From Octopus vulgaris (taxonomy: Eukaryota), in NCBI GenBank assembly GCA_951406725.2, contig OX597822.1, positions 9,176,001 to 9,240,000 on the forward strand: 64,000 nucleotides of DNA. Direction: 5' to 3'. Shown here piece by piece: positions 1-64,000 of the stretch. Every line of letters begins with the position of its first letter. Within the stretch, counting starts at the first letter, position 1. The notes beneath the pieces are model-generated. The model was not told the origin of the DNA. It did no database searches and saw only the letters and a program-made list of their open reading frames with translations. The translations under genes and the position numbers were made by a program.

Positions 1-73
1 CAACATTGCCAAAGCAAACCTACCAATCATTGCCCAAAGTAATGAATTAAAAGACATAATCACGGATCGAGCT

Positions 74-553
74 ATGGTGCTTAGTAAAAGACAGCCTAAA
101 ATCTTGAAAACATTACTAACAAAGGCAAAATTTGACCTCAGCAACAAAGACCAAACATTCACGGTATCTAAATGCAATGATAGCCGATGTGGCACATGCC
201 AATTCATACATACCGGTCAATATATAAACACAAAAACCGGGAAAATATTCACAAACGCGAATATGAACTGCAAAAGCAGAAATTTAATTTACTGCATCAA
301 ATGCCCAAATTGTGAAGAAATATATGTAGGTCAGACGGGAAACGCACTATTAGAACGCTCACGTGTACACCGGCAACAGATTAGAGACCCAGAGGTCCGT
401 CAGATACCTTTGAGTAACCACCTAGCAACATGTGGTCGGAAAATATATATAATATTTCCATTCTACAAATTACACAGCCCAAGTGAAATCGAGAGGAAAA
501 TCAGAGAAAATAATTTTATTGATAAATTCGAACCCAAGCTAAATAAGCAATAA
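74..553 (+). CDS. Penelope-like GIY-YIG endonuclease, C-terminal part (frame open to the window edge)
   Basis: Motifs KCNDSRCGTC, CKSRNLIYCIKCPNCEEIYVGQTG, RKIRENNFIDKFEPKLN. Confidence 0.85.
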   Translation: MVLSKRQPKILKTLLTKAKFDLSNKDQTFTVSKCNDSRCGTCQFIHTGQYINTKTGKIFTNANMNCKSRNLIYCIKCPNCEEIYVGQTGNALLERSRVHRQQIRDPEVRQIPLSNHLATCGRKIYIIFPFYKLHSPSEIERKIRENNFIDKFEPKLNKQ

Positions 554-1047
554 TAATAATACTTAGAGGTATTACTTCCACTGCTACGACCATGACCACT
601 AACAACAACAACAATACTAAAGGTGATCAAGACGAAGATAGCAGGAAAGTTATCTTATTTAGGGTTAAAAGTTCTATTGCCACCACCATCACCACTAGCA
701 ACAATAATTAAGGTGCTGACAATGATGATGATGACAATTGAAATATAAAAATATAAAAATCTCTGACAAAGGATATTTACAACATTTCTAAAAATAACCC
801 AACAATTGCTGCTTCGGCCAGGGTCAAGATACAGGACTCTTGACATGTCCAACAAAGCGTGATGCCTAAACCAATCAGCTCAACCAACCAATCAGCTTAA
901 GTAATTGAGTGATACTACACACTGATTGGTCAGAATACAGTTTGCAAAATCTAGCACTCTGGAGCCTACCCAGCTGTATTTATAGCACAGAATCAATCAT
1001 CTTGCTACAGTCAAAAATTGTGAAGCATGATTGTCAACACTACTACA

Positions 1048-1092
1048 TGAACCCGAAGATTGCAGAATTCAATGCATGAAAGTACTAGTTCA
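1048..1092 (+). ncRNA. Minimal type I hammerhead ribozyme (U4C variant)
   Basis: UGAAC-CCGAAGA-U-UGCA-gaauucaa-UGCA-U-GAAA-GUAC-UA-GUUCA: 5-bp stem I, 4-bp stem II, palindromic GUAC loop III. Confidence 0.75.
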
Positions 1093-1245
1093 ATCAGAAT
1101 GAATATTTAACATTCTACTATTTCATTTTATTTTATTCAATTATAATATATTATCTTATAATATATCATTATAAGATTGTAAATAAAACGTGAAAATCAG
1201 ACAAGGTTGGAATTCTTTTTATTAATATATTCTACTATACACAAT

Positions 1246-1326
<81 letters not shown>

Positions 1327-1348
1327 TTTACTAAGAGTTCCTATCCTG

Positions 1349-1590
1349 GGGTAGCGTGGCTTAGTGGTTGGACTCATGCTCGTAAAATTGTGGCTTCGTT
1401 TCCTGGGCCGGGGGACGCGTTGTGTTTTTGAGTAAAACACTTCATTTCACGTTGCCCCGGTACACTCAGCTGTCAAAAATAAGGAATCCTGCGACGGACC
1501 AGCGTCCCGTCCAGGTGGGGTATTTATGCGCCATGGAAACAGGGGAACCGGCTCTTACTCGTCGGCATAACACGAGAAGGTAACATTTTG
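1349..1590 (+). mobile_element. tRNA-derived SINE (family C, diverged)
   Basis: A-box-like GTGGCTTAGTGG head. Body (CACTTCATTTCACGTTGCCCCGGTACACTCAGCTG) is similar to the reverse copy at 61972-62309. Confidence 0.6.
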
Positions 1591-2272
1591 TTTTCACCTT
1601 TTATTAACTTCCACTAACAGCCGAAATATGAACAAACCCGAACTTAATAAAAAGAAAACAGCAGAAGTAACGTAAGATATGGTTTTCATAGCTCTAAAGA
1701 TTCTCCAAATCCACCAACTTATAGTATCGATATAATTTTGATTATATCATAAACAGAGTATATTATTTATGTAAACGTTGCTATTTCTCTGTGGTTCAGC
1801 TGTCCGCTTTGAGACCGTGTGGTTCTGAATTTCGATCCCACAGCACGACACTTTGCACAAGTGTCTGCTAATGCAGTTTTATGCTGACAAATGCAGAATT
1901 TGCTAGACGAAAATCGCACATAGCTAAATTGTTAGGAAGTTCGTTTTGCTATCATGAGCTCTAGGATTCATTCCCACTGTCTAGTATATTGAACGCATGC
2001 CTTTTACCATAGACTTGGATACATACAAATTTTGAGGATAAGACTGAAGCGACGGTAATCCTATAGAAGTCCGCTAGAGCGATTATACCTATATTTCAAA
2101 GGTCTAACCTTGGACAATTTCACATTGATTCCGTCTGAACAGTACGAAGAGAAGATGTTTGTAGAATGTTCAGCTACTTACACATTAATTCAATGCAAAA
2201 TTCAAGCATATAGCTCAGTAAGTCGAAATGTTGAACGTAAGTCAAATCATTGAACCGACAGATGCCCATTAT

Positions 2273-2549
2273 TAGATAGATAGAAAGAGAGAGAGAGAGA
2301 GAGAAAGATAGACAGACAGACAGACAGTTAGTCAGGTAGGTAGGTAGGCAAGCAAAAAGACAGACTGGCACATATGTAGATTGATAGAGAGAGAGACATA
2401 CAGACAGACAGGCAGACAGTCAGTCAATCAGGTAGGTAGGTAGGTAGGTAGGTAGGTAGGTAGATAGGTAGGTGGTTGGGTAGGTAGGTAGGAAGGTAGG
2501 TAGGAAGGTAGGTAGGTAGGCAGGCAGACAGAGAGACACAAGTAGATAA

Positions 2550-2622
<73 letters not shown>
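2273..2622. repeat. Compound (GATA)n/(GGTA)n/(GACA)n microsatellite
   Basis: Direct reading. Confidence 0.95.
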
Positions 2623-5600
2623 CATGTGTATCTGCATTTATTAACAATGTTCACGTAAACACCATTTTCGAGATATGCCTCTTTTCGTCAAAAGACAACT
2701 TATCTATTCAATACGTAAAGCTTAATAAACTAAGTACCAGGCTGAAATTGTTGTGGAGGTTGATATGATCGACAAAAACCTTTGAAGTTTGTGCCAAGCA
2801 TGGCTGCACCCCAATGGCGGAATACAGTACAAGCAAAAGAATTTCCCAAACTTGCTCTTCACAAAACATACGAGCTGGCATTATTGAAAGCAAGAATATA
2901 ATATCTAAGACAAACGAAATTTATGAAAGCAAAAAGTATGTTTTTAGACCATTTGAAGAAGATATTGATCCTGCTTTCTATTGCATTAAATTGTGGAACA
3001 TCTCGTAAAGAGATTGAACGCCTATTGAAGACATCGATTTCCTTATTTCTTAGGAATAATGTAAAGTAATAGCTTCTTTGTACTTCCTTTGTGGCCAATA
3101 AAGGACATGACCTCAGAATAAATACCTAGAGAAGTACAGGTAATTTTCTTTTTACAATTATCTGTAACCGACATTTTGTTGCATGTAAGCTTTCCTGGTT
3201 AAGCAGTTTGCTTCACGATTAAGTGCTTTCGAGAACGATACCTCTGCACTGGACCTTAGCCAAGTATCTTCTACCATAGCCTCGAGTTGTCAAATGCCTT
3301 CTGAATTAAATTTAGCACAGAAACTGTGGAGAAGCGCTCTCGAGTCATTATCCCTATGAGGATAGACGCTAGAGTTAGATTAAATCGGCTTCCCACTTTA
3401 ATAACTTACTCATTTGGTGTCTTTAACGGATTCCAATCAGTGCTAATATCTAGATGAGATCTCTGGTCTATTGATAAATTCCTGCTTTTCGTCCACCATT
3501 TCCTGTGTCACATGAAAGGAGTTATGCACGCCCGCACTTCCTCCTCTGAAGAAGTCACACGGGGAAAAAAACTGGTAAGCATTTACATCTACGAGAACTC
3601 CAGTATTGAGAGTTCAGTGTCATGACTGACTAATAGACAAACTGCAATGTTTCCGGAGTGCTGGGATCTGAACTTTTGACCCTTCCTTAACAGAAGTTTA
3701 TAAGACTGATTAAATTTCTTCCTTCGACTCGCACATATTTGATGAACATTCCTAGTTAGAATTTGTTCGTGCTATTTATTTACAACTAGAACTTTTAATA
3801 CGATGTAATTTCTGTCTTAATAATTTCCTCGACATCACAACAGCGTATAATTTATTAATCTATCAAACGTCCCATTCTTAATTTCTCATTTTATTTACTA
3901 ATTATTTTTTCATTCCAAATATTTTTGTCTCTCAACTTTATATTTTTCTCTCCTTAGTTTAAAATAGTCGCTTTAACAATTCTTCAGTATAGTATAACTG
4001 TCAAGATCAAACAAGTAGTTCTTAATTTTATTTGCTTTGACGTCATTTTAAATTTCTGCGCTATAAAATTAATTTTCATAAAATTACATGGCGAAGTGGG
4101 AAAAAAAAAGTTGAAATGCATAAAATAGAAAAATAGCCACTTTAGACTTGAAATATTTTTTGTTAGCTTTTCTGTTTTCCTCTTTTTATGAGTTTATGTT
4201 TTCCTTTTTTAATCTTTATTTTCTTGTAAATCTCCTAACCCTATGTTCCACCAACACCACTATTGCATGCAGCTAAAATCATGCAAATATATCAACAGAA
4301 GCTCTCGCTATTTTAAAACTCAGTATAAAAATACAATGATGAATGACTTTTAGGTTACTTCAAGAGGCAGTGGATAGAAAGAATTGCATTCTGGTATATT
4401 TTACTTCTCTTCATTCATTGCCAAAGTCAGCACATAGCTTTTGTCGATTTTGTTTACTGCTTTCTTTTTTTCCTTTTATTCAATTTTTTAAAAAAATAAA
4501 CATGATAAAATAAAACAGATGAGAAGAAAGTCTTCGAATAAAAACCAACGAATCGTGAATGAAAGAGACAACTAAAAGCTTTGAAAAAGTATGATTTCTT
4601 TTAAGCAAGGCAAAAACAAATTTAATCCTCAATGTGAATTTATTATCAATGACGTAGTTGCCTGTGGTGGTGCCGCCATGACATACAATGTGTCTTGGGC
4701 ATTTATATTCCGACCTAGCGGAGCCCAAAGGCGATTTCTTCCAGAAGAAAGACAGATAGACAGAAAGAATGAGTGAAAGAAGAAATCTACTACAACAATT
4801 GGATCTAAAGGATCAGAAGTTCTTCCTGCACCCTAAGCCCATAAAGCCGGTTTCTATGGAGTAAATAGTCCTCCCTGGATGGGACGCTTGTTTACTCATT
4901 TTTGCCAGCTGAATGGACTGGACCAACGGGAAATGAAGTGCCTTGCTCAAGAATACAATACATCGCCAGATTCAGAAATCGAAACCACAATCTTACTATC
5001 ATGAGCGCAACACTCTTAGCCATATTCCTCCACACACCAGTAATTGACTGGTATCTTATCTATCTACACCGACAGAATGATAGGCAAAGCTAATTTCTGC
5101 AGTATTTGAACTAAGAGCTTCGAAAACAGGTGCGATTAACGGAAAGCCATGTATCTGATGTTCTAACGATTCTGGCAATTGGCTACATTTCTCCATAATT
5201 ACTAAGTAATTTAGTTTTCAATTTATCACTTATAATAATATTTCCTTCCAACGTCTCGGCTATTTGCTGGGCTACATGACAGAAACAATGTCTCTCTTCA
5301 GTCAACTTTCATTCCATTAGACTATAAATTTATTCTAATTACTGGTTTAATGTAATTTGTTTGATTGATTCTGGAGAAGATAATCATCTACAGAAGGTGC
5401 CAAGCAGAAGTCACGTGAGAGCTTTCAGCAGAGATGGAGAAATGCAAATGATTGAATAAGCTCCAGAGGTCGCTGCTCCAGTGGCACCAAAAATCGTCCA
5501 ACCATTTGCAGTTAAGAGGATAACCGAAGAATCCGCTTCGTTCTTGTTTCCTAATGTGAACGATGCTGGACTGCTCTCCCCAGCCCATAGATGATGGAAG

Positions 5601-6284
5601 AAATTATTTTATTCTTGGCCCTGCAAACCAACAAATAAGCACTCCTCTCCCCATAATAACAAGAAGCATTACCACGATTCCATTATCTTATGATGAAATG
5701 GATAACTTTCTAAAATGTCAGAAAATATACAACAGAGTAAAAGATAAAAAGCCTCCCAAAACAAAGGAAAAAGAAATGTAGCAGAAAATTCAGTCCTCAG
5801 ATGTTCTTTTATTTTTTTTTACTTTTTTCAGTCATATGACTGCTGTCTTGCTGGAGCACTCCCTTGAAGGGTTTTAGTTGGACAAATCGACCACAGGAGC
5901 AACAACCAAGATTTTGATAATAGTTTTATAAGCCCAGCTGGTTTGAAAGAATCTATTAACATAGGCCAGCTTCAGAAAAATAAGCATACGAGACATGTTA
6001 CAAGAGAAAATGTCGTCTTTGGAGAAGGGAAACACTTATAAACGAGCAATGAGAAGCATTTTACCTCCCTCTTACTAAAAGTCGGCTAAAACAGAACAGA
6101 CAAAAAGAGAATTTCAACAATGAATGGAACAATACCGTTTCCATCGACCCGGGTAAGGCATATGGAAGAATCGTTTCCATTGATCGTACTAGTGCAGAGA
6201 AGGAAATGGAGGGAGAGGAGAAACTGAGGCAGCTTCTGCATAGTACTTGAACGCTGGACTGCTAGAAGCAACTACAGAATTTAT

Positions 6285-6493
6285 TTACTCTTTACTCTTT
6301 TACTTGTTTCAATCATTTGACTGCGGTCATGCTAGAGCACCGCCTTTAGTCGAGCAAATCGACCCCAGGACTTATTCTTTATAAGCCCAGTACTTATTCT
6401 ATCGGTCTCTTTTTGCCGAACCGTTAAGTGATGGGGACGTAAACACACCAGCATCGGTTGTCAAGCAATGCTAGGGGGACAAACACAGACACA

Positions 6494-6533
<40 letters not shown>

Positions 6534-6719
6534 TATACATATATATACATATATACGACAGGCATCTTTCAGTTTCCGTCTACCAAATCCACTCACAAGG
6601 CATTGGTCGGCCCGGGGCTATAGCAGAAGACACTTCCCCAAGATGCCACGCAGTGGGACTGAACCCGGAAACATGTGGTTGGTTAGCAAGCTACTTACCA
6701 CACAGCCACTCCTGCACCT
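6285..6719 (-). mobile_element. tRNA-derived SINE (family A) with internal (CA)/(TA) microsatellite
   Basis: Near-identical to copies at 13767, 40916, 47189 and 51688. On the minus strand it has a tRNA-like head (GGAGTGGCTGTGTGG...GGTTCAGTCCC) and a (GAGTAAA)n tail. Confidence 0.85.
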
Positions 6720-7041
6720 ATTTGTTGCGTGTATCGTATAAACATCCAGTTGCCGCGAGGTTCTTGTGGAAATTTACTGGTTGAGAAATTTAGAAGGGGG
6801 GGGGGGGGGCGTGTGCATTGGAACATTATCTGAAACAAAACGAATGTTGAGAAAGTAGCTTTTAAATAAGAGCTGTGTTTTCTCCGAAACTTTCATTAAA
6901 ACGAGTATGACTTCACGTGCATCCTAAGCAATCGGCACGTGACTGCATATTAAGCATCTGCGTGTCATTGCGTAATAAACTTCTACATGGCACTGCTTAA
7001 TAGGCATATATAGGTAACCGCGGTTACCTATATATTTAGAA

Positions 7042-7272
7042 AGGCGTTGAGCTGGCAGAAACGTTAGTATGCCGGGCGAAATACGTAGCTGTATTTCGTC
7101 TGCCGCTACGTTCTGAGTTCGAATTCCGCCGAGGTCGACTTTGCCTTTCATCCTTTCGGGGTCGATATATTAAGTACCAGTTATGCACTGGGATCGATGT
7201 AATCGACTTAACCCGTTTGTCTGTTCTTGTTTGTCCCCTCTGTGTTTAGCCCCTTGTGGGTAGTAAAGAAAT
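7042..7272 (+). mobile_element. tRNA-derived SINE (family B)
   Basis: GAGCTGGCAGAAACG head, B-box GAGTTCGAATTCC, body GTCGACTTTGCCTTTCATCCTTTCGGGGTCGA repeated many times in the window. Confidence 0.85.
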
Positions 7273-7533
7273 ATATATAGGTAACCGCATAATAAAAAAA
7301 AACGCTTGTAGTCGAAAACAAAACAATTTTACGATTTCTTACAAATTCGATTTTAAATAGCGATGAAAAAGTTTCAGATTTTCATTTTCCCCCACTTAAT
7401 TTTTCTTTCGTTTATAAGTGTGTAGCTATCAACTTAGAGGAAAGATGCCTAATGAAATACATGATCAAACTGAATAATTTAAAATGTAGCAATAAAATGC
7501 ACACACAAACAACTTACCACTACATCTGTATAA

Positions 7534-7918
7534 TCTTTATATATATAAAAGTCAAGTTGTGTGTCTGTCTCCTACGATTTAGATTCCTAACTACTCCCAC
7601 ATTTTGCGGTGCAGTTTAACCAAAACCGGGTATCTTATAGTCGTTATTCATATCGAGCCCTTCTGGGTATTAGCGCGCGTCTACGATTTAAAAAAAAATT
7701 ACCATAATTTTTTTCCATTTTAATGCAGTTTCGCTTTTATATAAGGGAAGTAACTCTCTAAAAATGTCTACGATGAGTCAACGATTTAAAAAAAATTTAC
7801 CATCATTTTTTTTCCATTTTTAATGCATTTGTTTGCTATTTTTTGGCTATAACTCTTTAAAAATGCTTATATAGTTATTTTCCTTACAAACCCGAGCAAC
7901 ACCGGGCGATACTGCTAG
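7534..7918 (+). mobile_element. Non-autonomous Helitron
   Basis: A|TC 5' end (TCTTTATATATATAAAAG), subterminal hairpin CCCGAGCAACACCGGG, CTAG|T 3' end, internal tandem duplication. A second copy lies at 15566-15843. Confidence 0.8.
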
Positions 7919-8220
7919 TACTGAATATTAAAATAAACGTTATAACAGCATTAATGAGTCAATGTAAGAGCCATTAAGTGATTGCTCAATTTGCTAGAAA
8001 TAGCAACCAAAAGTCTCTGAAATTATAGCCTACCATTATCAAATAGTAACAACTTGAATTTAGATTTAAATTGTTGTTTTACAAAACATAGAGGGTGATC
8101 ACTGCTAGAATGCTATTTATCGTGGCTTCTCTATGAATGGTATTGAATAAAAATAACAACAGCAACAACAACAATCATATCCCGCGGGAAATTTGACTGG
8201 CAAGTGTTAGTGCTGCCACT

Positions 8221-8294
<74 letters not shown>

Positions 8295-8302
8295 TGATGA
8301 TG

Positions 8303-8339
<37 letters not shown>

Positions 8340-8346
8340 CAACAAC

Positions 8347-8399
<53 letters not shown>

Positions 8400-8484
8400 C
8401 AACAACAACAATAATAATAATAATAATAATAACAATAATAATAATAATAACAACAACAACAACAATAATAATAATAATAATAAC

Positions 8485-8527
<43 letters not shown>
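8221..8527. repeat. (TAA)n/(CAA)n microsatellite, left flank of the R4/Dong-like element
   Basis: Direct reading. Confidence 0.95.
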
Positions 8528-8528
<1 letters not shown>

Positions 8529-11500
8529 GAACAATATAAGAATGGATGCTCGTCATGCTTCAAAGTCAACAAATCACGCAATAAACCGCATTGGTCGTTG
8601 CGCGGATTACAAAAGACCACGTACCCGAAAATTGAACCAAATTCTGATTGAAAAATCAGCTACTGGATCAAATCTTCCCAACACACAGGAGCTGGACGTA
8701 CCCCACAACCGGAATATTCCAACAGATGGCCATCCATGCTCATCACCAAATAATCAAAAGAAAAACAAGGAGAAATGGTCTAGGGAAGATAATAAAGAAC
8801 TTCTTGAGGCCTTCTACCATGCCATATATTTCCCCACAGATAAGTCTAGCACTGTACAAGCATACTTAAACTGGAGACAGAAACACCCTGAAGTAAAACC
8901 CTACATAGACAGTAATAAACTTGCCAACGTCAGAAGAAACATTATAAAAAAAATTACTGACTGAAGTAGAGATTGATCAAGTTAGACAAGCAATATCGGA
9001 TAAAATGAACGAAGCTGCAGCTAGAGAAGATAATACAGAGGAAATAATTATAGACCAGCCCAGGGCTGATAAAAACGAAGTGAGGATTGAAAGAGTTAGT
9101 ATTGGAATAAAATCTGGGCAGAAGAAAAAACACACAACGAAAAGGCCCCCTGGATTGACAGAATATCTACAGAACTGGACCCCTTAGAAGAGCAAAAGTG
9201 GGAGGGTGTCAAGGTAGAAGATAAAAGATCTGCTCTCAGGAGGTCAAGCAAATGGAAGTCTCCAGGAAAGGATAAAATTTCTAACTTCTGGCTGAATGCC
9301 TTCCCAGAGAGCCATGAACTGCTAACAGAACTGTACAATGATGTTTTGCAACACCCTAGTAGGATGCCTCCTTGGCTAGTTAATGGGTTAACATTCCTGC
9401 TTTCAAAAAGTGAAGAAACAAATGAACCAAAAAACTATAGACCCATAACCTGCTTAACAACTATGTACAAAACACTAACATCTGTCCTGACGGAATATAC
9501 CTATAGTTTTTTAACAGACAGCAGCATATTCCCTAATGAACAGAAAGGATGTAAACGTGGATCCTACGGCTGTAAAGACCAACTACTCATCAATAAGATG
9601 ATCTTAGAAGATTGTCACAAACGACACAAAAACTTATCAATAGCCTGGATTGACTATAAAAAGGCTTTTGATAGCCTACCACATAGCTGGATTAGGAAAT
9701 GCCTGGAAATGTATAAGATAGCACCTACTCTGCGAAACTTCTTGACTGTAAGTATGAGATCATGGAGAACCACACTAACTCTGAACAGTGACAATGAATC
9801 CCTAAATGCTGGTGATGTAAAAATTTCGTGTGGAATTTTCCAGGGTGACTCACTGTCACCACTCCTCTTTGTTTATCCTTAATACCTCTCTCAAAGCTGC
9901 TCAATGACGCGCAGTACGGGTATAAAATGTTTGATAAAAATATAAATCATCTCATTTACATGGATGATTTAAAGCTTTTTGCAAAAAATGACCAACAACT
10001 CAAGGGCTTACTACCGATAGTCAAACAATTCAGTGACGACATCAGAATGCAATTCGGCCTCGATAAATGTGTAAAAGCTACCTTTATCAAAGGAAAAATG
10101 ACAGAAACATCTAACGTTAACCTTGACCAGCAGAATGTCATAAAAGAACTAGACCCAGCGGAGAGCTACAGGTACCTAGGGGTAATTGAAGGGAACGGAA
10201 TAAGGCATTCAGAGATGAAGGAAAGGATCAGGAGAGAATGCTATCGAAGAGTGAGAGCAATACTCAAGACAGAGCTGAATGCAAGAAACAGGATCGAAGC
10301 GATCAATGCATTAGCCATACCAGTCGTGACTTACAGTTTCAATATTGTTAACTAGTCAATTACTGAAATATGTCAGCTCGACAGAAAAATAAGGAAACTG
10401 TTGACAATGCATAGAATGCACCACCCTAAGGCAGATACAGAGCGACTCTATCTGCCAAGAAAACAGGGAGGCCGTGGTCTTTTGCAACTGGCAATAACAA
10501 TGAAGATTGCTACAATTGGCCTAGACACCTACCTGAAAAACTCTGAGGACTGGATGTTAAAACTTGTCTCAAAACATGAAAACAAGAAAGCATCATACTC
10601 AGTCACAAAACAGGCAAAGGAATATCTAAGTGAATTCCGAATACAACCAATTTCGGAATTAGAGATAGACATACAAGAAACAAGCACAGAAAAAGCTAGG
10701 CGCATGAAAACCCGTGCCAAAATTGCGACCTTAGATATTCTGAATAATAAATGGCAAGAAAAACCTCTCAATGGCAAATACCCAAAGAGAGCGAATAATG
10801 CAGATGTTGACAAAGCCCTGACCCATCAACGGCTAATGGCCTCTGGCTTAAAATCTGAAACAGAGGGGTTTATCATAGCAGCTCAAGATCAATGCCTACC
10901 AACAAGAAACTACCAGGCCAACATATGAAAGAACGGCAGTTTCCCAACATGTCGTGTATGCCGACAACAAAATGAAACCATTGAACATGTTGTCTTCAAA
11001 TGCAGTCTTCTACCGCCTACAGAGTACCTCAGTAGGCATGATAGAGCTGCACAATATATTCACTGGGTAATTTGCAAAAACCTGGATTTGCCCCATGAAA
11101 AAAACTGGTGGGAACACAATCCACCTCCAGTGCTTGAAAATGACCACATCTCACTCCTCTGGAACTTCACCATTCAAACTGACAGAAAGATAGATGCAAA
11201 TAGGCCAGACATCATATTGAAAGACTTCAGACAAAGAACATGCCTCCCCATTGATATGACTGTCCCAATCGATATAAACGTATCTGTCAAGACCTACCAA
11301 AAACTGAGCAAATATAAAGATCTTGAAATAGAAATCAGCAAAATGTGGAAGCTGAAGACTAAAACAATATCTGTTGTCATCGGTGCCCTGGGAATGATAG
11401 CGAAAGGGACTGATTGCTACCTAACTCAGATATCAGGAAACCCCAAAATGGCAGAAATTCAAAAGATAGTGCTCATGGGAACTGCTCATATCTTACGTAA

Positions 11501-11727
11501 AATACTCTCTATGTAATCCCAAGGTTTAAAACAAACTTTTTTTTTTGTTTTTATTTTTTTTATTTTTTTTTTTTATGTATTAGACATTCACTAGTACAAC
11601 ACCAAAAAAAAACAAAATAAAAAAAAACCCAAATATATGGCACAGAACTTCCAACCTGTTGTCTCTTGAGGTCTCTGGGTGAGACTTGGAGCCAACTTGT
11701 ACAGACATAAAGCAAAAGTCAAACATA

Positions 11728-11730
<3 letters not shown>
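8528..11730 (+). mobile_element. R4/Dong-like non-LTR retrotransposon (RT plus restriction-like endonuclease), decayed, inserted in (TAA)n
   Basis: RT motifs NYRPITCL, WIDYKKAFDS, GIFQGDSLSP, YMDDLK, YRYLG; CCHC region near 10950-11005; RLE motifs RPDI, IDMTVP, KLSKY, VVIGALG. (TAA)n on both sides. Confidence 0.9.
8542..11516 (+). pseudogene. Disrupted single ORF of the R4/Dong-like element
   Basis: Fragments 8542-8964, 9346-9882, 9927-10355, 10401-10928 and 11088-11516 are separated by frameshifts and in-frame stops (TAG at 10353, TGA at 10926). The N-terminus-to-RT spacing is short, suggesting an internal deletion near 9100-9170. Confidence 0.85.
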
Positions 11731-11907
<177 letters not shown>

Positions 11908-13665
11908 TTGATGATGACTTTCTTATTGGTTTTTCATCTGTGTTTACCTTTTGAGCCCAAATTCCGCCGAGATCGACCTTACCTTCTATATTTTCGTGGT
12001 CGATGAAATAAGGGAAGTTGATTAATGGGTCGATGTATTCGACTAGCCTCCTTCCTCAAAATTACTGGCCTCGTGCCAAAATTCGATACCATTGTTGTGT
12101 GGTTTTTTTGTTGTTGTTATTGTTTTGTTCTTCTTTTGTGCTGTTGTTATTGTTAAATATTCTTGTTTCGCTTATTATGATGAGGTGTTGATAATGTTTA
12201 ATTCGTATTGAGGGAAATCATAAACAGGATAAAATCTTTATACAAGAATGGTACTAAATATAATGAATAACGAAGCTGCAGCATCATAGAATAAGATAAG
12301 ATTTCATATTGTATAGAAATATATGGAATTTCAATAAAAGTCTTAGAAATATCATACATTGCATTTCAATAGATTCAGTTATGAGACGTAAGTGTGGGGA
12401 GTTTTGAAAAGGAAGTGCTTGATAGTGTAATATTGTTAACAATATGTATTGTTGCATTGGCGAGTATGACAATGCTTCTTCTCAGATAAAAGAATATATT
12501 GCAATAAAATATCTGGCGCCTCCTTAAGGCGTATCCTTGCAACGGTGCTGTTATACTGCGTCTATTAAAACGTGTACAATAAAAAGAGATACATCAGATC
12601 TGGCAATGCTCCTACTTGTAACAGTTGCCAGACAGAACGACTTAACTTCGGCGAAAGGAAACGGGTTAAACTGGCAACATGGAAATATTGGCCTGTTTGA
12701 GTAAGCTAACTCATAAACTAGAGCATGGTTCGTTATGAAATTGCTGTCTTATAATGTTACCCGCATTGTAAGAACATAAAAACAGGGGTAAAAAGCATCT
12801 TCTATAAAAATGAGACACAAATAGCGAAGATCTAAATTCAGCGAAATAATACGTTAGGTAGCACTCACATGAAAAAGGTGAAAAAATAGATATTCAGATA
12901 AATATATCAATAAAAATGAAGCCATTCGATTATATAAACGAAGAAATTAAACAAATCATTTCATGCAGAATAAGACTCTTCCAAGTTGATAAGTGCTTCT
13001 TTCTGGAGAGTTATTATTTGAATGAAATATCAAAATTATTTTACAGGGTCATAACAAAACAATAATATCAGAAACTACTCTGACATCAACTGACGCACAA
13101 GTATATTAAGAAGTATATATGGAACGAAAATTTTCAGCATAATCAAAGTGTAGAATAGATTAGAAATTACAGACGCCAGGAAGTGCAAAAATTGATGCCA
13201 ACCTCTGTGAGATTTCATTTGCAAACCGAAAGAACTGCAGTTCAGTACTGGGAAGTGTTCGATTTAAACCTCCAGTGGTATTATCAAACCACTGCCAAAT
13301 ATTTAGAGGTAGAAATAAGATAAATATGTAAAACAAAATTACTGCAGTTTTCTCCGGCATAAAGCACGTTCAAAACCTTTTTAAAGTTAAATGAATGAAA
13401 GAGGTAAGACACACACGCACTATGTATTCGTCGTTCACTTCTGATTTATTATTGTTCTTATTTTTATTGTCCTTTGTCCGAAAATATTTCGTCAAACATC
13501 CTGTGACATCTTCAGCGACTGTCCACCCCATGTGTCTCCACTTAACAGAACAGGAGACACGTGGGATAGAGAGTCGCTGAACACAATATATATATTCGTT
13601 CTTCATTTCAGATTTTCAATTTTTACAATATATAATACACACATACATATATATACATACATATT

Positions 13666-14137
<472 letters not shown>

Positions 14138-14371
14138 CATATATATATGTATATATATATGCAGGCTAATGGCTAAAACAAGTGAAAGTTAAAAGGTATA
14201 CATATATCTTCCAAGTCTATTTATAGTAACGTTTTGAATATGCAAATAAAGCCCCTAATCCATTACGCTGGCCACCGTCTAATGATGCTGATTGTGAGCC
14301 AGTGTTTCGGGGTTGCACCCAGTTATACCGATGTAGTGCAGGATAAATATAACAATAACGTTAATCCTAAA

Positions 14372-14713
14372 ATGGGATTTATAGGCATTTAATTCATCGC
14401 TACCCTCGCTTCCGCAAATCACATAACTTTTAGGATGACAGTTTGTATTCTTGGGATGATTACAGCGTAGTCGGAAGTATCCGTGAGCATTTGGTTGGTC
14501 ATCATTGAGTCATTTGACCATACTGGTAAAAAGAGAAAAACATCCCACTGCGCTTCATCCACGAAGAAATGAATCGATGATGGTGATCAACCTGATGCTC
14601 ACAGATACTACGGACTACACTGTAATCATCCCAGGAATATGGAGTGTTGTCTTAGAAGTCATGTGATTCGTGGAAATGTGCGTAGCGATGCATTAAATGT
14701 TTATAAATTCCAT
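14372..14713 (+). repeat. Long imperfect inverted repeat (134-bp arms, 74-nt spacer)
   Basis: 14372-14505 versus the reverse complement of 14580-14713: 106/134 identical, no indels. Confidence 0.9.
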
Positions 14714-14981
14714 CCTAGCATAATTATTGTTGTTGTTGTTGTTATATATATATATCTTGCCCAAATCTAATGACTGAAACAAGTAAAAGGTAAAAGGTAT
14801 ATATACATATGTGTATATGTATATATATATATATATGAGTGTGTTTGTGTGTGTGTATACATATACATATATAAATATATATACATGTGTATAATATATA
14901 TATACATATATATAAATATGTATACATATATGTGTGTGTGTGTGTTTGTGTGTGTATATATATATGAATATATATATATAC

Positions 14982-15027
<46 letters not shown>

Positions 15028-15199
15028 ATGAGCACTTGCATGAATGTGTAGCTAAGATGTCCGCTTCACAACCACATGGTTTCGGGTTCAACCTCGCTGC
15101 GCAACACCTTAGGTGTCATCTTTTCTGGCATATCCTCTATTTTTTATTATATATTTGTTGTTTTTATTTTGTGGTACATTCAAGCTAGGCTGATGAGCA

Positions 15200-15490
15200 A
15201 GTTAAGATTTCGCGATACCAATGAAAAGACTAAAGTCTTAGACTGCCTGGAAAAATCTAGTTACATAAGTTCTTGCAGTTCTTGCAAAGAATGTGCAACA
15301 CCTACAAAATTATCACCAAAAAGCAGATCACGTGTTTGTTCTTTAGATTTTGTCTTTGCATTGAACACATCTCTGCTACTATGGAAGTTACTATTTACTT
15401 CAACATCATCTTCCTCTCCATGTGAAATACTTAAATATCACAAAATCGAAGAGACGGACAAGAATCCGGTGTTGTTTAATTGTTTTTGAA
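15200..15490 (-). pseudogene. Decayed RTE/BovB-like reverse transcriptase fragment
   Basis: Minus-strand translation FNAKTKSKEQTRDLLFGDNFVGVAHSLQELQELM resembles the RTE motif AKTK...RDLLFADD..LVAHS...LQ.LM. Confidence 0.65.
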
Positions 15491-15565
15491 GCACAGCAAC
15501 AATGATAAACTACAGTTGCTATTATATCGTCATAGAACTAGATAGTAGCCTACTCTATTTTATAA

Positions 15566-15843
15566 CTAGCAGTATCGCCCGGCGTTGCTCAGGTTTGTAC
15601 GGGAAATAACTATATAAGCATTTTTAGAGAGTTACCTCCCTTATATAATAGCAAAAAATGCATTAAAAATGGGAAAAAATGATGGTAATTTTTTTTTAAA
15701 TCGTAGACTCATTGTAGACGCGCGCTAATACCCAGAAGGGCTCGATATGAATCACGACTACAATATACCCGCTTTTGGTTACACTGCACCGCAAAATGTG
15801 GGAGTAGTTAGGAATCTAAATCGTAGGAGACAGACACACAACT
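15566..15843 (-). mobile_element. Non-autonomous Helitron, second copy (5' end slightly truncated)
   Basis: Reverse complement of 7555-7918, with the CTAG end and subterminal hairpin. Confidence 0.8.
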
Positions 15844-16426
15844 GATAGAACTTTCATACTCTCTCCCTGGTAACAATCTTGCACGCATTTGTTAGATTTA
15901 TAAAGATCATGAAGCATTCCTTCTAATGCTCTTGAGCTTTCACCCGACTTCGATTACTAGAAAGATCATATTAACTGTCCCGCATCGATCTCGAAAGACA
16001 CGTTGCACTAACATGCATACATAAATACATATATAAACCTATACATAGATGCAAAAGTACATATATACACAAAAAATCATATTTACAAACACATATATGT
16101 GCATGTCTACAAACATGCATGCGTACATACATAACACACATATATAATTGCTATATTGACAGGACGTCATGGGAATTCCAATAACGCAAATGTCAATAAT
16201 CGCAGACATATTCCCTTGGTATTCGATGTAACAATAACACTTGTGATTCAATATGGGCAATTGGATTAATTCCTGTGACCTTTATGTGACTTTTAACAAA
16301 TCACGAGAGAGCTTTCAACAAAGTTAGTACATTTTTGTCAAAGCCAGTATTTGGGGATCGGAGGTTTTACGCATAAACATATGCTTGTACGTACATGTGT
16401 ATTTATGCGTATATATACATATATAC

Positions 16427-16498
<72 letters not shown>

Positions 16499-16507
16499 GT
16501 ACGTGTG

Positions 16508-16546
<39 letters not shown>

Positions 16547-17867
16547 ATGTATAAGTATATATATATATATTTGCGTCGGTGTGTGTCTGTATCTATTTAA
16601 GCGGGTGTTTGCGTTTGACTTTCAATACTTAATAACCGTTGTTGGATTATTTATGTGTTACTCGGGTGTTACTCAGAGGTTCAGCACATACGGTCACATA
16701 AAATAAGATTTATACTGCGGTTGATTTAATCAAATAAGGCCATTGCATGGCGGCAGTCTAATAAATGAGACAACTTAAAGAATAATGTTTTTCTCTCCTT
16801 TAGTTCTTCTGTTTCTATTATTGCACAAGATACATCTTGGCGGTATTACTTACGGTTCTATGTTCTCAGTTCAAGTACCACCGAGAACAACTTTGCCTTC
16901 ATCTTATCTGGGTCAATAAAATAAGTACCAGGCAATGTAATCTGCAACCTCATCACCCGACAAAAATTTGAGGCCTTGTCCCTATAATAGAAAGAGTTAA
17001 TATTTTCTTAACAACTGCTCATTCTCTTTGAATTCAAATAACAACTTAGTCTATCTTTTTGATTTTGTGCTTCCCCCAAATACTGTAAGACTGAAATTCA
17101 GATTTCAGGCGATTAATCAACAAGAATAACTGGAAGCTAGAAATAGCAATAAAGTGTAATCTGAGAACAACTATATATATATGTATGAATGTATATTTCT
17201 TTAAGCTTGGTACGACTCTATAACACTGTCTCTCTCCCCCCTCTCCTACATTTCTCTGGCTTTCACACTTTGCACTCCACTTTGATCTGTCTCTTTCTCG
17301 CTCTCTCTCTCTCTCTCTCTCTCTCCCTCTTCTCCCACTCCTTTGTTCCTTGTTTCCCTTTCTTCTCTCTTCATCTGTCCCTCTCTTCCTCTCTCTTCTC
17401 CTCACATGTGACTGACTGACCGATTGCCGGTCATTTCGTGCTTAGCAGTCGTCGCAGAAAGACACATTTTTTCTCTCTTTGGCCCAAGGCATTTTTCTAA
17501 CGCGCCAACTCAAAGTTTACTCGTCCTGTTTAAAGACGCCTCTCTGTAACGTCCTATTTTTGTTATTATTATTATCATTATTGTTTTTATGTATTTTTGT
17601 ATTCTTATTCGTGTACATCCTCCGTTTTTCCGTCCTTGTTTTGTATACATTCGAGGCTTTCTTCCACGGAATCTAATGCGGTTGGCTTAGATTTTCCTTT
17701 GGGGCTGGCCAGATCGGAGCAATCTCAAGATTAATTAGCCGAAATTGCGAGGATGATCGGGTTCTTGACTGAAGATTGAAGGCTTCGAATGTCCCGTCCG
17801 TGTTTTCTGTATCGTCTTCTAAATGTTTTGCGTTCTTGTCCCAGTTCGTATTTTTGTACATATACAT

Positions 17868-17920
<53 letters not shown>

Positions 17921-17924
17921 CTTG

Positions 17925-18172
17925 ATCACTTTGACCGACCAGTCCGTCAGGTGTCCATTTGACACCGCTGGTCACAGCACGCTGTCCACTCCTCTCTGGA
18001 TCGCGCCTTTCTCATCCACGTGATCCCAATCATCCTCTTGAAATCGTCACTCCACCGTCGTGGAGGTCTTCCGGGTGGTCTTCTCCGCTCACGCGGGTAC
18101 CACCGACAAATGCGTGCGTCCACCGATTATCGGTGAGCCGGGCGACGTGTCCAGCCCATCTATACTTGCTGC
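17925..18172 (-). mobile_element. RTE-like LINE 3' fragment between (TA)n tracts
   Basis: Minus-strand translation KYRWAGHVARLTDNRWT, a typical RTE C-terminal motif. Confidence 0.7.
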
Positions 18173-18174
18173 GA

Positions 18175-18213
<39 letters not shown>

Positions 18214-18216
<3 letters not shown>

Positions 18217-18380
18217 GGAGCTTCTACAGGACTAGAACTGTTTCATTCAAAAGAAATCATGATTTCTTTTGAATGAAACAGTTCTAGTCCTGTAAGCTCC
18301 TTCTATATAATAAATTAATTTACTCTGCTATGTATTGAGTACCTTATTTACTGTGGTTAACCCCGACTCAACCCGGGACC

Positions 18381-18383
<3 letters not shown>
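18214..18383. mobile_element. (TA)n-flanked fold-back mini-element with unpaired tail
   Basis: Near-perfect palindrome 18214-18303 centred on TCA|TGA (18259/18260), followed by an 80-nt tail and (TA)n. Confidence 0.7.
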
Positions 18384-18434
<51 letters not shown>

Positions 18435-19130
18435 TGGATGGATGGAAGTGTGTGTCTTTTATGCATTCATACATTATAGAAGATCGAAAACTAATAAATA
18501 TGCTATCATTTATTTTACAGCAGTACTACACTAACAATACTTTCTGACATTTCAGTTGACAACGCTAGTTCCAAAAAAGTAATTAAACATAAATACCACA
18601 GACTTTTGTATCTTCTGATAAAAACGCTGCTTACTCGGTGTAATTGGTTAAATTTCAAAACACGATCTATTTATACATGCGTATATGTACATTAGCACAT
18701 GTATGAAAGAGAGAGAAAGAGTAAGAGACAGACAGACAGTGTGTGTGTGTATGTGTGTGTGTATGTGTGTGTGTATGTGTGTGTATGTGTGTAAATATCA
18801 GTATGCATGCAAGGGCGCAGAGAGAGAGAGAGAGAAAGTATGTTTCGTTTCAGTTTCACTTTTGTCTTCTACTTAGGTTTATTTCGCTTGTGTGCCTGTC
18901 TATAAGTAAACACGCGCACACACGCATGCGCAAACATACACGCATATAAAACAAAGACACGCGCAACCCCCCCACGTGTAGATACGTATATGTGTATGTG
19001 TGTGTGTCTGTCTGTCTGCATGTGTCCGTGTGTGTGTTAATGTATATGTGTAAATAATTTTATATGTGTGTTAGTGCGTCTCTGTAAATAATTATATATA
19101 TATATATATATATGTTATATATATATATAC

Positions 19131-19193
<63 letters not shown>

Positions 19194-19496
19194 TATACAT
19201 GCATATATATTTTTTATGTACCTATTCATATGTATGTGTGTATTGTGCCAGAGAGCCTAATTGTGTGTTTTTGCGATGTGTGTGTATATATATATATATA
19301 CATACATAGATAATCATATACACTTACTGTTTTGCTGGATATCCTTAAAACATCGGTGATAAAATAATTTCCTCTGATGACGCACTTGCCACAAGCAATA
19401 CGTGGATATTTTAATGGAACTTCGATGCACAGATATTTATCTAATCACAAACATATGTTCATTTGCAATACATCTTTAAAGACTGATACATTTTAA

Positions 19497-19719
<223 letters not shown>

Positions 19720-20002
19720 CGTATGCATTGCATTGAAAACATGATCGTTATCTAGTCATGTTTTTTACCGGATTTCATTGTAGATTTTTCGAGAAATAAA
19801 TATTTCTAAATCCATCATCAAAGTTTCTAGACTCTCATTTTCTCGTCCAACAAATGAAGTGATGTTTGGGCGAATGTTACAGCTTTTATCTGCAAAGTAC
19901 CGAGTATAGGATCAGTGTTGACTTTATGACTGTAATATTGAACTTGACCATTGAACTTAAATGTTAAGACTCAGTTGTTTGCATTTGATTATGTCGAGAT
20001 TT

Positions 20003-20458
20003 GGTGGAAGCACTCCGTCGGTTACGACGACGAGGGTTCCGGTTGATCCGAATCAACGGAACAGCATGCTCGTGAAATTAACGTGTAAGTGACTGAGCAC
20101 TTCACAGACACGTGCACCCTTAACGTAGTTCTCGGGGATATTCCGCGTGACACAGAGAGTGACAAGGCCGGGCCTTTGAAATACAGGTACAACAGAAACA
20201 GGAAGTAAGAGTGAGAGAAAGTTGTGGTGAAAGAGTACAGCAGGGATCACCACCATCCTCTGTCGGAGACTCGTGGAGCTTTAGGTGTTTTCGCTCAATA
20301 AACACTCACAACGCCCGGTCTGGGAATCGAAACCGCGATCCTATAACCGCGAGCCCGCTGCCCTAACCACTGGGCCATTGCGCCTCCACCGTAACGCAGA
20401 CGAAATACCGCTAAGCATTTCGCCCGGCGTGCTAACGTTTCTGCCAGCTCGCCGCCTT
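20003..20458 (-). mobile_element. tRNA-derived SINE (20003-20388) abutting the head of a family B SINE (20390-20458)
   Basis: Minus-strand head GGCGCAATGGCCCAGTGGTTAGGGC...GGTTTCGATTCCC. The adjacent segment matches the family B head. Confidence 0.75.
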
Positions 20459-21289
20459 TATATCGAGAGTATATTGTCTGTATGTCTGTTTCAGCATTCC
20501 GCCGGATTATGAAATCCGGCATATATTATCACATATGCATATCCTTGTGGGGAAGTCTATATATGTGCAGAACTGCTAGATTTCCTATGAAGTGGTAAAG
20601 TTTAGTGTTTTTTCTCTTTATTGTAGGTGCATTGCAAATCGGAAAGGTTGTTGCCGTACATTCATGAACAATATAACAGTTGGAGTCGTAAACATTATAA
20701 ATTTCACTCCAACAATCACACTTCCAAACCAAAGCAGTGATTATCAACAGAATCTTACAACACACAACACAAAATTACATAGGAAAACATTATTGAGCAA
20801 CGCATCTATACTCGTCAGAATATCCTACATAAATAAACGAGCAATACTAACAACACTAAACTCTGTAAAAATAAATGTTCAATACCACATAGACTAGTTA
20901 CAAAAATTATTATACTCCTGAGAGATTATCTTGATATCTAACAATCAAAATTATTCAAATAGCACCAGTAATATGTACACTAATCACATCAGCCCCGACT
21001 GTAATTAAGCAGCATCACACTTCAAAGTTCCCTTCTTTTGACGATGAGAATTTGAAGGTCTAAACGCAGAGATTAAATACAATATTATTCCAAACAAATC
21101 GCGAGAAAATGGTGGAAAGGCAAGAAGAAATTTCGATTAAGAAAAGGAAAAATCATCGCGTTTTCAGTTTAAATGAAAATCTGTTCCTCTTGTCTAAAAA
21201 TATAAAACTGCAGAATAAAAAGACAAAAACGAAAAATCTACCACGCATTCTAGAATCCATTGATCAAAAACAAATAGCATAGCAATTCA

Positions 21290-21370
<81 letters not shown>

Positions 21371-21657
21371 TTCTTTGATAATATTATCAAAGAATATATA
21401 TAAGTATTGCAACTTTTTGTGCCCAATATTTAATGAACTTTTTTATATTTTCCCAAGATTTTCCCTTGTAAACTGCTTTTAACATTTTCTTATTATTATC
21501 AAAGAATGTATATATGCATTGTAATATTTTGTGACAACCAGTACCTGACACAACAAAGCTTTTTCTAAAAAGTAAATAAACATCTTTTAAAATTGCATTT
21601 TCAAACCTTCTTTCATATATAATTCTACTCGTGCGGTACCTTACAACTTCACTTTGT

Positions 21658-21689
<32 letters not shown>

Positions 21690-22024
21690 TCATAAGGACA
21701 GATTAAGTTGTCTAACTGCTAGAAATAAGAGTTAAAACCTTATTTGGACCACCAAAACATTCAAACATTTTCACTGGAAACAACAGATTCAACAGGATAC
21801 TAGCAGATAGAAAAATCTCTCACATACCAATATAGCATAAAGCTATATGTTTAATGGTTCAGGTATATATGAGGACCGGTTCCTGTTTCGATACAAAGAT
21901 CTTATCTGCTTCAGCACATTTTAAGCCTTTGAAATAATATCCGAATCTGCCACGTTGAAATCTGCTGACGTCCATAATTGCTTAGCGCCAAAATGCGGAC
22001 AGCCTCAGAGTGAAAAGTACTAAT

Positions 22025-22562
22025 CAGCGGCAAAATATTCAGAAACGAATATTTATGAGATATTAATATTGCTATTATTATCGAATGCAATATAAATAGT
22101 TGATAATAACAGAAACATTAATATAGGTGGTTGCAGACCTAACAAATGGCTGGCGTATTTTTTTGTTGATCTTACCATTATGGAACAGTACATTATGTAT
22201 ATGTGTTTGTGTGTGTGTGTGTTTGTGCGTGAGGCTGCGTGGGTGCGTGCGCGCGTATGTGTGCGTGTGTGTGCATCCATCTATCAAACTATCTGCATAT
22301 ATTCAAAAATCGTTATTGCAACAATGTCGCTGGCTTCAAGAAAATCAATAACGGTCCAAATAAGAGTTTTGACTCTTATTTCTTGCGGATAGACTCTTTA
22401 AAGTGTCCTTAAGATTAATATAATTTTAATTCTTTAGCTATATAATTCTATTTTTTAGGCCTGCACCCACCTATATTAATGTTGCTGTTATTAAATATTT
22501 ATATTGCCTTCGATAATAATATTAATATCTTATAAATATTCGCTTCTGAATATTTTGTTGCT
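22025..22562. mobile_element. Fold-back/MITE-like element with about 110-bp terminal inverted repeats
   Basis: 22025-22145 (GCAAAATATTCAGAA...TATAGGTGGTTGCAGACCTAA) is the imperfect reverse complement of 22453-22562. Confidence 0.7.
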
Positions 22563-22987
22563 TTATATATATGTGTATGTACTTATGTGCTTGCTTGTGT
22601 GTGTGTGTGTGTATGTGTGTGTGGATTCAATACATAGGAGCTACTAATAGTTTCATATGATGAGAAATACGTCAAATATATAATCATCAGGCACAAATAA
22701 CATATCAGTTGCTTTTGAACAGTCAGGTGTCAATTTATATGTATACATATTAACAATAGAATAGATAGGCACTTTATGGAAGAAAAACTTATTACATGGA
22801 GGGGAAAATAGGTTTACTTTAAATCAGAACCTAACAGTAAGGATATACTACAAAGTACTAAAATCCAGCCTTGCTACCAATAACATTCGACAGTCATACA
22901 AACGTTGAAGCAAATTTTAATCAATACGACCGATATAAACGTTGGCACAACGATTATATTGGCCGTAAAGATACAACAGTCACCAAC

Positions 22988-23368
22988 CTTACCTACTTGT
23001 ACTTGTGGCGACATTCACCCTGGGCGGGTTGAGTCGGCTTCTTCTACCATCCTCGAGGCATCTCGAACCATGGCAGCCCACGCACGACGGTCCTGCGCCA
23101 GTTCACTGGAGATAACGAGCCAGTCACGGTTCCATCGGCGCAGGCCGACCACCTACGGTCCCGTGAGCAAGGAGAGGTCCTCCTTGATCGTCGTAACCCA
23201 GGTCTTCAGCTGTCCGCCCGCGCGTTTCTGCCAGTTGGGAAATGGAGTTGGGAGAAGGACATCACGGCTCAGTTCACCCGCCAGACGCCTACATGCATGG
23301 CCAAACCACCGCAAGCGCCGTTGCAGAAGGACAGATGGAAGGGGCCGCAGAGACAATCACCAACCGGC
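22988..23368 (-). mobile_element. RTE-clade LINE 3' end
   Basis: Translation QRRLRWFGHACRR...KRAGGQLKTW...LAQDRRAWAAMVRDA, with a short tandem tail CAAGTACAAGTAGGTAAGGT. Confidence 0.8.
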
Positions 23369-23870
23369 TCAATATAACTAAAGGAGTCAGCTGACATGGA
23401 ACAAACTATGTAACACAAAACGAAATTACACAAGAAAGCATTTGTAGACAATACATATATACGATATGGAGTTTAAAACATAAAACAGATTAATAATAAC
23501 AGAAGCAACACTCATAATTCAATGCAAAGCTTAAATAAACACAGAGGCTGTATATTCTAGTTATAAATAAAATAGCCATCACACAGATGACGTATATAAT
23601 CTGTCGATGAAAATTCAAATTCCAGTGGAAATATCTACAGATTAATGTTAGATTATCGAATCTTACAGTCCCAAAACAAAATGCAAAGAACATAGAGAAA
23701 ATTATTAAAAATACGCGTTAAAAAAGATAAAATTAGATAAAATTACACTGATGTCTTTATGTCTAACAGAAAATCTGTTTACCATTTCTGTGTGTGTGTA
23801 TGTGTGAGTGTGTGTAAGAGTAAGTGAGTGAGGAAAAGAAAGTGGGAACATATCTGTATGCGTGTGCGTG

Positions 23871-23914
<44 letters not shown>

Positions 23915-24229
23915 TAAGTGAGTGAGGAAAAGAAAGTGGGAAGATATCTGTATGCGTGTGCGTGGGTGTGTGTGTGAATATGACCATATGGATTTGTCTA
24001 TTTGTCCTGCTTGTTTATTACCGTGTGTTTGCTTAAGTCATAATCTGAGTAAAGGACATAAAATGTATAGATGTGTGTGTGTGTGTGTGTGTAATTGCAC
24101 ACTTTGTCAACATTTTCCTAGTAAAAGATGAACATATTCGGTACAAAACATTATTGAGTAATCCTGCAATTTAAATTGTCTTTCAAGATAACTTGTCATA
24201 TTAAATATATATATATAGATATATATATA

Positions 24230-24630
<401 letters not shown>

Positions 24631-24834
24631 TACATACATACATACATATTGATAGATATATACGTATATATATATATATATATATATATAACATACATAC
24701 ATACATACATACATACATACAGAGAGAAAGAGAAGGAAGCATATATATACATACACAGGTATGTATTGATAATTATATTTTTGTCTATAAATGTATACAC
24801 ATGCGTAAGTGTGTGTGTGTGTCTATGTGTATGC

Positions 24835-24885
<51 letters not shown>

Positions 24886-25255
24886 TGTGTGTGAGTGTGT
24901 GAGTGTGTGCGAGAAAAAGAGAAGAGAGAGTAAGAGCCCGAATGCAAGAGTGAGAGCGAAAGCGAAAGGAAAGAACGCATGCGCAAACATTCTAAACTCC
25001 AACGTGTTAAGATTAATTGAAATTATCTGGAGGCATTGTTTTGAACATGAAAATACGTTAACTAACAAGCAGCCTGTTATCTATAAATACGGCTTTCACA
25101 TTAGAAAATGTTCAGATGGCAGAATCTTACAACATGCTGCTATTTTCTTTTATTTTGTTGTTTGTTTCTTCCTCTATTGATTTTTGAAATTGCAAAGCAC
25201 ATATACTGTCAACTGTGTATTTAGCTGTTAATAATAATAATAATCCCCCAAATGC

Positions 25256-26503
25256 ATGATTTTACTCGGAAGAAGTGAGTATCTATGTACTTACCTTCGT
25301 CAAAACAAGAGAGGTTCGTTGCAGTTACCAATAGCATCAATAGTCGAAATATATAAGTTGGGGAAGATACGGACGGTCATGATGCTGAGAGAATCGAAGG
25401 ATATGGAAATCAAGCGTAACCCACCAGAGGTGAAAACAGCCAGGAAGTGGAAAGCAGAAGCAGAAACTGACAACATCTTGTCTTCTCTTACACACAGAGA
25501 TATGGTGGGAGCAACGCAGAACCATCGGAAAGGATTTGGTTTTGGCGCGGATCAGTTCAGACCGTTTGCATGCATGATGCCGTGTGAACGCAGATCTGTT
25601 GTTAGCAACAGCGTCAAAACAAGAGAAGCAGAGAGAAGAGAGCTTCATTTGATCCGATGTGTTCATCAAGGTCAGATGACGAGATGGGAAGAACATGTTG
25701 TTGAGAGGAAGATAAGTTGGGATGAGATGTGGAAGTGGACAACATCTCGGCTGAGTTTCCTGATTCGTTCATCTTATGATGTTTTGCCATCACCTACGAA
25801 TCTAGTAAGATGGAACGTCTTAGAGAATGACGTCTGCAAATGTGGAAAAGTCGGTACACTAAAACATATTCTTTCCAACTGTTCGTTAGCATTGAACAGG
25901 TACACATGGAGGCACAACTTGGTCCTTAAGGTTATCTTCAATGCTATAAAGAATCAAATTCATCTCAACAACACTGAGGAAAAATCGTTAAAAGTACCAT
26001 CAAGAGAGTTCATTACCTTCGTGCGACCAGGTCAGCAGATCCGTTTCAAGAAGAAGACCAAGAAACTTCCTGAGAAAAATGAAAAGTGGAACGACTATTG
26101 GGAGGTAACTGCAGATTTACCTGGGTGCCAGGTTTTCTTTCCCATCCCAGTTTCGAAAAAACCAGATATTTTGATGTGGTGTGAAAGAAAGAAAGTTTTA
26201 AATATAGTCGAGCTAACGGTTCCTCATGAAGATAATATGGACGCCGCTCGAGCTCGAAAATTAAACCGTTATGAAAACCTCCTCGAGGAATATGAAGACG
26301 CAGGCTGGAAAGCGGAACATTTTCCTATCGAAGTCGGATGTAGAGGGTTTGTAGGACACAGCGTGAGACGACTGTTGTTATCGTTAGGCCTAACTCATCG
26401 TAAAGTCAATACCACCATGACTGATATCCAATCTACAGTGGAGAAGGCTAGCCACTGGATTTGGTTAAAAAGAGACAATGAGCGATGGCTAGAAGTATAT
26501 TGA
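25256..26503 (+). CDS. C-terminal part of a Hero-like retrotransposon protein (post-RT linker, CCHC knuckle, PD-(D/E)xK restriction-like endonuclease)
   Basis: Motifs ERKISWDEMW, RLSFLIRSSYDVLPSP.NL.RW, CKCGKVGTLKHILSNC, YTWRHN, KPD, ELTVPHE, K..RY, PIEVGCRGF, EKASHWIWLKR. The RT core is absent. Confidence 0.88.
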   Translation: MILLGRSEYLCTYLRQNKRGSLQLPIASIVEIYKLGKIRTVMMLRESKDMEIKRNPPEVKTARKWKAEAETDNILSSLTHRDMVGATQNHRKGFGFGADQFRPFACMMPCERRSVVSNSVKTREAERRELHLIRCVHQGQMTRWEEHVVERKISWDEMWKWTTSRLSFLIRSSYDVLPSPTNLVRWNVLENDVCKCGKVGTLKHILSNCSLALNRYTWRHNLVLKVIFNAIKNQIHLNNTEEKSLKVPSREFITFVRPGQQIRFKKKTKKLPEKNEKWNDYWEVTADLPGCQVFFPIPVSKKPDILMWCERKKVLNIVELTVPHEDNMDAARARKLNRYENLLEEYEDAGWKAEHFPIEVGCRGFVGHSVRRLLLSLGLTHRKVNTTMTDIQSTVEKASHWIWLKRDNERWLEVY

Positions 26504-26523
26504 GTTCATCATAACCAGCTGAT

Positions 26524-26634
26524 CTAGCAAGCGGGGCCTCATATCAGTGAGGGGGCCGGTGCGCATTGATGCCGTCGAGAGGTAGGCCCCGAAACGGCGC
26601 GCATTCTCTCCTGATGACCCCATACACTTGCTAG
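26524..26634 (+). ncRNA. Candidate non-circularly permuted (pseudoknotted) hammerhead ribozyme
   Basis: GCCG-UC-GAGAG (26571-26581), GGCCCC-GAAA-CGGC (26585-26598) and CUCUC-CUGAUGA (26606-26617). Stems I and III are fully complementary and adjoin consensus core nucleotides. Enclosed by CUAGCAAG/CUUGCUAG. Confidence 0.75.
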
Positions 26635-26698
26635 CTTCCGATATACGGAGCTTTTAACTGGTAGCACTTGCATGTGCAAGTTGTTTGCAAGATATTTT

Positions 26699-27150
26699 AT
26701 CTTTTACTTGTTTCAGTCATTAGACTGCAGCCATGCTAAGGCACCGTCTTGAGGAATTTTAGTCGAAAGAATCGACTCCAGTATATATTTTCCTACTTCA
26801 TTTTTTTTTTTTTTTGGTAAAGCAGCTATGATACGGAGATGTAAACACACCAACACCGGTTGTCAAAAGGTGGTGAAGAACAAATACATACACAAAGAGA
26901 GAGACAGACAGACAGACAGAACAGACAGACAGACAGACAGAACAGACAGACAGACATACACACACACACACACATATATATATATAAAGACAGGCTTCTT
27001 TCAGTTTCCGTCTACCAAATCCGCTCACAAGACTTTGGTCAGTCCGAGGCTATATTAGAAGACACTTGCCCAGTGTGCCACACAATGGGTTCAGAACCCA
27101 GAACTACGTGGAAGCGAAGCAAATTTCTTACTATACAGCCACGCCTGCGG
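26699..27150 (-). mobile_element. SINE family A copy (diverged)
   Basis: Aligns by eye to 6285-6719. Confidence 0.8.
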
Positions 27151-28034
27151 CATGCATGTATGTTTGTGCATATATATCTAGCGAGAACGCACGTTAGAGA
27201 TGTAAGCCTAAACAGATATACATACCTACACAGACTGGTCTATATACATACAGACACCCAAACTGCGGAACATTCTCAACCTACTGGAAGGCTCGGAATT
27301 CCTATTCAAACAAAGAGAGGGGTTCACAAGTAAAACCAACTACACTAGTGCTTCCGAGAATCAAATTTATGTTATAACTTGCTCAGGTTGGGGACATAAC
27401 TATATAGGACGGACAAGTATGACAGTGAGACGGAGAATAACACTACATTAGGCTCAGATTCGGCTTCCGCAATAAAGACAAGTTCCTTTGAGCGAACACA
27501 TAGAGAGATATGCAGGTATGATTCAACCAAACTTTATAGTTTCCCCATTTCCAGTGCAAAGAAACAAATTTCTAAATAGGAACGTTTAAATAAGGAAAAT
27601 TTGTTCATCAAAAAATACAGAACAAGTTTAAATATTAACACATAACCAACTTTGATCTCAGTATATTTTGATTCTTGATCACATACCCACCACTGTACTT
27701 ATTTCTTGTCACTACTTTAGCTTTTGAATTTTTGTGCATATTTATCCCCTCCCCGAAAGAAGAAAAATTACTTCCTCTGCCCCCAATAATTAAGATCACC
27801 AATTACCTATCCTTAGATTTTTCTAGTTATTCAATCACTTATTCATCAACTTCTCTACCTACAGCATGGACTAAAATGTTCTTAATTCGAAATTACAGTA
27901 ATTTCAATGTCATAATTAGCGAAAGCGAAACCGGTCGACAAAGACGAGATAAGATATATTTTTAAATATATTATAACTACGTAAAGTGTGTGCATTTTCC
28001 TTCTTTATTTTATATATATATATATATATATACT

Positions 28035-28065
<31 letters not shown>

Positions 28066-28068
<3 letters not shown>

Positions 28069-28248
28069 TCTTTTATTCTTTTACTTGTTTCAGTCAGTTG
28101 ACTGAGCACTTTCTTTACTTGAACAAAACGACCCGAAACTTGTTCTTTGTAAGCCTAGTACTTATTCTATCGGCTCCTTTTGTTGAACTCCCAAATTACG
28201 GGGACATAAACACACCAACACCAGTTGTCAAGTGATGGTGGGGGACAA

Positions 28249-28327
<79 letters not shown>

Positions 28328-28765
28328 CGACAGCCTTTCAGTTTCCATCTCCGAAATCCACTTACAAGCCTTTGGTCGGCCCGAGTCTATAGTAGAAGAC
28401 AGTTGCTCAAGGTACCATGTACTGGGACTGAACCCGGAACCATGTGGTTCGGAAACAGGTTTCTTACCACACAGCCACTAATATATATACACTCACACAC
28501 ACGCACACACACACACATAAACATACATATATATGTATGTGTGAGTATATTCTTTTATTCTTTTGCTTGTTTCAGTCATTTGACTGTGGCCATGCTGCAG
28601 CAGCGCCTTAATGGCTTTTTAGCCGAAGAAATCGACCCCAGGACTCATTCTGTATATGCCTAGTACTTAGTCTATCGGTCTTTTCACCGAACCACTAAGT
28701 TACGGGACAATAATCACACCAGCAATCGGTAGCCAAGCGATAGCGAGAGGACAAAAACAGACACT
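28066..28765 (-). mobile_element. Two adjacent SINE family A copies (28066-28478; partial 28550-28765)
   Basis: Align by eye to 6285-6719. Confidence 0.75.
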
Positions 28766-29658
28766 CATATAAGGTATGCATGTATGTCTGTATGTATGTA
28801 CTACGTAAGTACGTAAGCCTGCCGTCTGTAGACAATAGAACGGAAAACATATAATAGGAAACTGCTATAAGATATATTCCGTTTGGAGTGAGAATCGGTG
28901 CATTTGGGCAAAAATTCTCTTCACTCTGAATTATCTCCCTTTATATTTATAACTACTTTTCTCATCCTACATTACGAGTAACAGGAGTTCAATACCAGAT
29001 GATGAAGTTTGATAATCGCTTAAAGACTATTGAAAGGCGGTGTTCCTGCATGGCTGCAGTCATGTGACCACCAATTAATTGAAAAAATGAAATCAATGAG
29101 GCAGTTTGTCGCGTTTAACCGGCCCCATATGAGATAAGACTTGCAAGCGTAGAATCAAAGTGCCACGCAGTTCTGAATTCCACGTAACCCGATCCCTGAT
29201 ATAATGTAATATTTGAATCACACGTGATCCATATCAATTAGGTGGCATGGATTATGTAAGGATTGGTGGTACACCGTGTTCCATTAATGCGATGGGTTTG
29301 AGTTGAATGACTGTTGCGTTTGGGATAAAGGTTTACTCTGGTTTGCTTCAAGAATCTCTTGTATTATGAGAAGTAAACAAGACGACCTTATATGGTCTCT
29401 TGGATAAGGGTCCAAAATCCTCCCAAATGAAATCAAACCATGTGGAAAAGAGGAATGAACATTTTGAATTATCCGATATCCGCTACTATATAAACTGCTT
29501 ATACAAGAGAAAATATGATGGTGTCCCAACTCTAATGCATTTCGTTGGCTTGTTTGAGGAAGACAAAAACAACAACTTTATTACAAATTTCACCAACATC
29601 AACGTAGGACCACATTCAGTGATTTAATCATAACTAAGTTCAATGACAAGTTTAAGTC

Positions 29659-30535
29659 TACCTATTTCTTTACTACCCACAAGGGGCTAAACACAGAGAG
29701 GACAGACAAACGGATTAAGTCGATTATATCGACCCCAGTACGTAACTGGTACTTATTTAATCGTCCTCGAAAGGATGAAAGGCAAAGTCGGCCTCGGCGA
29801 ACTCAGAACGTAGCGGCAGAGGAAATACCTATTTCTTTACTACCCACAAGGGGCTAAACACAGAGAGGACAAACAAGGACAGACAAACGGATTAAGTCGA
29901 TTATATCGACCCCAGTACGTAACTGGTACTTATTTAATCGACCCCGAAAGGATGAAAGGCAAAGTCGACCTCGGCGGAATTCGAACTCAGAACGTAGCGG
30001 CAGACGAAATACCTATTTCTTTACTACTCACAAGGGGCTAAACACAGAGAGGACAAACAAGGACAGACAAACGGATTAAGTCGATTATATAGACTCCAGT
30101 GCGTAACTGGTACTTATTTAATTGACCCCGAAAGGATGAAAGGCAAAGTCGACCTCGGCGGAATTCGAACTCAGAACGTAGCGGCAGGCGAAATACCTAT
30201 TTCTTTACTACCCACAAGGGGCTAAACACAGAGAGGACAAACAAAGACAGACAAACGGATTAAGTCGATTACATCGACCCCAATGCGTAACTGGTACTTA
30301 ATATATCGACCCCGAAAGGATGAAAGGCAAAGTCGACCTCGGCGGAATTTGAACCCAGAACGTTAAAAGTATGAAAGTCAAAGTCGACCACGGCGGAATT
30401 TGAACTCAGAACGTAACGGCAGACGAAATACGGCTACGCATTACGTGCGGCGTGCTAACGATTCTGCCAGGTCGCCGCCTTACGTAACGGCAGACGAAAT
30501 ACCGTTAAGCATTTCGCCCGGCGTGCTAACGATTT
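29659..30535 (-). repeat. Head-to-tail tandem array of SINE family B (about 184-bp unit, 4 units plus partial duplications)
   Basis: TACCTATTTCTTTACTAC recurs at 29659, 29826, 30010 and 30194. A tRNA-like head occurs only at the right end (about 30400-30481, partly duplicated to 30535). Confidence 0.9.
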
Positions 30536-30942
30536 TGTCAAAACAAGCTTAAGTTTACCGCCATGCAAAGAAGTGTTGTATCATTGAAAGTCTTCTTGCA
30601 ACGTTAATTTCAATACTTCCCATGTTATACACAAAAGAAAACCACATCAAAACTATATGAGAGACAAAATTTTAGTGTTATCCATACAGTTCAGATAAGT
30701 ACATCGAATATCATAAAGTTTCCAATTATTTTAAATAGAAAATATAACGTGAAGGTATTGGTCTTCACTAAACATGATCAGATAAAATATGTTGAGAATG
30801 CACAGTATTAACTCTATAGTAGAACCGAAGTTTGTAGACTTTCTTCACACTGGTGTAGTACTTCTTAGGAATACAATTCTGTTGTGACACATTGTGTTTT
30901 GTTAACACTACATATTGTTGATTGTCAACGTTATTTTCAAGA

Positions 30943-31017
<75 letters not shown>

Positions 31018-31799
31018 AAGCTTATCCGTTTTAAAAACACATGAAATTGATGAAATTAAAAATGAAATATGATATCACGTTACATATCGCGTGTGTTGAT
31101 AACACAGAGTCGTCGGAACTCAAATACACTTCTCAGCCGAATATTCGGAAACATATATTAGATTCTACTTATTTTCGTAACACAGTTAAAATTATCGGTG
31201 ACGCACTTAAGTGTCATGGCACGCCGATTGGAATCCTCTATAGTTGCGATAGAACATACTTCAAGTTTCCAATTTAATGAGAAACTATCATGTAGATGAA
31301 TATAAATGAATACATGTATGAGTAAGTATATATGTATGCATATATGTCTATATAATACATATGTATAATATATGTATGGAAGCTTTACTGTGCAGCAGAA
31401 TAAATTTGCAGGCGTTATCAACACTTTATATAATGAAAAAAAACGCAAAAAAACTACCTTGATTTTTACGTACAATATCTTAACAGGCAGTAAAAGATGG
31501 ATCACTTGAAGTAGTTTCAGTCCTATGCTGAGATTTCACCAGCAGCTGAGTACACTTTGTAAATGTCGACGGAGTCCGCTGTTATTAAGGGCTAATATAA
31601 ATCGTATAGACGGATATACATGCATAACATACTCTTCGAAATTAGTTTGATTACTATATGACTAATGTATTAGTAAGTGTTTTGTTTCAAAGCTAGCCCC
31701 TACCATTAAATCTAAGTATTTTGTGAACATATTCTAGTGAACGGATATGAATATATTATAGGCAGAAGTAATCAACCAGACTAGTTTCAGACCGATCCT

Positions 31800-32870
31800 C
31801 TTCTTTAACTGAACACGGACACATTTCTTACAAAATCACAGAAATTTGGTGAAAGCAATGTTGTTTTTTCTAAATATCAATAAGGCTTTCACCCAGCGAT
31901 CTCATGGGAATCTCCGGTCCAAAGATACATTTCTCATCACTTGGATCAATTAATTTCCTTTCAGATCCTGATAATGTGGTCTATACAAACAGATCTCTCA
32001 CTTTCCCGAATTTTATCAATCCTAATTTTCTTTTGGTCTTAGATTTGTACTACACCAAAGATCTGCTAACGATCACGTCCAGCATACTCTTGCTCGACGT
32101 CACGTCGTCATTGTTCCCTAAAACCTTTCTAGCCAAGTGTTACCAACACGTGATACTTTGCTCCAAAGTTTCACTGGCTCCATGAAGAGAAACGCCAAAA
32201 AATATACCCCAATGGGACCATGACAATTTTGTATTCCTCAATGACCAAAAACTCAACTGCTGCTTATATCAATTAAGCATCATCATACCTAACATTTTTA
32301 ACGTAAGCACCATTCATCTAGAGCCCTAGCAACTGATCCATATACTAGGCCTAACAATCATTGATGGTCTATCTTTTAAGGCGACTGAGGAACCTTAGCA
32401 TAGCTAGAACTATATAGCAAATACTGGCTCTTCTCTTCAGAGCCAGAAAATACATCATCCTCAACTATTACTAATACTTTGCAAAGGACAGGCAAAATCC
32501 ACAATTGAATATGGCTCCCATACCAAGTAGGATGAATATCCTATACCGCATCCAGAGAAAGACCGTTTGATCAATTGGTATAAAGTCACTCGCAGTCTTG
32601 CTCCGATCTCTATCATCCATACATGCTATCTTACTCGCTCTATTTTCTACTGCCATTACAATGGATTTTGTTTCTCAAAGCTAGCTGCTTTCATAACAGT
32701 TCCGCGCAAATACTCTCGACTCATGAACTTTTCTGCTCCGTATATCCAGCACCACATGCTTGCACTAACTATGATGTATATTCCTTCCTCGTCCGAACGT
32801 TGCCTCCCCGTTGATAGTTTCTCCTTGCTCGTCTTTCCTGACTTCCTCGAACTGTAATAAGTTAAGCAGA
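31800..32870 (+). pseudogene. Heavily decayed LINE RT/3' region (CR1/L2/Jockey-group-like)
   Basis: Residual motifs FLNINKAF (cf. LDISKAFD), ILGLTI (cf. YLG), FYCHYNGFCFSKLA, and SFLVRT (cf. FFPRT). Many stops. Confidence 0.55.
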
Positions 32871-33594
32871 ATATAAAAACCATCAACATTAACGGTTACA
32901 GAGTGTCTGTTATGTCCATGAGCATTTGCCCTTCGTTCAGACCCAACAAATATATATGCATGTTTGTGTGCTTGTGTTAGCACGTGTGTTTGCAAGTGTG
33001 TGCTACTGTGTGTATGTGTGTGTGCGTGGTGGGTTGTACTTCAAACATGAAAGTAAAACTCGAAAGTTTCAGACTTTAATTTCAGACTTTAATTGTTACA
33101 TGAGACACGCAATTATGACACTTTCTTGTTGCTTTCCCATACGACTACAACAAAGAGCGTTCATTATTAATTATAATACATGAAATGTAATTAGACAGAA
33201 CATTAGTTGATAACTCTACGTATAGAATATATTATATTTAGATAAAAATTACACATAATGCTTTATAATTTCACAATAAGGATGAGTTTATACAGAATTC
33301 CACAAAAAAACTAGTACATCGGTTTGTTGCACAGATACATCACATGTAAAATATATTATGAAATTTTCCAGGGCGTATATCAGTATATGCTTTTTCAATC
33401 TGGTATCGATTTTATCAGATGCAACAGTATTCCTATGAGGCTCTGCAACCAACAGCAAATCACGCGAATAACATGCGATTACTGACAGCACTTCGTTCTG
33501 ACGATGGAATTGTGAATGTATAGAAACTTTAATGGACCAATGGATTTAGGAATGCTATTGTTCCAAATGAAACGTGATGAGCCAATAAGTAAAT

Positions 33595-34032
33595 GTTGGT
33601 CTCAAACTTTGGCACAAGGCTAGAAGTTTTGGGGTTGGGGCTAAAAAGATTAAATCGACCCCAGTGCTCAGATGCTATTTATCTTATCAATGCCGCAACG
33701 ATGAAAGGTAAAGTCGACCCCGGTGGCATTTGGACCCATAGCATGATGTCGGAAGAAATGCCGCTAAGCATTTTGCCTAGCGTGCTAACGATTCTGCTAG
33801 CCCACCGCTTTAAACCAATATGAAAATATTGATTTCAAATTTTGGCACAAGGCCAAAAATTTCGGAGGCGTTAAGTCGATTACATCGACTCCAGTGCTGG
33901 ACTGGCACTTATCACATCGACCCCGAAAGGAGAAAGGCGCTGTCGACCTCGGTAGAACTTGAACTCAGAGCGTAAAGACGGATGAAATGCTACCAAAGTA
34001 TTGTCGCCGACGTGCTACCACTCGCCGCCTTA
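33595..34032 (-). mobile_element. Two diverged SINE family B-related copies in tandem
   Basis: Both contain the GATGAAAGG.AAAGTCGACC body and the TGCTAACGATTCTGC head region. Confidence 0.7.
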
Positions 34033-34777
34033 AGCCAATAATTAAACATAAAACAAAAATATCTTAATAAAATGAAGATCAAACTTAAACGTAGTTCTGT
34101 GACTTTAATATCAGTTGAATAGAAGAAGAGTTATTCCTTATGTATTTAAATATTTTTTCTTTTTTGTCGCAATTTCTAGGTAAACGTTGTAAACATCTGC
34201 AACAATACTGAAAGTCCGGCGATTCTCGACTGAAGTCGTCAGCGATATTTGACCTGCGCCAAGTTACGAACACTCCTCTGCCATTGTCACCATCGCACAT
34301 TCAGTGAACCAGTGACTGGACGATTGTAACTGTGTTACTAACGACGTTATTGTTCACCAGGTGCTAGCCGCATCAACGGAAAAATCAATAAGTCGTTTTA
34401 ATATGTAGTGATACGGAAAGCAGAACGTTGTGTTGAGATGCGAAGTTAGTATTTACTAATAGTTGCGTGGCCTTGTGGATGTACACAGATCTATGTGCGT
34501 GTGTGCCCGAGTTTGCGTCTTTATGCGTGGTTTTTCCATGCATATTCTACACAAGAGTATATACATATCTAAGGTTTAATATTTGTATAATTATATAAGT
34601 TTATAATTGCATCAGGGTTTATTAATTTTAATAACGCTTTGACTGACATTTGCGATAGTGTTTTATTTATGTCATTTTACGTTGCAGTTTCGAATTATGC
34701 CGCAGTTTGCCTTTCACCCTTCCAGGATCGCAGGATCGATGGAAAAAATACCAATCAATTACTGGTATTAAATAAGA

Positions 34778-34992
34778 CGGTGACCTGGCAGAAACGTTAA
34801 CACGCATTTCATCTGCCGTTACGTTGTGAGTTCAAATTCCGTCGAGGTCGACTTTGCCTTTCATCCTTTCGGGGTCGATAAATTAAGTACCAGCTACGCA
34901 CTGGGGTCGATGTAATCGACTTAATACCTATGTCTGTCCTTGTTTGTCCCCTCTGTGTTTAGCCCCTTGTGGGTAATAAAGAAATAGGTATT
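34778..34992 (+). mobile_element. SINE family B copy
   Basis: Aligns by eye to 7042-7272. Confidence 0.85.
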
Positions 34993-35767
34993 AAATTAAT
35001 TTATTGTCTTTTCACTACAAAATATGTAGACACGTGTGTACATTAGCGCTACTACGATTTACAGTGGTGCTTGTGATGCGTTCGGTTTCAATTCATTACG
35101 GTCCATTTTATTAAAATTTTTCCTCCACACCTTATCTTTATCGTAGTTGAAACCTCACCCAAGCCATATCTTTATCGCATTCTCCAGAACGTAGCACAAA
35201 TGAAACCGAAGACTTCACTTGTTTATTGCTATTTTTATTATTCTATCGGGTCACTAAAGACCTGATTTCAGGCTGCCTAGCTTTGTCTGTACTACATTTA
35301 TAGGATTAACTATGTTAATTTTCCTAGAGGCCTCATTTTTGATTGCAGTAAATATGGCAATGAGACTGGTAGTGAAAGTCAAAGCTGTATAGTTTTTAGT
35401 ACCATAATGTGAGAAAAACATCGTGAGAGATGGAAACCGTCTTCTTTAACATGTATTTTCTTCAAAGGTGAAGATATTTATGATAGATATTGATGCAGCA
35501 ACCACAAGCCAGATCATAAAATGATAACTAATTCAATCATCTATTTTGATGACTTATCGGTTGAGAATTGACTATAAACAGTAAAACAAAAGGGAATTGA
35601 ACTGGATACAATATTTGATTTTATTGTCTTAACTTGTTTTTAATGCTGAATTCATTCGGCCACTGCCCACGAGCTGAGCGTGGTGTATAAAAGCGCTGTT
35701 AATGCAATCTAGTTACCTACAAGTTCTGAGTTCAATTCCAACCTAGGCATTAATGTGAATCACAAGA

Positions 35768-35809
35768 CACCTGAAGAAGGCTGGAATGTACAACAGCCGA
35801 AATATAGTG
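35768..35809 (+). ncRNA. Minimal type I hammerhead-like motif with intact core
   Basis: CAC-CUGAAGA-A-GGCUG-gaauguacaa-CAGCC-GAAA-UA-UA-GUG. Confidence 0.65.
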
Positions 35810-36326
35810 AAAGCGGCAATGTCTGACAAATATATCGAACAATGAATAGAAAACTTTAATCAAAAAAGCTGCTAGTAAATCTGGGTGTAGAATACGTAAC
35901 TGCTGCGGTAGCTCTGCATTACAGCTAAACTTAAAGTTAATCAATCGTGTTTTCCATGTTAAGATTTATATTGAACATTTATATTGCTGTGTATAAGATA
36001 AAGCACGGGTACCTCCGCCTTGTTGAGGACTATACTTTACATTTGCAGTGGTTAATATCATGAGGTATAGTGTAACGGTCTAAACATATTCTACTCTCTT
36101 CACTGCCTAAACCCCAATCATAATATTTAGTTTAACATAACTGTCTATGGGGTGTATGCATAAAGAGTCAACTTTGCTTGTCAAACTTAACCTATCATCC
36201 GATCTAACTTGTGGGTTTAGATTTCTATAAAGAAATCTCATCTGTTAAAATTATTCAGATGGCTAGAAACAGGCGGCTGTGATATCTCTTTACCGTATAT
36301 ATATATATATACGTACATAAATACAT

Positions 36327-36373
<47 letters not shown>

Positions 36374-36377
<4 letters not shown>

Positions 36378-36766
36378 AAAATAGTAAAGTGTGAAAAAAC
36401 GACAGAAGGCTTAAATGTTAAAAAATATATATATTTGTGTCAAAATGTCTGGAGAATATTGGAAAAATTTTTTTTTTTTCCCTTTCTTTAAAATGACATA
36501 ATTTTAAAATTTTTAAAGAAATTACCGGTTTCGCGTGTAGCTTTTCAAATTTCTTGTGAAAAGCTACACGCGAAACCGGTAATTTCTTTAAAAAATTTTA
36601 AATTATGTCATTTTAAGAAAGGGAAAAAAAAAAAAAAATTTTTCCAATATTCTCCAGACATTTTGACACAAATATATATATTTTTTAACATTTAAGCCTT
36701 CTGTCGTTTTTTCACACTTTACTATTTTCTTATATATTCACCCACGTGCTTTACCAAACAAACTTT

Positions 36767-36770
<4 letters not shown>
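36374..36770. mobile_element. (TA)n-flanked fold-back element (about 175-bp near-perfect arms plus short tail) containing a hammerhead
   Basis: 36374-36547 is the reverse complement of 36557-36731 except for homopolymer lengths. Confidence 0.85.
36516..36555 (-). ncRNA. Minimal type I hammerhead with U3-A8 compensatory core
   Basis: Minus strand AAGAAAU-UUGAAAA-GC-uacac-GC-GAAA-CCGG-UA-AUUUCUU: 7-bp stem I, palindromic CCGG loop III. Confidence 0.7.
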
Positions 36771-36816
<46 letters not shown>

Positions 36817-36832
36817 ATATGCATTTATGTAC

Positions 36833-36868
<36 letters not shown>

Positions 36869-37799
36869 TAATAATACTAAAACTCTAGAAGATGATTGTT
36901 CCCGAAATATCGCAATTTTATATATATATATTTTCATACTTACTCATACAATACAATGCAGTATGAGGAGAATATAAAGAAGAGGGGAGTGGGAAGAGGT
37001 GATTATTAAGTAAAACTATTTGAAACATTTAGGCCGTATTTGTGCTCATTCTGACAGACGATCACACGTAAGCTGGAGATGGGGCGAAGAGGGAGGAGGG
37101 AGTGTTGATGGCGGGTCATGATGGTGGAGGTGGTGGTAGTAGGAGTCTTGATAGAAATAGTGGTGGTGGTGGTGGTGGTGGTGGAAGAGATTGTGGTAGT
37201 GATTATTGAACACAAAATTTTTATTTATATATTTAATTGATTACTATTGTTCGGATAGTTCCATTAAATAAGTCCAGAAGTTAGGTCACATATATATAAA
37301 TGCATAAGTACCAAGAATTCCCATTCTACAAACTGGTAAACAGTTCCGTGAATACTTTACCGGGCAACGCTGGGTAGCAAGTCTAGTGAATTTTGAAAAA
37401 TTATAACATACAATGATGAGGCACGTGTTATTTGTCTCTGAATTATATGTTAGTTGTTAAGGCACGGTTACTGATGACAATCCACCAAGCAAATTTTTTT
37501 ATTTGCTAAAGACATTTGAAACCTAAGTATAACCGCAAAAAATAACAAAGTAAAAGTTTTTATTTTTCATTCCCTTCGAAAATTGTAATTAAATGTGGTT
37601 TTGATCGTTTGATTGCTTCTCCTAGCGTGTAAAAATTACCCGTTAAAAGTAGTTTTGTGTTAAAATGTACACATGTACACTATTATATATATATATATAT
37701 ACATACATATAAAGCCTCAATCAAATTTGCAGTATATTTGTCTTGAATTGAACATATACATACATGTGTGTATGAATATATATATATATCGGTCATTCA

Positions 37800-38001
37800 A
37801 AATGTGACCTCGTGTGTACCGTTGGCGATTTTTTTCCTCTGTCTTCCCTTCTCTGGATCTTTCCTCCTCCTATGTTTCCGACGAAGAGCTCCGCTCTAAA
37901 CGTTAAATCCTCCTTTTTTCCTTCTTTCCTGAGCGTCCAATAATACTATATTTGTTCCACGTCCACGCGTTGTTGTGTTTTTTGTGCTTTCTTGTTTGGA
38001 T

Positions 38002-38006
<5 letters not shown>
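37800..38006 (+). mobile_element. Short (TA)n-associated interspersed repeat carrying a degenerate hammerhead-like motif (Penelope pLTR-like)
   Basis: An inverted second copy lies at 63297-63505. Motif GUUU-CCGACGA-A-GAGC-ucc-GCUC-uAAA-CG-UU-AAAU at 37874-37908. Confidence 0.65.
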
Positions 38007-38041
<35 letters not shown>

Positions 38042-38042
<1 letters not shown>

Positions 38043-38495
38043 CAATATCTATAAAGCTGAAATGCGAAAAAGTTATTTGATTTCTTGGTTATTTGTCTCA
38101 TATGGGGATGGAAACAGGTAGATGGGGTCGGATTGGGGCCAAAATATACAGTGGAGGTAAAATAGGGTGGGCAATGGTGTGAGGAGGGTTGCAAGTCGCT
38201 CGGGGCTACCGTTTCGTGGCCATGGTGAGAAATGTTGGAAATATTGAGTTTTATTGGATAGACAGCTTGCGCTGTTTGAATAATTGTGGCTTTTCGTGTT
38301 GTTACAGAAGCTAAAGGCGGTTATCTATAATTGTGGGTGTAAAAATTTGGGGAATTTTTGAAAGGGGGCGTAAAGATGAGAGCAATAAAAAGTACCAGGC
38401 AAAGATGACGAACAAACGAAGAATGGGAAAATAGACTACACGCAGAAAACAACACCACCACCAAAATCCGAGCGAAGCACGGGTCAACATACCTA

Positions 38496-38496
<1 letters not shown>
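38042..38496 (+). mobile_element. Non-autonomous Helitron (second family) inserted in (TA)n
   Basis: A|TC start (TCAATATCTATAAAGCTG), subterminal hairpin CCGAGCGAAGCACGG, CTAG|T end. Confidence 0.7.
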
Positions 38497-38587
<91 letters not shown>

Positions 38588-38589
<2 letters not shown>

Positions 38590-39248
38590 AAAGACTTCCA
38601 AATAAGGAAGCGTAGTACTAGAAACACAAAAAGGGATAAATTCATGAAAGGAATGAAGATTAAAAACATTTACCATCCCAGCTATATCCCAGACCGAACG
38701 GTTTCTACCTATTCTTTTAGCAAACACACTGAATATATTCGCCAGGCCAGGTTCTTCAGTGGGAAGCCTTCGTAATCCTAGACGCACAGACTGTTAGAAG
38801 CACATGTAGATCTAACGGTTTGTATATCCTAACTTTTCAAACCTCTGCGCAGACGCAAACCATACCCGCCGAACAGAGATGGGGCCGGTAAAAGATTAAC
38901 GAACAAATTTATCAAGCAATATTTAAACATAATCAAATAAAAGGCTTCCAAATAAGGAAGCGTAGTGCTGGCAAATATATTCTGTGTGTTTGCTAAAAAT
39001 AGGTAGAAACCGTTCGGTCTGGGATATAGCTGAGATGGTAAATGTTTTTAATCTTCATTCCTTTCATGAATTTATCCCTTTTTTGTGTTTCTAGCACTAC
39101 GATTCCTTATTTGGAAGCCTTTATATTTCTATACGAAAAATATATAGTCTAATGACTAATTCGTCTTTTGTGCTAGGCCACCACTGGTAATAATAATCTA
39201 TGTTATTACCCTATTTGATTATGTTTAAATATTGCTTGATAAACTGCT
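38588..39248. mobile_element. (TA)n-flanked complex fold-back element with nested direct and inverted duplications
   Basis: 38590-38745 is inverted at 38969-39122; 38590-38620 is repeated directly at 38940-38969; 38908-38939 is inverted at 39213-39243. Confidence 0.75.
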
Positions 39249-39293
<45 letters not shown>

Positions 39294-39299
<6 letters not shown>

Positions 39300-40301
39300 G
39301 AATAGGTCAGTCAGGGACACTTCTATGACCTACTTTATTTGGCTTGGAGACTGAAAGTCTACAATGTAAAGTTATAGTCCTTTGTTCTGGAAAGAGTGAT
39401 GGCTTTTGGAAGGACCCCTCCCCTTTTGCCGGTCAAGGAAGGGTCAAAGAAACTACCTTATAAAAAGGGGGAGCTGTGAATCTGTAGTCAGTTCCAGCTG
39501 AGAGATTGGGGTAGTAACATGGTAGACGGGATTACGAAGGATGCGCAGAGAAAGACAGACACACAGTCATGAGAGATGACAGTAGCGTGAAGGAGAGGGA
39601 GATACACGGGGGACTGAGAGCGAGAGAGGGCTTGGCAATTACAGTAGTAATCGTCTGAAATTGTTCCGGTAAAGTTTTGTTTGTGTCTTTTGGCTGTTGT
39701 TGACGGTATGTGTTTAATTATGTTTTGATATGTGAAGAAAAAGAAGGAAAGAGTAAAGGCTAAAGGAAAGGCTAAAGAAATGCTAAAGAATTGAACAATG
39801 TGAATTGAGTAAAGGACTTGTTGATGTGTTGATTATTGAGTTGTGGAATTTATGTTCAGAATTGTTGTGGAAAAGAAAGACTCTGATGTAGTCTTTAAAG
39901 ACTTTAAAGAACTGTGACCGTTATTTGTTTTAATTGGATTTGAACATTGATTTGTAACGTGAATTGATCTGATATGAACATTGTATAATGTATTGATTTG
40001 TTTGATTCGACGTGTATATTGTATCTGCATGTTTAAATGCTTCGATCTGTTGTATACCTGTTTCTTGCATGTGTTTTCTTTAAATGTATTTGATGATGTA
40101 ATAATTGTTATAAACTAGTTGTCAAATGTAGCCGATTGCCTTCGTGTCTCTCTCTGTGTCTCTCTCCTCTCTGAGTTTCGTGGCGAACTTTCTCGATCGA
40201 TCGAGCCTGGTCAATCGTCGTCGCTCGACTTGTTGGGATCCCGGGTTCGAGTTTGAGCGACGGCAGGTGGGATTCTGTAACAACTTTGGGATTCCGTAAC
40301 A
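39294..40301 (+). mobile_element. Probable solo LTR (about 1.0 kb) inserted in (TA)n
   Basis: TGTT...AACA termini with imperfect inverted repeat (TGTTGTGAAT / ATTCCGTAACA), TATAAAAAG near 39459, ATAT on both sides. Confidence 0.65.
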
Positions 40302-40423
40302 ATATATATATATATATATAATCAATATAGGGTGGCAAAAAAAATTTTGTAGAATTCTTTTGCCACCAGCGGCCTAGTAGGAAAAAAAAAAAAAAAAAAA
40401 AATTATGGCCGTTCCTTTATTGT

Positions 40424-40471
<48 letters not shown>

Positions 40472-40489
40472 ATGTGTGTGCAAGTGTGC

Positions 40490-40555
<66 letters not shown>

Positions 40556-40915
40556 ACGCACACACATACAGAATATATATGAACAGAGAGAGAGACAGAT
40601 AGACAAAGAAAGAAAGAAAGAAAGAAAGAAATACAATTCAAAGTGTTTATAGACCCCCTCCTTATTTAACCTTTCTCTCTGTGCAAACACTGATACTTCG
40701 GACTTATTAAGGTATCATTGTTTATTGGATTTTTTTGTTTTTTACATTTCAGATAACAGTTTATTGCTTGTAATATCGATTCATGCCATGAACTCCAGGG
40801 GAAAAAGTGTCGTCGGATTTTTAAAGCGATTGCTTTGTGGAGCAAAGTGAAGGTTGGCCTGTGCCAGAGTAAGATTGTACAAAACCGTGGGATTTCTCTT
40901 GAAACAGTCAACAGT

Positions 40916-41067
40916 GCGCAGGAGTGGCTGTGTGGTAAGTAGCTTCTTTACCAACCACATGGTTCCGGGTGGCACCTTGGGCAAGTGTCTTCTACTATAG
41001 CCTCGGGCCGACCAAAGCCTTGTGAGTGGATTTGGTAGACGGAAACTGAAAGAAGCCCGTCGTATAA

Positions 41068-41114
<47 letters not shown>

Positions 41115-41338
41115 TGTGAGTGTTTGTATGTCTGTGTTTGTACCCCTAGCATTGCTTGACAACCGATGCTGGTGTGTTTATGTCCCCCGTTCCTTAGCGG
41201 TTCGGCAAAAGAGACCGATAGAATAAGTACTGGACTTACAAAAAAAAGAATAAGTTCCGGGGTCGAGTTGCTCGATTAAAGGCGGTGCTCCAGCATGGCC
41301 GCAGTCAAATGACTGAAACAAGTAAAAGAGTAAAAGAG
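40916..41338 (+). mobile_element. SINE family A copy
   Basis: Reverse complement of 6285-6719. Confidence 0.85.
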
Positions 41339-41656
41339 AGAGTGTCGTTGTACTATTCGCCAGAGAACAATAAGAAATCAACAGCATTCTGCTCAGGTTG
41401 AGCCGGACCTTCTGAGAGGCGACTTCGGGCTGTGAGGCGGGTTTTTTTTTAATAATCCCCGTTGTTGCAATACATTAATCCCGGTTGATGAGGCAGAGCT
41501 ATTTCTGAGCGGTATCTCCACCATCTTAACTTGGCTACTAGATTAGAGCTGCTAGAAGGCAACCTCTTCATTGCCCAGCAAATATCGAAAGAAGAAAGGA
41601 GAAATAATCTTTGAAATCATAATGGTGTCTATTTCTGAAACGTTTAGTGGTGTGTA

Positions 41657-41742
<86 letters not shown>

Positions 41743-42261
41743 CCTATGTGTGTATGTGTGTGTGTGTGTGTGTGGACATGAGATCAACGAAAACAAAGCG
41801 AGGCGTTTAGCATTGTACTGAATGCTTACAGTAACATTAATTTTACGTTTCATAAATGAGTGATGACTTGTTTATCGAGTAATCATTAAGAGTTTGGAAC
41901 TGACAATATTTCATTATTCTATTTTAATTCTACTAATGTTCGTGATATTGGACCGGGCACTAATCCAATTTTAGCAATCTAACATCTTATGCTGATGTTG
42001 ATTTAAGAAGCTTACGTAGACGAAACATAGGACAAGGTCGGTTAAATCAACCTCCATATATATACTATTTACCCATAATGCTTGTTGGATATTAAGTAAG
42101 ATAGCATTCAAAACTCAAGCAAAGGTTTGGAAAGCGTTATCGTGGAAGGAAGAGTATAGAGTATTTGATCAAGAAGAGTATAGATTAGTAGATCAATATA
42201 GAAATATATACTTACATAGATATATGCATATTTAGGTAGACAAAAAGACAGACAGATATAT

Positions 42262-42523
<262 letters not shown>

Positions 42524-43134
42524 GGGAAACTTAGTTAAGTGTGAAAGCTACGATTTGAAGCGGTGTGAAAGACTTTGAGCTTGACAGAATTACACATGCT
42601 GAAGTGAAAAGGAAGTTTTGTAAAAATGAGATAATATCAATAGCGTTGAGAGAGTTCCTCATTCCTTCGTTAAATTTTCTTTACGTACAAAAGTATACAT
42701 ATCTCACGCTGGTAAGGAATACATGAACTACTGGAATTTTATTCCGGGTGACCAGTTGCAGTGCAAGTCTGTCAAAAAATCTTGCAAGTCACGTGGAGGA
42801 TTGAAGCGACAGTTGAACATTTATAAATAACAAGCAGAATAGAAATACATATATGAGTATGTATATGTATGTATGTATATGTATGTATGCATGTATGTAT
42901 GTATGTATGTATGTATGTATGTATGTATGTATGTATGTATGTATGTATACTATTGAAATGCAAAAATATGTTGTTGAAACGGGTGTGGTATTTTAATAAA
43001 CGTGTCAGCAAAGTTTAAAGCTACAATTAATTTTAAGACTCAGGTGCATTTTTGAATCCCAAACCCAACTCTTCTATGTTTCTTCCTGCTTGGGAATAAA
43101 CCTCTTTTTGCCATATAGACAGTTATATATAGAC

Positions 43135-43330
43135 GGAAACTAAAAGAAACTCGTCAGAGTGTGTGTGTGTACACGATGAGATTCTTTCGGTTTTCCGGCT
43201 GCGAAATTCACACACACTAGGCTTTGATCGGCCCGAGGCTGTAGTAGGAGATACTTGCCTAAAGTGCCACGCAATGGGACTGAAGTCTAAACCATGTGAC
43301 TGTAAAGCAAACTTCTTATCACACAACCAC
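43135..43330 (-). mobile_element. Diverged 5' half of SINE family A
   Basis: GGCCCGAGGCTGTAGTAGGAGATACTTGCC...GTGCCACGCAATGGGACTGAA matches family A. Confidence 0.7.
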
Positions 43331-43889
43331 GTTTGAATACATCAAAGTCACTATTTTTTATTTTACTCAGTCCAACAGGGTAACTTATTTTTTCCGGCAA
43401 ATGAATGAAACGCTCATTAAATTTTATGTGATTAAAGCAGCGAATTGCTCATATTCTGTGGTTTTGTACTACTAGCCATAATAACTGGATCGCTTATTGG
43501 TAAATGGTGTTTTTCTTTTTCAAAGAAACATAGCGATGCTTGCAGTGTAGGTATACAGTATTTGGCAAAAAAGAACTTTCCTAAGAAATGGCTGTCCCAT
43601 CAAACAAAGCAGTATGATTGAGACATTATTAGTTACGACTGCACGGATATATTCTAAAGTAGATCGAAGTGGTTTACATATTTTAGTGAGTTTGTTTTCT
43701 TGCATCTATATTTCTTTGTTCAAAGCCAAACCAGGCTATTCGGGTATTCAATGTTATCGGTATACTCTAGATTAATACAAAGTAAATTTTAGACAAATAT
43801 TTAGTGCTATATTCATGACTTTACGGTCATTTTCGTGTGAAAACAATATACTCACTCCTGGTTCTGTAATTTATTAAATCAAAGATGAA

Positions 43890-44680
43890 CATTTACTTCA
43901 TTATCCCTTGCTTTTCGATCCACTTCTTCCAGTGGTCCATAAGCTTGCTTATTCCATCGGAGAAGGTTTTCAACTGGTCGCGTTGCCATTTATGCACCAC
44001 TTCCTACGCTTCGTATCAAATCGACGACCTACTAAAGCATGTTTGAGCAGTCCAAAGAGGTAATTGTCCAAAGGGGCGAAATCTGGACTGTATGCTGAGT
44101 GTTCCAGCAACTCGAAACGTTTTTACAACAGACCTCGGCCTTTAGAGCAAAATACTGGTTTCAGTTTGTTGGCCAGGATTTCACTGTAGCCTAGACAAGG
44201 TACTGTAGACTACTTTTCTGGGTAACGTTTCATTGTAAGCCCTTTTGCCTCACAAGAGATGGTTAGCATTAACTTATTTTCCGGAGGATTGAACCGAGTT
44301 TCTTTTTCAATGACCACTCTAGGTGTCGCCACTCCATACTCTGCTTTTTGGATCTTCATCGTTGTAACGGTCGAGTAAGCGTTGACAATTGTGCTTATGC
44401 ACTTCGGTAAACTCTCTTGGTAATAACCTCGACAGACGTTACAGAAGGAATGCTTATCGTGGATGATTTCGTCTGAAGAACTATGGCAAATTTGTGGAGA
44501 GCAAGCCATCTCATCGGAAGTCACTCATTGGTTCACCTGAACCATCATTCGAGCTTGGTGAATCTTCATGTCATTGGGGAAGACTGAAGGGCTTCCTGTA
44601 CTCTCTTCGTGCTTCAAGCTTGTCCGGCTTGTTTTTGAGCGAGAATATTTGACTGCGGACGAGCTCCACTAGTTCAAATC
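43890..44680 (-). mobile_element. Decayed mariner-type (DD34D) transposase remnant
   Basis: Minus strand LEHSAYSPDFAPLDNYLFGLLK (cf. HPPYSPDLAPSDYHLF) and GISKLMDHWKKWIEKQG (cf. GI.KLVERW.KCIE..G). VVIEKETRF resembles IVTGDETWV. Confidence 0.75.
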
Positions 44681-44959
44681 ACGTGAATAGATTGACAAAT
44701 CAGTGTCAAGGAATATTTCTTTTTTTTTTTCCCTACCTTTTTCTACCTTTTCGCAACCTGACGCCAGATTAACAACTTGTAAGTTTTCACAACGTAGAGA
44801 CGTCAATTTGTGTGGGGAAGAAGGGAAAAGGTTCAACGAAGCAAGATAACCGATCTAGCAGCGTAAGGCTGCTTATCTGTTAGTGTGTCACCTATGCTGA
44901 TGCATGGTACATTTACAGTTCAGTAGTTCTGAAAGGTGGTAGTAAGAAGAAAAAATTAT

Positions 44960-45520
44960 CTGACTATGAACAATTATGTATGGGCCAAGGGCTTGATATT
45001 CAGATCGTTCTAATTAAAACCGGCAAGAGACTACAAACAAGGGCTGCTAAAAATTGTATAACTTGCATTGTCTAGAACAGCAGGGCTGCTTGAAGAGAAA
45101 ATAGATTCTTACCGACGATAAAAACTTTAGTTTTGTGGGTATTTGCACGGGTGTGGAAATTTCTTACTCATACAGATTAAGAAGACATCAGGTATAATTA
45201 TCTGATGTGATGTGACTTGAGAAACAAGCATTTTTCCTATGAAGACAGCATCGACGCTGGTCAGATTCAAAAGAATGACAGGTATGAACCACTTCTTGAA
45301 GAATGTTAGGATTTTGGGTGGATCTAGTCTATTAGTCTCCCTTCGAAGGACGTTATGCTATTCTCTCTAAAGGACAATTTTTAATAGTTGAGTTAGTGTT
45401 CACTATGGTAAACCATAAAAATCTACAGAGAAATGTGTATTGTGTGACGAAAAAAATACATTAGCACCATGGCTAACACTACTTTAATGATTTCCATAAG
45501 TATGGCGAGACAAGATTGGG
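44960..45520 (+). pseudogene. Older, decayed relative of the Hero-like RLE element at 25256-26503
   Basis: GYLHGCGNFLLIQIKKTSGIII*C versus ADLPGCQVFFPIPVSKKPDILMWC; YEDSIDAGQIQKNDRYEPLLEEC*DFGW versus HEDNMDAARARKLNRYENLLEEYEDAGW. Confidence 0.7.
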
Positions 45521-45613
45521 TTGTTTCGGATATTAGACGTCGAAAGGGAAACATTTTTCCTATACTGGGAGAACTTAGTTGTAACCATGTTATTTCAGAC
45601 GCAATTCATTTAT

Positions 45614-45872
<259 letters not shown>

Positions 45873-47188
45873 CCGGTTCAAAATTTACCTCGCGATTGAC
45901 TTTCCAATTGATTCTTGCGACGATCAATAAAATATGAACAGATGTGTATAGGGTCAGCTTGATCGATTACACTTTCTCTTCTGAAAAATTTGCATCAATG
46001 CATCAATATGTAAGAAATACATATTTTTGCTATCTTTATTGGGTTGTTTACCGCAATATCAATATTGCGGCCCCAAATTAGGTTCCTTTAGCTTATTATT
46101 CAACAGCTCTTCCCTGATTGTCTATGAAGAACGATTAATTGATTTATCAATGTCAATGCTAGTCTCTTCTCAAAGCGGTCTGCAATTATCTGCGATGTCA
46201 AAAGTACAAACACTAATAACAAAAAAAACTTTCAATTTTTGAAAGACAATTTGAATTTTAATTCGAATCGGATAATAACTTACTTCTGCTTGATTCAAAC
46301 ATTCTTTATGAAGAACATAATCAATGTAAAAATATTCAAATTTAAATCATTGTCTGTAATGGAATGATAATTTTAAACAGCGCCCCAGCAATAGTCACAG
46401 ACAGATACACACAAAATAAACAAAGTATCGAATAAAGAAAAAGAAGGAAAAAGAAAGAAATGAACATTATTTCAATGATACATCGATAAAGCAATAAATA
46501 GGTGAAATAATTGAAAATTTCAAGCGTTTCTCGTAATATGTACAATTTATAAATCAGAATTGTCTACAAGGATAGTATTGGAAAAAATTTCTCATGATTT
46601 AAATTGATTTTAAACCTGACTCGTTGAAAATAACTCTTTTTCTTCGTTTCTTTTTGTTTCCTCTTTCTTTCTTTTTTGTCGATTCTTTTTCATTCTAGAC
46701 TATTTACCGTATATAAAAGAGATTAAAACTCGGCTCTATATCGTAACCTTTATTATATGTTGAAAATGAATATTTTAATGAAAGTTATCCAATTGCAGCT
46801 AACTGTGTAGGACAAATGGCGTGACAGTACGGAAGCACAAAAGGGAAGAATTGAGAATATTAGAATAGAATTATAAAACTAACAAGAAAAGGAATAAATG
46901 AATAAAATTGATATTACTGTGAAACACTAAAATAATGACAAAATGTCCTACGGTAAATGTTTTCTGGCACGAATATGATAATCCATTAGTTTTTCTAACG
47001 AGATGATTCAATGGATTTCATTTTTGTGTGAGCCATTTGAAAGCAATTCATTTTAATGTATTCTATTAAGAGAGACACAGATTATCTCCACCGTTTTCAG
47101 GAAACTATAGAGAGAGAGGGGGAGAGGGAGAGAGAAATAGCTAGCGGCTCACTTGATGCATTTTTAAATAAATGATTTTACAATAACC

Positions 47189-47298
47189 GAGTTCAGTCCC
47201 ACTGCGTGGCATCTTGGGCAAGTGACTTCTGCTATAGCCCCGGGCCGACCAATGCCTTGTGAGTGGATTTGGTAGACGGAAAATGTAAGAAGCCTGTC

Positions 47299-47344
<46 letters not shown>

Positions 47345-47572
47345 TTGTGTGTCTGTGTTTGTCCCCCTAGCATTGCTTGACAACCGATGCTGGTGTGTTT
47401 ACGTTCCCGTCACTTAGCGGTTCGGCAAAACAGACCGATAGAATAAGAACTGGGCTTACAAAAAGAATAAGTCCCGGGGTCGATTTGCTCGACTAAAGGC
47501 GGTGCTCCAGCACGGCCGCAGTCAAATGACTGAAACAAGTAAAAGAGTAAAAGAGTAAAAGAGTAAAGAGTA
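47189..47572 (+). mobile_element. SINE family A copy, 5'-truncated
   Basis: Aligns to 51688-52092; (GAGTAAAA)n tail. Confidence 0.85.
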
Positions 47573-48059
47573 ACCGGTTCGAATCCACTGCAAAGCTTTA
47601 TTTTTATAGATTGATTCTATCCGTTGCTTTGCTCTCCTTTTGCTACTGTCGTCGTCGTTCCTGCTATTGCTGTTTAATCCATATTCTGTTCTGAAAAAGT
47701 AGAACTATAATCAAAGTATTGCAGCCATGGTCTTCAAGTATCTTTTCACGCTTCAGGTAGTGGACTACATCATCCATTACATCCTTCCTTTGTAAAAGTC
47801 ACAGTGGCACGCAATTTGGATATATCGCTGCTATTTCTCTCACCTCAAGAGACTGCTTAGTAGTTGTATCTCTGTGTATCAATTCGAAGTAAAGTGGTTA
47901 ATATTTCTGCATATCAGATAAACATCGAATGTATCAATATAGTATCTGGGAGAGTCATTTTCTTTTTGTGCCTTATAACATACGCACCGGTAAAATTAAC
48001 AATGTGTCCCCACTATGCGAACCCTATGAAACGGAAAAATATATACAGAACTTCATTCA

Positions 48060-48750
48060 CCGCATGTAGTTCTCTGAATATGATCAGAAGGATAGAGTTT
48101 GAGTATAGAGGGGGGTCTAGAAAGAAATTAGATAACATTATACGTAATGATACCAGTGATACCTGCCCTAGATATAGAAACAAAGAATGGAATAGGATAC
48201 AAAGAACTTGTGACAAAGCAAACAGAATGAAAACGTGGTATAAAACCAAAAAATATCAAGGAGTGAGGTCACAGCCCATGGAGAACTAGCCCGTAGATTT
48301 AGAAAAGCAGTGAGGGAGACCAAACTCAGCATTAAGATTGTTGAAAAGCCAGGGAACTCCGTCAGATCTATTGTGAAGGACGAACCCCTTTGAGAATACC
48401 ATATGTACCAATAATAACTGCATGGTATGTAGGATTAACCCTGGCATTAACTGTAGAACTAGAAATGTAGTTTACAGTATAAGATGCAGAGACGGTGCTT
48501 GTAAAGACATGAACATGACATACCTAGGGGAGACATCTAGGAGCATTGCAGAACGACTAAATGAACATCTGAGACAATATGACGACAAAAACAGTCCTCC
48601 ATATTCTACCAACATGCCAAAGACCAACATGGAGGCAACCTGGTTCAACTTGACATCTGCATCTTATCCACGCACCCAAAAGACCCAACACTCAGGCAAA
48701 TACGGGAGTACGTCCTTATAAATGAAACTTCCCCAATACTAAATATACAT
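48060..48750 (+). mobile_element. Decayed Penelope-like GIY-YIG fragment (second family)
   Basis: CTNNNCMVC...CRTRNVVYSIRC...C...YLGETSRSIAERLNEH; upstream IKIVEKPG; frameshifted. Confidence 0.75.
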
Positions 48751-49112
48751 ATCACACATACGCAAATGGAGACTGAAACACATGACAATACATACACACA
48801 GACTTTACTTCACACAAGGACACATATGGAGACACACGCCCACACATATGGAGATGCACATCCATACATGCAAACACGGTATATAGATGCAAAACACGCA
48901 CACACAAGGAGACAGAGGTGCATACATATATAAATACACGCACACACACACACATACATAAAAACAAACACAGATACGCAAGCGCATGAATATGCAGAAT
49001 ACATACATCCAGATGCACACACATACATACATATATACATATGCATACATACACATATCTACATACAAATACATGCATACATACATACATACATACATAC
49101 ATACATACACAC

Positions 49113-49143
<31 letters not shown>

Positions 49144-50377
49144 CATACATACATACATACATACATACATAAATGCATAGGCGCGCATACACATGCGCAA
49201 AAACAGACAAAACGGAACGCTCTGTAGATAACAGAGAGAGTCAAAACTATAGAAAAGGTTGCAAGACGCAACGAAAGTTTTAGGAAAATAAAAATAAGAA
49301 ATAAGTGGAAATTTTACCGGCGAGTGTGTTAAATTATAAAGCACAAAAAGAAAATCACTCTTAGACACAGACACAACAGAATATGCTTCAACACACGAAC
49401 TCACATAAAGAATCTTACAAACCAAATTCAAAAACGGAATTATCCATGTAGTTTAATACGGTAGCCAAAATCTGGACGTTAGCGCCCGCCAGTAGGCGTT
49501 TGATTACTTGCAGAGAGTATTAGGGGAGGCGATGCGTAGATATTGAGCTTCGGTCAGTTGGAGTCTGACTTGACACCCATAACTTTTAGCAATAGCTGTA
49601 TAGATAGATTAAGAGAGAAATTTCGAATGTATATGATTTTAATTAAAAGTTACTCTGAAAGTTTGTTGAAGATGAAACCGCTATACAAATATTTTTAAAT
49701 CGTAACAAAATTTAGATGAGCAGATCCGATTTACTAAAAATCAACCTGTTATAGACTTTATTTGGCAATTACTAAAAGGAGAATATTTGCTACTAAATCA
49801 AATAATTGAAATTGACGCAATTTCACTGGCTGCGAAAATGGAAATAACAATATTAACTTCCATACTTATATAATTTTAATAGCGCTCACGACGAGTATTT
49901 TGAATTAGGTGCGGATGACGTGGTATTTTACCGAAGAGTTTAGAATAATACGGATTATATTTAGGTGTCATACTTATAATTTATAAATTAAGTTTAGCTG
50001 CTACTAATCAAATAATGAAAATAGCAGTTTGTGGGAAAATAAAATTATAAAGTAAAATATCTAAAGTTAATAAATTTCTAAACATATTGTCAAATATGTC
50101 TTATGTATTTCGACTTCAATGGTGTTTCAAAGCAATTTTCCATTTAAATTTATATCTATTTTAACACTACTCCTCTACATATTTCAATCAAATTTGTTTT
50201 CTGAACTTTCGAATTTGGCCTATTTGCCACTGAAAAACAGTCAATACAATAGGCGGTTTCATTGATTTTTTTCAATTGTAAATTTTTAATCTGGTTTTAT
50301 TATTTTACGCTTGACGTTACCTTGTTGCCTGTTTATTTGTTTTTATTTATAACAATATATAACACAAGGGTTAATGT

Positions 50378-50580
50378 GATGAGCTGGCAGACGAGTTACC
50401 GCACCAGACAAAATGCGTAATGGCATTTCTTCCGGCTCAGTACCTACTGAGCCCAAATGCTACCGAGGTCAATTTTGCTTTTCACCCTTTCGAGGTCGAG
50501 GAAATAAGTGACAGTTGAGTACTGGACTCGTTGTAATCGACTTCCCACTACTCGCAGAATTGCTGGCCTTGTGCCAAACT
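50378..50580 (+). mobile_element. Diverged SINE family B-related copy
   Basis: GAGCTGGCAGA head and CCGAGGTC...TTTCACCCTTTCGAGGTCGA body. Confidence 0.65.
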
Positions 50581-51334
50581 TCCTAAAGAATATGTAATTT
50601 TTCGGGTGCATTCAAGGTATCTGACCCCCAAACCCGCCGCAAGCCACTTTTATCCGGAAAAAAGGTGGGAGGGATGGCGGAGACCTCGATGTTTCCCACC
50701 AAGGGTGTTTTGTTTCACGGGGTTTTTTTTTCTTTTGCAGATTATTTTGCATGCTTCCAACGAATGTGACATCGAAATCACGCTTGAACGGTTCTTTTTT
50801 TTTCAGAAAAAGGACAGATTTCGCTGCTATTTCCAGCATGCACTGCTGCCACGTAGGAAGTCAATATTTTTTCTGTTGATGTCCACCTCAGTTAATTTTG
50901 CTTTTCTCCCAGTGCTGTGCTTTCTGGAAGAAAAGACCCCACATTATCTCAAAGATACGAGAATTCCTTAACGAGATTTGTTCATTTGCTTGTTTTAAAG
51001 ATTTCGTAAAGGAATTTGATACAACTGGTTTTGGCCGGTTTAAACACTAAAGGCTTAAAAAGTGCCAAAACAATAAAATCAACACTTCTTCATTTTTGAG
51101 GGCTTTAGAACCCAAAAGCTATAGTTTTTTTTATTATTGTAGAGTTTTAAAATGCTGATTTTATAGTTTTAAATTTTAAAAAGGCTGATTTCATAGTTTT
51201 GGCCCCTTTTTAGGTTTTTAAAGGATTTTAGTGCTAGAAATTGGTAAACAAATCTCATATGAAGCACAACATTAATATTAAACTAAAACTGAAAACAATA
51301 GAAACTTTTAAACATTTACCAGCTTTTAGGAAAT

Positions 51335-51485
51335 TTTGGGGTTAACGGACTTGAGTTAAGTAACTTAACGAAAGTTAATTAATCGATAATGATTTTCAAA
51401 GTTAACTTAAACGTTAAATCATTAACGAAAACGTTAACTTCGTTAATTAACGATTAACGGATAAACGGACTTACGCCCAGAACTG
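51335..51485 (-). mobile_element. DNA-transposon end (hAT-like) with subterminal TTAAC/GTTAA repeats
   Basis: Minus strand begins CAGTTCTGGGC, followed by a dense array of TTAAC(G) motifs in both orientations. Confidence 0.45.
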
Positions 51486-51687
51486 TATGTGAGTGCATTT
51501 GTATCTGCATTTGTACCCCTATCATCGCTTGACAACCGGTGTCGGTTTCTTTACATCCCTGTAGCGTAGAGGTTCGGCAAAAGGAATTGATAAAATAACT
51601 ACTAGGGTCGAGTGGTTCAACTAAAACCCTACAACGTGATGCTCTAGCATGGCAAGCAAATGAATGAATAAAAAACAGAATATATAA

Positions 51688-51857
51688 GCGCAGGAGTGGC
51701 TGTGTGGTAAGTAGCTTGCTAACCAACCACATGGTTCCGGGTTCAGTTCCACTGCGTGGCATCTTGGGCAAGTGTCTTCTGCTATAGCCCCGGGCCGACC
51801 AATGCCTTGTGAGTGGATTTGGTAGACAGAAACTGAAAGAAGCCTGTCGTATATATG

Positions 51858-51890
<33 letters not shown>

Positions 51891-52092
51891 TTGTGTGTCT
51901 GTGTTTGTCCCCCTAGCATTGCTTGACAACCGATGCTGGTGTGTTTACGTCCCCGTCAAAAGAGACCGATAGAATAAGTACTGGGCTTACAAAGAATAAG
52001 TCCCGGGGTCGATTTGCTCGACTAAAGGCGGTGCTGCAGCATGGCCGCAGTCAACTGACTGAAACAAGTAAAAGAGTAAAGAGTAAAGAGTA
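51688..52092 (+). mobile_element. SINE family A copy (full length), preceded by a diverged partial copy at about 51490-51665
   Basis: Reverse complement of 6285-6719. Confidence 0.85.
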
Positions 52093-52482
52093 ATATATAT
52101 GTTAAGGACAATTTCAGATAGGTTCAACAATTTATCTATACATGTATTCTGCCATAGATCAATGCATATCAGTCTTTAAAATATACCAATGTATCAGTCG
52201 TTAAAATATTAAAACATATTTAAAATTCATGAATACACAAATATATAAAAAATCTAATATACATAGATAAATAGATGAGTGTAAATAGGCTAGAAATTAT
52301 TAAATAGGCAAAACATATTAAGAATAAAAGTATGCCCTTACAAAAAGCTGAATCAAGTAAAGCCTTCCGAAGAGCGAATAAAAAAAAATATCGTAGCTTT
52401 GAGGTAGGAATATTTCAATAAACATATGTAAATGATCCGAGAGAATAAGTAATGTTGTTAAGGTAAAATGGTAATGGTAATG

Positions 52483-52572
52483 CTCTTACGGCCGTTTCAG
52501 GGGTATAGTAATCCATAGATTTTAAGGGTGTTTTCATTCCGAAAATTGGATACTGCCGCCTTCATTAGAGAG
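52483..52572 (-). ncRNA. Type I hammerhead-like motif with long stem II insert (G5A, probably inactive)
   Basis: Minus strand CUCU-CUAAUGA-AGG...(57 nt)...CCU-GAAA-CGGCCG-UA-AGAG. Confidence 0.6.
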
Positions 52573-52718
52573 TATCTTATTCAGGATTTCACATTTCGTG
52601 CTACGTTCTCCGTAACATTTTTTTTATACCTTTGCGTCTCGGGTCTTTTATCTGAGCACTTCTGTGTAGTGCCTATACAATAAACAAAGAAACTTTACTA
52701 TATCTATCTATCTATCTA

Positions 52719-52754
<36 letters not shown>

Positions 52755-53762
52755 CATCGAGAATATCAAATCCTCTTAAGGGGATGTTACCATCCAAGTT
52801 TAACCAATGATGTTAGTTTCGCATAGTTTCCCTATGAGGGACCTTTTTCTATTCTTGTATTCAAGAAGTCGACTCCTGAATGCGAGGAGGGAGACTGGTT
52901 CTTCGTCTTCACGCCTGTAAATATGTTTTCAGAAACTACTCTCAGATGTAATTTAAAGAATGACTTAGGTATAATTACAGGGTTAATGGAAACATGAATC
53001 AGGTGCTATCTCGCGATTAATATGCGTACATCTGCAACTAAAACGGTTGAATAATTCTCAATAGACATGGTATTAATATTAAAGTACAAATTAAACGGTT
53101 AATATGGATATATGGTTTAATATACAATTAACTGTGGTATATATTATATACAGTTTACCGAAACTTTAGGCACTTACCTCGAGAATATATAATTAATATC
53201 TTACGAATGTTTAATTAATTTGTGTTAATGATATAATGTAATAATTTAATATTGGTTTTAACTTTATTAATTTCTTAATTTATTAGTTTGATTTGTTAAT
53301 ATTTATGTTTTCTTCGATTAGATCCTTCATTTCTTTTCTCATTATTGCGCATTAATATCGATAACGTAAAATTCAACTGTGGTAATTAGTAGGCAGTTTT
53401 GATTCGTCATCGTTTCGTAGCTTTCAACACTATAACACAGACGAATACATAAGAATAGTAACGGTTTTCTTTAAAATACACCTGTTGCTAAAACATACGT
53501 TGGAATGTAGCTCCTTTCTAACAAATTCTCTCCCACGATGAAATACCCAATTTACGACATTCGATATGAAAATTTAAATTATTTAAATTTAATTTAATTC
53601 TTCAAATTGAATTAATTGGTTATGGAAAAAGCCGTAGGTGTAAAGAATTTGATGCTATACTGAATGGGATGTGTTCAAATAAGTTTGTCTATATATTAAT
53701 TTCTCTACATCTTTTTCTCATACATGAATTTGTCTGTGTGTGTGCGTGTATATATATATGTG

Positions 53763-53803
<41 letters not shown>

Positions 53804-53822
53804 ATGTGTGTGTGCGTATACA

Positions 53823-53853
<31 letters not shown>

Positions 53854-54328
53854 CACCCGCGAAAATATATGGCTTGCTAATATATCCCAAACATATGTTC
53901 ATCATATTGGGTGCGTATTTAAGCGCGAGCAGACACCCACTCGACTATTTCACAGCAAAAATGAGACAAATGAAGAGAGAGAGAGAGAGAGAGAGATATG
54001 AAAGGAGGGGAGAGAGAGCTGCATCGGAACTCATCTGGTACACATTTTCAGAAGCGGAAATGATGCCTAAAGACAAAGCACACCAACGTAGGCAGGAAAT
54101 GAACCCGCGACACTATGATTGGAAGCCGAACATTGTAACTATTAGATCATACACTTTCTTTATACATATACATATGAGCGTGCACGAGTGTATGCATGAA
54201 TACGTATATAAAATATATTTGTATATACATATGTGTACATATATTCATATATACATACATATAACTATATATGAATGTATGTATATCTATATCTATATAT
54301 ATGTAATATACATACATATATATAGGTG

Positions 54329-54375
<47 letters not shown>

Positions 54376-54824
54376 ATATACATGTATATTGTGTACTGTG
54401 GTGTACAACACTTGCAGATCAAAGATTATGGTGTGTTTTGTTAACAGGTAAACACTGCACCACATGTAAACATTATGTTCAGTAAAATTAAACTATCGAT
54501 AAAGCTTTCATATTTTTACTAACATAAAAATGGTTGGTAGAGTTAAATATTTGCTCATGATAAAAATCGTTTTCTAAGACTATATCTTGTATCGCAAGTT
54601 GTGTAGATCAAAGGTACATTGTGTCAATAGCTGAATAAATAAAACCGTGAAATATAAACATGGTTTAGGTTAGAAATAAAAGATGTGATAGTTAAAACTC
54701 GAATACAAAGAAAATAGGAGAGGTTAATCATACAAACTTACAGTAATATATTTAATTATATACATACATACATGTGTGCACATAAATACATATACAGACT
54801 TGAGCTCATATATATATAACTATA

Positions 54825-54901
<77 letters not shown>

Positions 54902-54931
54902 ATATACATATATATGAATATATATATGTAT

Positions 54932-54964
<33 letters not shown>

Positions 54965-56220
54965 GGCACATATGTATAGTTATATATGCATATACCACAC
55001 ATTCAAACACATACATATGTGTATATATAGGTTAATGTGCATAAATTGAACCGAAGAAGAATTCGTTCAAAACCTCAATAACTGGAGTCCATATATATAT
55101 ATACACACACAAATATATACACGTACACACACACATATGTATGTGTGTGTGTATGTGTGTGTGTGCGTGCGTGTGTATATATATATATATATATGCATAT
55201 ATATTTATACATACCTACATTCAGACATGCACAGGTACGCATGTCATCAAAAGATCTTGGTTTCAATTCCAGAACCACGTGTTGCATTGTGTTCAGGTGC
55301 AAAACACCTGTTTTCACGTCGGTCCAGTCCTCTCATCTTTAAATGAGTAACCGTGCCAATGATTGGTATTCACGTTGCAAGGAAGGTCGTGACCTCAGGT
55401 ACTTATACGTTGTCTGCTGCATCTTGCCAGTTGGGTGGCATCGTTGGAAAGACTACAACAATGCGAGGAAACGCATTGCTATATTCAAATTGATGTATAC
55501 AGTGATATATATAGTGGAAAGCTTTCAATAAATGTGTTTTGCACAGTCACACACAAAGGTTTACTCCTGTGTGTCTTCTGCTGATATGAAGTAGGATTGT
55601 GTATGAGGTTTCATTGGAAAATGCAGAGTCTAAGGTCGTTTCTCATTGGTCATAGCTGGCTACATGATCGACCTTTTAAATAAGTGTCAGGCTGCTAATA
55701 TCGATTTGATCTAGGAAATCTACGAAGAGATACCCCAGCAATACCAAAGTTTAATGATTATTCGCATACACAAATAACCCTGTATATGTATGTTTGTATG
55801 CATGTATGTATGTATGCATACAGCACATGACCTTGAAGGTGGGGGCCCAGTTATAATTCTATTCAGGTTGAGTAGCCCATCCCTCTCAAAAGGTCCCCGA
55901 ATAAGGGTTGTTTAAGAATGATTGATAAACCCATGTTTCTAGGAGTAAATAATTCAAACCCCAAAGAATTCCTCTCAACACATAACTATGATGCTCTCCC
56001 ACTAATTCAGCTCGTGATCAAAGTTACACGTACAGTCAGCCACTGAAGGACATGCTCAACTGGTTAAGGTCAGGCAACTGGCAAGCAAGTCTGTAGTATT
56101 GAGCAGAATATTTGTTGCAGCCAATCTTTTATACCAAGACAAAATATATGCACGATAACTCTTTCAATCAGTTATGATCAGAAGCCATGAGAGTCAGTGT
56201 CTGTTACTGCATCAGGGCAT

Positions 56221-56232
56221 TTATTGTTGTTG

Positions 56233-56277
<45 letters not shown>

Positions 56278-56318
56278 TATTATAATTATTATTATTATAA
56301 TTATTATTATTGTTATTA

Positions 56319-56371
<53 letters not shown>

Positions 56372-56390
56372 ATTATTATTGTTGTTATTA

Positions 56391-56446
<56 letters not shown>

Positions 56447-56453
56447 GTTATTA

Positions 56454-56485
<32 letters not shown>

Positions 56486-56542
56486 GTTATTATCATTATT
56501 ATTAATATCATTATTATTATTATTATTATTATTATCATTATA

Positions 56543-56598
<56 letters not shown>

Positions 56599-56617
56599 CA
56601 TTATTATTACTATTATT

Positions 56618-56673
<56 letters not shown>

Positions 56674-56699
56674 CATCATTATTATTATTATTATTATTA
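56221..56699. repeat. Long (TTA)n microsatellite with TTG/TCA variants
   Basis: Direct reading. Confidence 0.95.
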
Positions 56700-57199
56700 A
56701 ATAAAACAAAACTTCAGACATGAATATTTATTGAACTCATATTCCGATGTATCTTTGTCTAACAAAAGCCTAGAATTGCCTTGTCTATTAAAACAATATT
56801 TTTTTCTCCTTTTCTGATTTCGCTGATTAGAACAACAGTTATAATTTCACTGCAGACAGTGTACAAAGATGACATATAGGATGATTGAACAATGTGACAG
56901 CTACATTAACAATTTATTATTTCAATCTGAATTCGATTTGAAATGGAACGGCAAAGATCAATAGCATTCTCAAGTGTCGATGTTTCATTTCAGTGACGAA
57001 ACGAACATATAATAGAGTGAGTAGAGATGAAGAGAGAGAGAGATGAAGAGAGAGATGGAAGGAGACAGAGAGATTACATAGATATGAATTTGCATATAAT
57101 TTTATGAATGTATACGTGTGTGTGTGTATAAATATGCAGATATACATATGCATATATATACATATATGTATTTATATTTATACACACACACACACACAT

Positions 57200-57234
<35 letters not shown>

Positions 57235-57311
57235 CATATATGTATATATGTATATTTAGTATATTTATACATATATACATATATATGTGTGAGTATCTGT
57301 GTGCATGTATG

Positions 57312-57360
<49 letters not shown>

Positions 57361-57505
57361 CGAGAGAGAAAGAGAGACAGTGAGAGATAGAGAGAGAGAG
57401 ATAGAGAGATATATACATACATACATACATACATATAGACACACGTACATATATATATATGCATACACATATATGTGCATATATATATATATGTGTGTAT
57501 GTATG

Positions 57506-57573
<68 letters not shown>

Positions 57574-58361
57574 TGTGTATGTCTGTCTGTCTGTATGTGT
57601 GTATGTATGTATCTATCTATATCTATTTATCTATACTACAATAGAGAAAGCTGCTTATTAATTAAGTATGTAACAACTACTAAAAGTGCTACAAGAAAGC
57701 AATTTTTAAAGGGTCAACCATCTGGAAATATTTTTATGCATTCATTTTTCTAAGAAATTTCCTATAAATTCGATTTCTGAAATTTCTTAAATGTTTTTAA
57801 CTCCAATTTCTCGCAAATTTAAACATTCATTGCATTCACTGCGGAATATTCCATTCTCTTAAGTTTTCATTCGCTATTTGGAAAAGTTTATTCTATTGAG
57901 GTATATGTAATATATTATTTATTATTCTATTAATGTTTACGTGATTTATTGAATGAAAAGTTTTATAATTCCCGTATAATTTTTGAACGCGGGTTAGCAG
58001 TGAGAAGATTCTAGAATGTTGAGTAATTACTATTAGAAGACGAGGGGAAAAGAAAACAGTTACACATACTGGAAACTTGTACCCTATTCACAGTATCCAA
58101 ACACTATGTACCATTAAGCCAATTTATACTCAAACAAGTTGCTCGAGCGACTTCAACAGTGACACAATCGCTCGTACACATTAGATACACATACACACAA
58201 ATGAAATGCAATCAATTTGTGTGTGTGTGTGTGTTTGCTGTTCATTGACAAAACTTCGTGCTGCATTACTTTTGCGAAGCTTTGACAGTGAACAGGTCAC
58301 GGTTTCAAAGCGAAGAAAATATTTTGGCACAAATGAAATTTTAATGTTGAACTGAAACTAG

Positions 58362-58568
58362 TACTACTTCAGTACAGAGGTTCATTAACGGTATTTAAAT
58401 ACATGTGTTACGTACAAAACATTTTAAATGTAAGCTGTGTGGACGTGTGTGACATCTTAAACCTAACCCTAGCTAACCCTAAAACTAACCCTAACCTTAA
58501 CCCTAAAAACTAACCTTCCCCTTCATATTGTTACGTAGATGCACAAGGACCTCTGTATTTAAGTAGTG
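58362..58568. mobile_element. MITE-like element with about 20-bp TIRs and internal CCCTAA-like repeats
   Basis: TACTACTTCAGTACAGAGGT ... ACCTCTGTATTTAAGTAGTG; AACCCTAA variants at 58460-58517. Confidence 0.65.
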
Positions 58569-59856
58569 CCGTGAAGCTAAGAGTTTCTATGCGTTCATGA
58601 ATGGCTTACAAACATCTACGCTGCAATTGCTTTTGTTTCAGCACATGATCTCAGATCAAGTCACTTGCTATGCAAGTACATCTCCGTAATTTTTTTTTTA
58701 ATTACTGTGGATCAATGCCAACAATGACCTTCTCAGGCTCTCCAGTATTTTAATTTCTAAACAGAAACGATCAGGGCCAGGGAGTGGGTTTGCAAAACCT
58801 TCATATTTTCTTTTTTATAGCATATACATTTTTTTGTGGGGAAAATATTGAAAAACATCGATACATGTATGACTGATAAAGAAACGAAGAGGGTTGTCTT
58901 TGGATATGCCAGAAACCACAGCCAAATCGCCCTTAAATCTCTCTTTTCGGTCTGAAAATATTAACAATTTAAAAACATTTTCCTTACCGAAAATGCTCAT
59001 CCCATGGTTTTGAAATGCAAAAAAAAAATTGGCCAAAATAGGTCCGGAATGGGATGATGAGGGAGAGGATGTTAAAACAGAGTTTACAAAACCTTTTCCA
59101 TATAAAGATGCCCCACACAACCTATAATTTCGAAGGCTGTGGTTTAAAAAAAAATTAGGAAAATCCCATAAAAAATCCCCCCCCCCCCAAAAAAAAATTT
59201 CTTTATAATCGTAATCAATGCCGTTTGAAAGGCACCTATATAAATTTTCGTTAATAGATACCCATCTTCCTGAAAGTTATGAGGGGAAAATGTCAGACCA
59301 TATGAATTTTCCAAAACTCCTCTCTCCATTTCCTCGGAAAACCTCTTTCTCATAAATCCCTGTGTACTCTAAATCCACAACATCTAAGCGGTGTTTGTAG
59401 AAATTTTTGTTGAAAAGCATCCATTTTTCTGGATGTCAGGAGGCAACAAAGTTGGAGGCGTATACATCTTAGCAATGCCCTTTTATTTATACGATTTTTT
59501 CATTTAATGTTTATTTCATTCATTGTTTGCAATGTCCTCTCTCCCTCCTCTCTCTCACACACACACATTGCAAAGCTTACAGAAAAGCTGCAGAATTGAA
59601 ATCTTTATGTTACTTTGAGGTGCGGGTGAAACTTGACAAAATGCTCCACCTGTTGGACTACCGTGATGATTGTTTAAAAAAAGGCAGATTATGACTGTGA
59701 TAAAATAATGAAAGCAATACTTTCTAAGCAAGTGAGCGCTATTATACAAAGAAATAATTAGATGTAAAATATAAAAATTATTAGAATAGGGAATCAAGTG
59801 TGAAAATATTATCAAGGGGCTAGCAGAAAACCGCCTGAAAAGCAATCTTTCTGCTA

Positions 59857-59896
<40 letters not shown>

Positions 59897-60221
59897 TACT
59901 ACTACTACTACGACCAACAATCACTACTGTTGCTACCATTGGAACACAAGGTAACAAAAAAGCGGTTCCTTTTGATACCAGCAAGAAACAGTGATGAACT
60001 TCTTCACTACAATCAACTGTAATATAGCTATTATACCTACAACCGACAAAACACCACCACATGGATTCTATTGAGACCAGTAAGAAACGATTATGAACTT
60101 TTCTATTGCACTTTTCTTTTTATAATATTTTTGATAAGGTTCGTTTTTTCAAGAACCGAAACATGTAAAATTCATAATAAAATTAAAATTTATCTAATAT
60201 ACTGGCGTTTTTCAAACTTCG

Positions 60222-60272
<51 letters not shown>

Positions 60273-61811
60273 ATTTGTAGCTATATGTATGTATACTATA
60301 CCTGTATAGTTGTTTTATTTCAGTATATTTGTAGGCATTTATATGTGAGCTTATTTGTATATGTACACATGTGTGTATGTACGTGTACATGTATGTTTAT
60401 ATATATATGCATGCATGTTTCTATGTGCGTATGCATTCGTTTATGCAAGAGTGTATATTTGTATTATTCCTATATATGTAAGTACACGCTTGTAAGTACG
60501 TTTGCAAGCATGTGTATGCTTGTATGCTTGTATGCCTGCTTGTATATATATGTGCTTACTTCTACGTGGAAATGTAGATTGCATGTCAATATTTGTACAT
60601 ATCTACATACGTTTCTATGTACGTGTGTATACTGTATGTGTATATATTAGTGTTAATGTTAATATATGTGTTTATATGTATATATGGAAATGTAAGCATC
60701 TGTATATGTTCGTATGTATTCACGTTTGTTGTATGTATAAATGCGTGTAAGAGCATGTAAATGCATATTTGCGTGTGCACGTGTTTTCATGCATGTATGC
60801 CTGCTCGTATTTATCTCTGAATTTCTATATATGCATATATGTACGTATGTTTACATTTACCTTTTTTGTTTGCATGTATGTGCTTGTATGTGTATGTATA
60901 TTTGCTCGTGAGAATCAAAATAGTGAAAATGTATATCTAAGCAGATATGAATATGCATGCTTATGTATGTTTACATATACGCATGTATAAAGCTCTGTGC
61001 AACTGTGTATGTATGAGTCTGTTTGTATGTGTTTACACATGTGTTTATATACATCTTTATATGTACGTGTATAAGTGTGCGTGTGTAGGTGTGTGTGCGT
61101 GCGTGTGTGTGCGTACGTATGCTTTAGTGAATCTTAGCATCATTAAAGGAGGGGATCTGAAAGAGGTTCTTAATGCTTTATGCTGTTGGGTTGCTGATGA
61201 AAACTACATGAAATTCCATGCTGAAAATCTTCAAACACGGCGCAACTGTGCAGCGGACTGGAAGAAATCCAGTGAGCATTCACGATAAATATTGCATCTA
61301 TTGAACAGCTTAACAATTGAGAGAAACAAAATACTTTACAGCTATATTTCTTATATCAAATATGGGCGAGATATGCAATAATTTACATGGAGAGGACACC
61401 ATAAAGACAAACCAAAGCTAAATCCGTACTGAATGTCAGTTTCTAGCATTAAATATATGGTCATATTATTCCCAGGTATAAAATTAGATCCTGCAACAGC
61501 ATGAAGTTCAAAATAATAGATTTATATATTTATGTATAAACTGACATCCCTAAATACAAGTACTGCATGGAATTGATGTAGGATCATTGAAGTTACATGT
61601 TCAAAACGTTCATTGCTGCGATTTTTTTTCCCAAATGACCCAACACTAACGCAAGAATTGAAGAGGTAATTATAATATTAAACTTTCGCAAATAAATAGA
61701 TGCATACAATAAGGAACGGTTGTTTGCATGCTTAAGAACCGTAAATCTCAAAACCCAAACCGTTTAAATTGTTAGAAGTGGCAAAAGTTAGGTGACGTCT
61801 TTGTAAACATG

Positions 61812-61874
<63 letters not shown>

Positions 61875-61897
61875 ATACATACATACATATATATAGG

Positions 61898-61935
<38 letters not shown>

Positions 61936-61971
61936 TATGTATATATATATATATGTATGTATAAAGGGTAG

Positions 61972-62309
61972 GTAAAGACCCCCTTCGGTCATGAATGACC
62001 ATGGGATTGCACCTAGAAAGTTACCCTCCTAGACACAAGTCCGGGCAAGGTTGTTTATGGAAGGCCAGCAGTCGCCCATGCATACCAGCCTCCCTCTCCA
62101 CGCCACCAGTGTTATCCAAGGGAAAGACAAAGGTCGATACAGCTTGGCACCAGTGACGTCGCAACTCATTTTTACAGCTGAGTGAACTGGAGCAACGTGA
62201 AATAAAGTGCCTTGCTCGAGAACACAACACGCAGCCCGGTCCGGGATTCGAGCTCACAACCTCACGATCGTTAGCTCGACGCTCTAACCACTGAGCCATG
62301 CGCCTTCAC
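61972..62309 (-). mobile_element. tRNA-derived SINE (family C), full length
   Basis: Minus-strand head GGCGCATGGCTCAGTGGTTAGAGCG...GAGCTCGAATCCC; body shared with 1349-1590. Confidence 0.8.
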
Positions 62310-62433
62310 ATGCATATATATATATATATATATATACATATATAAATATGTGTATAGATGTGTGTGTGTGTGCATTTCCATATATATATATATATACATA
62401 TATACATATATATACATATATGTATATATGTAT

Positions 62434-62469
<36 letters not shown>

Positions 62470-62693
62470 GTACACGAGGTCTGATCAAAAAGTATGGCCA
62501 CTGTTGCTATGATAAGGAAGCTAATGTATGCAGAGTGAAGTCACTTGGCACAGATTGACCTGGACCTCTCTCACGAAAGTTAAACCCTTCTCACACACTT
62601 CCCTTGTTTATAGCAGCGGTTGGCAGAAGAGCATGTAGAGTATAATCATTTTACTATGCCACAGAAGCTTCAACAGTGACCATGCCAGATAAA

Positions 62694-62742
<49 letters not shown>

Positions 62743-62882
62743 TGTGTGTGTGTGTGTGTGTCCATGCACAAATCACGGTCTGAAGATTAAATGAAGTTAT
62801 ATTAATGGTATATTTTCCTGGAAGTGTGAATATTCGCTTTGTAAGCGTTAGTTTTTTCAATATATACAATCATGCATTAGTG

Positions 62883-62896
62883 CAGATAGATAGATC

Positions 62897-62983
<87 letters not shown>

Positions 62984-63007
62984 GGATAGATAGATAGACA
63001 GACAGAT
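62883..63007. repeat. (GATA)n microsatellite
   Basis: Direct reading. Confidence 0.95.
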
Positions 63008-63234
63008 ATTTTTCAATTGTTCTATTATGTTGACTGCAGTCATACTGGATCGCAACCCTTAACGGTTTTAATTGATACCGGTAATTTTTTTTATAGCCTG
63101 GTACATATCCACTTGGTCTCTTCTGCACTAACTTCGATTGTCAAAGGACAGAGGGCACGAACGCAAACACAAAGATACAGACACGCACAAATACACAAAC
63201 ACACACATATGTATATATATACACATATATATGT

Positions 63235-63296
<62 letters not shown>

Positions 63297-63301
<5 letters not shown>

Positions 63302-63505
63302 ATCCAAACAAGAAAACACAAAAAAACACAGCAACGCGAGGACGTGGAACAAATAAAGTATTATTGGACGCTCAGGAAAGAATGGAAGAAGGAGGGTTTA
63401 ACGTTTCGTGTGGAGCTCTTCGTCGGAAACAAAGGAGAAGGAAAAATCCCGAGAAGGGAAGACAGAGGAAAAAAATTGCTGGCGGTGCTCACGAGGTCAC
63501 ATGTT
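63297..63505 (-). mobile_element. Second copy of the 37800-38006 repeat, with hammerhead-like motif at 63396-63430
   Basis: Minus strand GUUU-CCGACGA-A-GAGC-ucc-ACAC-GAAA-CG-UU-AAAC; abuts (TA)n. Confidence 0.65.
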
Positions 63506-63602
63506 GAACACAAATATATATATATATTATCATTATTATTATTATTATTATTAGTTCTAAATTTCTCTAAACGAGGCTACGGCAGCTGTATTGGGTATTA
63601 AT

Positions 63603-63867
63603 AGTTATCGCCAAGCTAACGTGGCAATCCAGAAAAATAGGACGAATCCTGCCGTTGATTAGCTCCAAAAGGCCGTCGCCTCTAGTAGCTATATGACACA
63701 TAAATCTGTGTCCATTGCAATCTTCGACTGATGACCTCCCCAGTTAGAAGTTGTAATGGACGGAGGTTTTTCTGTCACATAACTAACTAGAGGCGATGGA
63801 CTTTTGATTCTAATCAACGGCAGCATTCGTTCTATTTTTCTGGACTGCCGCATTAGCTTGGCGATAA

Positions 63868-63869
<2 letters not shown>
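63603..63869. mobile_element. Hairpin MITE-like element (about 125-bp imperfect arms, about 10-nt loop)
   Basis: AGTTATCGCCAAGCTAA ... TTAGCTTGGCGATAACT, with complementarity continuing to the centre near 63735. Confidence 0.8.
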
Positions 63870-63915
<46 letters not shown>

Positions 63916-64000
63916 GTTTATGAGTTTGTGGTGAAAGATTCCTGGTGTGAAATTGTGTGTTGAAATACTTCGAGTTGACAAAAAGCAAGAGAAATGTCCA

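Follow-up and report, generated by a model that had tools for sequence, protein, structure and literature searches.

The 3' UTR of a young HERO-type LINE with a restriction-like endonuclease (RLE), found at 26504-26694 in the window (the 64-kb stretch of Octopus vulgaris DNA analysed here), is predicted to form a split-core hammerhead, in which one stem II strand comes from upstream and the link between A9 and G10.1 is broken. Genomic copies of the element break exactly at the predicted cut, 26576/26577, and the element has therefore likely been copied from a closed RNA loop and not from the end of a linear message. In its full form our proposal states that the ribozyme would cut at 26576/26577 and set both ends of the unit RNA, that these ends would rejoin and that the circle would be copied from an internal start, a sequence of events that we consider about as probable as its failure. 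We hold slightly more tentatively, a shade below even, the extension to HERO LINEs as a group, in which circular RNA would be the replication intermediate and a four-block split-core hammerhead in the 3' UTR would generate it by cutting and religation.

The window copy (25307..26694, +) is 5'-truncated and begins at position 2348 of a 3737-nt unit derived from longer copies. It retains the C-terminal part of the single ORF (25307..26503, +), and its 419-codon open frame ends at the TGA stop at 26501-26503, just 5' of the 3' UTR. The 1112-codon frame of the unit matched RVT_1 (E 5e-19) and, weakly, zf-C2H2 (E 0.23), and with a CCHC knuckle and RLE motifs recognised by eye in the C-terminal part this gives a single ORF with zinc finger, RT, knuckle and endonuclease. 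The nearest solved proteins were those of R2, including a weak match to the R2 C-terminus; the RT is of the R2/LINE type and no match to a GIY-YIG endonuclease was found in the element protein. The RT motifs resemble, by eye only, two HERO rows in the supplement of PMC5678591 that we used for motif comparison (HERO-2_DR and HERO-1_BF), and on this likeness we provisionally assign the element to the HERO type. Named relatives come from Aplysia, Branchiostoma and a fish; no relative was found in the viral contigs searched.

In the host genome (2.8 Gb), at least 40 copies of the element tail with 99-100% identity were present among 2252 candidates. All 30 retrieved copies shared an end at 26694-95 and lacked a poly(A) tail. 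This genomic 3' end (26685..26694, +), which the element head follows in compound copies, is the putative internal start of reverse transcription. A target-site duplication with a match of at least 8 nt was seen in 10 of 42 simple copies, mostly in microsatellite sequence; one truncated copy (L015) has a duplication of 62 nt, and most copies have none. Contigs from four runs, whose RNA origin is only guessed, cover the element and are silent on its ends, strand and circles.

The blocks of the hammerhead core occur in the 3' UTR in the order S-G-C, with CUGANGA, GAAA, U16.1-H17 and stems I and III all present (all features on the + strand). Block S (26571..26582) comprises a stem III strand (26571-75), C17 (26576) and a stem I strand (26577-82), with the predicted cut between GCCGUC and GAGAGG at 26576/26577. 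Block G (26585..26598) contains a stem II strand (26585-90, C11.1 being 26590), GAAA (26591-94) and the other stem III strand (26594-98), and what would be block C lacks its stem II strand (26605..26617; stem I strand 26605-10, CUGAUGA 26611-17). Since the CCCC after CUGAUGA cannot pair with the CCCC before GAAA, a canonical stem II is absent, and we ruled out a canonical type-SGC fold. The strand that pairs with 26585-26590 and bears G10.1 lies separate from CUGAUGA at 26552..26557; a first G run at 26533-38 was also considered as partner of the strand before GAAA and rejected, as homologues point to the second G run at 26552-57. A stem III extension pairs 26559..26564 with 26599-26604.

The broken A9-G10.1 link is closed by two extra helices. 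A clamp helix joins 26524..26536 to 26618..26634 (26524-31 with 26627-34, and 26533-36 with 26618-21, the strand directly 3' of CUGAUGA), and hairpin H (26538..26551) stands between the clamp and stem II. The whole domain is closed by helix P0, in which 26514..26522 pairs with 26654-26662 in 8 of 9 positions; the long-range pairing of ACCAG (26514-18) with CUGGU (26658-62) noted in the initial annotation thus belongs to a longer helix with one mismatch, and two homologues (L139 and L140) have an equivalent helix of different sequence. The two further hairpins proposed there were correctly located and less regular than described: the first (hp1, 26634..26651; core 26637-40/26646-49), also found in L139 and L140, pairs as drawn only with one bulged U and shares G26634 with another helix, and the second (hp2, 26666..26681) has 6 pairs, a seventh of which would leave a 2-nt loop. 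The cut had been placed about 120 nt upstream of the element end with both of its sides contiguous in the genomic copy; the distance to the last element base, 26694, is 118 nt, and both flanks are indeed contiguous. The suggestion that the knotted fold could hold the two cleavage products together is likewise borne out by the model, in which 37 predicted pairs bridge the cut.

General folding tools did not single out this domain. Its folding energy is no better than chance (z = -0.82), and a search of 20000-33000 against Rfam returned no HDV-like or other family at E <= 1 except repeat noise. The RNAfold minimum is a rod that hides CUGAU, with stems I, II and H at a probability of at most 0.01; RNAfold handles nested folds only, i.e. 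no pseudoknots, and the rod may reflect a genuine off state or may result from leaving pseudoknots out. As a side observation, the loop of hairpin H (26543-26548) can pair with CUGAU in both the window copy and L139, and this pairing yields the inactive rod of the prediction; L140 resembles them in this loop, and the complementarity is not general in distant families. A role of this loop as an on/off switch is possible. As the A9-G10.1 link is broken, activity of the predicted ribozyme is not guaranteed.

The case that the 3' UTR motif exceeds chance is a comparative one. A core-only search, defined by stems I and III and the conserved motifs and requiring neither a non-G H17 nor a C before GAAA, parsed 38 of the 62 homologous 3' UTRs that were 150 nt or longer, compared with 6 of 1860 dinucleotide shuffles and none of the 62 reverse strands. 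With the length limit lifted, 39 of 70 metagenome loci parsed (79 loci were found, of which 9 were dropped because the match fell short of the C-terminus). Across 18 clusters, H17 was C in 9, A in 6, U in 3 and G in none, and none of the 40 parsed sequences had a G there. A C directly precedes GAAA in 17 of the 18 clusters, paired to a G of the upstream strand; the identity of G10.1 follows from the pairing rule, so that only C11.1 counts as independent evidence. A canonical stem II equalled the upstream pairing in none of the 18 clusters, the upstream pairing was better than in shuffles at p <= 0.01 in 11, and a flush hairpin separates the two upstream strands in 13. The outer helices are ambiguous in about 6 of the 18 cluster parses (L144, L154, L169, L177, L188 and L194). 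Core motifs and helices are thus kept with altered sequences across HERO families, and the pairings in homologues place G10.1 on a separate upstream strand, with the A9 end clamped by another helix. We take the predicted split-core hammerhead to be a real feature of the 3' UTR, judged by comparison of homologues, and cleavage to be its predicted activity.

A second HERO-type family (L345 and L341; G000:C2:57491400-57498900 and C19:70116200-70123700) in the same genome provides a further comparison. Its unit is 3916 nt long, it has 2378 candidates and it shares about 55% amino-acid identity with the first family in the best segments; the ribozyme design is the same, with a GUA triplet 111 nt from the end, and the partial tandem structure described below recurs. 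Two further divergent HERO-type families were noted in the host genome (L276 and L277), the former with a decayed motif.

The genomic copies appear to record the predicted cut. Among 696 copies (defined as those carrying an exact 21-mer), 11 have an exact 5' breakpoint at 26576/26577: ten are free-standing truncations that begin at the cut and extend over about 118 bp to the element end, one of them with an internal deletion, and the remaining copy (L364) has an internal deletion whose downstream end is the cut. The initial annotation had proposed to look for copy breakpoints at this position, and they are there as starts; no copy ends there, neither among 30 of the 39 pattern matches examined, all of which were point mutants reading through, nor among 30 unselected copies. 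Given the background breakpoint rate in these 30 unselected copies (0.0017-0.0024 per nt per copy), about 1-2 breakpoints per position (1.2-1.7) were expected, and the excess has a Poisson P of 4e-5 to 2e-2 depending on the assumptions, generous spans included. An initial purine-only search pattern gave 2 of 8 matches and suggested no enrichment; it was overturned by a wider, redesigned pattern, for which 10 of 16 matches start exactly at the predicted bond, and one copy added to these (L134) gave the 11. A control position 6 nt away yielded 1 truncation in 16 matches, and the 11-to-1 comparison gives P = 0.003 if equal exposure is assumed and 0.054 if 2:1 is assumed. The redesigned pattern misses copies with a T two bases before the cut; AT precedes the cut in 7 of the 11 copies vs 12 of 66, a difference to which the pattern itself contributes by its bias toward AT and to which we give no weight. 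In the second family, 4 truncations and about 3 deletions end at its own predicted cut among 25 matches, a count that has no denominator. Overall, about 98% of copies cross the cut site and only about 1.6% start there, and aligned copies have no run of untemplated bases at the cut. These breakpoints, indirect but exact to the site, suggest that the element RNA is cleaved at this bond in vivo.

Full-length copies have an unusual structure. Of 30 loci near the 5' end of the element, 14 reach it, and in all 14 that end directly follows the element's own 3' end, with a near-identical junction. The fragments in front of the unit measure 25-1974 nt; 11 of the 14 extend upstream of the cut, so that most full copies carry two cut sites. 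The initial annotation had asked whether the 3' fragment recurs at the 5' end of full-length copies: it does so without exception, and none of the 14 fragments begins at the cut. In none of the 14 were two or more complete units arranged in tandem. Both full copies of the second family also follow their own 3' end, and of the 34 metagenome loci that offer 1 kb or more of downstream sequence, 7 are arranged head to tail.

Several features bear on how such compounds arise. In 5 of 10 compounds, and in 5 of the 6 with fragments longer than 490 nt, fragment and unit at the same locus share rare variants, the cleanest cases being L234, where 4 variants occur in none of the 16-17 other units, and L238, where one does so. 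These shared variants point to one source template and against random insertion in front of another copy; they could also reflect gene conversion, or subfamily markers in three older copies. No clear target-site duplications were found around the compounds, and single-event insertion is therefore not proven by the flanks. The 3' flanks of the first family resemble the element head (T in 86 of 103, TC in 43 of 86, TCT in 27 of 43, TCTAAG in 4), and we considered this microhomology as proof of a continuing template. It was not replicated in the second family, where the likeness breaks at the third base (TCA in 2 of 20, TCC in 13) and may thus be an endonuclease preference; a TCCT-like flank preference was noted in that family. 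Separately, in L032:3541-3660 the final bases of the tail are able to pair, across the tail-head junction, with a segment of the head some 50 nt in, and the start site of reverse transcription may be structured only in tandem or circular RNA.

Cleavage chemistry, ligation and internal initiation are the steps that we infer from the conservation, copy structure and breakpoints. Two cuts would release a permuted unit RNA whose two ends together rebuild one ribozyme, and these ends would be sealed by the ribozyme itself or by a host ligase. Target-primed reverse transcription would then begin at the genomic 3' end, a point inside the permuted RNA about 118 nt past the cut. On a closed template the RT would pass the cut and might exceed one unit, giving a precise tail-head junction and copies of 1.x units, and on an unligated template it would halt at the cut and leave copies of about 118 bp. 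The conflict with 3'-end priming raised in the initial annotation is then likely only apparent, since it assumes that the genomic 3' end is the RNA 3' end. The 37 pairs across the cut may slow the strand exchange needed for joining the two ends of a unit.

These same pairs suit a different reading, in which the template is nicked and clamped: the helices would keep the ends adjacent as a non-covalent loop, and the RT would usually jump the nick and sometimes stop or misland upstream. R2-type RTs are capable of template jumping. Breakpoints that pile up at the cut, including deletions with their downstream end there (L364 and about 3 cases in the second family), agree with this reading, which likewise predicts 1.x-unit copies and shared variants. 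However, the near-universal crossing of the cut site free of untemplated runs would demand very precise jumping, and we consider a jumped nick unlikely, if still a serious contender.

A somewhat less probable alternative, also with internal initiation, is that the usual template is linear RNA that reads through partial tandem masters and stays uncut, and that a slow or protein-gated ribozyme mainly limits, destroys or decaps transcripts. For a Penelope-like element, hammerhead cleavage was dispensable in vitro and uncut RNA was the main template (PMC11167929), a result with which this alternative agrees; the predicted lowest-energy fold is the inactive rod, and the few cut-site starts would then be by-products. 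Against it, a daughter fragment copied from a linear 1.x-unit RNA cannot exceed that of its parent, so that fragments should shrink, whereas copies more than 99% identical to the family carry front fragments of 1675 and 1974 nt. Long fragments in such young copies imply that regeneration needs a loop or a jump, and the near-identical junctions in 14/14 full copies also speak against a linear template. LINE 3' UTRs require a protein-binding structure, and the fold might be derived from a hammerhead yet non-catalytic, serving to bind the element protein, with breakpoints caused by RT stalling at a strong structure. This would fit the detachment of stem II from CUGAUGA and the lack of a match to Rfam hammerhead models. 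We consider it very improbable: the catalytic nucleotides, C11.1 and the absence of G at position 17 are conserved although the stems vary, and in two families the breakpoints coincide with the very bond predicted to be scissile.

The type-SGC hammerheads (HRIMA-1 and variants; Eckert et al. 2023, PMC10085705) have in common with our candidate the S-G-C order, pseudoknotted stems I and III, a link of 2-3 nt between stems I and II and a core of CUGANGA, GAAA and UH; type-SGC has an extra helix joining stems I and II, a role that the clamp helix may take here. They differ in that stem II of the element is not formed from the strand 3' of CUGANGA and in the insertion of the clamp helix and a hairpin at A9-G10.1. 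Eckert et al. assumed this link to be uninterruptible and required it in their search patterns, and in all hammerheads known to them it is continuous or nearly so, with an insertion of 0-2 nt (PMC10085705). They found no SGC form in the genome of any known organism, whereas the SGC-order core predicted here resides in an animal retrotransposon. The predicted ribozyme would act as a hammerhead does, yet it lacks a feature by which the classical type and the SGC type are both defined. Searches of mainly open-access literature found no such motif, no HERO ribozyme and no HERO partial tandem.

The replication logic would resemble the proposal for Penelope-like elements, on a protein that is an RLE LINE. 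Cervera and de la Pena (2014, PMC4209133) put forward a circle model for those elements, whose hammerheads lie in pseudo-LTRs, and for one of them reverse transcription was demonstrated in vitro to start internally (Frangieh et al. 2024, PMC11167929). Partial head-to-tail copies, a hammerhead in the repeat and AT-rich targets are common to both, and the internal RT start and proposed circular template resemble our model for the HERO-type element (PMC4209133, PMC11167929). The element differs in its LINE-type RT and C-terminal RLE in place of GIY-YIG, in its monomeric knotted hammerhead in the 3' UTR and in genomic breakpoints that match the cut. With the HERO clade (PMC4640811, PMC10294476, supplement of PMC5678591) it shares a single ORF with an N-terminal zinc finger, RT, CCHC knuckle and RLE, as well as a weak target specificity near microsatellites (PMC4640811, PMC10294476). 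Among other non-LTR elements, R2, L1Tc and RTE have 5' HDV-like ribozymes (PMC6765202) and Schistosoma elements have twister variants (PMC8501958). Ribozyme processing of the RNA would be common ground with these elements, and the class and position of the ribozyme differ: the R2 cut forms the 5' end of a colinear RNA (PMC6765202), whereas the cut predicted here is 118 nt short of the genomic 3' end. Retrozymes (PMC4918200, PMC7229834, bioRxiv 10.64898/2026.07.22.740005) also have hammerhead-cut repeats that circularise, as proposed here, but are small and non-coding with canonical hammerheads, whereas the element is autonomous and 3.7 kb long (PMC4918200, PMC7229834).

If the proposal is true, an autonomous RLE retrotransposon would start target-primed reverse transcription internally and continue it as a rolling circle. 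Of the five clades of RLE LINEs, one would then depart from the R2 model, in which a linear RNA is copied from its 3' end. The hammerhead would have a wiring beyond the six permutations thought possible, breaking the block rule used for enumeration and searches, and this split-core topology would be present in animal genomes at thousands of copies. The 2014 circle model for Penelope-like elements would also become testable in a young HERO-type family with intact frames, in which the genome records the cut. On a practical matter, RLE proteins are under development for gene insertion, and a relative that starts internally on closed RNA would be of interest there.

Across the whole window, the S-G-C core parses at 2 of 27 CUGANGA sites. 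A second, sequence-unrelated S-G-C hammerhead-like core was observed in another repeat at 17650-17795 (+), with a predicted cut after 17724, an upstream stem II strand and a likely clamp helix. A frame-broken non-LTR element at about 8500-11516 (+), with RVT_1 and a C-terminal RLE-like region, looks R4/Dong-like by eye, and the core search behind it found no split-core ribozyme. Finally, a GC-rich fragment at 22960-23390 (-) resembles, again by eye, the 3' end of an RTE-type LINE.
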